A DNA stretch of 64,000 nucleotides, taken from assembly GCA_965200965.1 (NCBI GenBank), contig OZ241744.1:3200001-3264000 (forward strand), written 5' to 3'. This document shows, piece after piece, positions 1 to 64,000 of the stretch. A model generated the notes under the pieces. That model was not told the origin of the DNA, did not search any database, and saw only the letters and a list, made by a program, of their open reading frames with translations. How positions within the stretch are numbered: the first letter of the stretch is position 1; every line of letters begins with the position of its first letter. The DNA comes from an uncultured Candidatus Binatia bacterium. Lineage in GTDB: Bacteria > Desulfobacterota > Binatia > Bin18. The translations under genes and the position numbers were made by a program.

Positions 1-27
1 TCAGCATCCGACTCTGCCCGCTCCTTA

Positions 28-468
28 CTAATGCGCGGCCTTTTTCTTGCTCTTCTTGCGTTTGACCCGGGTGAGCAGCGAGACATAGCTGATGCCGTCC
101 CGGTTGTCCTGGGTGGTGGGCAGCTGGTGTTTGCGCCAGCCGGGAAAGCCGTCCGGCATGACACGCACATCGCTGTAGCCGGCTTCGGCCAGCTTTTGGG
201 CCGCCTGACCGGCCCGCTCCCCGTCGTCGCAGCCGGTGATCAGCGGTGCGTCTTTGGCGTACAGGTCTTCCACCACCTGGAGAAAGCTCTGGTTGGGGAA
301 GACCGCTTTGGTGCCAGGATGGAAAAAGACCAGCGGGATATTCACTACCCTGCCCTTGGGGTGGCCGGTGGAAAACTCGGCCACCGTCCGCACATCAAGA
401 TAGGTCGCGGGATTCTCGCCGCCCAGGGCGGCGCGGACTTCCGGGGGGCTGATGACTGGGTGATTCAT
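28..468 (-). CDS. Rhodanese-like sulfurtransferase
   Basis: LDVRTVAEFSTGHPKG..VNIP N-terminal rhodanese motif, active-loop Cys (GCDDGER), GGxxxW-like motif (DGFPGW), Lys-rich tail. Confidence 0.88.
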   Translation of the reverse strand: MNHPVISPPEVRAALGGENPATYLDVRTVAEFSTGHPKGRVVNIPLVFFHPGTKAVFPNQSFLQVVEDLYAKDAPLITGCDDGERAGQAAQKLAEAGYSDVRVMPDGFPGWRKHQLPTTQDNRDGISYVSLLTRVKRKKSKKKAAH

Positions 469-497
469 ACGCGTACTCCTGACGATGCTGAGGCGGC

Positions 498-758
498 TCA
501 GGCCACGCTCTCGAAGCTGTCGAACTCGTTGACCAGGGGTGGAATAATCCGGCAGCGTTCGCGGCCGGCAGCCGGCGGCTGGCCGTTCAGGCGGTAGACG
601 ATACCGTCGGCCTCTTGTGTCGCGGTGCTCTCTTCAAGATGATAGTGGAGATACGGGCCGTCCGGCGACAGGGCAAAGATACATTCTAAGACTTTGCGGG
701 CGGGCAGTTTGCCCAGCGTGGGATGTAACAGGGCCTCGCTTGGTTTGCTGTTACTCAT
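498..758 (-). CDS. Small hypothetical protein (86 aa)
   Basis: ATG at 758 preceded by AAGGAG; co-oriented with and 29 bp upstream of the rhodanese; no family recognised. Confidence 0.6.
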   Translation of the reverse strand: MSNSKPSEALLHPTLGKLPARKVLECIFALSPDGPYLHYHLEESTATQEADGIVYRLNGQPPAAGRERCRIIPPLVNEFDSFESVA

Positions 759-867
759 GCGGCTGGTCTCCTTCGGCGTCTCGGATATTTCTTTTTCTCC
801 ATACGTCTTTTTTCCTTGACAGGCAATCAAGAACCGGATTACATAGCGGACACGGAAGGAGGGCCGT

Positions 868-1521
868 ATGTCTGCATTGCCCCAGAAAGAGCTGGCCAAT
901 GGGGAGGTCTGGTATCAACCGGGCGAAAAAGTCCCCAATGTCAACAAAAAGCTCTTTGCCCTGCAAAACCTGTGCACCGATTGCAAAATCTGCGAGGTGG
1001 CCTGCTCGCTCATCCACTCGCCCGAGGGGGAACTCAATCCGCTGTGGACCCGCATCAAAATTGAGCATGTGCCGACTGTAGACACGCGGGTCAGCAAGGA
1101 CGGCTTCGGCTTTGTGGCCGAGATCTGCCATCACTGCGCCAACCCCCCGCCGTGCGCCAAGGTGTGCCCAACGGACGCCTTCTACTATGACCCCGTCACC
1201 CAAGCCGCCATTATTGACCAGGGCAAGTGCATCCAGTGCATGGAATGCGTACCGGCCTGTCCGTTTGACACGGTCTTTGTCGCTCCCAGCGGTGAGGTGC
1301 TCAAATGCGACCTGTGCGGGGGCGATCCGGCGTGTGTCAAGGCGTGCTCGACCCGGCCTGAACTGCTGAACGCGGGAAAACAGTACAACCGCTCAAGCGT
1401 ACTGTTCTTTGAGGAAAAGGCGGCATTCAGCGCCATACTGCGCCAAACGCCAGAGCGACGGGATGAAGTCGGCATCATGCAAGCCATGCTGTCAAAGGGG
1501 AAAATCAGCAGCTCTGCGTGA
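868..1521 (+). CDS. 4x[4Fe-4S] polyferredoxin, electron-transfer subunit of WOR module 1
   Basis: CTDCKICEVAC, CHHCANPPPCAKVCP, CIQCMECVPACP and CDLCGGDPACVKAC motifs; GAAGGAGG RBS. Confidence 0.93.
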   Translation: MSALPQKELANGEVWYQPGEKVPNVNKKLFALQNLCTDCKICEVACSLIHSPEGELNPLWTRIKIEHVPTVDTRVSKDGFGFVAEICHHCANPPPCAKVCPTDAFYYDPVTQAAIIDQGKCIQCMECVPACPFDTVFVAPSGEVLKCDLCGGDPACVKACSTRPELLNAGKQYNRSSVLFFEEKAAFSAILRQTPERRDEVGIMQAMLSKGKISSSA

Positions 1522-1557
1522 CGCTTAGAGCGGACCGGACAACAAGGAGTCTCAGCT

Positions 1558-3582
1558 ATGGAAAGTCGTCTGCTGCGGGTTGATTTAAGTACCAACGAGA
1601 TCAAGACTGAGAAGATTCCCCACTCGCTGTTTGAGCGCTGGATTGGCGGCTCGGGGATGAACAACTGGATCATGTGGGAGCACTTCCTGAGCCACGATAT
1701 CAACTGTGATCCGCGCGGGCCGGACAATATCTTTGTGTTTGGCGTCGGGCCGCTGGCCGGCACCGGAGCGGGGATTGGGGTCAAGGGCCGCATTACGTTC
1801 AAAAGCCCATGTTACGGGATTTTTGGTGACTCGACCGGTGGCGGCAAGTTCCCCTACGCTATTCGCTTCAGCGGCTATGACTATATTGCCGTGACCGGCA
1901 GAGCGCCCAAGCCGGTCTATCTGCATATTGCCAACGACGAGGTGACGCTCTGTGATGCCCGACACCTGTGGGGCAAGGACAGCTCAGAGACGCACGCCGT
2001 GCTGCAAAAAGAGTTGGGCGACTATCCGTCACAGGCCTATACGCTGTCCATCGGTCAGGCCGGCGAGAACCAGGTCGGCATTGCCGGTGTGATCTCGGAC
2101 GGCTGGCGGATTCACGCCCGCTGCGGCGGCGGCGCGGTGATGGGCTCTAAGAACCTCAAAGCCATTGCGGTCCAGGGCAATCTGGGCATCAGGGTCGATA
2201 ACCCTGCGGGTCTGCTGGACTGGTCGGACGATTTTCGCCAGAAAATTGATACCAATGAGGCCGGTTATGGCTTTAAGCGGCGGGGCACGCTGGGGGCGGT
2301 GGAGATGTACCAGCGGATCGGTGGTAATTTCTGGCGGAACAACCAGGGCAGCCTGTTCCGGGGCGAAGAAGTCCGCTCCGACAACTGGGTCAAGAAGTAC
2401 CACAAATACTCCGAGGTCTGCTCCTCTGACTGCTACATCGCCTGCGATGGTCGGTATAAAATCGAGGGCCATGAGTCAGACCGGGCCGGAAAATATATTG
2501 GCGAGTCCTTCCGCCATCCCGAGTATCTGACCACCGGCAGCAGTGCCGGTGCGCTGGATGTCCGTGACTGGGCCGAAGTAGCCCACTGGGGCAAGATCAC
2601 CAACGAGTACGGCATTGATAACCAGGACCTGAGTTGCTCCATCAGCTTCGTCATGGAGTTGAGGCAGCGGGAGCTGATCTCCGACGCCGATGTGGCCGAA
2701 CTGTTCGGCAGACCCCAGCGGCTCGAATGGGGCAATATGGACGATATTGAGAGCTTGGTGCGGAGTGTGGTCTACCAGGAGAACCCGTTCGGCTGGATGT
2801 TCCGTGATGGAGCCTACTGGGGCGCGCTGCGCTACTCCGAGAAGATGGGCCAGAACTTTATGAAATACGCCATCTACGGCAAGGGCGGGGCCAGCTTCAC
2901 CGAGGAGATGCGGCCGTTTCCGACCTGGATGAACAATATGGCGGTAGCGTCGCGCGGGGCCGACCATCTCAAAGGCATTGGCCTGATCGAAAAATTCCAG
3001 CGCAAAGACCTGTCCAAGGCGTATTTTGGGACACCGATCGCCGGCGATCCAACCGTGCCCGACCTCAAAGGTGCCTGCACCGCGGTCATTGAGAACCAAG
3101 TGGCGCTGATCAACTCCTACGGGGTGTGCATGTTCCACTGGCTGCTTGACCCGCTGGGCTATGCGCCGGAGAGTTACTACGGCAAAGCCTACGCTGAGGT
3201 GACCGGAATTGACCGGACCAAAGAAGAGTTGATGCGGGACGGCGAACGGATCTGTAACCTGGAGAAAGCCTTTAACTCGCGCCTGGGGATGCGGCGGGAA
3301 CACGACACCATCTGTGAGCGCTGGATGCACGAGCCCGCGCCGGAAGGCATGTATGCAGGCCGGGTGGCGGCCGATATGTTTGATCAGGTCCTGGACGAGT
3401 ACTACGAGTGGCGCGGCTGGGACACCACAACCGGCCTGCAAACGCGCCCCAAGCTCGAAGAACTGGGCCTGGAAGATGTGGCCGATGTGCTGGCCGCAGA
3501 CAGAGCCCTGGCCGGTGAACAGGGCCGCAAGTCGGTGCAGGTGCTCAAAGCGCCAAGCGCTGAGCCCGGTCTGCCGGACTAA
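1558..3582 (+). CDS. Aldehyde:ferredoxin oxidoreductase family (W/Mo-bis-pterin) catalytic subunit, divergent type
   Basis: LLRVDLS start, IGQAGEN, GAVMGSKNLKAIAV, RGADHL, GERICNLEKAFN, EYYEWRGWD..G...KLEELGL; AAGGAG RBS. Confidence 0.95.
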   Translation: MESRLLRVDLSTNEIKTEKIPHSLFERWIGGSGMNNWIMWEHFLSHDINCDPRGPDNIFVFGVGPLAGTGAGIGVKGRITFKSPCYGIFGDSTGGGKFPYAIRFSGYDYIAVTGRAPKPVYLHIANDEVTLCDARHLWGKDSSETHAVLQKELGDYPSQAYTLSIGQAGENQVGIAGVISDGWRIHARCGGGAVMGSKNLKAIAVQGNLGIRVDNPAGLLDWSDDFRQKIDTNEAGYGFKRRGTLGAVEMYQRIGGNFWRNNQGSLFRGEEVRSDNWVKKYHKYSEVCSSDCYIACDGRYKIEGHESDRAGKYIGESFRHPEYLTTGSSAGALDVRDWAEVAHWGKITNEYGIDNQDLSCSISFVMELRQRELISDADVAELFGRPQRLEWGNMDDIESLVRSVVYQENPFGWMFRDGAYWGALRYSEKMGQNFMKYAIYGKGGASFTEEMRPFPTWMNNMAVASRGADHLKGIGLIEKFQRKDLSKAYFGTPIAGDPTVPDLKGACTAVIENQVALINSYGVCMFHWLLDPLGYAPESYYGKAYAEVTGIDRTKEELMRDGERICNLEKAFNSRLGMRREHDTICERWMHEPAPEGMYAGRVAADMFDQVLDEYYEWRGWDTTTGLQTRPKLEELGLEDVADVLAADRALAGEQGRKSVQVLKAPSAEPGLPD

Positions 3583-3590
3583 AGCCTGGA

Positions 3591-3615
3591 GGCCCTTTCC
3601 TGTCAGGGGAGGGTC
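3591..3615 (+). other. Intercistronic stem-loop
   Basis: GGCCCTTTCC-TGTCA-GGGGAGGGTC imperfect inverted repeat between the AOR stop and moaD; no U-tract. Confidence 0.4.
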
Positions 3616-3638
3616 GCCTAGCAACAGAGGACCCTGGC

Positions 3639-3920
3639 GTGATTACAGTCCACACGGAATATCAGGCCCGTTTCCGGGAAATTACCCAGGTTGCGGGAGA
3701 GAGTTTCCAGCTTGAGCAGCCGCTGGTGTCTGAACTGGCCGAGCAGATTACCCAAAAATATGGCACCGAGATGCAGGCGTTGCTGATCGATCCTGACACG
3801 AACGACCTGAACACCAAGGGCACGCTGTATCTCGACTCAAAGGGCAATCGGATTTTTATTGACGATAGCCTGGAAGACGGCGAGACGGTCATCTTCATGG
3901 TCGGGATCGCCGGCGGCTGA
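3639..3920 (+). CDS. MoaD/ThiS ubiquitin-like sulfur carrier
   Basis: 93 aa beta-grasp size, ends LEDGETVIFMVGIAGG with a free C-terminal GG; follows the AOR gene. Confidence 0.88.
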   Translation: MITVHTEYQARFREITQVAGESFQLEQPLVSELAEQITQKYGTEMQALLIDPDTNDLNTKGTLYLDSKGNRIFIDDSLEDGETVIFMVGIAGG

Positions 3921-3963
3921 GGCGCACCTTTCCCATGTGGCCGATGCTCTCCGCCGGGCCGGC

Positions 3964-5295
3964 CTACTCTGAAGGAGCGGTCTCCCCGCCGATAAAGACA
4001 ATGTGCCCGGCTTCGTTCTGGGCCTTGATGCGGGCTTCAAGAGCCGCCGGCAGCGTAATCGTTCGCTCGGTCGGAAACTTGTCCCGGTACAGATGCGGGC
4101 GCAGATAGAACTCTTCGGGGCTGCTCACCCCGGCCTGGGTTTTGAGCGGCACTGGAAACCAGCCACGACGCATGAAATCGGGATTGAAAAACACATCTCT
4201 ATCGGCTTGGCTCCACTCGCGCAACTCCATCGCATCATGCACCCCGTAGGAATAGAAGTCCTGCTGCGGGTCCCACCACAGGGAGAGCAGGTTGTGATAG
4301 CCCTGCTCCTTGAGCGCGGGGTTCATCAACTCGGCGAGGCGCTCTTCAATCAAGACAAGTTCGCCCTCCGGTCCATAGGTCTCACTGCGCAGGGGATAGA
4401 AGTACTCCTGGTCAACCCAGTACAGAATCCGGGGCGCGTAATAGCCGGGCAGCCAGTCCTGTTTTGCCGTGGCCTCCATCACATATGTGCGGACACCCCC
4501 GTCTTCGGTGTAGTAAGGGTAGGCTTCGCCCATCAGCTTGAGGTCTGAGGCCGGCACGTCGATAAAGGAGCCGTCTTTTGTGCGCAGGGTCATGAACTGA
4601 CGGGTGGTCGGAAACCGGGCGGTCTCGTACAGGACATCGGTGCCAATCACCCGCCACGAAAACTCCCAGGCGTCACGGCCTAAAAAGTCGTCATAGGCGA
4701 CCGGCTGGTTGGGAAATTTGTCCTGACGCCGCGGCTGCGGAAAGCGACGCACGCGACGCAGGGTCGGCGAGTAGCCGAACATGTCGGCCTTCTTGGTGAG
4801 TTCTTTATCGGTCCGATAGGTGGTAAACAGCAGTTGGTTGCCATGCCTTTCCGGCGGGGCGATATCCTGGCTCAGCCAGCGTGAGAAGATGTCGCCGGGT
4901 TTGGCCCGGATCTGGCCCATCAGGCCGGCCGGCTCCTGATATTGGACCAGGACAATAATCTGGTTAATGAACAAATAGCCGGTCGGGGTCAGGGTGCCGC
5001 TGTCTTCGATCTGGACACAGTTCCAGCGTGGCATGTGGGGGAACTCCATCGCGCGAAAGCCGATCTCTTCGGGCGTGTAGGGCGGATCGAAAGGGTAGGG
5101 CTCGGCCGGCATATACGGGATGGTGGCATCGCGTGGCGTATCGGTTGAAAAGTCGAGCCGCTGACGTTCTTCGGGCGTCAGTTCTGACACAAGCCGCCAG
5201 CTGCGTTCGGCCGGCGTGTCGGCCGCCCAGGTCGGCGTATGGAACACGAGCAGTGCGGCGAACAGACACGCCAAGCGTCGGTAAGCTGTGGACAT
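3964..5295 (-). CDS. DUF1329-like / outer-membrane lipoprotein-sorting-family secreted protein
   Basis: ATG at 5295 with GGAGG RBS; signal peptide ending TWA-A; YSPTLRRVRR motif; YYAPRILYWVDQEYFYPL. Confidence 0.72.
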   Translation of the reverse strand: MSTAYRRLACLFAALLVFHTPTWAADTPAERSWRLVSELTPEERQRLDFSTDTPRDATIPYMPAEPYPFDPPYTPEEIGFRAMEFPHMPRWNCVQIEDSGTLTPTGYLFINQIIVLVQYQEPAGLMGQIRAKPGDIFSRWLSQDIAPPERHGNQLLFTTYRTDKELTKKADMFGYSPTLRRVRRFPQPRRQDKFPNQPVAYDDFLGRDAWEFSWRVIGTDVLYETARFPTTRQFMTLRTKDGSFIDVPASDLKLMGEAYPYYTEDGGVRTYVMEATAKQDWLPGYYAPRILYWVDQEYFYPLRSETYGPEGELVLIEERLAELMNPALKEQGYHNLLSLWWDPQQDFYSYGVHDAMELREWSQADRDVFFNPDFMRRGWFPVPLKTQAGVSSPEEFYLRPHLYRDKFPTERTITLPAALEARIKAQNEAGHIVFIGGETAPSE

Positions 5296-5408
5296 AATAA
5301 TTCCTCCTGTCAAGCACCCATCCAGCATACCACATTCGTTGCCAGGGCGGGAGGGGACCCCATCGGAGTGCGCGAGATTGGTCGGGTGATCGAGGCTCTC
5401 CCTGACAG

Positions 5409-5436
5409 TTGATCTCTGCGCGCAGAGGTTTAAGAT
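5409..5436 (+). promoter_or_regulatory. Putative sigma70 promoter of WOR module 2 with a palindromic spacer
   Basis: TTGATC-16 nt-TAAGAT; perfect 14-bp palindrome CTCTGCGCGCAGAG at 5414-5427. Confidence 0.4.
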
Positions 5437-5486
5437 AGGCTCAGTTGAGTGCTCTGGGGCCGGTCCCATGAGCGTAAGGAGGGGGT

Positions 5487-5960
5487 ATGAAACAACTCTG
5501 TGTTATCACCGATAAATGCACGGGCTGCGTGCAGTGCGAGTTGGCCTGCGCGTTTGTCCAAACCGGTACTTTTCAACCGGCCCGATCCGTGATCCGGGTC
5601 CACATCTTTGACGAGCAGGCCGTGTACTCGCCCTACACCTGCTTTCAGTGCGAAGAAGCCTGGTGTCTGACCGCCTGCCCGGTCAACGCGATCGCCATTG
5701 ACCCCAACACGGAGGCCAAGGTTGTTATGGACGATGTATGTGTCGGCTGTGCCGTCTGCACGGTGGCCTGTCCGTATGGGACGGTTTTTTACAATCCAGA
5801 CACCCATAAGGCCCTCAAGTGCGACCTGTGCGGCGGCGAGCCGGCCTGCGTCCACTCGTGCCCGACCGGAGCCCTTGAATATGTTGACATGGAGCGGGCC
5901 GACTGGCTGAGCGGCTGGGCAGACCGGGTCAATCATGGGTTTCAAGGTGAACACAGATGA
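5487..5960 (+). CDS. 4x[4Fe-4S] ferredoxin subunit (AorA-like)
   Basis: CTGCVQCELAC, CFQCEEAWCLTACP, CVGCAVCTVACP, CDLCGGEPACVHSCP. Confidence 0.94.
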   Translation: MKQLCVITDKCTGCVQCELACAFVQTGTFQPARSVIRVHIFDEQAVYSPYTCFQCEEAWCLTACPVNAIAIDPNTEAKVVMDDVCVGCAVCTVACPYGTVFYNPDTHKALKCDLCGGEPACVHSCPTGALEYVDMERADWLSGWADRVNHGFQGEHR

Positions 5961-6022
5961 CCCCCTCGTCAGAGCGGCGTTTACCCGGTGACCGAAGCGG
6001 CTGACAAAGAAGGAGGCGGCAT

Positions 6023-7873
6023 ATGGCAAACGGATGGACAGGAACGGTGCTGCGTATCAATCTGACGGAGCGGACCGTCACCAAAGAGCCTCTGAACGAA
6101 CAATGGGCCAGAGAGTATGTTGGCGGACGCGGGCTTGGTGCCCGCTATCTGACCGAGGAGATGGACCCGACGGTTGACGCGCTCAGCCCTGACAACAAGC
6201 TGCTGTTTGTGACCGGCCCGCTGACCGGAACCAGCGCCTCGTGCGGCTCACGCTATATGGTTGTCACCAAGGGGCCGCTGACCAACGCGATCACCACCTC
6301 GAACTCGGGCGGGTACTGGGGGCCGGAACTCAAGTTTGCCGGCTATGACATGGTGATTCTTGAAGGCCGGGCGTCGTCGCCGTGTTACCTGTGGGTCTAT
6401 AACGAAACGGTCGAAATCCGGGAGGCCGATCACCTGTGGGGCAGAACGGTCTGGGAGACCGAGGAACGGCTGCGCGCCGAGCTGGGCGTGCCCGACACGA
6501 TTATCGCCAGCATCGGCCCGGCCGGTGAGAACTTGGTGCGCTTTGCCTGTATCATGAACGATCTGCACCGGGCGGCCGGCCGCTCCGGGGTTGGCGCGGT
6601 CATGGGCTCAAAAAATCTCAAGGCGATTGCCGTGCGAGGGACCGGCGGGGTCACGCTGGCCGACCCGCCAGCCTTTATGAAAGGCATGTGGGAGATGAAA
6701 GAAAAACTCCGCGAGTCGCCGGTCACCTCGCAGGGTCTGCCGATGTACGGCACCGAAGTCCTGGTCAATGTGATCAACGAACACGGGGCACTCCCGACCC
6801 GCAACCACCAGCAGTCGGTGTTTGAAGAGGCCGAAGACATCAGTGGAGAGACGCTGACCGAGACGCGGCTGGTGGCCAATAAAGCCTGTTTTTCCTGCGC
6901 GATTGCGTGTGGACGGGTGTCAACCCTGCCGGGCGAGGCGTCAAGCAAATATGAAGTCAGCACCAGCCCGCGCAACTGGAACATTGCCGGTGAAGGACCG
7001 GAGTATGAGGCCGCCTGGGCCATGGGTTCGGAGTGCGGCATCGGCGATTTGGACGCCCTGATTAAGGCCAACTGGTTATGCAACGATCTGGGTATGGATT
7101 CAATCAGCTTTGGCGCGACAGTGGCCGCGGCAATGGAGATGTACGAAAAGAAAGTCGTGTCGCTTGAACAGACCGAGATTCCGCTGAGCTTTGGCAGTTC
7201 TGAGGCGCTGCTGAGCCTGGCCGAGCGGATCGCCTATCGTCGGGGTTTTGGTGCCGAGCTGGCCGAAGGCTCGAAGCGCATGACCGAGAAGTTCGGTCGC
7301 CCAGAGTTCTTCATGGGCGTACGCGGTCAGGAGTTTGCCGCCTATGAAGCCCGCGCGATTCAAGGCATGGGCCTGGGCTATGCTACCTCGAACCGGGGCG
7401 CATGCCACCTCAAAGCGTATACGGTGGCGGCCGAGATTCTGGGTCTGCCGCGGCAGATGGACCCCAACGAAACCGAGGGCAAGGCCGAACTCACCAAACT
7501 GTTTCAGGACGCGACCTCAACGGTTGACGCCACCGGGCTGTGTCAGTTCCTGACCTTTGGCGTGGGACTGGAAGAGATGCTGCCGCAGTTGGTGGCGGCC
7601 ACCGGGGTCAATTTCAGTCTCGAAGAAACACTGACCATTGGCGAGCGGATCTGGAATCTGGAGCGACACTGGAACGAGCGGGCCGGAGTGGGCAGCAGCG
7701 CAGATACCCTGCCCAAGCGGATTCTGGAGGAACCGCTGCCGTCCGGCCCGGCCAAGGGCAAGGTCAACCGTCTGGGCGAGATGCTGCCTGAGTACTATCA
7801 GCTCCGCGGCTGGGATACAGACGGCAGGCTGACGCCGGAGAAGCTGAAGGAGTTGGGCTTGGACAAAGCCTGA
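6023..7873 (+). CDS. aor: Tungsten aldehyde:ferredoxin oxidoreductase, canonical type (AorB-like)
   Basis: GGRGLG, SNSGGYWGPELKFAGYD, AAGRSGVGAVMGSKNLKA, CFSCAIAC, GPEYE, RGACHL, GLCQF. Confidence 0.96.
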   Translation: MANGWTGTVLRINLTERTVTKEPLNEQWAREYVGGRGLGARYLTEEMDPTVDALSPDNKLLFVTGPLTGTSASCGSRYMVVTKGPLTNAITTSNSGGYWGPELKFAGYDMVILEGRASSPCYLWVYNETVEIREADHLWGRTVWETEERLRAELGVPDTIIASIGPAGENLVRFACIMNDLHRAAGRSGVGAVMGSKNLKAIAVRGTGGVTLADPPAFMKGMWEMKEKLRESPVTSQGLPMYGTEVLVNVINEHGALPTRNHQQSVFEEAEDISGETLTETRLVANKACFSCAIACGRVSTLPGEASSKYEVSTSPRNWNIAGEGPEYEAAWAMGSECGIGDLDALIKANWLCNDLGMDSISFGATVAAAMEMYEKKVVSLEQTEIPLSFGSSEALLSLAERIAYRRGFGAELAEGSKRMTEKFGRPEFFMGVRGQEFAAYEARAIQGMGLGYATSNRGACHLKAYTVAAEILGLPRQMDPNETEGKAELTKLFQDATSTVDATGLCQFLTFGVGLEEMLPQLVAATGVNFSLEETLTIGERIWNLERHWNERAGVGSSADTLPKRILEEPLPSGPAKGKVNRLGEMLPEYYQLRGWDTDGRLTPEKLKELGLDKA

Positions 7874-7883
7874 GGGGTCAACG

Positions 7884-9338
7884 ATGGCACAACATATCAT
7901 TATTGGCGCGGGTCCGGCCGGCCTTGCCGCGGCCGAAACGATTCGGGCCTGCGACCCCAGCGCGGCAGTCAGCCTGATCTCCAGCGAACCGGCCTATTCC
8001 CGCATGGTGCTGCCATATTATCTGGCCCGGGAAATCCCGGAAGAGCATGTCTTGACCGGCAACGAGGATTATTTTGCCGAGCGGAATATCGAGGCGCTGC
8101 TCGGTACCACAGTCACACGGGTCAATGGCGGGCAAAAGACGGTGACGCTCAGCGACGGGACGACCCGTGCGTTTGACCGCCTGCTGCTGGCGTCCGGTTC
8201 GTCCGCCCAACAGCCGCGGATCCCGGGCGGTAATCTGGAGGGAGTGTACTCGTTCTGGACCTTGGGCGATGCGCAACAGGTGATCGCCAAAGCCCGGGCC
8301 AGGCCGAGCGCGGTGCTCATCGGCGCGGGCTTTATCGGTTGTATCGTCCTGAATGCCATGGTCAAACTGAACTGGAAGCTGTCGGTGGTGGAAGCGGAAA
8401 GCCAGGTCCTGCCACGGATGCTGGACGCGGCCGGTGCCGGCGCGGTGGAGGGCTGGCTGACGGCCCGCAATATCGCCGTCCATACCGCCGTCGAGGTCCA
8501 GGAGATTCGGCGCAACGACGGCGGGAACCTGTCGCTGTCGCTCAGTTCGGGACAGACGCTTGAGGCGGAGCTTGTCATCATGGCCACCGGCATTCGTCCC
8601 AATGTTGCTTTTCTGGACGGTTCGGGGGTCCATGTCAAACCCGGCGGTATCCCGGTTGACGACCAGATGCAGACCAATGTCCCGGGGATTTATGCGGCCG
8701 GTGATGTGGCGATTGGACCGGATATGCTGGCCGGCCGAACCGGGCACGACACCCCCGCCACTGCCCACGCCATCCAGCCGACCGCGGTAGACCACGGCCG
8801 GATTGCCGGGGCCAACATGGCCGGCCACGAGATCCATTATCCGGGCAGCCTGCTGCTCAACGTCCTCGACGTGGTCAAGTTGCACTGCGCCAGCTTTGGC
8901 CTGTGGCGGGACGAGGGGCACGACACCACAACGGTGTTCAACCCCAGCCGGCCAATCTACCGCAAGTATGTGTGGCACGAAGACCGTATCGTTGGTGCCC
9001 TGTTTGTCGGGCCGATTGACGACGTGACGATGCTGAACGATGTAGGCATGGTCAAGGGTTTGATTCAGACCCAGCAGCCTCTGGGTGAGTGGGCTGACTA
9101 CATCAAGACCCACCCGACCGATATCCGCCGTGCCTACATTGCCAGCGGGGCGGCCCAGGCCCTTATCGGGCGGACGCTGCTCGGCGCACCGTCCCGCGAC
9201 CGCGCCTATCGGGTTGGCGGGAAAGTGCCGCCGGTCTGGGATAAGACCGCCACCCACATGCCGCTGCTCAGCGCCCAGTCCGAGCGCTACCGTGAACTGA
9301 GTCCGACACCCACGCCGGGGATTGGAAAGGCCGACTGA
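7884..9338 (+). CDS. FAD/NAD(P)-dependent oxidoreductase (AorC-like)
   Basis: IIGAGPAG FAD motif, IGAGFIG NAD motif, TNVPGIYAAGD. Confidence 0.92.
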   Translation: MAQHIIIGAGPAGLAAAETIRACDPSAAVSLISSEPAYSRMVLPYYLAREIPEEHVLTGNEDYFAERNIEALLGTTVTRVNGGQKTVTLSDGTTRAFDRLLLASGSSAQQPRIPGGNLEGVYSFWTLGDAQQVIAKARARPSAVLIGAGFIGCIVLNAMVKLNWKLSVVEAESQVLPRMLDAAGAGAVEGWLTARNIAVHTAVEVQEIRRNDGGNLSLSLSSGQTLEAELVIMATGIRPNVAFLDGSGVHVKPGGIPVDDQMQTNVPGIYAAGDVAIGPDMLAGRTGHDTPATAHAIQPTAVDHGRIAGANMAGHEIHYPGSLLLNVLDVVKLHCASFGLWRDEGHDTTTVFNPSRPIYRKYVWHEDRIVGALFVGPIDDVTMLNDVGMVKGLIQTQQPLGEWADYIKTHPTDIRRAYIASGAAQALIGRTLLGAPSRDRAYRVGGKVPPVWDKTATHMPLLSAQSERYRELSPTPTPGIGKAD

Positions 9339-9607
9339 TGGAAGTCAAACTCAGGCTGTTTGCCACCCTGCGCAAAAAGCTGCCGCCCGGCTCCAAGGCC
9401 GGCAAGGCAGTCCTGACGCTCGGCCAGGACGCCACCATACGCGACGTGATCCGGCAGCTCGACATCCCGGAAGACTTGGCCCAGATGGTGCTGGTCAACG
9501 GCGAACAGACCCGCGCGTTTGATCGATCCCTGACCAACGGCGACAGCCTGAGTATTTTCCCGCCGGTAGCCGGTGGCGCGGGGCAGCCCTCAGCCAATCA
9601 CGCCTGA
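9338..9607 (+). CDS. MoaD/ThiS sulfur carrier with a 9-aa extension after GG
   Basis: VKLRLFATLRK start, VLVNG, LTNGDSLSIFPPVAGG followed by AGQPSANHA; start overlaps the upstream stop (TGATG). Confidence 0.9.
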   Translation: MEVKLRLFATLRKKLPPGSKAGKAVLTLGQDATIRDVIRQLDIPEDLAQMVLVNGEQTRAFDRSLTNGDSLSIFPPVAGGAGQPSANHA

Positions 9608-9833
9608 CGTTTCCCCTTGGCCAGTCGGATCATGCCCCCGAACAAATCGGTACAAGCCGGCGGGTCGGGTCGCCGCTGAACTTCCGGTACAGACTATTGA
9701 CATTGACCGCAATGCGCTTGGCGTCGCCCCGGGCCGAGTACTCGCCGAGTGCAATATCGTCCGCCGCTTCGGTCCACGACAGACCGGCCTCATACCGTTT
9801 GCGGGCCTCGCCCTCAGTATATTGATATTGCAC
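9598..9833 (-). pseudogene. 3' remnant of a probable MBL-fold hydrolase/cyclase
   Basis: EARKRYEAGLSWTEAADDIALGEYSARGDAKRIAVNVNSLYRKF, then a frame change to DLFGGMIRLAK; resembles the C-terminal helical part of MBL cyclases; N-terminal HxHxDH region absent. Confidence 0.55.
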
Positions 9834-9940
9834 CTGTGACCGCCTCCACGCCACGTTTGACCCTGTCGGGCCTCCGGGCTGCCGAGTCTGCAAGGTCTGC
9901 ATTTGCGCCGGTTGTGGGACGTGCTATAGCAGCCGAAGTG

Positions 9941-10687
9941 ATGCGTGAACTCCTGACCGCCTGCCAATTCCTGACCTGCTTCTACTTCATCCGCCCGCCG
10001 GTGTTTGACCATGCCCATTTTGGTCGATCGGGGGTCTTTTTTCCGCTGATCGGTCTGCTGCTCGGGGCCACGGTCTGGAGCGTGGACAGCCTGCTGCGGC
10101 CGGCGCTGGCGGTCGGCCTGCTGAGCGGGGTCTTGGTCGTCCTCTTGGGCGTGTTGAGTCGTGGCTTGCAGTTCAGAGGCGTGGCCGCTAGCGCGGTTGG
10201 ACTGCTGGGCCGCAAATCGCGGGCGAGCCGTCTGGCTGACATGAAAGACCGACCCTGGGGCCTTGTCGGGATGACAGCACTGGTGGCTATCGTGAGCCTG
10301 AAAGCGCTGGCTTTTGCCTGTCTTGATACTGGCTACCGAGGGGCGGCGGTGCTCTTATGTCCGATGTTGGGCCGCTGGGCGTGTGTGGTGATGGCCTATA
10401 GCTCGCGTCCGGCCCGCAGCCACGGGCTTGGTGCCGCGTTTATACGGGGCGTTGGGTTTCGGGAGTTTGGCGCGGCTAGCGTGATGACGCTGTTCCTGGT
10501 GTTGAGCCTGGTAGAAGTGGGCGGCTTGCTCGTCTTCCTGGGGCTGGCGAGCGTCGTGATCGGCTGGACCTTATACTGTAATCGGCGCTTGGATGGAGTG
10601 ACTGGAGATGCGATCGGAGCGCTGGGCGAGATTGTTGAAACGGGGGCGGTGTGTTTGTTTGCGGCGCTGGAGAGTGTGGTCGGGTGA
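9941..10687 (+). CDS. cobS: CobS-like membrane protein (adenosylcobinamide-GDP ribazoletransferase family), motif-degenerate
   Basis: QFLT, FFPLIGLLLG, MKD..G..G, GLGAAF and GVTGDAIGALGEIVE motifs; multiple TM helices. Confidence 0.8.
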   Translation: MRELLTACQFLTCFYFIRPPVFDHAHFGRSGVFFPLIGLLLGATVWSVDSLLRPALAVGLLSGVLVVLLGVLSRGLQFRGVAASAVGLLGRKSRASRLADMKDRPWGLVGMTALVAIVSLKALAFACLDTGYRGAAVLLCPMLGRWACVVMAYSSRPARSHGLGAAFIRGVGFREFGAASVMTLFLVLSLVEVGGLLVFLGLASVVIGWTLYCNRRLDGVTGDAIGALGEIVETGAVCLFAALESVVG

Positions 10688-10744
10688 GCGCGGCACCGAG
10701 AGGCCGGAAGGATGGCGGGGCGCTCAACACCCCGCGTCATGGGC

Positions 10745-11131
10745 CTAGTTAGCGGGCTGGACCATTTCGGGCTGGGAGAGTCTGGGCTGAACAGGGATGC
10801 TTTGGCTCAACTCGAGCTCCGCCGTTTTTTGCTGCTGGAGGACATTTTCTCTCCACTCCTGAAGAGCTTCACGCATCCGACCAGGATGGATGCCAAGGAT
10901 TTCACAGATGTTCTCAAACGAGAAAAACCAGTAGGTGTCGGTTGACTCGATCCATTCCTGGGCTTCTTGGAACAGACGGCATTCGTGTGGTTTGCGGGCC
11001 AGCAGATAGGTCTGGAAACAATGTACAGCATCCTCTAGCATAGCCAGGAGGAGGCGCTTTTCACCTTGCAAAGGTTTTCTTCCCAGAATGCTGAAAAACT
11101 GTTCTGGGAGAAGAGTATCCGGCTCGAACAT
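10745..11131 (-). CDS. Conserved hypothetical alpha-helical protein
   Basis: ATG at 11131 with AAGGAGAGG RBS; GEKRLLLAMLEDAVHCFQ..EAQEWI..FSFENICEILG pattern; divergent from LysR. Confidence 0.8.
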   Translation of the reverse strand: MFEPDTLLPEQFFSILGRKPLQGEKRLLLAMLEDAVHCFQTYLLARKPHECRLFQEAQEWIESTDTYWFFSFENICEILGIHPGRMREALQEWRENVLQQQKTAELELSQSIPVQPRLSQPEMVQPAN

Positions 11132-11259
11132 AATTCCTCTCCTTACTGCAGCGCTATGCGTGAAGAGTTGCACCCCGCTGCCTCATGTGTGAGATCAACA
11201 GGATACCGAAATCTGCTCTATAAGTAAAGTGAAAAAACCTGCATAACATTATTAGCAAC

Positions 11260-12198
11260 ATGCATATTGAAACGCTCAAGGTTTTTTGTGATCTGGTCGA
11301 AACGGGCAGTTTCTCGCTGGCAGCCTCAAAGAACTTTGTGACCCAGTCCGCGGTCAGTCAGCAGATCCGGAGTCTTGAGGAACGCTACGGCCGCGAGTTG
11401 GTTGAGCGCTCCAAAGGCAATGTCCGGCTCACCGAAGCTGGCCAGGTGTTCTATGAGGTCGGCAGGGAGATTATCCAAAAATATCGGGAAATTGAGAACA
11501 GTTTGCACAGCCTGTCGCGCTCGGTGGCCGGCACGGTGCGGGTTGCGACGGTGTATAGTGTCGGACTGTACGAACTGTCTTCCCCGCTCAAACGCTACCT
11601 CCAGGCTTTTCCCGAGGTCAATATTCATCTCGAATATACCCGGGCCAATAAAATCTATGATGAGGTGAGCCGTGGGGATATTGATCTAGGTATTGTTGCC
11701 TATCCGAGCAAGCGCCCACAGATTCTGGTCATTCCCTTTCGTGAGGATCGGCTCGTCCTGATCTGTGCCCCCCAGCATCCGTTTGCGACCTTGTCGGAGT
11801 TGTCGCTTACGCGGCTCAATAGCGAAAAATTCGTCGGCTTTGAGCGTGATATTGCCACCCGGCGGGCCTTGGACCGCATCTTCCGGCAGTATGGCGTCAA
11901 GGTGCGGTATGCGATGGAGATGGACAATATCGAGACCATCAAGCGCGGGGTCGAGATTGGGGCTGGGGTGTCTATCGTGCCGGAGCCGGCCATTGGCCAG
12001 GAAGTGAAAAATGAAACCCTGGTGGCGGTGCAGATTCGGGATGAAGCCCTGACCCGGCCGCTCGGTATTATTTCCAAACGGGGGCGGCAGTTCACGCCTG
12101 CCGTCCAGGAGTTCCTCAATTTTTTACAGGAAAAGACAGCCCGGCTGCCAGAGGAGAACGCTGCTCAGGCCGGTCGGACGCTTGACGGTCTGGTGTGA
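11260..12198 (+). CDS. LysR-family transcriptional regulator
   Basis: GSFSLAASKNFVTQSAVSQQIRSLE HTH, LTEAG, LysR substrate-binding domain. Confidence 0.96.
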   Translation: MHIETLKVFCDLVETGSFSLAASKNFVTQSAVSQQIRSLEERYGRELVERSKGNVRLTEAGQVFYEVGREIIQKYREIENSLHSLSRSVAGTVRVATVYSVGLYELSSPLKRYLQAFPEVNIHLEYTRANKIYDEVSRGDIDLGIVAYPSKRPQILVIPFREDRLVLICAPQHPFATLSELSLTRLNSEKFVGFERDIATRRALDRIFRQYGVKVRYAMEMDNIETIKRGVEIGAGVSIVPEPAIGQEVKNETLVAVQIRDEALTRPLGIISKRGRQFTPAVQEFLNFLQEKTARLPEENAAQAGRTLDGLV

Positions 12199-12241
12199 AG
12201 GGAGCCGGGCCCATATTCTGCGGGAGAGGAGGAGTGCGGCT

Positions 12242-13216
12242 ATGGATGGCTTGGCGGCTGATTCGGTTTCCACGGCGCTCAGGCAGGCACGCGAGCAGCG
12301 AGGCGTCTCTGTGCCAGACGCCGCCCGGGCGGCGAACATCCCCCTGTCCTATCTCCGGGCACTGGAGGCCGGTGGCGACTATCGTCTGCTGGTTGACCCG
12401 ATGTACCTCATCCCGTTTCTGCGGACCTACGCCGTCTACCTGGGCCTTAGACCAGATGACGCGGTGCGGCAGTTTGTCGCTGAACTGCAAAGGACGGCGG
12501 TCAGTACGGCCAGAAATCCGCCCGACACACCCCTCAGCCTTCTCAGGCCGGCCCAGCTTTCGGCCTGGATTGTGCCGTTGGTGGTGCTGGTGGGCGGCTT
12601 GGTCGGTGTCGGGCTTGTCGTCCAGTCAATTGAGCCGCCTGCCTGGCGGGCGGAAGAAGAGGAACCGGCCGGCGGTTCGGTCGTGGCTGAGGCAAAGCCG
12701 GCCGAGCCCGCTCCCAGCGGCGAACGGCCATCCGTCCCGTCGCCGGCCACCGAGCGGCAACATACCGAGGAGTTGGCCGACAACTCTAGTGGGGCTGAGC
12801 AAGAGGCAGCTCCGGTCGCCTCAGCCCCTGGCGGCGAGCGGCCGATTGCCTTGCCGCCCGTCACCGAACAAGAACCCCGTGTGGAAATCTCGCAAACCCC
12901 AGAGCCTGCCCCGCTGGCATCTGAGCTGCCAGAGCCGACCGGCCAGACTGTGCCGGCTCCCCCCGGGCTTCATCGGCTCCATATACGCGCGCTGGAAACA
13001 ACGTGGCTCCACGTTGTGATTGACGGCGGACTCCCCCGGGAGGTTCTGCTTCAACCCGGCGATCATCTGCGCTGGGAAGCGAGCCGGCATTTCATCCTGA
13101 CGGTGGGCAACGCCGGAGGGGTGGAACTCACGTTTGACGACAATCCGCTCCGCCGGCTGGGAGGGTCTGGGGAGGTGGTCCGTGAACTCCGTCTTCCGGC
13201 CCTTGAAACGCCATAG
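12242..13216 (+). CDS. rodZ: RodZ-like HTH/TM/DUF4115 cytoskeleton protein
   Basis: LRQAREQRGVS..YLRALEAG..FLRTYAVYLGL, single TM, Pro/Glu linker, VGNAGGVELTF; GAGGAG RBS. Confidence 0.85.
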   Translation: MDGLAADSVSTALRQAREQRGVSVPDAARAANIPLSYLRALEAGGDYRLLVDPMYLIPFLRTYAVYLGLRPDDAVRQFVAELQRTAVSTARNPPDTPLSLLRPAQLSAWIVPLVVLVGGLVGVGLVVQSIEPPAWRAEEEEPAGGSVVAEAKPAEPAPSGERPSVPSPATERQHTEELADNSSGAEQEAAPVASAPGGERPIALPPVTEQEPRVEISQTPEPAPLASELPEPTGQTVPAPPGLHRLHIRALETTWLHVVIDGGLPREVLLQPGDHLRWEASRHFILTVGNAGGVELTFDDNPLRRLGGSGEVVRELRLPALETP

Positions 13217-13242
13217 TCGCAGAGCGAAAACGGGCGCTTTTC

Positions 13243-14967
13243 CTAGGGTTTTTTCAGAAACTCTGAAAACTCATACACGCCACGCGCTTGACGACCCTGC
13301 CAGCAGGTCTTGGCCATCCCAAATGTGACGGCCAAGGCCCGGCCCTGGCTGACATGCCGGACCACCGGAATAGCCGTTGTGGTTTCTCCCCGGCAGCTCA
13401 AGCGGAGGGAGAAGTCCGCCGAGTCTGGATGGAGGGACAGATGAAACATGACCGGCCGGCCGTGGTCGTGGATATAGTCCAGTTCCCAGTCGGTAGGGCG
13501 TACCGGATAGGGCCGGCCGTGGGCATAGATGACCCCGACCGAGCGTGGTCCTTCGGGCAGCTCGGTGCGGACCAGGAAGACGCCGAGGTCCGGGCCAAAC
13601 GGCAGCGAGACGAGCTGCCGGGGCAGCAGGCGGCCGGCCTCCTCAGCACGCAACATGTCCATGAACCCCCAGGCGTCAATGGCGGTGCGGCGGTCGCGCA
13701 AGCGGATCTCACCGTGCAGGCGGGCGAGGTAGACCGGTGCCGGCGGCTGGCTTGAGGGCGGCGGGATGCTTAGCTGCAGCTGCATGTCAACCGGCTCAAT
13801 CCAGGAGGCGGCCAAGCCGTCCTCTAGGCGGATAAACGCCTGGGGGTGGGAAAAGCGCATGGCCATGCCGCGATATGAGATCGACAGGCCGTCGGCATGA
13901 CGCTGCCAGACATAGCCGCCAATACGGACTTGGTGGGGCTGTGGGCTGGCGTCGTCCTCGCCGGTAAACAGCAGCATCTCGGTCCCGCCCAGCGACAGCA
14001 GCAGCCGCCCCGAGTGGGTGGTCGCGCCGGCGTCAAATTCAATACCGCCCGTCAGGCCCAAGCTGCTGACCGGATCGTGGAAATGGAGGCTCATGCGGCT
14101 TGGCTGCGAGGCGTGGTGAACGGGCAGAAACGCGCCGTCTCGACCGGCGGAGGAGTTTGACCCGGCCAGGTTCAGCTCGGAAAAGTCGCGGCCGCGCCGC
14201 GGCAGAGGCTCTGACGCTTGGCCCAAAGTCCGACAAAAGAGTTCAATAAAGCGGTCCCGGCCAGGGCCGGGCCAGCGCAACCCTACGCCCAGTTCGAGTT
14301 GGACGGCGTGAATCTTTTCCTGGCTTGACAGCTCTGCCAGGGTCCGAATTGGGAGCGACTCGTCCTGGACAAAACGCGGGCTGAAGACCTGCATGAAGTT
14401 GTTCTTTGCCGCGGCTGGATAGCGGCGACCGAGTGCCACGTCGAGCCCGGCAGCCACCCCCGCGGTCTGAAACGGCAGCAGCTCTTCAGACAAAAAAGCG
14501 GCACCAACGGTTGGCGCGCCCTTGCCGGCGGGCACAAGGCGGGTCCCGTGTTGTTTCACCCCAATCCCCAGATCGCACACCGGCTGGACTACATTCCAGC
14601 CGTGGACAAAAAACAGCTTGGCCGTGCCATACTGGGCGACCAGATGGGAGACGATCTCGAGCAGCGCGGCGGGAAACCACGGGGCATGGGTGCGCACCTG
14701 GTTGACCCGGTTGAGATCAATCTCATTGCGGTCGAGGGACCGGTTGATGAGGGCATAGCCACCGGTCCGGGCGGCCAGATGTTGGGCCAGTCCGGCGGTG
14801 TGCAGATCATTGACCTTGACACTGTCCTGAATGGGCGCATCGCTCGGCCGGCGTCCGCCGTGGGGGGCCACCAGCACGATGGGTGAACGGCCCTCAATAT
14901 ACTCTACCCAGTCCGGCAGGCTAGCAACAAGAAAAGACACAGGGCCCAGTATAACCGATTCAGACAC
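13243..14967 (-). CDS. Hypothetical protein: N-formylglutamate amidohydrolase-like N-terminal domain plus beta-rich C-terminal region
   Basis: LVAPHGG, NDLHT, DLNR, FVHGW and AVQLEL motifs in the first ~250 aa; the remainder is unrecognised. Confidence 0.65.
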   Translation of the reverse strand: MSESVILGPVSFLVASLPDWVEYIEGRSPIVLVAPHGGRRPSDAPIQDSVKVNDLHTAGLAQHLAARTGGYALINRSLDRNEIDLNRVNQVRTHAPWFPAALLEIVSHLVAQYGTAKLFFVHGWNVVQPVCDLGIGVKQHGTRLVPAGKGAPTVGAAFLSEELLPFQTAGVAAGLDVALGRRYPAAAKNNFMQVFSPRFVQDESLPIRTLAELSSQEKIHAVQLELGVGLRWPGPGRDRFIELFCRTLGQASEPLPRRGRDFSELNLAGSNSSAGRDGAFLPVHHASQPSRMSLHFHDPVSSLGLTGGIEFDAGATTHSGRLLLSLGGTEMLLFTGEDDASPQPHQVRIGGYVWQRHADGLSISYRGMAMRFSHPQAFIRLEDGLAASWIEPVDMQLQLSIPPPSSQPPAPVYLARLHGEIRLRDRRTAIDAWGFMDMLRAEEAGRLLPRQLVSLPFGPDLGVFLVRTELPEGPRSVGVIYAHGRPYPVRPTDWELDYIHDHGRPVMFHLSLHPDSADFSLRLSCRGETTTAIPVVRHVSQGRALAVTFGMAKTCWQGRQARGVYEFSEFLKKP

Positions 14968-14985
14968 AAGCGGAAGGCGCTGGCT

Positions 14986-15960
14986 TCAGCGTTCCGCGTC
15001 AACCAGCTTTTGCAATTCTTCAACGCGATAGCTGCCAGGCGCTTGACCGGTCGCCGCCATGTGGTTGGCAATACGCTGGAGGACACGGTTATAAGGGGTG
15101 GGGACGCCGTGCTGGTGGCCGAGGAGCACAATCTCGCCGTTCAGAAAATCGGCCTCAATGGTCGGCAGCCCGCGTTTGAGGCTCTGCCACGACGAGCCGC
15201 CGCCACGCGGGTAGCCCTCAATATCGACCAGTCTGATCTGGCTGCGCACACGCATCCGCAACTCCGCCTCGGGGGCAAAGGCAATGCCAGCCGCCTCATA
15301 GCACGCCCGCGTCTCCGCCCGAACTGCCCGCCCGAAGTCTGTGGCTCGGGCCTCAAGCCCGCACGCGGCCTGGAGGGCGTTTTGTACATTGGACAGCAGT
15401 TTGGTGTACTTCCAGCGCATGATGTCAGGCTCGGGCCGGGCACTGAAACCGCTGTGGCTGAGGGCGGCTGTGACCTGAGTGATGCGTTCATCAACGCCGC
15501 CGGGGTAGCGGCCAGCGTCAAGAATGCCGCCGACCGGGACCGCGTGATTGAGCACCAAGCCGGGCTCCAGAGAGGTTCCGGGCATCCACACCACCATGCC
15601 GTAGACGTGCCGAAAACGCCGGGCGGCCATGCGCTCGTTATCAACGCCGTTTTGGGCGCACACCACGGGCAGCGTGTCGCCAGCGGCCTGATACAAATCG
15701 CGCAGGGCTTGTTCCGTATCCTGGGATTTCATGCACAGCAGCACCACATCGTGCTCGCCAAAGCTGAGCCGTGACGGATGGCCGACGGCCGGGATGTTGA
15801 GGCGCAGGCTCTCGTGTGGGGTCTTGAGGGCCAGACCCCGGCGCTGGATGGTGTCCAGGTGGTCGCCGCGACAGATGAGAACGACCTGATGACCGTGCCG
15901 AAATAGCTGGCCGCCAATCCCGCCGCCAATCCCCCCGGCTCCGTAGATGATGTATCGCAT
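14986..15960 (-). CDS. Ketopantoate reductase (PanE/ApbA) family oxidoreductase
   Basis: IYGAGGIGG, MKSQD, AQNGV, WKYTKLLSN, SSWQS, EADFLNGEIV. Confidence 0.92.
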   Translation of the reverse strand: MRYIIYGAGGIGGGIGGQLFRHGHQVVLICRGDHLDTIQRRGLALKTPHESLRLNIPAVGHPSRLSFGEHDVVLLCMKSQDTEQALRDLYQAAGDTLPVVCAQNGVDNERMAARRFRHVYGMVVWMPGTSLEPGLVLNHAVPVGGILDAGRYPGGVDERITQVTAALSHSGFSARPEPDIMRWKYTKLLSNVQNALQAACGLEARATDFGRAVRAETRACYEAAGIAFAPEAELRMRVRSQIRLVDIEGYPRGGGSSWQSLKRGLPTIEADFLNGEIVLLGHQHGVPTPYNRVLQRIANHMAATGQAPGSYRVEELQKLVDAER

Positions 15961-16086
15961 TTCCGTTCTCCCTGTGTAACCTGCCTCGGCGCTTTTTTAC
16001 CCTGAGATGAGAATGAGACGCAAACGGCTTGCGGGAGCGGGTGGTTTGTTGTAGCAGGCCAGTACAAGAGACGTGAGGAGGAAGAC

Positions 16087-16968
16087 ATGCCACTCAGTTC
16101 AGACAGTGTTGGAAGTTCGGGCGAGCCTGTTGTGCATGAGGTTGATGCCCGCTGGGCGATGGCCTACGCCACCGGCATTGGGGATAGCTCGCCGTGTTAT
16201 CTCGATACCCTGCGCCCCGAGGGCGTGATTGCGCATCCCGTGTTTCCGGTGTGTGTAGAATGGCCGGTGATTGTGGCTATGCGTCAGCATCCGGTCAACG
16301 CTTCGCTGAGCCAGGAGGAGTATGTGCGGGCGGTCCACGCCACCCATGAGCTGGTGATCCACCGTCCAATCCGAGCTGGAGACAGGCTGACCACCCGGGC
16401 CACGATTGTCGGGGTTGAGCAGCGCAGACCCGGGGCCTATCAAACGGTCCGCCTGGACACGACAGACGCCAAGGGCGAGCTGGTGAGTTCGACCTGGCAG
16501 GGGGCGATCTATCGTGGGGTTGAGGTCAGCGGCCCGGACCGTGGAGCGTGCGATCTTCCCCCGCCCATCCCTGCCCTTGGCAACGACGGGTCGACGCGGG
16601 CCGATGTGCCGGTCTCGATTGGACCCGGGGCCGCCCATGTCTATACCGAGTGTGCGCGCATCTGGAACCCGGTCCATACCGACGCCGCGGTTGCCGCTGC
16701 GGCGGGTCTGCCGGCGATTATTCTGCACGGCACGGCGACCCTGGCGATGGGGGTATCGCGCGTGCTTGAGTTGGAAGCCGATAACAGGCCCGAGCGGGTC
16801 AAACGGGTGGCGTGTCGGTTTGGGGCGATGGTGCTGATGCCCTCACAGCTCACCGTGCGTATTCTGTCGCGCCGCGCCACCCCACACGGCGAGGCGATTC
16901 ACTTTGAGGTCCGAGCCGAGGACGGCGGCCCGGCCGTGCGGGACGGGTTGGTGATGCTGCGGCCGTAA
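16087..16968 (+). CDS. Double hot-dog MaoC-family enoyl-CoA hydratase
   Basis: VHATHEL..HRPI, WNPVHTD..AAAAGLPAIILHG. Confidence 0.9.
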   Translation: MPLSSDSVGSSGEPVVHEVDARWAMAYATGIGDSSPCYLDTLRPEGVIAHPVFPVCVEWPVIVAMRQHPVNASLSQEEYVRAVHATHELVIHRPIRAGDRLTTRATIVGVEQRRPGAYQTVRLDTTDAKGELVSSTWQGAIYRGVEVSGPDRGACDLPPPIPALGNDGSTRADVPVSIGPGAAHVYTECARIWNPVHTDAAVAAAAGLPAIILHGTATLAMGVSRVLELEADNRPERVKRVACRFGAMVLMPSQLTVRILSRRATPHGEAIHFEVRAEDGGPAVRDGLVMLRP

Positions 16969-17000
16969 GCCGCTCAAGCTGGAGGAAGGAGGAGAAGTCT

Positions 17001-18008
17001 ATGCGACGCGGACTGATTTTTCCCGGCGGCGGGATGGCGCAACAGGACATGATTCGGATCGCCCAGGAAGCCGAGGCCGCGGGTCTTGATTCGCTGTATG
17101 TCACCGAGGCATGGCGCAGTGCCTTTGTGCCGCTCACCGCGCTGGCGCTGTCAACCGAACGGGTGCGGCTCGGCACCTATGTGCTCAACGCCTATGGCCG
17201 CAGCCCGTTTATTACCGGGATGAGCGCGGTTGATGTCGATGAGCTGTCCGGCGGGCGGCTGCTGCTGGGTGTGGGCAGCGGCAACCGCTTCATCAACGCC
17301 GACTGGCAGGGCGTCCCCCACGAACGCCCATACCAGAAGATGGCTGAGTATGTGGACCTGCTGCGCCAGATTTTCCATACCAGGGCCGGTGAGCGGGTCT
17401 TATACGAGGGCGAGATCCACCGCATGAACTGGGTGCCGGCGGTCACACCGCTGCGTGACAAGGTGCCCATCTATCTGTCGGCGGTCTTTCCCCGCATGGT
17501 CAAGGTCGCTGGGCGGGTGGCCGACGGCCTGGCCCTGGGTGCCATCCTGTCCGCTGAGTATGCGCGGGACGTGATTCAACCCGCGGCGCGAGCCGCGGCT
17601 GAGGAGGCCGGGCGCGACCCCCGCCAGTTGGGCTTTCTGATGGGAGCTATGGTGGCGATTGACGATGACCGCGAGAGGGCCAGGCGGGCGGCCCGCGAGG
17701 CGATCTGTCGGCTGTTTGCTCCTCTGCCGCACCCCTATTACGAGTATATGCTGCGTGAACACGGCTTTTCGGCCGCGGCCGATGCGGCCTGTCAGTATGT
17801 GCCCGAGGGCAAGCTGGAGCGGGCGGTTGAGGCCATCCCGGACGAGGCGGTTGATCGTTTGACAATCGCCGGTACACCGGACGAGGCGCGTAGACGCTTG
17901 GCCGATTACGAGGGCATCGTCAATGAGGTCATCTGTGTCAACGTGTTCTACTCGGCCAGCGATCAGGCATCCATGCTGGCCGCGTACCGCCGGCTGATCC
18001 ACCTGTAG
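17001..18008 (+). CDS. LLM-class flavin/F420-dependent oxidoreductase
   Basis: AEAAGLDSLYVTE, TERVRLGT, DELSGGRLLLGVG, AGRVADG. Confidence 0.93.
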   Translation: MRRGLIFPGGGMAQQDMIRIAQEAEAAGLDSLYVTEAWRSAFVPLTALALSTERVRLGTYVLNAYGRSPFITGMSAVDVDELSGGRLLLGVGSGNRFINADWQGVPHERPYQKMAEYVDLLRQIFHTRAGERVLYEGEIHRMNWVPAVTPLRDKVPIYLSAVFPRMVKVAGRVADGLALGAILSAEYARDVIQPAARAAAEEAGRDPRQLGFLMGAMVAIDDDRERARRAAREAICRLFAPLPHPYYEYMLREHGFSAAADAACQYVPEGKLERAVEAIPDEAVDRLTIAGTPDEARRRLADYEGIVNEVICVNVFYSASDQASMLAAYRRLIHL

Positions 18009-18017
18009 GGTGGCGGT

Positions 18018-18038
18018 CCCTCCCCCGTTGGGGGAGGG
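18018..18038. terminator. GC-rich hairpin between convergent genes
   Basis: CCCTCCCCC-GTT-GGGGGAGGG perfect 9-bp stem; no clear U-tract. Confidence 0.55.
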
Positions 18039-18053
18039 GGCAGCGTTCCGGCC

Positions 18054-18428
18054 TTAGCCGGCGTCCTTTTTATCAATTGAGTCAAACACCTCCTGCGCAA
18101 TCCGCAGGCCGTTCACCCCGACCGGCCAGCCGCCGTAGTGGGCCAGATGAATCATGATCTCCTGGATTTTTTCGCGGCTGATGCCGACGTTGATCGCCCC
18201 CCGGATATGAACCTTGAGTTCCGGGCTGCGGGCTAGGACGGTCAGCGCGGCGACTGTAATCATCGAGCGCTCGCGGGTTTCCAGACCCGGTCGGCCCCAG
18301 ATATCACCGAACAGGTTCTCGACCGTAATGTTCAGAAAGTCGTTCTGCATCATGCCCGGTCTGGGTTCCGCGCCAAACAGTTCTTTCATTTTGGCGGCAC
18401 CTTTCTGGTAGCGTTCAGATTCTGCCAT
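18054..18428 (-). CDS. Carboxymuconolactone decarboxylase family protein
   Basis: FGDIWGRPGL..RERSMITVAAL, ELKVHIRGA, YGGWP; AAGGAGGAG RBS before the ATG at 18428. Confidence 0.92.
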   Translation of the reverse strand: MAESERYQKGAAKMKELFGAEPRPGMMQNDFLNITVENLFGDIWGRPGLETRERSMITVAALTVLARSPELKVHIRGAINVGISREKIQEIMIHLAHYGGWPVGVNGLRIAQEVFDSIDKKDAG

Positions 18429-18525
18429 TGTTTCTCCTCCTTGGTCTGAGAGCGCACCCTTGCGGGCCATACATGGGTTGTCTAGTATCAGACGCGCCGT
18501 CTCCGAGTCAAAGTAAAGGACCCCT

Positions 18526-19737
18526 ATGGTTGCCGAGATTTCCGCAGGTCCCCTGCATGGGATTCGTGTTGTTGAGTGTGGTCATATGGTCGGCGCAGCG
18601 TATGCCGCCAAGTTGATGGCTGACCTTGGGGCTGAGGTGGTGAAGGTTGAAGAGCCCGGCGGCGATGAGGCCCGCCGGCGAGGGCCGTATCCCGGCAAGC
18701 CCCATCTGGAAAAGAGTGGGCTGTTCCTCTACCTGAATGCCAACAAGCTTGGGATCACACTGGACTTGCAACGCAACAGGGGGCGAGAGCTGTTCCGAGG
18801 TCTGGTGCAAGAGGCCGACCTGCTCGTCCACAATTATCCGCCACCGCACATGGTGGCGCGTGGCCTGGACTATGAAGCACTCCACAAGCTGAATCCCGGC
18901 CTGGTCATGACCTCGATCTCTCCGTTTGGCCAGACTGGCCCCAACCGGGATTACCATGCCCACGATCTGACCATGTGGAGCGCGGGCGGGATTGTCTATC
19001 TGAGTGGAGCCTCAGGCCGAGAAGACCTGCCGCCGCTCAAGGCCTTCGGTCAACAGGCCGGCTTGCAGGCCGGGGTCAACGCCGCGGTTGGCTCGCTTGG
19101 CGCACTCTTCAGACGTTTGACGACTGGGCAGGGACAACACATTGATGTGTCTGTGCAGGAGTGTCTGGTCGCTATTATGGAGAACAATTATATCTCCTGG
19201 CCGTATGACGGCAGTGTGGCCTCACGTCTCGGCTTTCGTCTCATTCCGCAGGATGTGCTGCCGTGCCGTGACGGCTATATCTATGTCTTGGCGATTGAAG
19301 ATCACCAGTGGCATGGAGCGATAGAGTTGATGGGCAACCCGGAGTGGGCGTCGATGGACCTGTTTGAGGATTTCCCCTCGCGGTCGGCCAACTGGGACGC
19401 GCTGAAGCCCCTGCTGGAAGACTACCTGCAGGATAAGTCGGTCCAGGAAACCTACCATGCCGCCCAGGCCCGGCGGGTTCCGTTTGCGCCAGTGTCAACA
19501 ATGGGCGATCTGTTGGACTCCCCACACCTGAGTGCCCGCGGCTTTTTTGCCACCATCGGTCATCCTGAAGCGGGCAGGCTGCGCTACCCGGGCGCTCCGT
19601 ATCAGTTCTCGGCCTCGCCGTGGGCGCTGCGGCGTCCGGCCCCGTGTCTGGGACAGCATAACGCCGAGGTGTTTGGCCGGCGCTTGGGGCTGGGGCAGGC
19701 GGAATTGGAACGGCTGAAGGAACACAGCGTCATCTGA
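18526..19737 (+). CDS. CaiB/BaiF class III CoA-transferase subunit
   Basis: LHGIRVVE, ADLGAEVVKVEEPGGD, LNANK, APCLGQHN. Confidence 0.94.
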   Translation: MVAEISAGPLHGIRVVECGHMVGAAYAAKLMADLGAEVVKVEEPGGDEARRRGPYPGKPHLEKSGLFLYLNANKLGITLDLQRNRGRELFRGLVQEADLLVHNYPPPHMVARGLDYEALHKLNPGLVMTSISPFGQTGPNRDYHAHDLTMWSAGGIVYLSGASGREDLPPLKAFGQQAGLQAGVNAAVGSLGALFRRLTTGQGQHIDVSVQECLVAIMENNYISWPYDGSVASRLGFRLIPQDVLPCRDGYIYVLAIEDHQWHGAIELMGNPEWASMDLFEDFPSRSANWDALKPLLEDYLQDKSVQETYHAAQARRVPFAPVSTMGDLLDSPHLSARGFFATIGHPEAGRLRYPGAPYQFSASPWALRRPAPCLGQHNAEVFGRRLGLGQAELERLKEHSVI

Positions 19738-19750
19738 AGAGAGCACCCCA

Positions 19751-20968
19751 ATGGACAATCAACTTCCCCTGTCCGGTATTCGTGTGGCCGACTTCACCTG
19801 GGTGTGGGCAGGCCCGTTTGCAACCCTGCAACTGGCCCATCTGGGCGCTGAGGTGATTCGTATTGAGACCCGGAACCGGGTGTGCGTCACCCGTCGCATT
19901 CCGCCTTTTGCCGACGGTGAGCCGGGGCCCAACCGCAGCGGCTATTACAACCAGTACAACCAGGGCAAGGCGTCCATCTGTCTGAACTTGAAGAAGCCAG
20001 AGGGGATAGATATCGCCAAAAAGCTGGTCGTTGCCAGCGATGTGGTGGCTGAGAACTTCGCCGGGGGGGTGATGAACAAGATGGGCCTCGGCTATGAGGT
20101 CCTCAAGCAGTTGAAGCCCGATATCATTATGATCTCCATGTCGGGTTATGGCGCGACCGGGCCGGAGCGTGCGTATGTGTCCTACGGCCCGGCCCAGGTA
20201 CCGATGAGCGGCCTGTCGTCGGTGACGGGGTTTCCGGGGTTTCCGCCCATGCATGTCGGATTCTCGTATGGCGACCCCAACGGCGGGCTGCACGGCGCGT
20301 TTGCCGTGCTGGCGGCACTCATGCACCGGGCCCGGACGGGCGAGGGCCAGTATATTGACCTGTCCCAGTGGGAGACCTCGGTTGCTCTATTGGGCGAGGG
20401 ACTGATGGCCGAGCAGATGCACGGCGATCCTCCGCCCCGGGCCGGCAATCGGGACGCGCATATGGCCCCGCACGGGCTGTTCCGGTGTCAGGGCCAGGAC
20501 CGCTGGGTGAGTATTGTCGTGGCCAACGAGGACGAATGGCGGCGTCTGTGTCGGGGGATGGGCCGGCCTGAGCTGGCGGACGACGCCCGTTTTGCCAGCT
20601 TGGCCGACCGCAAAAAAAATGAGGATGTGCTTGAGTCGGTGATTGGTGAATGGACCCAAGCCCGGACCGATATCGAAGTCACCCACACCCTGCAAGCCGC
20701 CGGGGTAGCGGTTTTTCCGGCTCTCACCAACAAAGACCTGGCCCAGGATCAACACCTGCAAGAACGTGGCTTTTTTGTCGAGCGCGAGCATCCCGAAGTC
20801 GGTGTCCGGCGTCATGCCGGCGTGCCCTGGGTGTTTTCTGACACGCCCTGTCAGGTCCGCCGGTCAGCCCCGTGTCTGGGCCAGGACACCGATGCTGTTC
20901 TGCAAAATCTCCTGGGATACTCTGCCGAGGAGGTCACGGCCTTACGCGCTGGTGAGGTGTTGACCTAG
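19751..20968 (+). CDS. CaiB/BaiF class III CoA-transferase subunit with the catalytic Asp
   Basis: LSGIRVADFTWVWAGP, VAENF, SGYGATGP, YGDPNGG, APCLGQDT. Confidence 0.95.
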   Translation: MDNQLPLSGIRVADFTWVWAGPFATLQLAHLGAEVIRIETRNRVCVTRRIPPFADGEPGPNRSGYYNQYNQGKASICLNLKKPEGIDIAKKLVVASDVVAENFAGGVMNKMGLGYEVLKQLKPDIIMISMSGYGATGPERAYVSYGPAQVPMSGLSSVTGFPGFPPMHVGFSYGDPNGGLHGAFAVLAALMHRARTGEGQYIDLSQWETSVALLGEGLMAEQMHGDPPPRAGNRDAHMAPHGLFRCQGQDRWVSIVVANEDEWRRLCRGMGRPELADDARFASLADRKKNEDVLESVIGEWTQARTDIEVTHTLQAAGVAVFPALTNKDLAQDQHLQERGFFVEREHPEVGVRRHAGVPWVFSDTPCQVRRSAPCLGQDTDAVLQNLLGYSAEEVTALRAGEVLT

Positions 20969-20972
20969 AGAC

Positions 20973-21419
20973 ATGGGGTTACAAGGCTTGAGGCTGCCCT
21001 GGTCGGCTCAAACATTGCTCTCCCTGCTGTCTGGCCTGGTCCTGTTGCTGGGCCTCGCCCCACCGCTCGTTGCTCAAATGGGCAGTCGAGGGACCGCGCT
21101 GATCGAGTTCACCGGGATGGTCCAGAACCGGGCCGGTAACGATGTCCTGACCCTTGAGGTGAAAAAACAAACAATCCTTTTCGCCCTCTGCGATGTGCAG
21201 AGTTCCGGCCACCGCTTTCTCCGCGAGCGCTTTCTTTCCGAGTTGCGTATCCGAACCCCGAGCATATACATCCGGGGGCCGGATTATCTGCTGGAAGAAC
21301 TGCTGGCCGAAGAACCCAATAAACGGGGGCTGAAAATGCGCGGCCTGTACTACAGCGATTCGCGCGCCTTTGTGATTAACCGGCTGTCTCAGTTTCACGG
21401 CACGAGACCTGAACACTAG
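20973..21419 (+). CDS. Hypothetical exported protein
   Basis: Hydrophobic signal-like N-terminus; starts 4 bp after the CoA-transferase stop. Confidence 0.65.
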   Translation: MGLQGLRLPWSAQTLLSLLSGLVLLLGLAPPLVAQMGSRGTALIEFTGMVQNRAGNDVLTLEVKKQTILFALCDVQSSGHRFLRERFLSELRIRTPSIYIRGPDYLLEELLAEEPNKRGLKMRGLYYSDSRAFVINRLSQFHGTRPEH

Positions 21420-21476
21420 ACATACAGCGCCGAATCGCCTGCCGGCACCTTTTTCCTCTCACCGAAAGACGAGTGT

Positions 21477-23165
21477 ATGAGTGACACATCCACCAAATCT
21501 ATGGACTCCATCGTTGCCCTGTGCAGACGCCGGGGCTTCATTTTTCAGTCGTCCGAGCTGTACGGCGGCATCAACGGGTTCTGGGACTACGGCCCGCTCG
21601 GTGCCGAGCTGAAACGCAACCTCAAGGAAGCCTGGTGGCAGGACGTGGTCCGCTGCCCGGCCGCCGGCCCTGACGGCAAGCCGATTGATATCGTTCCGGT
21701 TGACGCGACCATCATTATGAACCCCAAGGTGTGGGAAGCCTCGGGCCATGTGGGCGGCTTTGCCGACCTGATGAGCACCTGCCGGCAGTGCAAGAAGCTG
21801 ATCCGTTCCGACCACGCCTGGGAGATGGTCCGCGAAGGCACCTGGTATGCCTCGCTGGCCGAGTTGTACGCCAAGGACCGACTAAACATCAGACAGTTGC
21901 GGCGCTGGGTTCAGAAATCGGGTAAGCTGGCACCAGGCTTGGCTCTGGTGCGTGAGCCGGACAAAACGCTGGCCAGGGTGAGGGAAGTTGTTGTCGTCGA
22001 TGTCGGGGCAAAGGTCGCCAACAATCCGCCCCCCATGAGAAGGGGCGAATCCCATGACGATCTGCCGCTCCCGTTCGCATTCGACGACGTGGTCAAACGT
22101 CTGGTGGCTCCGTTCGCATTCAACGATGCCAAACCTGACATCACGCCGTGCCCGTTCTGCGGCGGTGAACTCACCGAGCCCAAACCCTTCAACCTGATGT
22201 TCAAGACCACTACCGGCGCGGTCGCAGATCCGTCCGCGGTTGCCTATCTGCGCCCGGAGACCGCCCAGGGCATCTTCACCCAGTTCTGGAATGTGCTGGA
22301 TAGCAACCGGGTGAAAGTGCCGTTTGGCATGGCCCAGATAGGCAAGGCGTTTCGGAACGAAGTCACGCCGCGCCACTTCACATTTCGGTCCCGCGAGTTT
22401 GAGCAGATGGAGTTGGAGTTCTTTATTCACCCCGGGCAGGCCGCGGAGTGGTATCAGTATTGGCGCGATACGCGCTTCAGCTGGTGGCAGTCGATGGGCT
22501 TGGCCGGCGAGAACCTGACCCTGCGCGAGCACGACCAGGACGAACTCGCCCACTACGCCAGAGACGGGGCCGGCACAAGCGATGTCGAATACCGCTTCCC
22601 GTTTACCGCGCCCGGCTATGGCGAGTTGGAGGGCATTGCCCACCGCGCCGACTACGACCTGCGCCAGCACGCCGTGCATTGCGGCCAGGGCGATAAGCTG
22701 CGCTACTTTGACCCGGACCGCAACGAGCGCTATTTCCCGCACGTCATTGAGCCCAGCGCCGGGGCTGACCGGGGGACCCTGGCTGCGCTGTGCGAAGCCT
22801 ACACCCCCGATGAGCAGCGGCCCAGCAAGGTCTACATGAAGTTTCACCCCCGACTCGCCCCGATCAAGGCGGCTATCTTCCCGTTGGTCAACAAAGGGGC
22901 CATGCCCGAGATTGCCGACAAGCTCTACAACGAACTGCGGCCCAAGTACGCCGTCCAGACTGACGCCAAACAGAGCATCGGCAAGCGCTACGCCCGCATG
23001 GACGAAGCCGGCACCCCGTACTGCTTCACCATCGACGGCCAGACCCTCAGCGACCAGACCGTGACCGTGCGCCACCGCGACACCCTCCAACAGGAGCGCA
23101 TCAGCCTCGACCAGGTCGCCGCCTTCCTGGCTGATAACATCGAAGGCGCGGAAGCCGGCGGCTGA
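21477..23165 (+). CDS. glyQS: Glycine--tRNA ligase, homodimeric alpha2 type
   Basis: RRGFIFQSSELYGG..DYGPLG, WEASGH, YLRPETAQG, FRNEVTPR, REFEQME, ELEGIA, VIEPSAG, SIGKRYARMDEAGTP. Confidence 0.97.
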   Translation: MSDTSTKSMDSIVALCRRRGFIFQSSELYGGINGFWDYGPLGAELKRNLKEAWWQDVVRCPAAGPDGKPIDIVPVDATIIMNPKVWEASGHVGGFADLMSTCRQCKKLIRSDHAWEMVREGTWYASLAELYAKDRLNIRQLRRWVQKSGKLAPGLALVREPDKTLARVREVVVVDVGAKVANNPPPMRRGESHDDLPLPFAFDDVVKRLVAPFAFNDAKPDITPCPFCGGELTEPKPFNLMFKTTTGAVADPSAVAYLRPETAQGIFTQFWNVLDSNRVKVPFGMAQIGKAFRNEVTPRHFTFRSREFEQMELEFFIHPGQAAEWYQYWRDTRFSWWQSMGLAGENLTLREHDQDELAHYARDGAGTSDVEYRFPFTAPGYGELEGIAHRADYDLRQHAVHCGQGDKLRYFDPDRNERYFPHVIEPSAGADRGTLAALCEAYTPDEQRPSKVYMKFHPRLAPIKAAIFPLVNKGAMPEIADKLYNELRPKYAVQTDAKQSIGKRYARMDEAGTPYCFTIDGQTLSDQTVTVRHRDTLQQERISLDQVAAFLADNIEGAEAGG

Positions 23166-23271
23166 GCGACATGAACACACTCGTTGAACGCCGGGTCTGT
23201 CGCCGCCTAGCTATTTTGCACCCAGGTCGAGCCTTCGCTCCTCGTATGCGCCCCCGTTGCCTCCGTCAGCC

Positions 23272-23301
23272 TTGACGCCGTGGGCGGTCGGCTGGTAGCG
23301 T
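23272..23301 (+). promoter_or_regulatory. sigma70-like promoter, probably giving a leaderless transcript
   Basis: TTGACG-18 nt-TAGCGT with extended -10 TG; ATG 6 nt downstream; no SD. Confidence 0.5.
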
Positions 23302-23307
23302 CTTCGT

Positions 23308-23544
23308 ATGGGGACAGTGGCGTTCGACACGCACAAGGTCGTCAAAGACCTGAAGCGGACCGGGTTCAATGACGAACAGGCCGAAGCCGTGGTTTCCGCG
23401 GTTGGCGAAGCGGTTGGGGAGACCGTTGCCACAAAGGCTGATCTCGATCCCTTGGCAACGAAGGCCGATCTCTACCGGGCCTTATGGATTCAAACCGGGG
23501 CCATTCTCGCCGCGGTGGCCGCGATTCTGCGGCTGTTCCGCTAA
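23308..23544 (+). CDS. DUF1640/CCDC90-like small coiled-coil protein with a C-terminal TM anchor
   Basis: AFDTHKVVKDLKRTGFNDEQAEA, ATKADL twice, hydrophobic C-terminus. Confidence 0.82.
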   Translation: MGTVAFDTHKVVKDLKRTGFNDEQAEAVVSAVGEAVGETVATKADLDPLATKADLYRALWIQTGAILAAVAAILRLFR

Positions 23545-23584
23545 CCCAATGCTATACCCGAGTCCTTTACAGAAGGGGGAGAAG

Positions 23585-24538
23585 ATGAAGCCAAGCGAGA
23601 ACTTGTCAAGCATCGAAAAGGTTGCTCTGCGGGAGGTGTGGTTGAACGAGGCGCAGGATTTTACGCCGTGGCTGGCGGAGCATCTTTCAGAGCTTGGCGA
23701 AGCCTTGGGGCTGGACCTGGAACTGGAAGCGCGTGAAGCCCCTGTGGGTGGCTATTCGCTGGATATCCTGGCGCGTGACCAGGGGAGTGACGGCCCGGTC
23801 GTTATTGAAAATCAACTCGAATCTACCGATCACACTCACCTCGGCCAGTTGCTCACCTATGCGGCTGGATTTGACGCTCATGTGATAGTCTGGATTGCCA
23901 AAGAGTTCCGGGATGAACACCGGGAAGCCCTGAATTTGCTCAACCATCGCACGGGTGAGGATACGCAGTTCTTTGGCGTGGAGGTTGAGTTGTGGAAGAT
24001 CGACGATTCTCGCCCCGCCGTCAATTTCAAACTCGTCGCCACGCCCAACGAGTGGCAGAAACAAGCGCGGGCGACGAGTGAGGTGTCGGAACGAAATGAT
24101 CGATATCGGACATTCTTCCAGAAGCTCATAGATACCCTGAGAGAAGAGCATCAGTTCACGCGGATGCGGAAAGCACAGCCTAAAAAAAGCGCCTGCCGTT
24201 TTTCAACGGGGCATAGGGGAATTAGCTATGATTCGGCTTTTCGCAGAGAGGAGACCGCTATGGTTGATGTGTACATTGATAACGGTGATAGAGATTGGAA
24301 CAAAAATTTGTTCGACAAACTGCAGGAGGACAAGGAAGCCATAGAATCCGAACTCGCGGAATCCCTTAAGTGGGATAGGTTGGACAATCGCAGAGCTTCC
24401 CGCATAGCGGTCGTGCGCCCCGGCTCCATCGATGACGATGAGGAGATGCTGGGAGAAGTACACGACTGGATGGTTGAAAAACTTCTGGCCTTCAAGCGCG
24501 TGTTCGGCCCGAGGCTGGACGAATTGGTACAACAATAG
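23585..24538 (+). CDS. PD-(D/E)xK-like nuclease domain plus DUF4268-like domain protein
   Basis: LREVW.NEA.DFTPWL, DILA..VIENQL..TDH.HLGQLLTYAAG; visibly more AT-rich than the flanks. Confidence 0.82.
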   Translation: MKPSENLSSIEKVALREVWLNEAQDFTPWLAEHLSELGEALGLDLELEAREAPVGGYSLDILARDQGSDGPVVIENQLESTDHTHLGQLLTYAAGFDAHVIVWIAKEFRDEHREALNLLNHRTGEDTQFFGVEVELWKIDDSRPAVNFKLVATPNEWQKQARATSEVSERNDRYRTFFQKLIDTLREEHQFTRMRKAQPKKSACRFSTGHRGISYDSAFRREETAMVDVYIDNGDRDWNKNLFDKLQEDKEAIESELAESLKWDRLDNRRASRIAVVRPGSIDDDEEMLGEVHDWMVEKLLAFKRVFGPRLDELVQQ

Positions 24539-24684
24539 GTCGGGGGGCTGCGTTCCGGCGGTCAGCGCATAATCCGACAATCATTCACTATCCGCCCTCC
24601 GCTCCGGGGTGCTGTTCCCCGGACGGGATTCCTTTTTCCCGCCCTTTTTGCCAGAATACTGCTCGCCTGCGCGGGAGCGAGCCC

Positions 24685-26595
24685 ATGCCACATATTATCG
24701 GGACAGCCGGTCACATTGACCACGGAAAAACGGCCCTGATTAAGGCCCTGACCGGCCAGGACACCGACCGCCTCCAGGAGGAACAGGAACGCGGCATTTC
24801 TATTGAACTGGGCTTTGCCCATCTGGACCTGCCCAATGGCGAGCGGGCGGGGATTATCGACGTGCCCGGCCATGAGCGTTTCATTCGCAATATGCTGGCC
24901 GGGGCGCACGGCGTTGATCTGGTTGTCTTCACCGTCGCCGCGGACGATGGCGTCATGCCGCAGAGCGAAGAGCACATGGATTTTCTGCATGTATTGGGCC
25001 TCAGCAATGGCATCTTTGTGATCACCAAAGCCGACCTGGTTGACGCCGAGCGGCTGGCCGATGTGCGTGAAGAGATCGAAATCCTGAGCCTTGATACAAC
25101 TTTGGAGGGCGCGCCGGTGGTGGCGGTGTCTTCGCTGACCGGCCAGGGCATTGAGGAACTCCGCGACACGATTACCGAGCGGCTGGCCGGCTATGAACGG
25201 CCGTCCCAGCCGGGCTATTTCCGGCTGCCAGTTGACCGGGCGTTTGTGATGAAGGGGCACGGCGTGGTGGTGACGGGCACGGCGACCGCCGGCAGCGTGC
25301 AGAGCGGAGCGACCGTCAGGCTCCTGCCCGGCGGCGAGCAGACCCGGGTGCGCTCGATGCAGGTCCACGGTGAGGCGGTCGCCGAGGCCGGTTGGGGCCA
25401 GCGCGTGGCGCTCAATCTGGCCGGTCTGGAAAAGAGCGCGATTGCACGCGGCCATGTGGTATGTCATCCGAGAATTACCCGCACGACCGAGCGCTTTGAC
25501 GCCTGGGTTGAGATCAGACCTGGGGCCAAGCGCGAGGTCGTCAACCATGAGCGGGTCCGGGTGCATGTCGGCACGGCTGAGGCGCTGGGGAAAATCATTC
25601 TGCTTAATGGTCAAGACAGCCTGGCTCCCCGCTCAACCGCCTTTGCTCAGATTGTCCTGGAGGAGGCGGTGCTTGCCCTGCGCGGCGACCGCTTTATTCT
25701 GCGTAACCAAACCGCCCAAGCCACGCTTGGAGGGGGCGAGGTCGTCAACCCCTTTGCCACCCGCCACCGCCGATTACGGGTCAGACCGGACGAGCTGCAA
25801 GATCGGCTGGCCCTGCTGCGGACGCCCAAGCTGCTCCAAGCCTGTCGCGCCTATATTGCAGTGCAGCCCGAGTTTGCCGTTTCACTGGAGGACATCTATC
25901 AGGGCGTCAACGCTCAGGAAAAAGAAGTCGCCCCGCTCTTGCTCTCCGATACGGAGATTCTTCCTCTGCCAGACGCTGACCAACCCGAGGCATACGCCGC
26001 GCTCAGTAAGTGGCAGCGGCTCACCGCGGCGGTGGATCGTATCCTGACCGACTTTCATGCTCGCACGCCCCTGGCCCGAGGCATGGAGATGGAGTCGCTG
26101 CGTAGTCAACTCGCCTTTTCGCCTAGAATTTTTCGGGCGGTGACAGATAAACTGGTCGCCGAGAACATCGTTGTGCACGAGCAGAGTACGCTCCGCCTGC
26201 CGTCACACCGCGTGAAGTTGAGCGAGGCTGAACACAGGCTGAGCGCCCGCCTTGAGCGGCTGGTGGCCGACGGTGGTTTTACGCCGCCGGAGGTCAGAGA
26301 CCTGGAGGCAAAGCTGGCCGTCCCACGCAAGCAACTCGGGGACTTACTGGGCGTGTTGGAGTCCCAACGCAAGGTGGTGAAGGTCGCCACAGAGTTGTAT
26401 CTGAGCTGGACGAGCCTGGAGCGGGCCCGGGCTGTCCTGGTTGAATGGCTCACCGGTCACGGGGAAATATCGGCCGCAACATTTCGGGATGTGTTGGGGA
26501 GTAGTCGGAAAACGGCCATCCCCTTACTGGAGTACTTTGACCGGACTGGGCTGACGCTGCGGGTTGGCGATGTGCGGAAATTGCGCAAAGCCTAG
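24685..26595 (+). CDS. selB: Selenocysteine-specific translation elongation factor
   Basis: GTAGHIDHGKT, RGISIELGF, DVPGHERF, TKAD, C-terminal winged helix SRKTAIPLLEYFDR...RVGD. Confidence 0.98.
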   Translation: MPHIIGTAGHIDHGKTALIKALTGQDTDRLQEEQERGISIELGFAHLDLPNGERAGIIDVPGHERFIRNMLAGAHGVDLVVFTVAADDGVMPQSEEHMDFLHVLGLSNGIFVITKADLVDAERLADVREEIEILSLDTTLEGAPVVAVSSLTGQGIEELRDTITERLAGYERPSQPGYFRLPVDRAFVMKGHGVVVTGTATAGSVQSGATVRLLPGGEQTRVRSMQVHGEAVAEAGWGQRVALNLAGLEKSAIARGHVVCHPRITRTTERFDAWVEIRPGAKREVVNHERVRVHVGTAEALGKIILLNGQDSLAPRSTAFAQIVLEEAVLALRGDRFILRNQTAQATLGGGEVVNPFATRHRRLRVRPDELQDRLALLRTPKLLQACRAYIAVQPEFAVSLEDIYQGVNAQEKEVAPLLLSDTEILPLPDADQPEAYAALSKWQRLTAAVDRILTDFHARTPLARGMEMESLRSQLAFSPRIFRAVTDKLVAENIVVHEQSTLRLPSHRVKLSEAEHRLSARLERLVADGGFTPPEVRDLEAKLAVPRKQLGDLLGVLESQRKVVKVATELYLSWTSLERARAVLVEWLTGHGEISAATFRDVLGSSRKTAIPLLEYFDRTGLTLRVGDVRKLRKA

Positions 26596-26630
26596 ATACG
26601 CTTGGCAGGCCCTCCACCATAAAGGATACT

Positions 26631-27710
26631 ATGGGCATAACACGGCCGCGGGCTGAGGATCAGCGTTCGAGAATCCGCCTGACCGAAAAAGTGAAAGCCG
26701 CGGGTTGAGCGGGGAAATTGGGTCCGGCGGACCTTGAACATATTCTGAGCGGGCTGCCGCGTGAGCGGCATCCCGATGTGCTGGTTGGTGTTGAGACCTC
26801 TGACGATGCCGGTGTCTTTCGCTTACAGGATGACGTGGCCATTATTAACACAGTCGATTTTTTTACCCCGGTGGTCGATGATCCGTATACCTATGGGCTT
26901 ATTGCAGCCACCAACGCGCTCAGCGATGTGTATGCCATGGGTGGCGAACCAAAGACGGCGATGAATATCGTGTGCTTTCCCCAGGATGGTCTTGATAAGA
27001 CTGTGCTGGCCGAGATCATCCAGGGCGGGGCGGAAAAGGTCCGTGAGGCTGGGGCGGCGCTGGTCGGGGGGCATTCGGTTGCCGATGATGAGATAAAATA
27101 CGGTTTGGCCGTGACTGGGGTGGTTCATCCCCAGCGCGTGGTTCGCAATGTCGGCGCTCAGGTGGGCGATGTGCTGGTTCTGACCAAACCGCTTGGCACA
27201 GGTATTGTCACAACGGCTCTCAAACGCCACCACCTCCACGATACGGAATACGCGGCAGCGGTTGATTCGATGTTGAGCCTGAACCGAACCGCCAGCCACG
27301 TCATGGCGTGCTATACGGTCCACGCGTGTACCGATGTGACTGGGTTCAGCCTGATAGGTCACGGGTATGAGATGGCGCGCGGCAGTGGGGTCAGCCTCCG
27401 GCTGCGGGCTGCCCATTTCCCGGTTTTGCCGGGCGCGCTGCGCTTGGCCAGCGAGGGCTACATGACCGGCGGGTGCAAGCGCAACCGGAACTATCTGGCC
27501 GATAAAGTCCGCGTGTCCCCGCAGCTTACTGCTCAGCTTGATGAAGTGGCCTTTGATCCCCAAACCTCGGGCGGCCTGCTCATGGCCGTTCCTGAGTCTG
27601 AGGCGAGCGCCTGTGTCCAAGCGCTCAAGAATGCCGGTACCCCAGCCGCGGCCGTGATTGGCGAGGTCGTCCCGCGCGCTGAACCTTGGGTAGAAGTTGT
27701 CAAAGACTAG
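26631..27710 (+). CDS. selD: Selenide, water dikinase (selenophosphate synthetase), selenoprotein with in-frame UGA
   Basis: From ATG 26631 reads MGITRPRAEDQRSRIRLTEKVKAAG-UGA(26706-26708)-AGKLGPADL, in frame with ORF 26718; DDAGV, TVDFFTP, NALSDVYAMGG, TDVTGF, DPQTSGGLL. Confidence 0.96.
26709..26736 (+). promoter_or_regulatory. Candidate bacterial SECIS element
   Basis: GGTCC-GGC-GGACC hairpin (26721-26733) with a G-containing apical loop, starting 12 nt after the in-frame UGA. Confidence 0.7.
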
Positions 27711-27789
27711 GATTTCTCGGCGTTGGCGCAGGGGGTCTCCGGTGTCGTTTAAGGCGCATACCTGAGGGCTTGGGAGCGAAATCTTTTCT

Positions 27790-29055
27790 GTGCATTACGA
27801 ACTCTTTATCAGTGTCCGTTATCTGCGTGCCAAGCGGCGTGAGATATTCATTTCTCTGATTACAACGATATCGACTCTCGGGGTCTTGATTGGGGTGATG
27901 GTGCTCAATGTCACCCTGGCCATTATGACCGGGTTTGAAGAAGATTTGCGGAGTCGGATTCTGGGCTTTAATCCGCATATCCTGCTGTCCAGCCTGGACG
28001 GTCCCTTAGACGCCTATGAGCCGGTGATGGAACAGGTACGCCAGATGCCGGGGATCGCTGCCGCGGCACCCTTTCTCTACGGCCAGGTGATGGTCAGTTC
28101 ACAGCGTGGAGTATCTGGGGTTGCGGTGCGTGGGGTCGAGCCTGCCCTGGCCAGCGCGGTGGTCAATATCACAAATCATATCAAAGAGGGGGATCTGGCC
28201 CAGCTCGGCCAAAAGCAGGTGGTGAGCATTCGCAATGGCGCGACCCGGCACAGCGTTGAACTGCCAGGGATTGTGATCGGTGGGGAGCTGGCCGATCAGC
28301 TCGGCCTCTTACTCGGCGACCCGATTACCCTGATCTCTCCCATTGGCGGCACCCCGGGACCGCTCGGCATGGCACCTCGCTTCAAACGCTTTGTGGTGGT
28401 CGGCCTGTTTGATTCCGGCATGGTCGAGTACGATAGGGGCCTGTTATACATGGCCCTCCAGGATGCCCAGCAGTTCTTCAAACTTGACCGTCAGGTGTCT
28501 GGGCTTGAGATTCGGCTCCAGGAAGTCTACGAGGCGCGGCCGATTGCCCGCCAGATTGAGGACCTGCTCGGTTTTCCCTACAAAGCCCGCGACTGGACCG
28601 AAATCAACCGTAACCTGTTTGCGGCCCTGAGCCTGGAAAAATTTGTGTATTCGATTGTGCTTTTGCTGATCGTGCTGGTTGCCGCGTTTAACATCATTGC
28701 GACCCTGATCATGGTTGTGACGGAAAAACGCAAAGATATTGCACTGTTGAAGTCGATGGGCGCTTCGGATGCGGCGATCGGTTGGATTTTCGTCTACAAA
28801 GGGCTGATTATTGGACTGATTGGGACGCTGTTGGGGACGCTGACCGGTTTTATCCTGTGCTGGTTGCTCCAGCGTTATGAGTTTATCGAGCTCCCGCCCG
28901 ATGTGTGGTACGTTTCGACCGTCCCGATCAAGATGTCTGTCTCCAATTTTCTGATCGTCGGCTTGGCATCTCTCGCTATCTGCCTGGCGGCTACGATTTA
29001 TCCCGCCCGTCAGGCGGCCCATTTAGCGCCGGTTGAAGTCATCCGTTACGAATAG
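27790..29055 (+). CDS. lolE: Lipoprotein-releasing ABC transporter permease LolC/E
   Basis: RYLRAKR..FISLI, IMTGFEEDL, LIVLVAAFNI, EKRKDIALLKSMGA, PVEVIRYE. Confidence 0.94.
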   Translation: MHYELFISVRYLRAKRREIFISLITTISTLGVLIGVMVLNVTLAIMTGFEEDLRSRILGFNPHILLSSLDGPLDAYEPVMEQVRQMPGIAAAAPFLYGQVMVSSQRGVSGVAVRGVEPALASAVVNITNHIKEGDLAQLGQKQVVSIRNGATRHSVELPGIVIGGELADQLGLLLGDPITLISPIGGTPGPLGMAPRFKRFVVVGLFDSGMVEYDRGLLYMALQDAQQFFKLDRQVSGLEIRLQEVYEARPIARQIEDLLGFPYKARDWTEINRNLFAALSLEKFVYSIVLLLIVLVAAFNIIATLIMVVTEKRKDIALLKSMGASDAAIGWIFVYKGLIIGLIGTLLGTLTGFILCWLLQRYEFIELPPDVWYVSTVPIKMSVSNFLIVGLASLAICLAATIYPARQAAHLAPVEVIRYE

Positions 29056-29062
29056 AGGGCAT

Positions 29063-29791
29063 GTGGCGCAGGTTTTGATTCGAGCCGAACAGCTCGGCAA
29101 ACACTACGGCGAGGAGGAGCAAACGATACAGGTCTTCAGCGGCCTGAACCTCGCCATCCGGCGGGCGGAACGCATCGCTATTATTGGCGAGTCCGGGGTT
29201 GGCAAAAGTACCTTGCTGCATATCCTCGGCACGCTTGATCGGCCCAGCGTAGGCAAGGTGTGGCTGGACGGCCAGGACGTTTTTGCCCTGCCGAGCGAGG
29301 AGTTGGCTGTCCTGCGCAACCGGGAAATCGGGTTTATTTTCCAATTCCACCATTTGCTGTCCGATTTCAGCGCAGTTGAGAACGTGATGTTGCCCGGACT
29401 GATCGCCCGAGTCCATCGCTCCGAGGCTAGCCGGCGGTCGATTGAGATTCTTGAGCAGGTCGGGCTCAAGGATCGGCTGACGCACCGGCCTGGAGAACTG
29501 TCCGGGGGCGAACAGCAGCGGGTTGCGGTGGCGCGGGCGCTGGTGTTGCAACCCCGTCTGGTGCTGGCCGATGAGCCAACCGGAAACCTTGATCCCGGGA
29601 CGGGGGAAGGTGTCCTGCAACTGTTGCTCAATTTTAATCGGGCCATGAATATCACCGTGGTGATTGTTACCCACAACGAAAAAGTGGCCTCGTGTATGAG
29701 TCGGACGCTCCGGCTCGAGGCGGGCCAACTGCACGAACTCCCACCCCAGGCCGGGGTGAACGCGGTCTCGGATGGCTCACAGTCGGGCTGA
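29063..29791 (+). CDS. lolD: Lipoprotein-releasing ABC transporter ATPase
   Basis: GESGVGKST, IGFIFQFHHLL, LSGGEQQRVA, LADEPTGNLD; GTG start at 29063. Confidence 0.95.
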   Translation: MAQVLIRAEQLGKHYGEEEQTIQVFSGLNLAIRRAERIAIIGESGVGKSTLLHILGTLDRPSVGKVWLDGQDVFALPSEELAVLRNREIGFIFQFHHLLSDFSAVENVMLPGLIARVHRSEASRRSIEILEQVGLKDRLTHRPGELSGGEQQRVAVARALVLQPRLVLADEPTGNLDPGTGEGVLQLLLNFNRAMNITVVIVTHNEKVASCMSRTLRLEAGQLHELPPQAGVNAVSDGSQSG

Positions 29792-29851
29792 ACGGCTTTA
29801 CAATCTAGGGGGATTTTGTTATGAGGAGTCCGGGTGGGGAGAGGTGCGCCA

Positions 29852-32362
29852 ATGCGGGGAATAGTGAGAACACGGTGGCTGGTCGTGGCCCTCGGTGTGG
29901 CCCTGCTCGGCCTTCCTGGTCAGGGACGGGGGGATACGTCAGCGACGGGTCAGCCGCACAGCTCAGCCGCACAGCCCCCGCCCCCTCCTCAACAGACGAT
30001 TCTGAGCGAAATTGCTATCGGCGGGAATGAGCAGGTCGATACTGAGGCGATCCGTATCCGTTTATCATCCCGGCCCGGCCAGCCGCTCAACCCTGAGACG
30101 GTTGATACGGATATTCGATCGATCTACGAGATGGGCTTCTTCAAGAATATTGAGGCCCGTCTGGACGAGCACGACGGCCAACAGGTGTTGACGTACTGGG
30201 TGCGGGAACGTCCGCTTATCCGTCAAGTCCGGGTGGAAGGGCATAAGAAAGTCAGCCAGGAAGAGATCTTGACGGCGCTGAAAATCCATCCCCGGACCAT
30301 TCTGAATCCAGTCAGAATTCGCAGCGGGATTCTCGAGGTAAAAGCCCTGTACGAGGAAAAAGGGTATCTGGATGCGGATATTTCGTACCGGACCGAATCG
30401 ACCGTCAACGGCGAGACGATTGTCTCTTTTACGATTTCTGAGAACACAAAAACGAGTGTGGTTGATATTGTTTTTGAGGGCAACCAGGCTTTCTCTGGCA
30501 AGATTCTGGCCGGCTTTATGCAGACCAGGAAGAAGAACTGGTTGTCCCGTTTTTTGCCGTTTGGAGTCCTGAGCAATGAAGCGCTCAGGACCGATGTCGA
30601 ACGCCTCACGGCGTGGTATTACGACAATGGGTATATCAATGTCCGTATTGATGAGCCCGAGGTGACACACCGTGAAGATGGCTTGATCGTCACTATCCGC
30701 CTTGAGGAAGGGCCCAAGTACAAGGTCGGTGAGGTCCGTGTTGTGGGTGATGTCGTGGGCGGTGAAGCCGCGGCAAAACAGGCCTTGACCCTGCGATCAA
30801 AGCGGACGTTTAAGGCCAGCGTCCTGCGCGATGACGTGTTTAACCTGACCGGGTATTTCAGTGACCAGGGCTACGCTTTTGTCAACGTTGAGCCGGAAAC
30901 CGATGTCCAGCCCGACGAGAAGCTCGTGCATGTCTCCTACCGGGTGAATAAAGGCCCCGAGGTCTACATTGACCAGATTGCTATTGCCGGCAACAGCAAG
31001 ACCCGGGACAAAGTCATTCGGCGCGAACTGTCGATTGTTGAGCAAAGTCTGTTTGCCGCCTCAGCTCTTCAGTTCAGCCGCGACCGGGTGAGGCGGCTGG
31101 GACTGTTTGACGATGTCAATCTCACCACCCAGCGGGGTAAACGAAAAGATCTGCTGAATGTGCTCGTTGATGTCAAAGAAGCCCAGACCGGCTCGTTCAG
31201 CATAGGAGCCGGGTTTAACTCGGCAACCAGCGTAGTCGGGAATGCCCGGATTCAGGAAAACAACCTCATGGGGCGTGGCCAGCGGCTCATTGTGGGGGGC
31301 AGTATCGGAACCCGGTATCGGAATACACAGGTGAATTTCATGGACCCGTATTTCATGGATTCCCACCTGCGGCTTGGGCTGGAGTTGTTTGACTGGCGGT
31401 TTATCTTTGAGGATTTTGACCGCTCAGGAACCGGCGGAGGCTTCCGACTGTTCTATCCCCTGACTGCTCTAGGCTATAGCTCGGTCTGGGGCTACTCCTT
31501 GAGTGATGTGGAGGTTGGTTTCCAGTATCAGTGGGAACGGTCACGTATTAGCAACTTTGATCCGATTACGCCGGATGCTGTCCGCTCCGAGCGGGGGGCG
31601 CAAACCGCCTCGTTGATCTCGCCGGTGCTCATGCGGGATACCCTTGACCACCCCTTTGAGCCGACAGCCGGCTCACTGCAACAAATCTCCTTCTCTTATG
31701 CCGGACCCGGCGGGAGCGCCGATTACACCAAGATTGAGCTTGAGGGGCGCTACTTTTTGCCCGTTTGGCGTGGCCGCCGCTTTGGCCAGTTTACCCTGAT
31801 GACCGGCGGCGTCTTCGGCTATGGCATGGGCGATATCGACTTTACTGAAAATCGTCACATTGCGACTCAACGCACGCGCATCCTCAAGGATGATGTACCC
31901 CTGTTTGATCGCTACTTCCCGGGCGGAATAAACTCGATCCGGGGCTTTGGCGAGCGCAGCCTTGGCCCTCGTGAAGAAGTGGTGGTCGTGGTGAGTGACG
32001 GTGGCTCGCCTGATGGGCGAAAAGCACGCACCTACCATCGTCCCATCGGCGGCAGCCACCAACTGATTATTAACAATGAGCTCCTCGTCCCGCTTGTCCC
32101 TGCCCTCAACCTCAAAGGGGTGTTGTTCAACGATATTGGAAACGCTTTTACTAACATCCAAGGCATTGACCTCGGCGATTTACGCTATTCTGTCGGAGCC
32201 GGGGTGCGCTGGAAATCGCCGTTTGGTCCGATTCGCATTGAGTTGGGAAGACCGCTGAATGCCAAGAAGGATGAGCGTACCAGTAGCGTTCACTTTTCGT
32301 TTGGTGGTTTTGGCGGTATCGGCCAGGGCGGTGGAGGCAACCGTTTTAGTTCGCTGTTCTAG
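29852..32362 (+). CDS. bamA: Outer-membrane protein assembly factor
   Basis: Signal peptide, POTRA repeats (GNSKTRDKVIRRE), IRGF loop-6 motif, GVRWKSPFGPIR. Confidence 0.96.
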   Translation: MRGIVRTRWLVVALGVALLGLPGQGRGDTSATGQPHSSAAQPPPPPQQTILSEIAIGGNEQVDTEAIRIRLSSRPGQPLNPETVDTDIRSIYEMGFFKNIEARLDEHDGQQVLTYWVRERPLIRQVRVEGHKKVSQEEILTALKIHPRTILNPVRIRSGILEVKALYEEKGYLDADISYRTESTVNGETIVSFTISENTKTSVVDIVFEGNQAFSGKILAGFMQTRKKNWLSRFLPFGVLSNEALRTDVERLTAWYYDNGYINVRIDEPEVTHREDGLIVTIRLEEGPKYKVGEVRVVGDVVGGEAAAKQALTLRSKRTFKASVLRDDVFNLTGYFSDQGYAFVNVEPETDVQPDEKLVHVSYRVNKGPEVYIDQIAIAGNSKTRDKVIRRELSIVEQSLFAASALQFSRDRVRRLGLFDDVNLTTQRGKRKDLLNVLVDVKEAQTGSFSIGAGFNSATSVVGNARIQENNLMGRGQRLIVGGSIGTRYRNTQVNFMDPYFMDSHLRLGLELFDWRFIFEDFDRSGTGGGFRLFYPLTALGYSSVWGYSLSDVEVGFQYQWERSRISNFDPITPDAVRSERGAQTASLISPVLMRDTLDHPFEPTAGSLQQISFSYAGPGGSADYTKIELEGRYFLPVWRGRRFGQFTLMTGGVFGYGMGDIDFTENRHIATQRTRILKDDVPLFDRYFPGGINSIRGFGERSLGPREEVVVVVSDGGSPDGRKARTYHRPIGGSHQLIINNELLVPLVPALNLKGVLFNDIGNAFTNIQGIDLGDLRYSVGAGVRWKSPFGPIRIELGRPLNAKKDERTSSVHFSFGGFGGIGQGGGGNRFSSLF

Positions 32363-32389
32363 CCCTCACATGTGCAACTCCTCGCTTAT

Positions 32390-32863
32390 ATGGATACCAC
32401 CGTTACGGCCCTGCTGCCCCACCGCTACCCTTTCTTGCTTGTCGATAGGGTCGTGGAGATTGTCGCTGCTGAGCGGATTGCGGCGCTCAAAAACGTGACC
32501 ATCAACGAGCCTTTTTTCCCCGGCCATTTCCCCGACTATCCCGTTATGCCTGGAGTCTTGCTGTGTGAAGCCGTTGTCCAGGCCGGAGGCATTCTGGTCT
32601 GTTCGTCCACGCCGGAAAGTGGTCGGCCCCAACACGCGCTGCTGACAGCGCTTGACAAGGCACGCTTTCGGCGGCAAGTCACCCCGGGCGATCAGCTCCG
32701 TTTGGAGGCAGAGACCATCTACCGGCGGGGAAAATTCTGGAAGATGCGTGGCACCGCATCAGTGGACAATACGGTGGTGGCCGAACTCGAGTTTACGCTT
32801 GCCGAGGCCGACCCCCAGGACGGCCGCCAAGCTGCCCGGCGAAAAGATGAAGAGCGACCATGA
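32390..32863 (+). CDS. fabZ: 3-hydroxyacyl-ACP dehydratase
   Basis: LPHRYPFLLVDR, KNVTINEPFFPGHFP..PVMPGVL; start could alternatively be GTG 32372. Confidence 0.97.
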   Translation: MDTTVTALLPHRYPFLLVDRVVEIVAAERIAALKNVTINEPFFPGHFPDYPVMPGVLLCEAVVQAGGILVCSSTPESGRPQHALLTALDKARFRRQVTPGDQLRLEAETIYRRGKFWKMRGTASVDNTVVAELEFTLAEADPQDGRQAARRKDEERP

Positions 32864-33687
32864 CGGCAGCCACGCACATACACCTCTCGGCAGTCGTTGC
32901 GCCGGGTGCCGAGCTCGACAGCGGGGTCAAGGTTGGGCCGTATGCGGTCGTTGGGCCCCACGTCAGGCTCGGGCGGGAAACCCAGGTCGGTCCGCACGCT
33001 GTTATTGAGGGCCGGACGACAATCGGACGGCAGAACCATATTTTTCAGTTTGCCAGTATCGGGGCAACTCCCCAGGATAAAAAGTACGCCGGCGAAGACA
33101 GTCGGCTGATTATTGGCGACTACAATACCATTCGGGAGTTCGCTACTCTCCAACCCGGCACGGCCGGAGGCGGCATGGTCACCCGGGTCGGCGACCATAA
33201 TCTGTTTATGGTCTATTCACACATTGCCCACGATTGCACGCTGGGCAACTATATTGTGATGGCCAACAGCGCCAATTTGGGCGGCCATGTGACGCTTGAA
33301 GACTGTGTGGTGGTGGGTGCTCTGGTCGGCATCCATCAATTCGCCCGGATTGGTGAATCGGCGATTGTCGGTGCCGGTGCCATGGTCTCTCTCGATGTTC
33401 CGCCGTACTGCATGGCACAGGGGGACCGGGCCTATCTGTTCGGCCTGAACCTGATCGGGCTCAAACGGCGTGGTTTTACGATCTCCCAGTTGGAGATACT
33501 GAAAAAAGCCTATCGGACCCTGTTTGCCGAGGGCGAACCGCTCAAACAGGCTCTCGCCCGCGTCAGTCAGGAGTATAGTGGCTGTCCCGAGGTCGCTCAC
33601 CTCGTGGAGTTTATCTCGCACTCCCAGCGCGGGATTTGCCGGCCGCGGAGTTGGGTGTCTGCCGACACCGACGAGGCTTCCGCTTAG
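32860..33687 (+). CDS. lpxA: UDP-N-acetylglucosamine acyltransferase
   Basis: Hexapeptide repeats, PQDKKY, IREF, HIAHDC, HQF, GLNLIGLKRRGF. Confidence 0.97.
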   Translation: MTAATHIHLSAVVAPGAELDSGVKVGPYAVVGPHVRLGRETQVGPHAVIEGRTTIGRQNHIFQFASIGATPQDKKYAGEDSRLIIGDYNTIREFATLQPGTAGGGMVTRVGDHNLFMVYSHIAHDCTLGNYIVMANSANLGGHVTLEDCVVVGALVGIHQFARIGESAIVGAGAMVSLDVPPYCMAQGDRAYLFGLNLIGLKRRGFTISQLEILKKAYRTLFAEGEPLKQALARVSQEYSGCPEVAHLVEFISHSQRGICRPRSWVSADTDEASA

Positions 33688-33716
33688 GGTCCGGCAGACT
33701 CTCGCTGGCAGACAGG

Positions 33717-34553
33717 ATGGCTCAATTAGCACTGATTGCCGGTAACGGCCGCTTTCCCATCCTCTTTGTTGAGGCGGCCCGCGCCCAAGGGCTCGACATT
33801 GTGGCGGTCGCCCATCAGGGCGAGACACTGGAGACGCTCAATGACTTGGTGTCTGATCTGCGCTGGGTTCGGGTTGGAGAACTGGGTAAAATTATCGACA
33901 TCTTCAAGGCCGCCGGCGTTACCCAAGCTGTCATGGCTGGCGGGATCCACAAATCCGGAGCGCTGACCAATATCCAACCCGACGCGCGCGGCTTGGCGTT
34001 CATCAGTCGGCTGCCGAGTCTGAAGGACGATGTGATCCTGCGTGGCATTGCCCAAGAGTTGGAAAGCGAGGGCATCAGGGTAGTGGAATCCACCCGCCTG
34101 CTGCCCGACCTGGTTCCCCAGCCGGGAGTGCTCACCCAAGCCGCTCCAGATGACAAGCAGTGGCAGGACCTCCGGCTGGGGGCCGAGGTGGCCAAGGAAA
34201 TTGGCCGCTGGGACATTGGCCAGAGCGTAGTGGTCAAGCATGGCACGGTGTTTGCCGTCGAAGGGCCAGAGGGAACCAATGCCACGATTCGGCGCGCTGG
34301 AGAGCTGGGTGGACCGGGACTGGTGATTGTCAAAGTGAGTAAACCCCACCAGGATTTGCGCTTTGATGTGCCAACGGTTGGACCGGAGACGATTCAAGAG
34401 ATGCGGGCCGTCGAGGCTCGTGTGCTTGCCGTCGAGGCCGAGACCACATTGATTGTGGACAGACCCGCGGTTGTCCGCCAAGCTGATGCCGCGGGGCTGT
34501 GCGTGGTGGCCATCGCAAGGCCCAAAACAGACCGGGGTTTTCGTGCCACATAA
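33717..34553 (+). CDS. lpxI: UDP-2,3-diacylglucosamine diphosphatase LpxI
   Basis: LIAGNGRFP, DIGQSVVV, AVEGPEGT, KPHQDLRFDVPTVG. Confidence 0.94.
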   Translation: MAQLALIAGNGRFPILFVEAARAQGLDIVAVAHQGETLETLNDLVSDLRWVRVGELGKIIDIFKAAGVTQAVMAGGIHKSGALTNIQPDARGLAFISRLPSLKDDVILRGIAQELESEGIRVVESTRLLPDLVPQPGVLTQAAPDDKQWQDLRLGAEVAKEIGRWDIGQSVVVKHGTVFAVEGPEGTNATIRRAGELGGPGLVIVKVSKPHQDLRFDVPTVGPETIQEMRAVEARVLAVEAETTLIVDRPAVVRQADAAGLCVVAIARPKTDRGFRAT

Positions 34554-34574
34554 GGGTTCAGGGAGGGGCGGAAA

Positions 34575-37500
34575 ATGACACATATCCTGCGCCGATTCAG
34601 CGCCGTGCTCTTGTGGAGTGGGCTGGTGTTTGTTTTGCCCCGCAGTGGCCTGACCGCTATTGAATTCTCCTTTGAAAACCCGGCGCAGGCCCAAGTCATC
34701 AGCGGGGTGAGCGTGATATCGGGCTGGGCTTTCTCGACCGTGCCGGGCGCGTCGGTCACTGTCCGTTTACGTATTGATGCTGGAGAAGCCAGTCGGCTCC
34801 CGTGCTGTTCCGAACGGGGGGATGTGGTGGATGCCTATCCCGATCATCCCCAAGCCCTCCAGAGCGGATTTGGGCAGGTCTTTAATTTTGGTTTACTCGA
34901 ACAAGGTACGCATACCCTTACCCTTGAGATTGAGGATACGACCGGCACCCGAGAGATACACGAGCACAGCATTGAAACCGTGAGGCCCGGTGGGTTTGAA
35001 TTTCTCAGTCCGCTTGATCTCACCCAGGCCGAGGCAGAACTGAGCGAAGACAAACAGCAGATTGTGATCGAAAGCGCGGTCGCCCGGGATAAAGCCAGCG
35101 GCGCGTCCGAGGAAGTCCGCTTCAACTTGGCTTGGCAGGAAAACCTCCAGGCAATGGGTATTGTCGCCTCGCAAAACACAAGCGAGCAAGTCACCTCTGC
35201 TGCTGTACAAAGCACGGCCCTCCAGGCTGTTCAGGTGGCTACCGAGGACCGGGCTGCTGAGCGTATGCAGGTGGATGCCGAGGGCCAGGCTGCCCAGCCC
35301 GATTGGGTGCAAAACCCGGCCCTCATTCGGATTGACCCGGTCAGTGGCAGTCGAACGATTGTGTCCGATGTGAACATCCCGACTGAAGAAGACCTGAGCG
35401 ATGCACAGACCGACCCTGGGCCGACTTGGCTTATCCCCCAAGGAGTCACGGTTGAGCCGGACGGCCAGATCGCCGTGACCGATTTTGGCCGCCAGGCTCT
35501 GGTCCGGGTTGATCCTGTGACCGGTCGACGACAAGTCGTGTCTCGAACCGGGCCAGCCTTTCTGCGGCCAAATGGGGTTGCGGCCTATGGCGAAGCGTCG
35601 GGCCTGGACAGCACGCTTGTGATTGCGGATTCCGGCCAATCAGGCATCATTGAAATGAATGACGACCGCCAGACCATTATCTCGGATATCGGGTTTGAGG
35701 GCGAACCGGTCAACCTGAGGGCACCGTTTGGTCTTGCGATTGAGCCCAATTGTACGCAAGAGGACTGTCGGATCGTGGTGGCCGATGCCGGCTTGGCGGC
35801 GATTGTGCGTCTTGATCGGGCCACCGAAGAGCGGACCATTATTTCAGATGAGGGCTGGATGACCCCGGTTGATATTGATGTCGCGCCTGACGGCCAGTTG
35901 GTCGTTGTTGATGTTGGTCTCAACGCTCTTGTCCGGGTCAATCCAGCAAACGGGAATCGGACGGTCGTGTCGGGTGCCGGGGCTGGCGGCGGTCCGCCTT
36001 TCAGCCGAGTCCGCGCCCTGGTCATTGAGTCCGATGGTCAGCTAGCGGTCCTGGATGAAGGCGCTCGGACCGTGTTCCGCGTTGATCCAGGCAACGGTGA
36101 GCGCAGCATCATCTCAGGGCCGGACACCGGTAGTGGGCCTGAATTGCGGCTGCCGGTTGATATCGCCGTCGAGTCCAACGGCCAGCTGATCGTCGTTGAT
36201 AGCGCGCCTCTGTCGTCCGTTCTTGAAAATCCGTCTGGAGATTTTGCCGGCGGTATCGGTTTGGTGTCAGGCTGGGCCTTCGCCAATGCTCCGGCGGCTA
36301 CGCCGAGCACCATCGAACTCAGGATTGACGACAACGCGCCCATAGATGTGCCGTGCTGTTCTTCTCGTGGGGATGTCCAGGCATTTTTCCCCGAGCGGCC
36401 GTGGGCACCTGAGAGCGGTTTTGGACTTGTCACCAACTTTAATCTCCTGCCCAGCGGGCCCCACATTTTTGAGTTGACCGTTGAGGACAAGAACGGCGCT
36501 TCACACACCCAGAGTCGCCTCGTGGAGACCGTGAGGCTGGGCGGCTCGGAGTTTCTGGACCGCTTTGACATGACAAACGCAGAAGTGAGCCTGTCTTCTG
36601 AAATCGTATTCATCGATCAGGTCAAGGTGCGAGACAAGGCCAGCCAACTCAGCCGTGATATCAACGCCAGTTTTATCTGGCAGGAGAGCTGTCAGTGTTT
36701 TGTTGTGCAGGGCGAATGTGGCAATGGGAGTGTCGAATCCAACGAAGAGTGCGACGGCGCGGCCTTTGGCGGACAAACCTGCCAGAGCTCAGGGTTTTCT
36801 GGTGGCAGCCTGAGCTGTGGTGCGAGGTGCAATCTTGACTTCAGCCAATGCACGGGGGGGAGGCCGGTTTTGGTTGCTAATAGCGGAGACAATACTGTTT
36901 CCGTGGTCAGCCCCACGACCTATGCGGAGGAACTCACCATACCTGTCGGCGAAAATCCCCGGGCAATAGCCGTCAGCCCGACCCACCCGGTCGCGTATGT
37001 GACCAACGCCGACAGTGCCTCTGTGTCGGTCATTGACCTCAACACCAGGACCGCCGTAGATGACATTGCCGTTGGCGGTACGCCCGTCGGCGTGGGCTTT
37101 GCGCCGGATGGCAAGTATGCCTATGTGGTCAACGCCGGCCACGGTCGGGTCAGTGTGATCAACACGGCGTCACGCGCCGTTGAGACATACATAGGCGTCG
37201 GCCATGAACCTCAGGAGATCGCCATCAATAGCGCCGGCACCCGGGCCTATGTCACAAACTATGGGGACGGGACCGTGTCGGTTCTTGACCTAGCGACACG
37301 CAAGCTGCTGAGCACGATCGACGTTGGCAACGAACCCAACGGTATTGCAGTCCGCCCGCACGCCGCGGAAGTGTATGTGGTCAACTTCGGGGATAACAGC
37401 GTCTCAATCATTAACACGAATACGGGCAGCGTCGTGCAGACCCTCACCAGAGAAGCGGATGAGGGCCGCATTGGACTCCTGCCCCAGAAGGTCGCGTTTT

Positions 37501-37799
37501 CGCCCGATGGACACAAGGCGTTTATCACCAACGCGCTTGACTATACGGTGTCAATTCTTGATGCGGTGACACGAACCAGCCTCGATAAGCTCTCTATCGC
37601 CAGACAGGGCTACAGCTCGGTGTACGACGAACCAAACGGCATCTTTATCCCTCCAAATGGACTGCGCTTCTATGTCTCGCTGTTCGGTCGGAGTGGACAG
37701 GGCAGATATCTCGGCGTGTATGGCGTGTTGAACCACCGGTTTGAGGCCTCCGTTCAGGTCGGGGATGGGCCGATCGGTCTGGCGGGTGGCCCGGGCTAG
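34575..37799 (+). CDS. Large secreted multidomain protein: duplicated unknown domain, NHL-like propeller, Cys-rich repeat, YVTN propeller
   Basis: Signal peptide; two copies of ENP..SGWAF..PCCS.RGDV..SGFG...NF.LL; repeated RVDPxxGxRxxxS blades; CGNGSVESNEECDG; YVTN/YVVN repeats. Confidence 0.88.
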   Translation: MTHILRRFSAVLLWSGLVFVLPRSGLTAIEFSFENPAQAQVISGVSVISGWAFSTVPGASVTVRLRIDAGEASRLPCCSERGDVVDAYPDHPQALQSGFGQVFNFGLLEQGTHTLTLEIEDTTGTREIHEHSIETVRPGGFEFLSPLDLTQAEAELSEDKQQIVIESAVARDKASGASEEVRFNLAWQENLQAMGIVASQNTSEQVTSAAVQSTALQAVQVATEDRAAERMQVDAEGQAAQPDWVQNPALIRIDPVSGSRTIVSDVNIPTEEDLSDAQTDPGPTWLIPQGVTVEPDGQIAVTDFGRQALVRVDPVTGRRQVVSRTGPAFLRPNGVAAYGEASGLDSTLVIADSGQSGIIEMNDDRQTIISDIGFEGEPVNLRAPFGLAIEPNCTQEDCRIVVADAGLAAIVRLDRATEERTIISDEGWMTPVDIDVAPDGQLVVVDVGLNALVRVNPANGNRTVVSGAGAGGGPPFSRVRALVIESDGQLAVLDEGARTVFRVDPGNGERSIISGPDTGSGPELRLPVDIAVESNGQLIVVDSAPLSSVLENPSGDFAGGIGLVSGWAFANAPAATPSTIELRIDDNAPIDVPCCSSRGDVQAFFPERPWAPESGFGLVTNFNLLPSGPHIFELTVEDKNGASHTQSRLVETVRLGGSEFLDRFDMTNAEVSLSSEIVFIDQVKVRDKASQLSRDINASFIWQESCQCFVVQGECGNGSVESNEECDGAAFGGQTCQSSGFSGGSLSCGARCNLDFSQCTGGRPVLVANSGDNTVSVVSPTTYAEELTIPVGENPRAIAVSPTHPVAYVTNADSASVSVIDLNTRTAVDDIAVGGTPVGVGFAPDGKYAYVVNAGHGRVSVINTASRAVETYIGVGHEPQEIAINSAGTRAYVTNYGDGTVSVLDLATRKLLSTIDVGNEPNGIAVRPHAAEVYVVNFGDNSVSIINTNTGSVVQTLTREADEGRIGLLPQKVAFSPDGHKAFITNALDYTVSILDAVTRTSLDKLSIARQGYSSVYDEPNGIFIPPNGLRFYVSLFGRSGQGRYLGVYGVLNHRFEASVQVGDGPIGLAGGPG

Positions 37800-37846
37800 A
37801 CGCGCTTGACTCCTGAGACAGAAAGTGGCACCTTCGCTTAGCTTGT

Positions 37847-37919
37847 GGGGCCGTAGCTCAGCTGGGAGAGCGCTTGACTGGCAGTCAAGAGGTCGGCAGT
37901 TCGATCCTGCTCGGCTCCA
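37847..37919 (+). tRNA. tRNA-Ala(GGC)
   Basis: Cloverleaf: GGGGCCG/CGGCTCC acceptor stem with G3:U70, CTTGA-CTGGCAG-TCAAG anticodon arm, TTCGATC T-loop; CCA not encoded. Confidence 0.97.
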
Positions 37920-38051
37920 CTCGTCCAATCCTCCGCCCGTCCTCCTTGCCGACCAGACCCTGCCGACCCCCTCCCTGAGCGTAGCCTGTCCCTCCTGACC
38001 GGAAGTGGCCGGCCAATGCCGCCGCGACAGGGAAAACACCAGAGAGCCGCG

Positions 38052-38945
38052 GTGCGCGCCTTCAGTTCTGCCGACTACACCGTTCCGCTGGGGCGTCACT
38101 CATATCCGATGGACAAATACCGCCTGGTACCGGAGCGTCTCCTGGCCGATGGCATCCTCACGCCGGATGAAATCCTTGCCCCCCAGCCAATACCGCACGA
38201 CGACATCTTGCGCGTGCATACTCCAGGGTATGTCTACGCCTTCTGTAGCGGCGGCCTTGAGCGCCGCGCCCTGCTGCGGCTCGGTCTGCCCTGGTCAGCG
38301 GCTCTCGTCCGCCGTGCCTTTATGGGTGATTGGCGGGACCCTGGAAGCGACCCGCGCCGCCCTGTCCGGCGGGCTCGGGGTGAACTTGGCCGGCGGCACC
38401 CACCACGCCTTTGCCGAACACGGTGAGGGCTACTGCATTTTTCACGATATGGTCATCAGCCTGCGGCGGCTCCGGCGCGAGGGCGCGGCGTTCTCTGACT
38501 ATTGACCTCGATGTCCACCAGGGCAACGGCACCGCTGCCCTGTGTCAGGCCGACCCGGATGTCTGTACTTTCTCCATGCACGCCCAAAACAATTACCCCG
38601 CCCGCAAAGAGAGAACTCGTGGGACATTGCCCTGCCCGACCGGACCACGGATGATCCCTATCTCGATTGCCTCTGCGCCGCCCTCCCCCGCCTCCTGGAA
38701 CGCTGCGCGCCCGAGCTTGTTTTGTACCCAGGCCGGCGTCGCTGTCCTGGCCGGGGAGCGTTTTGGCAAGCTGGCCCTGACCATGCGCGGGGTCGGAGAG
38801 CGGGACCGCGCTTGTGGCCGCCTTTGCCCGGCAGGCCGGCCTGCCCCTTGTTGTGACGTTTGGCGGTGGCTATGCGCGTGATATCAGCATGATTGTTGAG
38901 GCGCACTGCCAGACGGTGGAGATTGCCAGGGTCTGTCTGGGATGA
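38052..38945 (+). pseudogene. Histone-deacetylase-family (Zn-dependent deacylase) pseudogene
   Basis: HSYPMDKY, AGGTHHA..GEGYC, IDLDVHQGNGT, DIALPD, QAGV and GGGY motifs are spread over about six frame segments. Confidence 0.92.
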
Positions 38946-38949
38946 GCGC

Positions 38950-40422
38950 CTACTCATCGGCGCTGACCACCGGCAAGTCCTCCCCGAGGGCTAGGCGGGA
39001 GAGGACGGCACGCAGCTCGTCGTTCGATACGCCCGAGTCGGCAGGCGTATGAAAAAGGAGGGCCACCTGCTGGTCTTCCAGGGAGCGGCGGGCTAAGCGG
39101 GCCTGGGCACGCAGGCGGACCAGGGGGCCGATGAGCCGGGCCAGCTCGGAGGTGAAGCGGGCGGCCAGCAAGAGCGCTTGGCCGGCACTCTGCGCTCCAG
39201 CAAGAGCTTTACGATAGACGGCCACTATGCCGGCATGAAGCACAAGCCCGGTTTTTCTCTCCTCCCATAGTTCGCCCTGGACCGTTCCCCAGCTTAGGCG
39301 CATTTCGTCAAGGACCGGCCACAGCTCGGGGTGTAGGGCCGGGGCGCTCTCAGCTGCAATCAGACGGACAAAGACTGCTTTCAACTCGTCCGACAGCTGG
39401 GTCGGCTCTCGGACGTGCCACCGTCGAGGGGGGGGAGGGCGGGCGATGATTGCGCCCTCGGCACTGAGAACGAGATGGTCTTCGACCGATTGGCCGAGCA
39501 GCGTCAGGCTGGCGGTATAGCGGACATAGCCGTCCGCGGTGTGCTCCGTCCGTAAGGCGTGGGCGTTGACCGCCAGCCCGGGATGATAGTACACCCGGCC
39601 CCGGTCATACACCTTCTCAATCCCCTTGCGCAGCTGCACGCAGGTGTGGGCAGCCGGGAAGAAGTATTCATATGGGGAGGGCGTCCAGTCAACCTCAGCC
39701 TCTCGCATCTCCATGCGCAGGGCGGCTTCTTGGGTACCACGGGTGAAGCGCTCGCGCGTGCTCCCGGCTTCTCCGCCGCTGTGAAAAGCTTCGCGCAGCG
39801 TGCCAAACAGTCGTTCGCTGGGGTATGGACCACGGTAGCGGAGGACGCTTTTGCCCTGGTCCTGGCTCAGCAGCGACAAGACATTGAGCACGCTTGAACC
39901 GGCCCCGGTTGGCAGGCTGCCGGGGTCATCGACAGGCGGAATCGCTGCCACATCGGTGTAGCGCACCGCCCGAAAAAGGCTCAGGAAACGCTGCTGGCGA
40001 AAGCCGAGCTCACCGTCCAGGGTCCACAGGCAGTCCGAGATGCCCCACCCAAGATGTGAAGCCGTGGCCGCGCTGACGCCCAGGAAGCGGCCATCAAGGC
40101 CACGGACCTTAAAGCGATGAAGTGTCCGGTCACGCCCCTCGCCCTGCCAGCTGAGGAGGAGCAGCAGGCGTCCGTGTCGGTCAAAGCTTGCCAACCGCAG
40201 CGGTTTGTGAAGGGCTGGAGCATCGGGCACAAAGAAGCTCAGGCTGCCGTGTTGAGAGCGCTGGGCGATGAGGCGGGCATGGTGGCGCAGGTCCCCCGCT
40301 GGGTCGGCGACCGCTTGGCCGAGAGCATGCCTCAGGCGGCCGAGCTGCCCGGGAGCAAGGCCCTCCAGAGCGAGGGTTTTGATGGCAAGAGCCAGGCTGT
40401 CGGGAGCGATAGTGTCAGGCAT
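38950..40422 (-). CDS. Hypothetical protein (490 aa)
   Basis: Long ORF 54 bp downstream of the helicase on the same strand; LRYRGPYPSERLF segment; no family recognised. Confidence 0.8.
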   Translation of the reverse strand: MPDTIAPDSLALAIKTLALEGLAPGQLGRLRHALGQAVADPAGDLRHHARLIAQRSQHGSLSFFVPDAPALHKPLRLASFDRHGRLLLLLSWQGEGRDRTLHRFKVRGLDGRFLGVSAATASHLGWGISDCLWTLDGELGFRQQRFLSLFRAVRYTDVAAIPPVDDPGSLPTGAGSSVLNVLSLLSQDQGKSVLRYRGPYPSERLFGTLREAFHSGGEAGSTRERFTRGTQEAALRMEMREAEVDWTPSPYEYFFPAAHTCVQLRKGIEKVYDRGRVYYHPGLAVNAHALRTEHTADGYVRYTASLTLLGQSVEDHLVLSAEGAIIARPPPPRRWHVREPTQLSDELKAVFVRLIAAESAPALHPELWPVLDEMRLSWGTVQGELWEERKTGLVLHAGIVAVYRKALAGAQSAGQALLLAARFTSELARLIGPLVRLRAQARLARRSLEDQQVALLFHTPADSGVSNDELRAVLSRLALGEDLPVVSADE

Positions 40423-40476
40423 GAACGGAAGCTGCCTTGTCTGATTCCTGGCATACGAAGCGCGCGGCTGAACGGC

Positions 40477-42717
40477 TCAGCCTGCGGCCTGCAAGGTCTC
40501 AATCTGAATGGGCGACAGGTAGGTGGCCAAGACCTCCGGGGACGCCTCTTGGACTGCCGCCGGCGAGTCAAAGCCGGCCGCCACCAGGGCGCGGACCGCT
40601 TCCCGGTCAAGGCCGGGCAACTGGGCGCGGGCGAGGGCCAAGCCGTCTGGCCCAACGCCGAAACGCACACAGTCGGCTAGGTCCTTGAGATGGTCGGCTT
40701 TGGTCCAGCCCATCACCTCAGCCACCTCGTTGGCCGCATCGGCCAGCCAGCCGATCTCGTCGGTCAGGGTTTTGATCGTTCCGGCGTAGCACCGATAGCG
40801 GCTTTCCAGGCCGGACAGGGCGTCGCCCCCGATCCATTCGCTCAACAACAGGGAGAGTTTGGCCGAGCGAACCTCCGTGCTTGTCGGGAGCATACTGGCG
40901 TGCAAGAGGCGGCCAAGCTCCTCGCCGGGCGGCTGCTCGCCCTCGGGCAGCCGCTCATTCAGCATACTTTCATACATGCGGCTGCGGTGTTCAGCGCTGG
41001 ACAGCGGCACATAGACCCGTTTGCCGTCCGCGGTCAGGCTGAACAGGTGAAACAGCTCCAGCTCGGGCACAGACCGGTCCCGGGCCCGGCTGAAAAAGCG
41101 GGCCAGCTTGACCGCGGTGGCAGCCCGAATACCCCGGCGAGCGGCGACTTCGCCCAGGCTAGAGGCTTCGAGCCGGCCGTCTTCGCCGCGGATGAGGAGT
41201 TGGGCCTGCACCAGCTCCTCAAGAGTCTGTTCGACCTCGTGGGCCGTGTCTGCGGCCTGGGGCGACTTGGCCCCGCGTCGCAGAAAACCCAGATAGGTCA
41301 GGCCACAGAATGACACCAACTCATCGGCGGTGGAGCAGACCCTGGAGGCAATAAGATTCAGCACCCGGTCGGCAAAACCGGACTGGCCGGGGGCCAGGGC
41401 AAATTGTTCCTGCTCGCCCAGAATATAGCCGTTCCACAGCAGGTCGGCCTGAAACTGGTTGACGGCGATGACAATAGAGCGGCCAAGCTCTTCACGAAAG
41501 CCCAAGCGCCCGGCACGGCCGGAGATATTTTCGTACTCGGCCCATGACACCGGGACCTCAACCGGCGTGCCGGTCCGCTCGTCGGTCTCCCACTTCATCG
41601 GCTCAACAAAGACGGTTGAAGCCGGCAGGTTGACGCCAAAGGCGAGGGTGGTGGTGCAGGCAATCACCCGCAGTTCTCCGCGCCGATAGGCGGCTTCAAC
41701 CACGCCGCGTTCCTCAGAGGTGAGATCCGCGTGATGAAAGGCCACCCCGCCGGCAAAGGCGGTTGTGAGTTGGGATTTGAGCGCGGTTTCTTCATAGCTG
41801 TCGAGTTCGGCCAGGGCGGTATGGGCGGGTGGGAGTTGGGCGCTGGCGGCCAGGGCCAGGGCGCACCGCACGGTGTCGCGCTTGCTCTTGAGGAAAATCA
41901 AGATCTGCTCGTCCCGGTGAGCTAGGTGTGTGACCGCGGCCAATAAAATCTCGGTCGGATCGTCGCTTTCGCACTCAACAAGCCGCTCCCGGCCTTCTTC
42001 TCCGGTGTTATAGGCTTTGTAGCGAAATGTGCCGTTCAGCAGGATGCCGCGGTACAGTTCGACCGGCCTCTCGTCTTGCAGTAACAGGTCGGCCTCCAGC
42101 CACTCCGCAATGTGTTCGGCCTCGCCCAAGACCGCGGACAACCCCAACATCTGCGGCCGCGGCTCAGAGCATAAAAGTTTTGCCAGGCTCAGTTCCAGCC
42201 CAGCCCCACGCTCGGCATCGCCCAGCATTTGCAACTCGTCCACCACGACCAGAGCAACGCTGCGTAGCAGATGGGGATGACGGACCAGGAGCTGGGACAG
42301 CTTTTCATACACCAGGACGGCCATCTGATAGTCGCCCTGTTCAATCGCTTGGTCAAACTCGTGACGGTCGCGGCTGGCAACCGCGACCTTGACCCCATAC
42401 GCGCCATAGCGGTCGTGGAAGGTCTGGTATTTTTCTTCGGCCAGGGCGCGCAGCGGAGTCAGGTACAAGACCCGTTTGCCGGCAAAGGCAGCCCGCATGG
42501 CGGCCATCTCCCCCACAAAGGTTTTGCCCGAGGATGTGGGAGAGGAAATGACTAGGCTGCGACCTTCAAACAGACTGTAGCGTTGCACCGCCACCTCTTG
42601 GACGGGCAGTAGAAACTCGCCCTGCTGGCGTTCCCAAATCTCCAGCAGGCTGTCCGGCAGACCGTATTTGCGTAAATCTCGAATCCGTCGCACTGGCTCG
42701 CCTCCAGACGCGCTCAT
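40477..42717 (-). CDS. Ski2/Hel308-like SF2 helicase
   Basis: LLPVQ, SPTSSGKT, PLRALAEEK, DELQ, RGAGLE, LSA, GVAFHHADL, TTTLAFGVNLPA, GRAGR, then winged-helix, ratchet and HhH-like C-terminus. Confidence 0.93.
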   Translation of the reverse strand: MSASGGEPVRRIRDLRKYGLPDSLLEIWERQQGEFLLPVQEVAVQRYSLFEGRSLVISSPTSSGKTFVGEMAAMRAAFAGKRVLYLTPLRALAEEKYQTFHDRYGAYGVKVAVASRDRHEFDQAIEQGDYQMAVLVYEKLSQLLVRHPHLLRSVALVVVDELQMLGDAERGAGLELSLAKLLCSEPRPQMLGLSAVLGEAEHIAEWLEADLLLQDERPVELYRGILLNGTFRYKAYNTGEEGRERLVECESDDPTEILLAAVTHLAHRDEQILIFLKSKRDTVRCALALAASAQLPPAHTALAELDSYEETALKSQLTTAFAGGVAFHHADLTSEERGVVEAAYRRGELRVIACTTTLAFGVNLPASTVFVEPMKWETDERTGTPVEVPVSWAEYENISGRAGRLGFREELGRSIVIAVNQFQADLLWNGYILGEQEQFALAPGQSGFADRVLNLIASRVCSTADELVSFCGLTYLGFLRRGAKSPQAADTAHEVEQTLEELVQAQLLIRGEDGRLEASSLGEVAARRGIRAATAVKLARFFSRARDRSVPELELFHLFSLTADGKRVYVPLSSAEHRSRMYESMLNERLPEGEQPPGEELGRLLHASMLPTSTEVRSAKLSLLLSEWIGGDALSGLESRYRCYAGTIKTLTDEIGWLADAANEVAEVMGWTKADHLKDLADCVRFGVGPDGLALARAQLPGLDREAVRALVAAGFDSPAAVQEASPEVLATYLSPIQIETLQAAG

Positions 42718-42783
42718 GTTACCAAGAGGCCGCAGTGGAGAAAAGGGTGGACAAGAGCAGGCGGCGCGGCTGGAGAGCAGCCC

Positions 42784-43245
42784 TCAGCCCGAGCGTGACC
42801 GCTCAGCCCGAAGCGCCAGCACATAGCCGCTCATCCCACCACAGCTGAGGATGTCAAGAGAGCGGTCTGACAGGTCCCGGATCGCGTAGCGCGTGCCAGA
42901 GCTGAGGTCTTTGACAATGGCGTCGTTGACATCAATGCGCAGCCGGTCATGGGCCCGAATCTCGGCCGCCTCCCACAGGGTGAGCGGGGCGAGGCCGGTA
43001 TTGATGCAGATACGGAAAAAAGGCCGGGCAAAGCGTGGGGCAATGATGGCCTCGATGCGGTGGTGGTGCAGGGCTTCGGCGGCCCGGGCTGCCCCTGGGC
43101 CGTCTCCGACCAAGCCGGTCGCCAGCAATATATATTCCCCCGCGGCACGTTCCGGCCCGGCCAGCCGGCTGACAATCGCCGCGGCCGAGACATCGCCCGT
43201 CACCAGCCGGGCCCGTCCGGTCAGAATACGCTCGTCTCTGTCCAT
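42784..43245 (-). CDS. Degenerate LeuD/HacB-like (aconitase swivel domain) protein
   Basis: AIIAPRFARPFFRICINTGL and ILSCGGM match the IPM dehydratase small-subunit pattern; ATG at 43245. Confidence 0.72.
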   Translation of the reverse strand: MDRDERILTGRARLVTGDVSAAAIVSRLAGPERAAGEYILLATGLVGDGPGAARAAEALHHHRIEAIIAPRFARPFFRICINTGLAPLTLWEAAEIRAHDRLRIDVNDAIVKDLSSGTRYAIRDLSDRSLDILSCGGMSGYVLALRAERSRSG

Positions 43246-43384
43246 ATAGTGCCCCGCTGCTCGGCGTACAGCATAGTGGTGCGGTCGTGGCTTGTCGAGG
43301 GTGGCTTGGCCTTGCAAACCCCGCTTGGATCGATGGCAATGGGGGAAGTCCGACCGAGAGGGGGAAGACGGCTGGCGAGGAGGG

Positions 43385-43935
43385 ATGTGCATCAAATTTG
43401 GGCTTCACTATCAGATGCCATGTACTGGCGCGCAGTCTCCGGTCCAGCGCTATCGGGACACAATTGAGCAGGTCGTCCACGCCGAGAGCTCGGGCTTTGA
43501 GTCGGTCGGCCGGTTGAGCAACATTTTAACCCTCAGTTGTCTATCTTCCCCGCTCCTCTGCTGCTGTTGGCAGCGGTGGCAGAGCGCACCAGGACCTTAG
43601 GCCTGGGGATTGCGATTGTCTTGTTGCCGCTCTCCCATCCGGTGCGGGTGGCTGAGGAGATTGCCGCCCTCGATGCGATCAGCAATGGCCGGGTTGAGTT
43701 TGGGATTGGCCAGAGCGAGAGTCGTGAGCGGATGATGGAGGCGCTTGACCTGATCCGCCGGGCCTGGACCTCGGAACGGGTATCCTTTGAGGGGCAGTTC
43801 TATAGTGTAGAGGACATTAGTGATGCGCAGCATGGAACTGTTTGCGGCTGCCGCATTTTGGCAACGCGCCGTGGCCGCCACCGCACGCAGCGGACCAAGG
43901 GCGTGTTGGCGGGTGCTGCTAGTCAACTAGCCTGA
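43385..43935 (+). pseudogene. LLM-class flavin-dependent oxidoreductase pseudogene
   Basis: KFGLHY..AESSGFESV, frameshift near 43510, EQHF..AAVAERT..HPVRVAEEIAALDAISNGRVEFGIG, apparent internal deletion; resemblance stops near 43820. Confidence 0.88.
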
Positions 43936-44326
43936 ACTTCGGCACGGCAATGTTCTCGGTCCAGTCCTCAAAGATGACCTCGACTGTCTTGCCTATCTCT
44001 AGCTGCTGGGGGGAGCAGTTGACAATGTTGCTCATCATCTGCGGGCCTTCGTCAAGCGTTATCAGGGCGACCACATACGGCACCTCGTCGGCAAACGCTT
44101 TGGTGACTGGTCGATAGACGGTGGTAAACGACAGCACGGTTCCCCGGCCCGAGGCTGTGACCCACTGCACCGCCTCGCTCATACAGGCGGTGCAGTAGAG
44201 GCGCGGGTAGAACTGACGGTGGCCGCAGGCGGTACATTGCTGGACCCGGAGTTCATGGTTTTTGCACCCGTCCCAATAGGGCTGGGTCTCGCTGGTCGGT
44301 TGCGGAATCGGTTTGCTCGCTGCCAT
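43919..44326 (-). CDS. Zn-ribbon/OB-fold (DUF35, ChsH2-like) protein
   Basis: YWDG..ELRVQQCTACG..YPRLYCTAC, PYVVALITLDEGP; translationally coupled to the thiolase. Confidence 0.93.
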   Translation of the reverse strand: MAASKPIPQPTSETQPYWDGCKNHELRVQQCTACGHRQFYPRLYCTACMSEAVQWVTASGRGTVLSFTTVYRPVTKAFADEVPYVVALITLDEGPQMMSNIVNCSPQQLEIGKTVEVIFEDWTENIAVPKFRLVD

Positions 44327-45495
44327 TAGCCTCTCTCCTTTGCCAGAATCATGGAGCAGTGGGTTGACATAATGCCGCCCTGGGCGTGAACAAAGGCCAC
44401 CTCGGCATCCTGGACTTGGCGCGGGCCACACACGCCACGCAGCTGAAACACGGCTTCGGTGACTGAGAACATTGAACCCGGGTGGCCCGGATGGCAGTGG
44501 GACATCAGCCCCCCGTGGGTATTGACCGGCAGCTCGCCGCCGAGCTCAATCCGCCCGCCCTCCACAAAGCGTCCGCCCTCACCCTTGGGACAGAAGCCGA
44601 GGTCTTCGAGTTCGACAAGGAGGACCGGGGTAAAACAGTCGTACAGCTCGGCCACGTCAATATCCCGGGGGCTGAGGCCGGCCATAGCGTAGGTCCGCTC
44701 CCCGGCCTCCCTGGCCGCGGAGGTAGTCAGATTTCGGGCCTGACTGATATGCTCGTGCGAGTGGCCCTCGCCCATGCCGAGCAGATAGACCGGTGGTGTG
44801 CGGAAGTCTTTGGCTCGTTCCACGGCGGTCATGATAATCGCCGCCCCGCCGTCTGATACCAGCGAGCAGTCGAGCAGGTGCAGGGGGTCGGCGATCATCT
44901 TTGAGTTCAGCACATCGTCCACCGTAATGGGGTCGCGCATCTGGGCGGCCGGATTCAGCGAGGCGTGTTTGCGGCAGGCCACCGAGACCGCGGCGAGCTG
45001 TTCGCTGGTCGTGCCGTAGGCGTGGATATGGGCCTGGGCGATCAGGGCGTAGAAGCCGGGGATGGGGGGACCGTAGGGCCGCTCAAACTGGGCGTGGCCG
45101 GCCGTTGACATGGCCTCAATCGCCCTGTCGCGTGAGAGGCCGGAGAGCATGTTGTCGGCCATGGTGATCAGGACGGTGTTGCACACGCCGGTGGCAATGG
45201 CCGTTGCCGCGTGCTGCATGATGGCCAGGGTTGTGCCCCCGCCGGTCGCTACATTGAGGCAGTAGCGGGGAAAAATCTGCATATACTCGGCAATCATCTC
45301 GGCGTGATACATATACGGCTCAACCCACGAGTTGCAGGTGATCAGCCCATCAACATCGTCTTTGGTGATGCCGGCATCTTCGAGGGCCAGCTTGGCCGCT
45401 TTGACATACATCTGGGTCGCGCTCAGGTGGGGGACGACGCCGACCTCGGTATCGGCCGCGCCTACAATAGCGACTTTGCCTCGGAGCGATTCCAT
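44326..45495 (-). CDS. SCP2-type thiolase-like protein (Ltp2/aldolase-like)
   Basis: HASLNPAA, DCSLVSDGGAA, ELYDCFT, VNTHGGLMS. Confidence 0.92.
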   Translation of the reverse strand: MESLRGKVAIVGAADTEVGVVPHLSATQMYVKAAKLALEDAGITKDDVDGLITCNSWVEPYMYHAEMIAEYMQIFPRYCLNVATGGGTTLAIMQHAATAIATGVCNTVLITMADNMLSGLSRDRAIEAMSTAGHAQFERPYGPPIPGFYALIAQAHIHAYGTTSEQLAAVSVACRKHASLNPAAQMRDPITVDDVLNSKMIADPLHLLDCSLVSDGGAAIIMTAVERAKDFRTPPVYLLGMGEGHSHEHISQARNLTTSAAREAGERTYAMAGLSPRDIDVAELYDCFTPVLLVELEDLGFCPKGEGGRFVEGGRIELGGELPVNTHGGLMSHCHPGHPGSMFSVTEAVFQLRGVCGPRQVQDAEVAFVHAQGGIMSTHCSMILAKERG

Positions 45496-45613
45496 ATGGG
45501 TGTCCTCCAGTGTGGTGATGCCTCTTGTCTAGGAAAGTTTGTTGCGCTGGTCAAGCTGCGGCTGACTGAGTGCCGCGGGTCAGACCGCTGTCGGCAGTTG
45601 GCCGCGGGGGTGT

Positions 45614-46315
45614 TTACGACACGGGCGGGGGTTCGACAATATCAACACCGGCCGGGATGGTGAACTGAAAGAGGCTGTCCGGCAGCGGGAGGTTGCGGGT
45701 GATATTGCGAAACTGCAAACGGGTAGTATTGCCCAGCGGGTCGCTCACCGTTGCCCGGACAATATCAAAGCTCGCGGCGTCAACCGCCAGGGTCAAGTGC
45801 CCCACCGCGTCGGCGTCGCGCTTGGGGCTCAGGTTCAGGACATAGGTTTCGGCGGCCGTGTCCTGCACCCTGATCGCAAAGTCATCCTCCAGGCGTCCTA
45901 CTCCGGTCAGAAAAGCGAGAGGCGTATGAGACTGAAAAGCCTGGTGAAACGGAGTTTTGACGACTTGGCGCTCAGCCGCCTGGTAGAACCAGAAGAAAGC
46001 TCCATCCGAGATGAGCAGCTGTGCCGGCTGGCTGAAGTCCCAGCGCATCTTGCCCGGTTTCTTGAAGAACACCTTACCCTGAGAGCGTAGCGTGGAGCCG
46101 AAGGTCGCCGATTCGACCTCCTGGATAAAATCGGCCCGAAAGCCCTGGGTTTCCTGGTAGCGGGTCTGGAGCCGGGCGACAATCTCTGCCGTCCCAAGCT
46201 CTGCGGGCGGAAGTGGAGGGGCTGGTTCGCCGGCCAGCAGGGGTACGGTCGGGCGAAAAAAAACGGCCTGAACCGTCAGGCTGAGCAAGACCCAGTACGA
46301 GAGGCGTTTTGTCAT
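45614..46315 (-). CDS. lolA: Outer-membrane lipoprotein chaperone
   Basis: FRADFIQ, GKVFFKKPGKMRW, LISDG; downstream of ftsK as in the usual synteny. Confidence 0.92.
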   Translation of the reverse strand: MTKRLSYWVLLSLTVQAVFFRPTVPLLAGEPAPPLPPAELGTAEIVARLQTRYQETQGFRADFIQEVESATFGSTLRSQGKVFFKKPGKMRWDFSQPAQLLISDGAFFWFYQAAERQVVKTPFHQAFQSHTPLAFLTGVGRLEDDFAIRVQDTAAETYVLNLSPKRDADAVGHLTLAVDAASFDIVRATVSDPLGNTTRLQFRNITRNLPLPDSLFQFTIPAGVDIVEPPPVS

Positions 46316-46342
46316 CCGGGTGTTGTTCCTTCGGCGGGTTCT

Positions 46343-48796
46343 TCACTCTTCGGCCGCGGCTTCGACCAGCACTTGGCGTGGTTTACCTGCTTCCGCGGCG
46401 GGGGCGATCAGCCCCTCACGTTCCATGCGTTCGATCATCCGGGCGGCGCGATTATAGCCGACCCGCAGGCGACGTTGGACCCAGGAAATAGACGCTTGGC
46501 GGCTTTCGATGACTAGGTCCCGGGCTTTTTCGTACATCTCGTCATAGGTGTCATCGTCGTCGGCATCAGCGCTCTTCTGGCTATGGGCCTTTTCCAGGGC
46601 GCTGACCAGCTCGGAGTCAAACACCGGCTTGGCCTGCTTCTTAATCGCCCTGACCGCCTTGCTGATCTCCGGTTCGGACACAAACGCGCCGTGAATACGC
46701 TGCGGCTTGGCACTGCCCGGCGGCAGGAACAGCAGGTCACCAGCACCCAACAGGCGCTCTGCCCCGGCGGCGTCCAGGATTGTCCGGGAGTCGATCCGGG
46801 AGGACACCTGAAAGGACACGCGGGCCGGAAAGTTGGCCTTGATCAGGCCGGTAATCACATCGACCGAGGGACGCTGGGTGGCCAGAATGAGGTGAATGCC
46901 CGAGGCACGGCCCATCTGGGCCAAACGGGTAATTGGCTCTTCTATCTCGCGGCCGACGGTCAGCATCAGGTCGGCCAGCTCGTCAACAATAACGACCAGA
47001 TAGGGCAGACGCTGGTGGGCCAACTCCCCGGTTGCTGCCCTCGTCTGCGGAGCCGGGGGCGGCTGATCGTCCAGTTCGGGCCGGCCGGCGAACTCATCGC
47101 CTTCGTCCCTCACGACCTCGGTCAGCTTGATCACCTCGTCTGTCTCGCCGTGCTCCAGGGCGTAATTATAGGAAGCGATATTGCGCGCCCCTTTGTCGCG
47201 CAGCAGTTTGTAGCGGTGCTCCATCTGTCGCACGACTTCCTGGAGGGCGGCACCGGCTTCTTTGGGGTTGGTAATGACGTGTGAGAGCTGGTGGGGGAGG
47301 TTTTCGTACAGCGAGAGTTCCAGCATCTTGGGATCGATCATAATGAAGCGCACGTCCCGCGGCCTAGCCCGGTACAGCAGGCTCATGATCATGGCGTTGA
47401 GGGAGACCGACTTGCCGGTTCCGGTGGCCCCAGCCACCAACAGGTGGGGCATGCGGGCTAGGTCGGCGACAACCGGATTGCCGATCGAATCTTTGCCCAG
47501 GGCTAGGCCGAGCGGTGATTCGGTCTGCTGGAAGCCCGGACTGTCCAGAATCTCGCGCAGGTAGACTTTTTCGCGGTCGGGGTTTGAGACCTCAATACCG
47601 ACCACCGCCTTGCCCGGAATCGGGGCCAGGATACGCACCGAGACCGCCCGCAGGGCCATTTGCAAGTCGTCGGCCACCGACACCACCCGGTTGACCTTGA
47701 CCCCCGGGGCCGGCTCGAACTCGTAGGTAGTGATGACCGGGCCGGGCCGGACGGCCACGACTTTGCCCTTGACGCCAAAGTCCTTGAGCTTACTCTCGAG
47801 AATCTGAGAGCTGGCGTGCAGGGCGTCCTCATCAACCTTGAGCCGGGATTCGGGCGGCGGGTCAAGCAACTCCAGGCCGGGCAGGGTATAGGGTGTTTCG
47901 CTGTCGGGGGTGGGGACGGTGCTCGGCCGGGTGGCCGGACGCATGGCTTTGGGCGCGGGGGCGGGTGGCGGCCGGTTAATAATAATGGGCGGCGGCTGTG
48001 CTGCTCCGGGCTGCTCCTCGGCCTTGTGGTGCGCCTTTTTGGGGATGGCGTTTTTGGCTGGCGCGATGCTCGGAGGCGTCTCCGGTTCGGGGGCGACAAA
48101 CCGGGGCCCGGTCTCTGCTTCTGGCTCGGGCGCAATAAACCGGGGTTCGGGCTCCAGATAGGGCTCGGCGGCCACTGGCCGGCCAGACTGGTGGCTGGGA
48201 ACAAGCGCCGCGAGACCGCCCAGCCCGGCACGCAGCCGCTCGGCCAGTGGACCTAGCCGGTCGGCGCAGTGCTTGCCAACAGACCGGCCAGACCTCATCA
48301 GCCGACCGCCCAGAGTGTGCAAAGACAGACGAAAAATCCCCATCAGAGAGACGACGAGAACAGGAATCAGCACCAGATAGGCACCGAGCTGGTTGAAGCC
48401 ATAGCGGAGAGACACGGCGAGCCAAGCTCCGAGCCAGCCGCCGGCCTCGACCGCTGGCCGGTCCCCGTACCACAGAGATAACAGGGCCGTACCGGCCAGA
48501 CCACAGACGCCCAGCGACAGCATCTGGGAGGGCACGGCCGGGCAGCACCACAGCCGGAACTGGAGACCCGCGGTGTACACGGCCAGGGCCGGTACACCAT
48601 AGCTCATTTTGCCCAGCGCAGAGCAGAACAGGTCGGCCAGCAGATAGCCGATGATGCCAACGAGATTGGTCTGCGGACGGGCCGGTTGGTAGGACAAAAA
48701 AGCGATGCCTAAAAAAATCGCCACCACGACCAGGGCGATCCCCACTATCTCATAGCCAACGGAATGTTGCCCGGACTCCGGCTTGGATGCCGACAC
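46343..48796 (-). CDS. ftsK: DNA translocase FtsK
   Basis: N-terminal TMs, PGPVITTYE, MPHLLVAGATGTGKS, IVDELADLM, LATQRPSVDV, gamma domain QRRLRVGYNRAAR. Confidence 0.98.
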   Translation of the reverse strand: MSASKPESGQHSVGYEIVGIALVVVAIFLGIAFLSYQPARPQTNLVGIIGYLLADLFCSALGKMSYGVPALAVYTAGLQFRLWCCPAVPSQMLSLGVCGLAGTALLSLWYGDRPAVEAGGWLGAWLAVSLRYGFNQLGAYLVLIPVLVVSLMGIFRLSLHTLGGRLMRSGRSVGKHCADRLGPLAERLRAGLGGLAALVPSHQSGRPVAAEPYLEPEPRFIAPEPEAETGPRFVAPEPETPPSIAPAKNAIPKKAHHKAEEQPGAAQPPPIIINRPPPAPAPKAMRPATRPSTVPTPDSETPYTLPGLELLDPPPESRLKVDEDALHASSQILESKLKDFGVKGKVVAVRPGPVITTYEFEPAPGVKVNRVVSVADDLQMALRAVSVRILAPIPGKAVVGIEVSNPDREKVYLREILDSPGFQQTESPLGLALGKDSIGNPVVADLARMPHLLVAGATGTGKSVSLNAMIMSLLYRARPRDVRFIMIDPKMLELSLYENLPHQLSHVITNPKEAGAALQEVVRQMEHRYKLLRDKGARNIASYNYALEHGETDEVIKLTEVVRDEGDEFAGRPELDDQPPPAPQTRAATGELAHQRLPYLVVIVDELADLMLTVGREIEEPITRLAQMGRASGIHLILATQRPSVDVITGLIKANFPARVSFQVSSRIDSRTILDAAGAERLLGAGDLLFLPPGSAKPQRIHGAFVSEPEISKAVRAIKKQAKPVFDSELVSALEKAHSQKSADADDDDTYDEMYEKARDLVIESRQASISWVQRRLRVGYNRAARMIERMEREGLIAPAAEAGKPRQVLVEAAAEE

Positions 48797-48809
48797 GCTG
48801 ACCTCCTCC

Positions 48810-50477
48810 TCACATCTCCGTCACAAACGCTAAGACAACCGGCCGACGCCCCAGGGTACGGCGAAAATAGCGGCGGAGCGACAGCCGGACCTGCTCCTTC
48901 ACCGTCCCAATATCGGTCCGGGACTCCAGTGGCTGCTCGCCGAGTGCGCTGCGCACGACCTCTTTGGCCTCACGCAAGCCCTCACCGTTGGTGTTGGCTA
49001 AGAACCCGCGCGACAGCAACTCCGGTCCGCTGACGAGTTCTCCGGTCTGTTGGGCAATGCTGAGGATGGCGACCACGATTCCATCGCTGGCCATATGGCG
49101 GCGGTCACGCATCAGCTCTTCCTCAATGCCTGCCAAACCGTCGACAAACACCCGTCCGGCCTGAACAGGGTCGGCTTGAAACGCGCCGTGGCGGTCGATC
49201 TCCAGTACCTGGCCGTTTTCTAACAAAAAGACCCGGTCCGGCCCGACACCGACCTGACGGGCCAGGGCCGAGTGACGGACCAGATGGCGGTATTCGCCGT
49301 GGATGGGAACGAAGTAGCGGGGGCGAACCAAGTTGAGCATCAGGCGCAACTCGTCCTGGCAGGCATGGCCGGAGACGTGGACGCAGGAGATCGCCTCGTA
49401 ATGGAGATCGGCCCCGCGGCGAGACAGGTGGTCAAGCAGACGGGCGATTGTGCGTTCGTTGCCGGGAATGACTCGCGACGACAGGACCACGGTGTCGCCG
49501 GGGGCGAGCTGGACCTGGGGGTGGGTACCGGCGGCAATCCGTGACAGGGCCGACATGGGTTCGCCCTGGGAGCCGGTCGTGAGCAGGGTTACGGTCTGTG
49601 GGTCGCGCCGTGCGATCTCAGCAAGGTCAAGCAGGCTATCCGGCCTAAAAGACAAATGTCCAGTGTCCCGGGCGATACCGATATTGCTGACCAGCCGCCT
49701 GCCAACCACACCGACGGCTCGGCCCTGTTTGAGTGACAGCTCAAGAATTTGCCGAATACGGTGGATGTGGGAGGCAAAGGTGGCGACCAAGACCTTGCCT
49801 TGGGATTGGGCAATCATATTTTCGAGTGGCCGGGTCAGGCTGCGCTCTGACGGATTTGAGCCAGGACGCTCGACATTGGTTGAGTCGGCCAGCAGGAGTA
49901 AGACGCCGCGTTCTCCCCATTCGGCCAAACGCATCAGGTCGGTTTGCTGGTCGTCAACAGGGGTATGGTCAATCTTGAAATCGCCGGTGTGGATAATGGT
50001 GCCAAGGGGAGTTGTAATGGCTAAGGCCGAGGCATCCACAATGCTGTGCGTCACCGGAATGCCCTCTATGCGAAACGGCCCGATTTGCCATTCCTGACGG
50101 GGACGAAACTCGTGGAGAGTCGTCTGCTCAAGCAAACCCCGTTCGACCAGTCTGTCGCGGAGCAGCCCCAGGGTGAAGGGGGTACCATAGACCGGGACAT
50201 CAAATTCCTGGAGGAGATAGGGCAGGGCACCGATATGGTCCTCGTGGCCGTGGGTGAAGATGACCGCCTGAAGATGGTGGTGCTGGCGCAGATAGCCGAA
50301 ATCCGGGATGACCACGTCAATGCCGAGCATCTCCTGCTCAGGAAACATCAGGCCACAGTCAACGGCAATTGCCGTTGGGCGACCGCCTTCGGCTGAGCAG
50401 TATTCGATCAGCATGAAGTTGAGGCCGATCTCGCCCAGGCCGCCGAGGGGAATAATACGCAACTGGCCCTCACTCAT
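48810..50477 (-). CDS. rnj: Ribonuclease J
   Basis: PLGGLGEIG, THGHEDHIG, HTGDFK, DSTN, GSQGEP, HVSGH. Confidence 0.98.
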   Translation of the reverse strand: MSEGQLRIIPLGGLGEIGLNFMLIEYCSAEGGRPTAIAVDCGLMFPEQEMLGIDVVIPDFGYLRQHHHLQAVIFTHGHEDHIGALPYLLQEFDVPVYGTPFTLGLLRDRLVERGLLEQTTLHEFRPRQEWQIGPFRIEGIPVTHSIVDASALAITTPLGTIIHTGDFKIDHTPVDDQQTDLMRLAEWGERGVLLLLADSTNVERPGSNPSERSLTRPLENMIAQSQGKVLVATFASHIHRIRQILELSLKQGRAVGVVGRRLVSNIGIARDTGHLSFRPDSLLDLAEIARRDPQTVTLLTTGSQGEPMSALSRIAAGTHPQVQLAPGDTVVLSSRVIPGNERTIARLLDHLSRRGADLHYEAISCVHVSGHACQDELRLMLNLVRPRYFVPIHGEYRHLVRHSALARQVGVGPDRVFLLENGQVLEIDRHGAFQADPVQAGRVFVDGLAGIEEELMRDRRHMASDGIVVAILSIAQQTGELVSGPELLSRGFLANTNGEGLREAKEVVRSALGEQPLESRTDIGTVKEQVRLSLRRYFRRTLGRRPVVLAFVTEM

Positions 50478-51270
50478 GGGCTTGTCCGATCACGCACCGC
50501 ACAAGACGATCCACGCTCCGAGTGTCCGGGAGCGGCAGGCCGAGCGGGCCGCTGTCCGCCGCATCATGGTGTTGGGCAATCGCTTTTTCGACCTGGACCA
50601 TGAGGTCCTGTCGGGCCGTTTTTTTGGCCACTGCCGGCTCTCTGGCAATAGGCGGGCTGAAGACGACACTCATCCGCCCAGACCGGATCTTCCAACTCCC
50701 CGAAGGGAGAATATCCCGCCCGCCATTTACCGTCACCGGAACAACCGGGCTGCCGGTCTCCACCGCAACGGCGAATCCTCCAGGTTTGAACGGCAGCAGG
50801 CGTCCGTCCCGGCTGCGGGTCCCTTCAGGAAAAAACAGGACCGAGATCCCGGCGTGCAGCAGTGCTTTGACTTTCCTGATCGTTGTCACCGCCTGGGTTC
50901 TGCTCTGGCGGTCAACCAGGACCTGATGCGTCCGAGCCATGCACAGACCCAGGAGTGGAGCCTTGCGCAGTTCGTGTTTGGCGACCCAACGCAACTGAAA
51001 CGCCTCAAGGCTGACCATCAGCACCAGAATATCAAACATGCTCTGATGATTGGCCATGAAAACATAGGCTTGGCGGGGATCAAGCTGTTCCCGACCACGG
51101 ATATCGACCTTCACCCCACACACGAACAGGTTGCTCTTGGCCCAGAACCGAATATAGCGGGCCGCACATTGGGCGTACCTGTCGAGAGGTGCGAGCAGCA
51201 GAACCGGCACACTCCAGAATACGGTGTTCAGGGCGATGAAGACAAGACGCACGATAGCTAGCAGAATCAC
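50470..51270 (-). CDS. plsC: 1-acyl-sn-glycerol-3-phosphate acyltransferase
   Basis: NHQSMFD, FPEGTRS, FKPGGF; GTG at 51270 with a GGGGAG RBS (the ATG at 51306 overlaps the -10 box). Confidence 0.93.
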   Translation of the reverse strand: MILLAIVRLVFIALNTVFWSVPVLLLAPLDRYAQCAARYIRFWAKSNLFVCGVKVDIRGREQLDPRQAYVFMANHQSMFDILVLMVSLEAFQLRWVAKHELRKAPLLGLCMARTHQVLVDRQSRTQAVTTIRKVKALLHAGISVLFFPEGTRSRDGRLLPFKPGGFAVAVETGSPVVPVTVNGGRDILPSGSWKIRSGRMSVVFSPPIAREPAVAKKTARQDLMVQVEKAIAQHHDAADSGPLGLPLPDTRSVDRLVRCVIGQAHE

Positions 51271-51304
51271 GCCGCTCCCCGGTGCTGAGGGCCAGATTCG
51301 CACC

Positions 51305-51334
51305 ATTATAGTTCCTCTTGTGACTTGCCGTCAA
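51305..51334 (-). promoter_or_regulatory. sigma70 promoter for plsC-rnj-ftsK-lolA
   Basis: Minus strand TTGACG-18 nt-TATAAT. Confidence 0.7.
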
Positions 51335-51367
51335 TGTAGTTGATTTTTCTGCACTTCTTTCTGTACA

Positions 51368-52471
51368 ATGGATCGCTCTGGCGGAGGGGCTGTTGTGACG
51401 GTTGAATGTCCGGCGTGCAAGACGCGCTACCGGGTTGACGCGAGCTTGGTGATGGCAGGAGAGACATCGTTTGAGTGTTGTCAGGAGGACTGTGGACACA
51501 TCTTTGTCTATACGCCTCCGGTGATGTGGAAGGGAAACGGTCCAGAACCCGATACCGAGCCTGTGCGCTCCTCGTCTCGGCCCGAGTCTGCCCCCAACAA
51601 TGGACAACAGGTCAATCTCGAAGCCGAGCCCAGCGTCAAGGCTGCCGATGTGCTGGACCGTGTCCCGGCATTTGTCCATCAAGAAATCGAGCCGCCCCCA
51701 CTGGCCGCGATGGAGGACCACGCTGAGCAAGCGAGGCAGGATGAGTACGACACGCAGACCGAACCGGATGTCGGGCCGGTCTCTGAAGACGCCCCGGACA
51801 TCGGGGCTGAGCCGCTGGAGACACCAGAGAAAGCGCCGAACGCCAGACAGCCTGTATCCAATCCCGCCGAGCCGGCCCTCCACATGATCCCCGCCTCCAC
51901 GGATTCGTCGCCTGCTGACAAGCCAGATGCAGCCCTTCTTTCGGTTCGCGGCGTGTTTATCCTTATCGGGTCTTTTGTGTGCGGTTATGCCCTGCTGAGC
52001 TATGCGGCGCTTTCCTACCCCCGGCAGACAAAGCTGGCGCTCCGCCAGCTTCCTGTAGTGGGTCAATTCTTTGCCTCCGAGCCGTTCTCCGCCCGCCATA
52101 TTCGGCTGGACAAGCTGAGCGGCAGTTTTTGGCTGAGCAAAGATAACCGTCGCGTGTTTGCCATCGCCGGTACGGCGCGGAATACCGCCAGCGTGTCTGC
52201 TAAGCTGGTGCAGATTGAGGGCACGCTCTACAACGGGGTCGGCAAGCAGGTTGGACAACAACTCGTGTTCTGTGGTCACGAGGCCAACGCTGCGCTGCTC
52301 GAAAGCCTAACGGTGCGTGATATGGATACCCTCCAGAAACTTGTGCCGCCAAGAGACTTCCACATCCCCGCCGGCCAAGCCGCAAACTGCCTGTTGGTCT
52401 TTACCCGGCCGCCCGGCTCTGTCTCGGAGATTTCAGGACGGGTAGTGTCTGTCCAGTTTGAAGACGCCTAG
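51368..52471 (+). CDS. Zinc-ribbon plus DUF3426-like membrane-anchored protein
   Basis: CPACKTRYRV..CCQEDCGHIF, acidic Pro-rich linker, single TM, C-terminal beta domain; exact start uncertain. Confidence 0.82.
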   Translation: MDRSGGGAVVTVECPACKTRYRVDASLVMAGETSFECCQEDCGHIFVYTPPVMWKGNGPEPDTEPVRSSSRPESAPNNGQQVNLEAEPSVKAADVLDRVPAFVHQEIEPPPLAAMEDHAEQARQDEYDTQTEPDVGPVSEDAPDIGAEPLETPEKAPNARQPVSNPAEPALHMIPASTDSSPADKPDAALLSVRGVFILIGSFVCGYALLSYAALSYPRQTKLALRQLPVVGQFFASEPFSARHIRLDKLSGSFWLSKDNRRVFAIAGTARNTASVSAKLVQIEGTLYNGVGKQVGQQLVFCGHEANAALLESLTVRDMDTLQKLVPPRDFHIPAGQAANCLLVFTRPPGSVSEISGRVVSVQFEDA

Positions 52472-52556
52472 AGAATGGCGTGAGGACGCCGGGACTGGAC
52501 CGCCATGAGGGGGGATTGCCGGACCGATCGTCTGAGAAGATAGCGGTCCTCTCTTC

Positions 52557-52748
52557 CTATCTGCCATCACCGCTGTCTTTTGTCTCGCCGTCTGGAGTGA
52601 CATCAATTTCTGGCGACTTGACCGATTTCCGAAAGTTCTGAATCCCCTTGCCCAGACCCTCGCCAATAGCCGGTAATTTCCCTGCACCAAAAATGATCAG
52701 GACAATGACCAGGATGATCAGCAATTCTCCCATACCAAGACCAAACAT
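52557..52748 (-). CDS. tatA: Twin-arginine translocase TatA/E
   Basis: [41 protein letters not shown]. Confidence 0.96.
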
Positions 52749-52805
52749 AGTTTTTCCAGTATATGCGATGTCTCCGCCCGTGAGCAAGGCGGGTGAACCT
52801 TTTTC

Positions 52806-52834
52806 TTGCAGGCTCTGGTCAAGCAGGCTAGAAT
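52806..52834 (+). promoter_or_regulatory. sigma70 promoter, probably giving a leaderless mRNA
   Basis: TTGCAG-17 nt-TAGAAT; ATG 7 nt downstream at 52842; no SD. Confidence 0.6.
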
Positions 52835-52841
52835 GCGGCCG

Positions 52842-53972
52842 ATGTCAACAGCCACCCTCACCCTTGCCCACCCCCAGCAACGCGACCCGCTCGTCCTGTT
52901 TCTGCTCTTCTCGCTCCTCTTCCACCTGATCCTGTTCCTCTTGTTTCCCGCACTCAGGCCGGTAGTCCCGCCCGAGACAGAACGGTTGACCGAGGTGGAG
53001 TTGTTGCCGGCCGAGGAACCCGAGCGGCTGGCCGTTGATCTGGACATTCCTGAGGAAGCGCCGAAAGAAGAGCCGGTTGAAGAGAATAGAGCCCAACCGC
53101 CGCCTCTGCCCGAGCAGATCGTCAATCCGCCTGATGTCATCAATGAGCAGTTCCCGGACCAGACCCGCTTCCTGAGCGACCGGAATACCACCGCGGAGGA
53201 CGAAACGGTTGCCGCTGGTACGCCGCTGCCGGCCTCGAACACCGAGCAGGAAACCCCGGACAGCCAGCCCCAGCCGTCCCAAGAGCCTACCCGGCTAGCC
53301 GCCCTCAAACCGCTTGACAAGGCGCTGAAGCAGAAAAAGGCCCCTGACCCTGACGCACCCACGGCCCTGAAACGCGCCCCCCGGTTGTTTGCCAGTCCTG
53401 CCGATCTGTTAGCCCAGGGGTTTATTAAAGACCGTGGCACACAGCAGGAGCAGCAGGACGAACAGCGCGCCCCAACTGGCAACGAGCTCCTGAGCATGGC
53501 CCCTCCGGCCCGGCGGAATCCCTTGTCCCTGCCCGGCCCGAGCGGAACGCCGGATCACCTGCCCGATGTGCGCCGTGGCAACATGACCTTCCTCAACACC
53601 AAGGCGCACCGGTTTGCTCCGTTTGTCCGCCGGGTGGCCCAGCGCGTGTTTGAGCATCTGGTGATCGATCAGCGCAGAAACCTCAGGCTCGACGATGTGA
53701 TTGCGGCCCGCGACTGGGTGACTATCGAGGCCAAGCTGTCGGTAGATGGCGAGCTGGTCGGACTGGTCTTACGCAGCCGCTCCGGCAGCTATTCAATTGA
53801 CGAGTCCTTGATGAACGCCTGTGAACAGGGTGCCTGGGACCAGAATCCTCCGCCGGAAGCCCAGGCCGAAGACGGTTTGATTCATTTCATCTTCCGCTCC
53901 GATATCAACGCCCAGTACGATAACCTGGGCCTCAGAGCGATTGTGACCTTTCTGCAAGTCGGTCTGAGTTGA
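52842..53972 (+). CDS. TonB/TolA-like energy-transducer protein
   Basis: TM with SxxxH (SLLFH), Pro/Glu-rich linker, C-terminal TFLNT..F..RV..SG..ID..A..NPP domain. Confidence 0.82.
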
Positions 53973-54019
53973 GCCGCTTTCCCTCTGCCAAGTCCCCGCC
54001 TCTCTGGGTATGCCTCGGC

Positions 54020-54048
54020 TTGCACAACCCTCACCCGGCTGTTAGGAT
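54020..54048 (+). promoter_or_regulatory. sigma70 promoter of tRNA-Ala(CGC)
   Basis: TTGCAC-17 nt-TAGGAT with extended -10 TG. Confidence 0.62.
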
Positions 54049-54062
54049 CCAGGGCATCAATT

Positions 54063-54112
54063 GAAGGTAAATCGTCTCATCCGGTCGAGAGGAAAGCAAG
54101 ACGATTCACCTT
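54063..54112 (+). other. Long hairpin in the tRNA leader
   Basis: AAGGTAAATCGTCT pairs with AGACGATTCACCTT at 13 of 14 positions. Confidence 0.6.
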
Positions 54113-54115
54113 TGT

Positions 54116-54169
<54 letters not shown>

Positions 54170-54188
<19 letters not shown>

Positions 54189-55933
54189 TTTCCCTTCCTA
54201 TCAGTTCGCCCTGTGGCCGGGATGCGGATGTCTTCCACCATGTCCTGTATGGTTTGGGCCGGGGGGTGGGTGAGGGACGCGACGAGGACCGCTACCCCGA
54301 AGTTGATCGCCATGCCAACCCCGCCAATGCCTTCCGGCGAGATGCCCCACAGCCACTGGGCGGCGGTGTTGGCCTCGGGGCTGATGAACTTGAAATAGAT
54401 GATGTAGACGCTGGTGAAACCCATCCCGCAGACCATCCCGGCCACCGCCCCCCAGTGGTTCATGCGCTTGGAGAAAATGCCCAAGACAATGGCCGGGAAG
54501 AAGCTCGAGGCGGCCAGACCAAAGGCAAAGGCCACGACCTGGGCGACAAAGCCCGGCGGGTTGATGCCGAAATAGCCGGCAATACAAATCGCCACGACCG
54601 AGGCCAGCCGCGCATAGCGCAGTTCTTGCCGCTCGCTCATCTGGGGGCTGAGCACATTTTTCATCAGGTCGTGGGAGATGGAGGTGGACAGCACGAGCAG
54701 CAGGCCGGCGGCTGTAGACAGGGCCGCGGCCAAGCCACCGGCCGCAACTAGGGCCACGAGCCAAGCCGGCAGCCGGGCAATCTCCGGGTTGGCCAGCACG
54801 ATGATATCGCGGTCAATGTGCAACTCATTGCCCTTCCAACCCAGGGCACTCGCGCGCTCGGCAAAGGCCGGATTGTGGTCGTTGTAATATTGGATATGTC
54901 CGTCCTGGTTCTTGTCCGAGAAGCGAATCAGGCCGGTCTCCTCCCACTTGGAGAACCAGTCGGGAACCTGGGCATATTCGGCATTGTGGACGCTGGTCAA
55001 GAGGTTGGTGCGGGCAAACGCGGCCACGGCCGGCGCGGTCGCGTACAGAATGACAATAAACAACAGCGCCCAGCCGGCCGAGATGCGCGCGTCTCTCACC
55101 CGGGGAACGGTAAAAAAGCGGGTGATCACATGCGGCAGACCCGCGGTCCCGACCATAAGCGACAGGGTGATAAAAAAGACATCAACCACGGTTTTGCTGC
55201 CGCGACCCGTGTACGCGGCAAAGCCGAGTTCCTGACTCAGCCCGTCGAGTTTATCGAGCAGCGAGACGCCAGGCTCGGCTTTCAGTTCCGCGCCAAACCC
55301 GAGCTGCGGCAAGAGCGTATCGGTCATCACAATAGAAAGAAAAAAGCTCGGTAGCATATAGGCAAAGATCAGCACACAGTACTGAGCGACCTGGGTATAG
55401 GTAATGCCTTTTTGTCCACCGGCCACCGCGTAGATGAGGACGATAGCCATGCCAATGACCACGCCCAACTCGATCGGCACTTCCAAAAACCGGGCAAACA
55501 CCACCCCCACCCCGCGCATCTGACCGGCCACATAGGTAAACGAGACAAAGATGGCACAGACCAGGGCGACTATGCGGGCGGTCTGCGCGTCATAGCGCTC
55601 GCCGACAAAATCCGGCACGGTGTATTTGCCGAACTTGCGCAGATACGGTGCCAGCAACAGCGCTAACAACACATAGCCTCCAGTCCAGCCCATGAGATAC
55701 ATGGCACCGTCACGGCCCAGGAAAGACATCATGCCGGCCATTGAGATAAACGAGGCGGCGCTCATCCAGCCGGCCGCAGTTGCCATGCCGTTGGCTACCG
55801 CGCCGACCCGGGAGCCGGCGACATAAAAATCACTGGTTGACTCGGCCCTGGCGCGCCAGGCGATCCCGATATACAGGGCAAATGAGAGTCCGACGATGAT
55901 GAAGGTCCATAGTTTGACCGGATCGATGTCCAT
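54170..55933 (-). CDS. actP: Sodium:solute symporter, ActP (acetate permease)-like
   Basis: NGMATAAGWMSAASFISMAG, YLRKFGKYTVPDF, MVGTAGLPHV, AAALSTAAGLLL; start at 55933 coupled to the upstream gene. Confidence 0.9.
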
Positions 55934-56232
55934 CACTGGGCCGCTCCTCCACGCCTCGGGTCGTGTTCGTGTACGCCGTAGGCCCGGTCCAAGCGGTTCA
56001 TCAGCCACACATATACGAAGATCAGGAGGACAAAGACATACAGTGAGCCCTGTTGGGCCATCCAGAACCCCAGCCGAAAGCCCCCCACCCGGACGGTGTT
56101 GAGGGCGTCAACAAAGAGGATCGACAGGCCAAAAGATACACTGAACCAGATACTCAACAAGGCCGCCACAATCGTCAGATTGTCGCGCCAATAGCCGCGA
56201 CGGCGCGTCTCAGACAGGGAGTTGTTTTTCAT
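55933..56232 (-). CDS. DUF4212 small membrane partner of the symporter
   Basis: YWRDNL..LLSIWFSVSFG, GGFRLGFWMAQQGS, MNRLDRAYGV. Confidence 0.9.
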   Translation of the reverse strand: MKNNSLSETRRRGYWRDNLTIVAALLSIWFSVSFGLSILFVDALNTVRVGGFRLGFWMAQQGSLYVFVLLIFVYVWLMNRLDRAYGVHEHDPRRGGAAQ

Positions 56233-56790
56233 GCCAGTAGGCTAGCATAATCGTGGTAGCGACGTAACAGAACGGCCCCCGGCAGGCGTCGGGGGACGCC
56301 CTATCATCCCCGCTGACCCGCTTGTCAGAACCCGCATTGCCCTTGGCACAGTCCTGACCCTGTGCCCCGGCTGTGCGGCCCTCGTCTACACCGAGGCGTA
56401 TTTCACCGCAATGATGGCACTCCGGGCGAGCCATCCTCGCCTAGCCGCGGCTGGGCTGAGCAGTTGTACCAGACCTGGGCGGTGAGCGGGAGGCTGGTGG
56501 GAAGCGGCCTAGCCGTCCTGCTGGCTCGCTTTGCTGTCCGGGTCCTCCGGTCCGGCCACACCCCACCGTCGGGTATGCGGGTGGCGTTTCCAAGCAGGCT
56601 CCGAACCGGCAACAACGCCACCCTGATCGCTAGCACGAGCCTGGCCTCGGCGGTCGTGCGCTGCTCGGCTATCGGCTGTGGACCGTGGCTCTGGAATATG
56701 GGGTCTTGTCGGGGCCGTTTCAGCGGACCTAGAGCGTTGCTCGGTGGCGGGTCTCGCCGCCGGTCGGCCAGACTGTCCCGCGGTGTGTCT

Positions 56791-57030
56791 CTACGCTAGG
56801 CTGCCCGGCAACACGCCGAGCCAGACCGGCCTGTTGCGGTCGCCACCCTGAAACAGCAGCCAGACCGTTTCTCCGACACCAGGCAGGGTCTTCACGCCGG
56901 GCGGCAGGCACGGCAGTGCCCAGTCGGCCACGCCGGGCACTTCAAAAACCTCGACTTTGAGCCGCAGCCGCCCTTCCGGGTCCCGGTTCTCCCGGACTAT
57001 GCCCTGATAGACTCCGACGACATGATCCAT
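56791..57030 (-). CDS. Stand-alone phage baseplate GpV/Gp5-type N-terminal OB-fold protein (79 aa)
   Basis: GVYQGIV..N.DPEGRLRLKVEV..V...WALPC....P.VGETVW..F.GGD...PVWLG; AGGGA RBS. Confidence 0.82.
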   Translation of the reverse strand: MDHVVGVYQGIVRENRDPEGRLRLKVEVFEVPGVADWALPCLPPGVKTLPGVGETVWLLFQGGDRNRPVWLGVLPGSLA

Positions 57031-57454
57031 TGTGGCTTCCCTATCGCATCCTGCAAAGAAAAGACATCAGGCTCGGCCAAGACTTGGCGCGGCTCGCCGT
57101 GGCCGATTGGAGCGCCCTGTCTGAGCACGCTCAGAGCAACACGCCCATGTCCGGGGGCTCTTTTTTCCAGATTTTCCGCTAAGATGCCCAGCCGTGCCGG
57201 CCGGTCCGCTGAAGCCACGCCCCGACTCCAGCCGAATACAGGATCCTCAACCAGCCGGGAGCGGCCACGCCGGCCCGGCACTGTATCAGGATGGCCGGCT
57301 GTTCAGTCTGAAAACCCCGCGGGGATATCTTTAGGGGTCTGGTCTCGGCCATGGTGTCTCTGCCGCCGGCCCTAGCCTCACGAAGGCGAGAGAAGTGGCC
57401 TGAATACAGACAGCGAGGCCGGCACCGCGGCAGCCACAGGAAGGGAGAAACGCC

Positions 57455-58375
57455 ATGAAACGATGTATGCCTATCACGGCTTGGCTTGGGATGGTCCTGT
57501 TCAGCGCCGGGGCAAGCCTGGCTCAGCAGGACTTCAGCGGCGTCGATATCTCGGCCACCGCCCTGCGCGGCCCCATCCATATGCTGACGTCCAGCGCCCC
57601 GGCCGGGAATATCGGGGTATCGGTCGGCTCAGATGGGCTGCTGATTGTTGATGATCAGTTCGCGCCCCTGGCCGACAAGATACAGGCCGCGCTGAGCGGC
57701 CTGGGCGACGGGCCGCTCAGATTCATTCTGAACACCCACTGGCACGGCGATCATACCGGCGGCAATCCGGTATTTGGCAAGCAGGCCCCGATCGTCGCCC
57801 ATACTAACGTCCGCAAGCGGCTGATGACCGAGCAGCGGATCGGCACCCGGGCCGTTCCCGCCGCTCCGCAGGCCGGCTGGCCGGTCGTCACCTTTGACGA
57901 GTCGGTGTCGATTCACTTCAACGGCGAAGAGATCAGGGTTGTCCACTTCCCCCGCGGCCATACCGACGGGGACAGCGTGGTGTTCTTTACCGGCTCAAAC
58001 GTCGTCCATCTGGGTGACCATTTTTTTGCCGGCAGCTTTCCGTTTGTTGACCTCGACAGCGGGGGCGATGTTGAGCAGTTCACCGCCAATATCGCCACTG
58101 TGCTCGCTCAGCTCGCCGACGATGTGCAGATCATCCCCGGCCACGGCCCCCTGTCCAGCAAAGCCGACCTGCACGCCTATCACCGGATGCTGGTCGCAAC
58201 GACCGAGTTCGTCCGCCAGCAGGTTGCCGCGGAGAAGAGCCTGGAACAACTCCAGGCGGCCGGCCTGCCCGATGAGTGGAAGGACTGGGGCAGCGGCGCG
58301 ATCACCGCCGAGCGCTGGATGGCGATGGTCTATCGCAGCCTGACCCGAGCGGGTAGCGGGCGGTCGGGGAGTTGA
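57455..58375 (+). CDS. Exported MBL-fold metallo-hydrolase (cyclase-like)
   Basis: Signal peptide, NTHWHGDHTGGN, GHTDGD, HLGD, IPGHG. Confidence 0.94.
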   Translation: MKRCMPITAWLGMVLFSAGASLAQQDFSGVDISATALRGPIHMLTSSAPAGNIGVSVGSDGLLIVDDQFAPLADKIQAALSGLGDGPLRFILNTHWHGDHTGGNPVFGKQAPIVAHTNVRKRLMTEQRIGTRAVPAAPQAGWPVVTFDESVSIHFNGEEIRVVHFPRGHTDGDSVVFFTGSNVVHLGDHFFAGSFPFVDLDSGGDVEQFTANIATVLAQLADDVQIIPGHGPLSSKADLHAYHRMLVATTEFVRQQVAAEKSLEQLQAAGLPDEWKDWGSGAITAERWMAMVYRSLTRAGSGRSGS

Positions 58376-58457
58376 GCGCCCGCAGAACAGCTTGACCCGC
58401 CTGACGGCCGCGTGTCATACGAGAACCACCAGCCGGACCGAGCATGAGGAGACGCCC

Positions 58458-58631
58458 ATGAAAGCCACGGCACTGGCGCTTGTTTTTGTTGGCTGCTACT
58501 GGATTCTGAACGGATACCAGAGCATGGACCAAGGGGGGTCGGCTGGCATCTGGCAGATTGCCCTGGGTCTCGCAACCCTGCCCGTTGCCAAGTTCCTGTG
58601 GGACCGGGATATCGGGCCCAGGGAGTCTTAG
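58458..58631 (+). CDS. Small two-TM hypothetical protein (57 aa)
   Basis: GAGGAG RBS, ATG 58458, two hydrophobic segments. Confidence 0.62.
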   Translation: MKATALALVFVGCYWILNGYQSMDQGGSAGIWQIALGLATLPVAKFLWDRDIGPRES

Positions 58632-58652
58632 CAGCCCTGTCGGCTTACCTGC

Positions 58653-59063
58653 TCATACATCAGCACCGATTGCGGCCAAGCCGGCCTCGGAGTACTCAAT
58701 GTCTTCGTCTTCCGTTCCACCGCTGGCCCCAAGGCCGCCGATCAACTCACCGCCGACGATGAGCGGCAAGCCGCCGGCCAGCAGCAGGGGGCGGCAGACA
58801 ATGTTCATCACACTGTCGATCAACTGCGGTCTGGCCTCGGCCCAGCTTGCCAACCTCTCTTGAGTTGCGCTTAAACGTTGCTGCGGTAAACGCCTTGCTC
58901 TGGGCGATGCCGGCGGTCATCCAGCGTGCTCCGTCCATACGCGCGAAGCGACCGGATTGCCGGCGGCGTCAACCACCACAAAGCTCATCTGCCAGCCCTG
59001 GTCGTGGGCTTTTTCTTCGCACACGATCATACCCTTCCGGGCCAGGGCTAATGTCAGTGCCAT
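58653..59063 (-). pseudogene. GlcG/HbpS-family heme-binding protein, two frameshifts
   Basis: VVVDAAGN / RMDGA..IAQSKAFTA / GGLPLIVGGELIGGLGASGGTEDED occur in three separate ORF segments. Confidence 0.88.
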
Positions 59064-59076
59064 TGCTTTCCTTATC

Positions 59077-59982
59077 TTAACGCTGGTGGTACAGCGGATG
59101 GCCGTTGACCGAGGTCTGCACACAACTGAAATGGTCGCCCTCCAGGTTGGCAAAGTACAGGGTCTGGAGGCCCGGCCCGCCAAAGGCGCAATTGGTCGGA
59201 AAGTTGAGCTTGTGGCCGGCTGGATCATTGACCAGCATGGTCCACTTGCCGTTGGTATCGACCTTGATTATCTGATGGGCTGGGGTCATGCCGCCGTTTT
59301 CAATCCGGGCCGGCAGGGTGATGTACAGGTTGCGGTCGGTGTCAAAGGCCATGCCGTCGGGCAGGGCCGGGAAGCCCTCGGAGTAGACTTCGGGCTTGCC
59401 GAAGGTCCCGTCCTTGTTGATCTGGATACGCAGACAGTCGTTGCGGGTGCTCTCCAGCACATACACGGCATCTTCGTTGGGGTCAATGGCTGTGCCGTTG
59501 GCCAGATACAGGCCGGTGACGACCACATCGCCCTGGCCGTTGGGCCGGACGCGCACTAGGGCACCGTTGGGAGCCGGGGTTTTCATCTCGTTCAGGACGG
59601 ACTCAATGGTGGCCGTGCTGGAGTTGGAGATGTACAGATTGCCCTCGCCGTCGTAGCTGGCAAAATTGGGCAGGCTCAGCTTGACATCGCCCACCCGGTC
59701 GGCCACCAGTGAGACTTGGCCACTCTGGGAGACCTTCATCACCGCTTGCTTGCCGAGGTCGCAGTAGACGATGTTGCCCTCCTGGTCCAGGGTGATGCCG
59801 TTTGGAATTGAGCCTTCGGGCAGCCGCGCGCACTCGCTGACCGCACCGTCTGGCGTGACCTTGTACATGACGCCGTTGCGCCCACCGCCGTAGACATTGC
59901 CGTCTGTATCGACCACCACGCCCTCGGCCTGCACCACGCCTTTACCAAAAATTTCCACTTGATCGACTGAAAATATCGCCAC
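59077..59982 (-). CDS. SMP-30/gluconolactonase/LRE family protein
   Basis: AEG, PNG, LPNF, LANG, LPDGMAFD, PTNCAFGG; AAGGAGG RBS. Confidence 0.93.
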   Translation of the reverse strand: MAIFSVDQVEIFGKGVVQAEGVVVDTDGNVYGGGRNGVMYKVTPDGAVSECARLPEGSIPNGITLDQEGNIVYCDLGKQAVMKVSQSGQVSLVADRVGDVKLSLPNFASYDGEGNLYISNSSTATIESVLNEMKTPAPNGALVRVRPNGQGDVVVTGLYLANGTAIDPNEDAVYVLESTRNDCLRIQINKDGTFGKPEVYSEGFPALPDGMAFDTDRNLYITLPARIENGGMTPAHQIIKVDTNGKWTMLVNDPAGHKLNFPTNCAFGGPGLQTLYFANLEGDHFSCVQTSVNGHPLYHQR

Positions 59983-60003
59983 GGATATTCCTCCTTGTGT
60001 GTG

Positions 60004-60993
60004 TCAGTAGGTTGATTCGGGTTGTGCGTCGTTGATCTCGACAGTATAGCGTCCGGCCAGAATGTCGGCCTTGAGCTGCTTGACCCTGGCCTTGGCCGCG
60101 GCAGGGATGCGGTCCTCGAACTCGTAATAGGGGGCAAGCCTGGCCCCGCCCCGCCGCATCATGCTCCATTCCCGGTAGTCGGCAGCCTTGAAACGGCCCT
60201 CCCTGACCGCTCGAATGGCCTGGCTGATGGCGGCATTCATATCCCACACCGCGGAGGTGACCACCACGTTGTGGCCGTTTTCCTCTTTGTTCATGTCGTT
60301 GACATTGCCGAAGGCGATCAGGCCGTGCTCGCCGGCGGCCTCGACCACGCCGGTACGCTCGGCGTACAGTGCGTCAACGCCGGCTGTGATCTGGGCCAGG
60401 GCGGCCGCCTTGGCCTTGGGTGGGTCATACCAGGAGTTGATAAAGGCCACCTTGAACTCGACCTGGGGGTTGACCGAGCGGGCACCGTTCATAAAGGCGT
60501 GAAACAGACGGTTGACCTCGCCGACTGGGTAGCCACCGACCATGCCGAGCCGGTTTGATTTGGTCATGGCACCGGCCAGGACGCCCATCAGGTAGCACGG
60601 TTCGTGGAGCCAGTTGTCGAAAACCGCAAAGTTGGCTCCGTGCGGCTCAAAGGGGTCGCCCATCAGGAAGGCGACCTGGGGGTAGGCGTCGGCCAGCCGG
60701 CGGGCCTCCTGGCTGAGACCAAAGGTTTCGCCTACGATCAGCCTGACGCCGCTCTCGGCGTAGTCGCCGAGCACGCGAATATAGTCGGCGGTCAAGACCT
60801 GCTCCGAAAAGACATATTTGATCTCGCCGCGAGCCGCGGCCTCAGTCAATGCCTGGTGCAGACGGGCGTCCCATTTCTGATGAATCGGCTGGGTGTAGAC
60901 GCCGGCGACTGTAATCGGGTCGGCCGCGGCCCTGTGGCTATCGAAGGCAGTCAGCGCGACCACGGCGAGGGCCGCGGCAAAAATCCTGGACAT
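60004..60993 (-). CDS. BMP-family ABC transporter substrate-binding protein (purine/nucleoside-like)
   Basis: Signal peptide, YLMGVLAGAMTKSNRLGMVGG, FINSWYDPPKAK, FGNVND. Confidence 0.92.
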   Translation of the reverse strand: MSRIFAAALAVVALTAFDSHRAAADPITVAGVYTQPIHQKWDARLHQALTEAAARGEIKYVFSEQVLTADYIRVLGDYAESGVRLIVGETFGLSQEARRLADAYPQVAFLMGDPFEPHGANFAVFDNWLHEPCYLMGVLAGAMTKSNRLGMVGGYPVGEVNRLFHAFMNGARSVNPQVEFKVAFINSWYDPPKAKAAALAQITAGVDALYAERTGVVEAAGEHGLIAFGNVNDMNKEENGHNVVVTSAVWDMNAAISQAIRAVREGRFKAADYREWSMMRRGGARLAPYYEFEDRIPAAAKARVKQLKADILAGRYTVEINDAQPESTY

Positions 60994-61003
60994 GGCTCCG
61001 AGT

Positions 61004-61444
61004 TCAGGCGGCCTTGGTGCGGGTAAACGTCACCTCGCCGACCTCAGGGCCGCTCAGCACGACGAGCAGGTGGCCGTCTTTGTCACCGATATTGCGGAAG
61101 CCCTCGTTGGTTCGGGCGGGAAAGGATATCGTGTCCCAGGGGCCGAGCTTGACCTCGTGCTCGCCGTTCTCCCCCCAGAAAAACGTCCACTGACCGTCCA
61201 TGACCACAAACACCTCCGGCTTGGGATGGCTGTGTAGGGGAGCCCCCTTGCCTGGGCTGACTTTGTTGATGGCCATGTAGAAACCGTGGTCGCCGGCAAT
61301 AGGCGACTTAGTCTTGCCGGCCTTGCCGATCAGGGCATAGCCCTGGGTGCCGTCCGGCCTGTAGTCCTTGATGAAGCTGGAGTAGTCAATCGGTTTGAGT
61401 TCAGCAAAACGCGCCACCGTGGTGCTCATGGGTGTTGAAGCCAT
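61004..61444 (-). CDS. Cupin-domain protein
   Basis: PGKGAPLHSHPKPEVFVVMDG, LGPWDTISFP. Confidence 0.88.
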   Translation of the reverse strand: MASTPMSTTVARFAELKPIDYSSFIKDYRPDGTQGYALIGKAGKTKSPIAGDHGFYMAINKVSPGKGAPLHSHPKPEVFVVMDGQWTFFWGENGEHEVKLGPWDTISFPARTNEGFRNIGDKDGHLLVVLSGPEVGEVTFTRTKAA

Positions 61445-61613
61445 ACTGTCCCTCCTTGCTGTGACATTGGGCGACAGCATGGAACATCTGGCCGGGCGGT
61501 GTCAAGACATGGCCGCCCGGCCCAGGCAGCGATCAAGGTTGGCGAGTCATGCCTCGCGCCGTCTGTTCCATCAGCACCGATCGTACACCGGCTGACCTTT
61601 GCGGCACGCCCGT

Positions 61614-62099
61614 CTACCGCCCCATTTTGAGACGATCTTCCTGGGCCCAGCCCTCTTTCAGCGGCACGGTGAAGTACGGGGTGAGGTGCATTTTTTTGAA
61701 CTTCCAGCGGCCGTTCTCCTTGGCGTACTCGTCGGCGTAGCGGGCGGCCACTAGGTAGGGCTCACCCTTGGAAATCGTTTTGGCTTCGAGGTAGCTCAAG
61801 CCGGTCCCGGTGTCCTCCTTAAGTTCAACGGCGTGGTTGTGGACGAACTGCTTGACAAACGACAGGAGATGGGAGACGCCGCCGAAAAATGTGGTCAACT
61901 CCTCCCGGCCGTGCGCTTTGCCCAGATAACCAAAATCCAGGTCGCCGTCTTTGGTAAATAGAGCGGGAATCTCGGCCAACTTCCCTTCGTTGATACACTC
62001 GTGATAACGATAGCGCAGTGCCCGGACCGCCTCGCGGTCCTGCAATGCCTGCACCTGGGCTTCCAGGGCTTGAATGCGGGCTTCGAGATCGTGTGCCAT
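61614..62099 (-). CDS. SnoaL/NTF2-like protein
   Basis: LQDREAVRALRYRY, LFTKDG, RYADEYAKENGRWKF. Confidence 0.9.
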   Translation of the reverse strand: MAHDLEARIQALEAQVQALQDREAVRALRYRYHECINEGKLAEIPALFTKDGDLDFGYLGKAHGREELTTFFGGVSHLLSFVKQFVHNHAVELKEDTGTGLSYLEAKTISKGEPYLVAARYADEYAKENGRWKFKKMHLTPYFTVPLKEGWAQEDRLKMGR

Positions 62100-62180
62100 A
62101 ATCCTCTCTCCTCGTGTGTCGGACGAATACGGACCCCGGTCTGTACAACGCCCTGGGCCGCTGTGGGGTCAGCGCCGGCT

Positions 62181-63245
62181 TCAGGCGTAATGGCTGCGCC
62201 GTTTGGCCACCATCTCGCGCTCCAGATAGAACACTTCGCGCCGGTCCCAGCCGCCGTCTTTTTCCACAAATTTATGGCCGCGCAGGATCGTTGCCACAAT
62301 ACCCAGGTCGGGCCGGCCGGGATAGTCGCGCCGGTCGCTGATCTCGGTGGAGGCAAACACGGTATCGCCGACAAACACCGGGCCGGTATGACGGCCGCGG
62401 GGATAGATCATATCGCCGACGGCGTTGTCGCCTATGTCGGGGCAGGACAGCCCTAGGCACAGGTTAAATACCAGGCCGCCGTAGACGATCAGCCGTCCAC
62501 CGATATATCTGGTCGGATTCTGGTCAATCAGGTGCTGGTTGGTGTGGACCTGAGAAGTGTTGTCGAGCATGGCGGTGAGGGCCATGTGGCTGGCAGTCAC
62601 GGTCCTGCCCCGCGAGTGCTCAATAGTCTGAGCGGGGGTCAGGTCCTCAAAATAGGTATCGGCGTTGCTCAGGTGCGCCAAGCTGGGATAGTCCCGGCTC
62701 GCGTCATAGGCCGGTACGCCCAACTCGCATCGAATTTCTGGAATAGCCGCCAACTCGCCGGCCTCAACCGGTGCGTCGGTATCTTTCCAGACCTGGACCT
62801 TGCGGCGCAGGGTCAGTACGACCTCGTTGTTCTGGTTGCGACCGGTGGTCTGCACATGAACAACCCCCCGGTCCGGGTCACGCGACGAGGGCGTGAGGCC
62901 GATGATGTGGGTCTCGACCTCAATTGTATCACCAATATACACCGGTGTGCCAAAGCGTATGTCCTGATACTCCAAGTTGGCCCGGGCATTCTCGGAAATA
63001 TCCTCGACGCTCTGGCTGAAGACCATGTTCATGACCAGACCCGGCGGAGCAACCAAGCCGCGGTAGCCGTAGCGGGTGGCGTAGCGCAGGTTTTTGGACA
63101 GGGGGTTGGTGGTCATGCCGAACTCGGTGAAGGCGTTAAACAGGCCCTCGGTGAGTGTCTTGCCGACCTTATGGCGAAAGTGCTGCCCGGTCCGAAAGTC
63201 TTCAAGGAAATTGCCGCGTTTCTTGCGGGTTGGCATGGCTAGCAT
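62181..63245 (-). CDS. Tandem MaoC-domain dehydratase (mesaconyl-CoA hydratase-like)
   Basis: GNFLEDF..G..HKVGKT and YFEDL...HSRGRT duplicated hot-dog domains; PVYIGDT and PVFVGDT; start could be ATG 63236. Confidence 0.85.
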   Translation of the reverse strand: MLAMPTRKKRGNFLEDFRTGQHFRHKVGKTLTEGLFNAFTEFGMTTNPLSKNLRYATRYGYRGLVAPPGLVMNMVFSQSVEDISENARANLEYQDIRFGTPVYIGDTIEVETHIIGLTPSSRDPDRGVVHVQTTGRNQNNEVVLTLRRKVQVWKDTDAPVEAGELAAIPEIRCELGVPAYDASRDYPSLAHLSNADTYFEDLTPAQTIEHSRGRTVTASHMALTAMLDNTSQVHTNQHLIDQNPTRYIGGRLIVYGGLVFNLCLGLSCPDIGDNAVGDMIYPRGRHTGPVFVGDTVFASTEISDRRDYPGRPDLGIVATILRGHKFVEKDGGWDRREVFYLEREMVAKRRSHYA

Positions 63246-63925
63246 CCCAGTGCGGACAGAAATTCCTGAAGGCTGCGTGTGGTCAGGTGCAGATACATGT
63301 TGTGTTTTTTCTGGTTGCCCAGCGTATCGGACGGCTGGCCGCCATAGTTGTGGCCGGGAAACAGCTTGGTCTCGTCCACGAGTTTTGAGAGTGTCTGCAA
63401 GCTGTGGTACATGTCCTCCGGGCTGCTGCCGGGCAGGTCAACCCGACCGCACGAGTTGATGAACAGGGTGTCCCCGGCTACCAAGCTGTGGCCGATCAAA
63501 AAACACTGCGAGCCTGGAGTGTGGCCGGGGGTGTGAATGAATGTGACTGCTATGTTGCCGACCTGGGTGGTATCGCCGCCCTCCACTTTGACCAAGTCGG
63601 AGTCGGACAGCCCGGCGATCCGGTGCAGGAACTCGGCCTCGGCCTTATGAATATAGACTTTGGCCTTGACCTGATTGAGCAGTTCGGCCGCGCCTTGAAT
63701 ATGGTGGCCGGAAAACTCGCCGCCCAGATGGTCTTGATGATAGTGGCTGACCAGGGCTTTGCCGATCGTGTAGCCGTCCTGTTGGGCGATATTGACTAGG
63801 GCCGGAATATCCCACGCCGCATCAATTACCAGCGCCTCGCGGGTCTGTGGGTCGCCGATAATATAGGCGAAGTTCTGCATCGGCCCGATTTCAATCTGCT
63901 TGAAATAGAGAGGCATTTCAGCCAT
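63239..63925 (-). CDS. MBL-fold hydrolase, glyoxalase II-like
   Basis: GPMQNFAY, SHYHQDH, HTPGHTPGS, GDTLF..CGRVDLPG, PGHNY. Confidence 0.93.
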   Translation of the reverse strand: MAEMPLYFKQIEIGPMQNFAYIIGDPQTREALVIDAAWDIPALVNIAQQDGYTIGKALVSHYHQDHLGGEFSGHHIQGAAELLNQVKAKVYIHKAEAEFLHRIAGLSDSDLVKVEGGDTTQVGNIAVTFIHTPGHTPGSQCFLIGHSLVAGDTLFINSCGRVDLPGSSPEDMYHSLQTLSKLVDETKLFPGHNYGGQPSDTLGNQKKHNMYLHLTTRSLQEFLSALGC

Positions 63926-64000
63926 TACTCGGCCTTTCTCCTTTGGGCTCGGGTGTCGTGGTCCTGGCCCGGTCGTGGCCGCGCAGGCCTCGCTCCCACA

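Follow-up and report, generated by a model that had tools for sequence, protein, structure and literature searches.

A conserved five-gene module in Binatia and Gammaproteobacteria, likely encoding a tungsten oxidoreductase that lacks the catalytic glutamate of its family

Only five of the 92 clades of WOR enzymes have a known role, and all proposed mechanisms for the aldehyde oxidoreductases (AOR) among them give the key acid-base step to Glu313 (PMC13328260, PMC12096430). In an uncultured Candidatus Binatia bacterium, the first 4 kb of the window (the whole 64,000-nucleotide stretch of contig OZ241744.1 that was analysed) encode a family member, WorL, with leucine at this position.

A five-gene module shared by two phyla

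The module consists of a rhodanese-fold gene, a gene for an 86-aa orphan protein, worS, worL and a MoaD-like gene, in that order:

28 to 468, minus strand: single-domain rhodanese-fold protein, 146 aa, with the loop C80-DDGER (PF00581, 50.4 bits)
498 to 758, minus strand: 86-aa orphan protein with invariant C26, H38, H40 and C69 and an RCxIIPP motif (model pLDDT 89.9)
816 to 821, plus strand: TTGACA hexamer, a candidate sigma70-like -35 element about 50 nt upstream of worS (CTTGACA in 49 of 75 intergenic regions)
868 to 1521, plus strand: WorS polyferredoxin, 217 aa, 16 Cys, four putative 4Fe-4S clusters
1558 to 3582, plus strand: WorL catalytic subunit, 674 aa, AOR/WOR family (PF02730, PF01314; model pLDDT 93.6)
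3639 to 3920, plus strand: MoaD/ThiS-like protein of the WorX type, 93 aa, with a Gly-Gly end (TIGR01687, 26.7 bits, below the cut-off of 49.5)

The open reading frames and motifs listed in a preliminary description of this DNA were all found in place, and the gene order whose conservation it had put up for checking (rhodanese, hypothetical protein, ferredoxin, WOR, MoaD) was kept, with all five genes, in almost every one of 80 related loci, drawn from Binatia and Gammaproteobacteria. The rhodanese gene was present in 76 loci and the orphan, WorS and MoaD-like genes in 78 each; every missing gene coincided with a contig end. The module was also correctly described as having no flavin subunit: matches to an FAD subunit occurred in only 11 of the 80 loci, 4.2 to 7 kb away, and were not counted as part of it. 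The TTGACA site was not called as a full promoter in a consensus promoter scan. WorS carried conserved N- and C-terminal extensions and had no twin-Arg in its first 40 residues.

In one Binatia family the module was found in 32 of 35 other genomes. Uncultured Gammaproteobacteria share the module at about 77% identity. WorL identity ranged from 74 to 97% across the two phyla, and its identity to all solved WORs was 22 to 32%. The WorL clade was monophyletic (FastTree support 100), in agreement with the earlier suggestion of a distinct, uncharacterised WOR clade. The best matches in a plasmid search had about 32% identity, with no clade member among them, and literature searches, which took in few subscription journals, found no paper describing the clade. 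No conserved pathway gene adjoined the module in the core clade; flanking genes varied by lineage, and therefore no pathway could be assigned from the neighbors. The module serves an oxidoreductase that is unstudied and likely contains tungsten.

Relationship of WorL to known systems

WorL has the AOR fold (Z 49.7 against 1aor, rmsd 1.6 over 596 residues) and both AFOR domains, AFOR_N and AFOR_C. The four 4Fe-4S cysteines (C288, C292, C296, C524) and the pterin-binding residues R184, R188, D354, R466 and K472 are present, with Arg76 replaced by Lys76. T244, E322, H470, D354, R188, R466, K472 and the four cluster cysteines were kept in 78-80 of the 78-80 loci covering each site.

The closest structures were those of AOR sensu stricto (clade 87: 1AOR; A. 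mobile WOR1, 9MQX; C. autoethanogenum AOR, 9G7J; A. aromaticum AorABC, 8C0Z), which are alike in fold (rmsd 1.6-2.2; Z 49.7 for 1aor, 9g7j and 9mqx) and share with WorL the four cluster cysteines, the pterin ligands, Thr243, Glu311, Tyr312, His448 and a nearby MoaD-like gene. WorL differs from them in identity (about 27-32%), in five replacements (Glu313 to Leu, Tyr427 to Glu, Ser346 to Asp, Tyr452 to Ile, Arg76 to Lys), and in a module with two additional accessory genes and no FAD subunit.

In subunit composition the module agreed with the class II WORs (PMC13328260): WorL with a four-cluster WorS, without WorN or WorABC and without a Tat signal. P. furiosus WOR5/ASOR (6X1O) and C. bescii GOR have this same arrangement and no flavin subunit. 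ASOR is a precedent for a second-shell change that accompanies a new substrate, but it keeps the Glu, has His at 427 and Tyr for the conserved Arg, and lacks the Thr (PMC12096430), whereas WorL, about 24% identical to WOR5, has L324, E449, R188 and T244. GOR keeps all four second-shell residues (PMC12096430) and was set apart by this description rather than by sequence. The WorL system is a class II WOR variant that likely oxidizes a specialized aldehyde-level substrate.

BamB of the class II benzoyl-CoA reductase (4Z3W) and E. coli YdhV belong to the same family and fold and have also lost the usual second-shell set (BamB and WOR5 residues were taken from PMC12096430). In contrast to these, WorL keeps the Thr and His and its module has no BamD-I or Ydh-type genes. 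No cysteine that could be a metal ligand of the BamB/YdhV type was found between WorL residues 297 and 359, and BamB gave the lowest structural score (Z 39.4). Identity with YdhV was rejected (NF007354, 228 bits against a cut-off of 868; the YdhV Cys336 region was compared), as was identity with GAPOR (NF040818, 38 bits against 1300).

Motif differences within the genome

The preliminary description had contrasted four WorL motifs, HPEYLT (320-325), CSSDCYIAC (Cx3Cx3C), IHARCGG and RGADH, with GPEYEA, CFSCAIAC, AAGRSGV and RGACH of the canonical AOR paralog at 6023-7873, and all four contrasts are real. Three were rejected as functional markers: the Asp of RGxDH is the majority state (84 of 142 other WORs), the Cys of IHARCGG varies among G, C and S inside the clade, and Cx3Cx3C keeps all four cluster ligands and is common to 55 of 60 wider-clade members. 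Four further changes had been overlooked: Ser346 to Asp357, Tyr427 to Glu449, Arg76 to Lys76, and the loss of Tyr452.

A probably displaced catalytic carboxylate

Three positions are central to the active site:

2527 to 2529, plus strand: Leu324, aligned with catalytic Glu313 of P. furiosus AOR (Leu in 80/80 loci)
2626 to 2628, plus strand: Asp357, at the position of Ser346, the leading candidate for a replacement carboxylate (Asp in 80/80 loci)
2902 to 2904, plus strand: Glu449, at the position of second-shell Tyr427 by profile alignment, the second candidate (Glu in 80/80 loci)

WorL departs from the second-shell set of AOR sensu stricto, FOR and GOR (Thr243, Glu313, Tyr427, His448; P. furiosus numbering) in 80 of 80 loci: Thr243 and His448 are retained, Glu313 is Leu and Tyr427 is Glu. 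Tyr427 and Tyr452 are both gone, and no characterized WOR has this residue set. The position of Asp357 held an acid in all 72 core and wider-clade rows. Glu449 precedes the catalytic His by 21 residues, the same spacing as in AOR, although two of five pairwise alignments placed Tyr427 on F447 with a gap.

Glu313 was absent from 71 of 142 other WORs, so its loss by itself is common. Among unrelated WORs, position 346 carried an acid in 20 of the 60 members without an acid at 313, against 2 of the 82 that have one there (Fisher 4e-7), and 346 was the top column in a scan for association with loss of the 313 acid; the other 40 of the 60 also lacked an acid at 346. After relatedness was removed, the association was not significant in an underpowered comparison (7 independent pairs, median p 1). 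Outside the clade, an acid at 427 showed no link to the loss of Glu313 (p 0.11). In a covariation analysis that recovered the known Thr243-Glu311 and cluster-Cys contacts, L324-Q356 ranked second of 32,640 pairs and T325-N355 had a z of 4.8; the L324-D357 pair itself ranked only 321st. Alignment and covariation together suggest that D357 and E449 flank the vacated Glu313 site, near the metal. Probably the catalytic carboxylate was not lost but shifted, from Glu313 to Asp357 and/or Glu449.

The preliminary description had proposed a different substrate or reaction, a reading that a catalytic acid at a shifted position would undercut. This is partly the case, with two invariant acids that appear to flank the site. 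A job separate from that of the canonical AOR is likely, given the several WOR paralogs per host. With two invariant acids apparently next to the vacated site, a change in the type of reaction is less certain than a change of substrate.

Non-aldehyde chemistry, close to that earlier view, is a weaker but serious alternative. WorL might hydroxylate or reduce a CoA ester, imine or N-heterocycle, for example, with the new acids binding substrate and not standing in for Glu313. Two of the four second-shell residues have changed, neither of the two clades without the second shell (BamB, YdhV) oxidizes aldehydes, and WOR4 (Tyr to Trp) was inactive (PMC12096430). Wider-clade neighbors include enoyl-CoA hydratases (loci L092, L096, L104, L146), acyl-CoA dehydrogenases (L104, L143), ThDP enzymes (L091, L137) and RidA-like genes (L120, L140, L146), but these would suit aldehyde clean-up equally, and in the core clade no pathway gene is conserved next to the module. 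Retention of the Thr and His, a metal without a protein ligand, and a fold and sequence nearest the AORs also argue against this alternative.

That WorL is instead an ordinary broad-range aldehyde oxidoreductase with neutral rearrangements is improbable. Loss of Glu313 in half of the 142 representatives does show that the site tolerates change, and most characterized WORs oxidize many aldehydes (PMC13328260). However, WorL is kept at high identity in both phyla alongside other WOR paralogs, including in genomes of 2.1-2.3 Mb, and the accessory genes that accompany it occurred next to 0 of 30 wider-clade loci.

Metal and host context

A TupA-like gene was found here and in all 46 gammaproteobacterial hosts, compared with 2 of 14 controls, and a tup operon and three MoeA are also present in the Binatia genome. 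This gene content supports tungsten as the likely metal of WorL, as previously supposed. Of the 46 hosts, 44 showed at least three WOR matches, and the Binatia genome has two WOR paralogs besides WorL. Use of molybdenum, as in YdhV, is very unlikely. The host does have a haem-copper oxidase, none of the TupA matches reached the NCBIfam cut-off, and Tup could serve the other WORs, but TupA-like genes occurred in every gammaproteobacterial host, WorL falls outside the YdhV family, and Mo use has been reported mainly for the YdhV clade (PMC13328260).

Accessory proteins

The best solved match to the module rhodanese was the single-domain type of Arabidopsis 1TQ1 (E 1.7e-17), from which most gammaproteobacterial module copies differ in having lost the catalytic Cys. 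A Cys heading the active loop, as expected of an active sulfurtransferase, was present in the local copy (C80) and in every full-length copy of the Binatia group (34 of 34). Of the 42 gammaproteobacterial copies, only 5 had it. In the other 37 it was replaced by G, A, S or D, and 19 of these had no Cys at all, yet the gene stays in the module; the loop was often acidic. The rhodanese-fold protein is likely a non-catalytic accessory. The C-terminus of the MoaD-like protein, VGIAGG, was invariant, and sulfur transfer from rhodanese to MoaD-type proteins has precedents in YnjE and MOCS3. With the tight gene linkage and the Cys of the Binatia copies, these precedents favor an active rhodanese that persulfurates the MoaD of the module for cofactor synthesis. 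We consider this unlikely, since the Cys is so often replaced and the same genome holds both a rhodanese-MoeB fusion adjoining another MoaD-like gene and a rhodanese paralog with an intact CQAGVRS loop. Sulfur loading of MoaD, as first proposed, finds no support as a conserved function. This alternative touches the accessory gene alone and may yet be true of Binatia.

The 86-aa orphan had no match in Pfam and its family has no known name, but homologs formed 302 clusters, and the orphan and WorL occurred in exactly the same 33 of 251 genomes. Its invariant Cys and His residues suggest a possible metal site. In a complex prediction with three chains and custom alignments, the orphan was predicted to bind WorL, scoring 0.89 against 0.00 for the best control in two of three runs and 0.00 in the third; 116 of 157 solved pairs and 2 of 215 mismatched ones reach the mark used (with a run agreement of 0% or more and a partner pLDDT of 60 or more). 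Several residues of the predicted interface (L424, S427, N433, M435 and H582) did not vary in the core clade but took other states in the wider clade, which lacks the orphan, although conservation of the interface equaled that of the whole protein (0.846 vs 0.846). No confident orphan-rhodanese contact appeared in this job, in which the rhodanese chain itself was unscored. With the orphan model, Foldseek gave no match at E ≤ 0.001, a wide structural search gave a best Z of 3.4 (0 of 48,161 chains at Z ≥ 5; weak PRC-barrel/SH3-like rows only), and the Atlas gave no match at 0.9 or above; these negatives do not show a new fold.

Proposed function and significance

The best explanation, which as a whole has about an even chance of being correct, is a cytoplasmic tungsten oxidoreductase formed by the AOR-fold WorL and the polyferredoxin WorS, with a specialized aldehyde-level substrate, a moved carboxylate and predicted orphan binding. 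It extrapolates from the observed fold, cluster and pterin ligands, residue changes, gene linkage and co-occurrence. Water-derived oxygen would be transferred at W with the help of Thr244, His470 and the new acid, and electrons would pass from W to a putative ferredoxin acceptor by way of the single WorL cluster and the four WorS clusters. The candidate substrate would be polar, unlike those of the two other WORs of this genome. The MoaD-like protein, charged by housekeeping MoeB, would serve pterin sulfur insertion, the rhodanese-fold protein would act as a non-catalytic accessory, and the 86-aa protein would bind WorL.

A bolder and rather doubtful proposal is a three-subunit tungsten enzyme of oxygen-respiring bacteria, in which WorL and WorS are joined by a small, new Cys/His metal-binding subunit. 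A Cys-less rhodanese would be its maturation partner, and a rebuilt Asp/Glu/Gln/His pocket would perform a non-aldehyde reaction new to tungsten.

What is new here is the exact co-occurrence of the orphan with WorL and their predicted binding; the predicted small subunit would be a component outside the current five-class scheme. A widespread clade without Glu313 but with two other fixed acids is a natural test of AOR mechanisms and names the residues to probe. The module likely serves a common carbon-turnover step in the Binatia family and Gammaproteobacteria, because it is near-universal in the former and shared at such high identity with the latter.

Conservation of the module

The five open reading frames of the module, and every motif quoted for them in the preliminary description, were found in the window:

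28-468 (-): rhodanese, 146 amino acids (PF00581)
498-758 (-): orphan protein, 86 amino acids
868-1521 (+): WorS, a polyferredoxin with Fer4 domains, 16 Cys and no twin-Arg motif
1558-3582 (+): WorL, AOR/WOR-family catalytic subunit, 674 amino acids (PF02730, PF01314)
3639-3920 (+): MoaD-like protein, 93 amino acids, with a weak MoaD match under the cut-off

By gene content this is a class II WOR, and its MoaD-like gene agrees with the WorX described for many WORs (PMC13328260). The module is real and conserved. In the best 80 of 115 confirmed WorL relatives, the rhodanese was present at 76 loci and the orphan, WorS and MoaD at 78 each, every missing gene falling at a contig end; one rearranged locus (L031) still retained the orphan and rhodanese. 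Across 251 genomes of the class, WorL and the orphan occurred in the identical 33, side by side and in one family only; these genomes are kin, and hence not 33 independent events. Besides the source genome, 32 of the 35 genomes in that family contained both, the three misses being 82-89% complete, and in one genome of the class both were duplicated. The orphan and rhodanese were absent from all 30 wider-clade loci (37-53% identity), only 12 of which had at least 1.9 kb upstream.

The nearest relatives of WorL were 81-97% identical in Binatia-titled records and 74-79% in mostly Gammaproteobacteria-titled ones. Loci were sorted into these two groups by record title and identity, and the group names are approximate because some titles look like MAG mislabels (Enterobacteriaceae, Klebsiella and Hydrogenophaga, clashing with gene content at L056, L059, L075, L018, L025 and L049). 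Beyond the module, no gene was common to both host groups throughout.

The source genome has three WOR genes. Beside the module the window contains:

3964-5469 (-): DUF1329/LolA-like protein, encoded in the stretch separating the module from the canonical operon
5487-9607: canonical AorABC-type operon encoding WorS, a WorL whose second shell is intact, an FAD subunit and MoaD
6023-7873: the canonical AOR of this operon

This operon adjoins the module in only the five closest relatives. The third WOR, at about 1.80 Mb, is likewise flanked by genes similar to the DUF1329/LolA-like one and lies beside a MobA-like gene.

Active site of WorL

Superposition of the WorL model (pLDDT 93.6) gave Z 49.7 and an rmsd of 1.6 over 596 residues against 1AOR; against BamB, Z was 39.4. 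According to PMC12096430, Thr243, Glu313, Tyr427 and His448 make up the conserved WOR second shell, and every proposed mechanism assigns Glu313 an acid-base role. With P. furiosus numbers counted in a sequence alignment and transferred via the window's canonical AOR, WorL retains the Thr (T244) and His (H470) and changes Glu313 to L324, Tyr427 to E449, Ser346 to D357 and Ile345 to Q356; its clade also has Ile/Leu for Tyr452 and Lys for Arg76. L324, Q356, D357 and E449 were each present at 80/80 loci. E449 lies without gaps 21 residues ahead of the His, matching AOR, a register supported by three of five pairwise alignments, the other two placing a gap there. WorL fails the defining residues of AOR/FOR/GOR, of ASOR and of BamB/YdhV.

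Among 142 other WOR representatives (50% clustering), only 71 retained Glu313 and 84 had the Asp of RGxDH; on their own, these changes are therefore commonplace among uncharacterised clades. The marks of this clade are an acid at 346, present in 72/72 rows of the core and wider sets, together with Glu at 427 (61/72). Outside it, an acid at 346 occurred in 20/60 rows without the 313 acid versus 2/82 with it (Fisher 4e-7, top of all columns), a link that was not significant in a phylogeny-aware test (7 pairs); an acid at 427 showed no link to 313-acid loss (10/50 vs 7/80, p 0.11). Covariation over 148 non-clade rows (residues 230-540, 32,640 pairs, E449 column removed for gaps) ranked L324-Q356 second and L324-D357 321st and recovered the positive controls T244-E322 and C292-C524, which suggests that segment 355-357 likely packs against the vacated Glu313 site.

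WorL and WorS would form a cytoplasmic tungsten enzyme oxidising a specialised polar substrate by AOR-type chemistry, in which D357 and/or E449 take over the role of Glu313 and electrons exit via five clusters to ferredoxin; this is the most likely reading, with an even chance of being correct as a whole. A different substrate or reaction had been proposed from motif differences such as Leu for the second Glu in HPEYLT. The distinct clade was borne out (FastTree support 100), and a different reaction survives as the main rival: non-aldehyde chemistry is possible, though rather doubtful. That WorL is a redundant broad AOR is unlikely.

Metal

Tungsten is the inferred metal of WorL. The source genome contains a TupA-like gene (208 bits against a cut-off of 400) adjoined by permease and ATPase genes, three MoeA matches and a haem-copper oxidase. 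TupA-like matches, none above the cut-off, were found in 46/46 gammaproteobacterial hosts and 2/14 controls, and 44 of the 46 hosts had at least three WOR matches (matches, not strict copy numbers). A molybdenum enzyme is very improbable. These uncultured hosts (G301-G346) mostly have 3-5 WOR matches plus TupA-like genes, even in genomes of 2.1-2.3 Mb.

The rhodanese

YnjE and MOCS3 are precedents for sulfur transfer from a rhodanese to MoaD, the role first suggested for the module rhodanese, whose closest solved relative is 1TQ1. The loop Cys was present in 34/35 Binatia-group rows, the remaining row being truncated, versus 5/42 gammaproteobacterial rows, and 19 of those 42 had entirely Cys-free ORFs; the remainder of the protein was well conserved. 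The source genome also encodes a rhodanese-MoeB fusion adjoining a MoaD-like gene and, at G000:C1:1457876-1458376 (+), a paralog that shares the C-terminal motif of the module rhodanese, keeps its Cys loop intact and has no WOR linkage. MoeB matches occurred in 29 of the 30 gammaproteobacterial hosts tested (of 46). Persulfide transfer therefore cannot be the job conserved across the module, although the Binatia copies may retain it. A Lys-rich tail (window 28-70, -) occurs in Binatia-group copies and is shorter or absent in many gammaproteobacterial ones.

The orphan protein

Homologs of the orphan formed 302 clusters; the 120 listed included no Pfam family. C26, H38, H40 and C69 are invariant, and the model is beta-rich and confident (pLDDT 89.9). 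In a predicted three-chain complex with WorL and the rhodanese, the orphan scored 0.89 (best control 0.00; runs 0.89, 0.00 and 0.92, agreement at least 0%, partner pLDDT at least 60), a mark reached by 116/157 solved complexes and 2/215 mismatched pairs, this calibration being only rough for the custom alignments used. The conserved RCxIIPPxV motif was placed on WorL 420-444 and 576-591, with contacts including G443-G444 in the loop leading to E449; the interface has five core-specific residues and a mean conservation equal to the protein average. The orphan, from an unnamed family, is predicted to bind WorL, as a subunit or chaperone.

Relationship to other WORs

Within the wider set (about 40-62% identity), some proteins are labelled Chloroflexota, Tectomicrobia or Deltaproteobacteria. 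Four BMC-shell genes immediately precede one wider-clade WOR (L092:1125-4906), which suggests that this WOR is microcompartment-linked. Others adjoin ThDP-dependent enzymes (L091, L137) or RidA-like genes (L120, L140, L146), and CoA-metabolism genes are often nearby. In a sub-branch of the wider clade (P0093, P0101, P0106, P0109, P0111, P0113, P0118-P0120), Gly/Ala occupies position 313 as well as 427, and IG(A/G)HH replaces RGADH, a second rebuilt pocket.

In a FastTree phylogeny of 222 proteins, built without BamB, GOR, FOR, WOR4 and WOR5, a branch with support 100 set off the core (13 rows) from all other rows, and a second, equally supported branch did so for the core together with the wider set (74 rows). 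WorL matched all nine solved WOR sequences only distantly (22-32% identity). The WorL clade may already bear a number among the 92 numbered WOR clades; it is uncharacterised, its second shell is rebuilt, and two accessory genes are specific to it.
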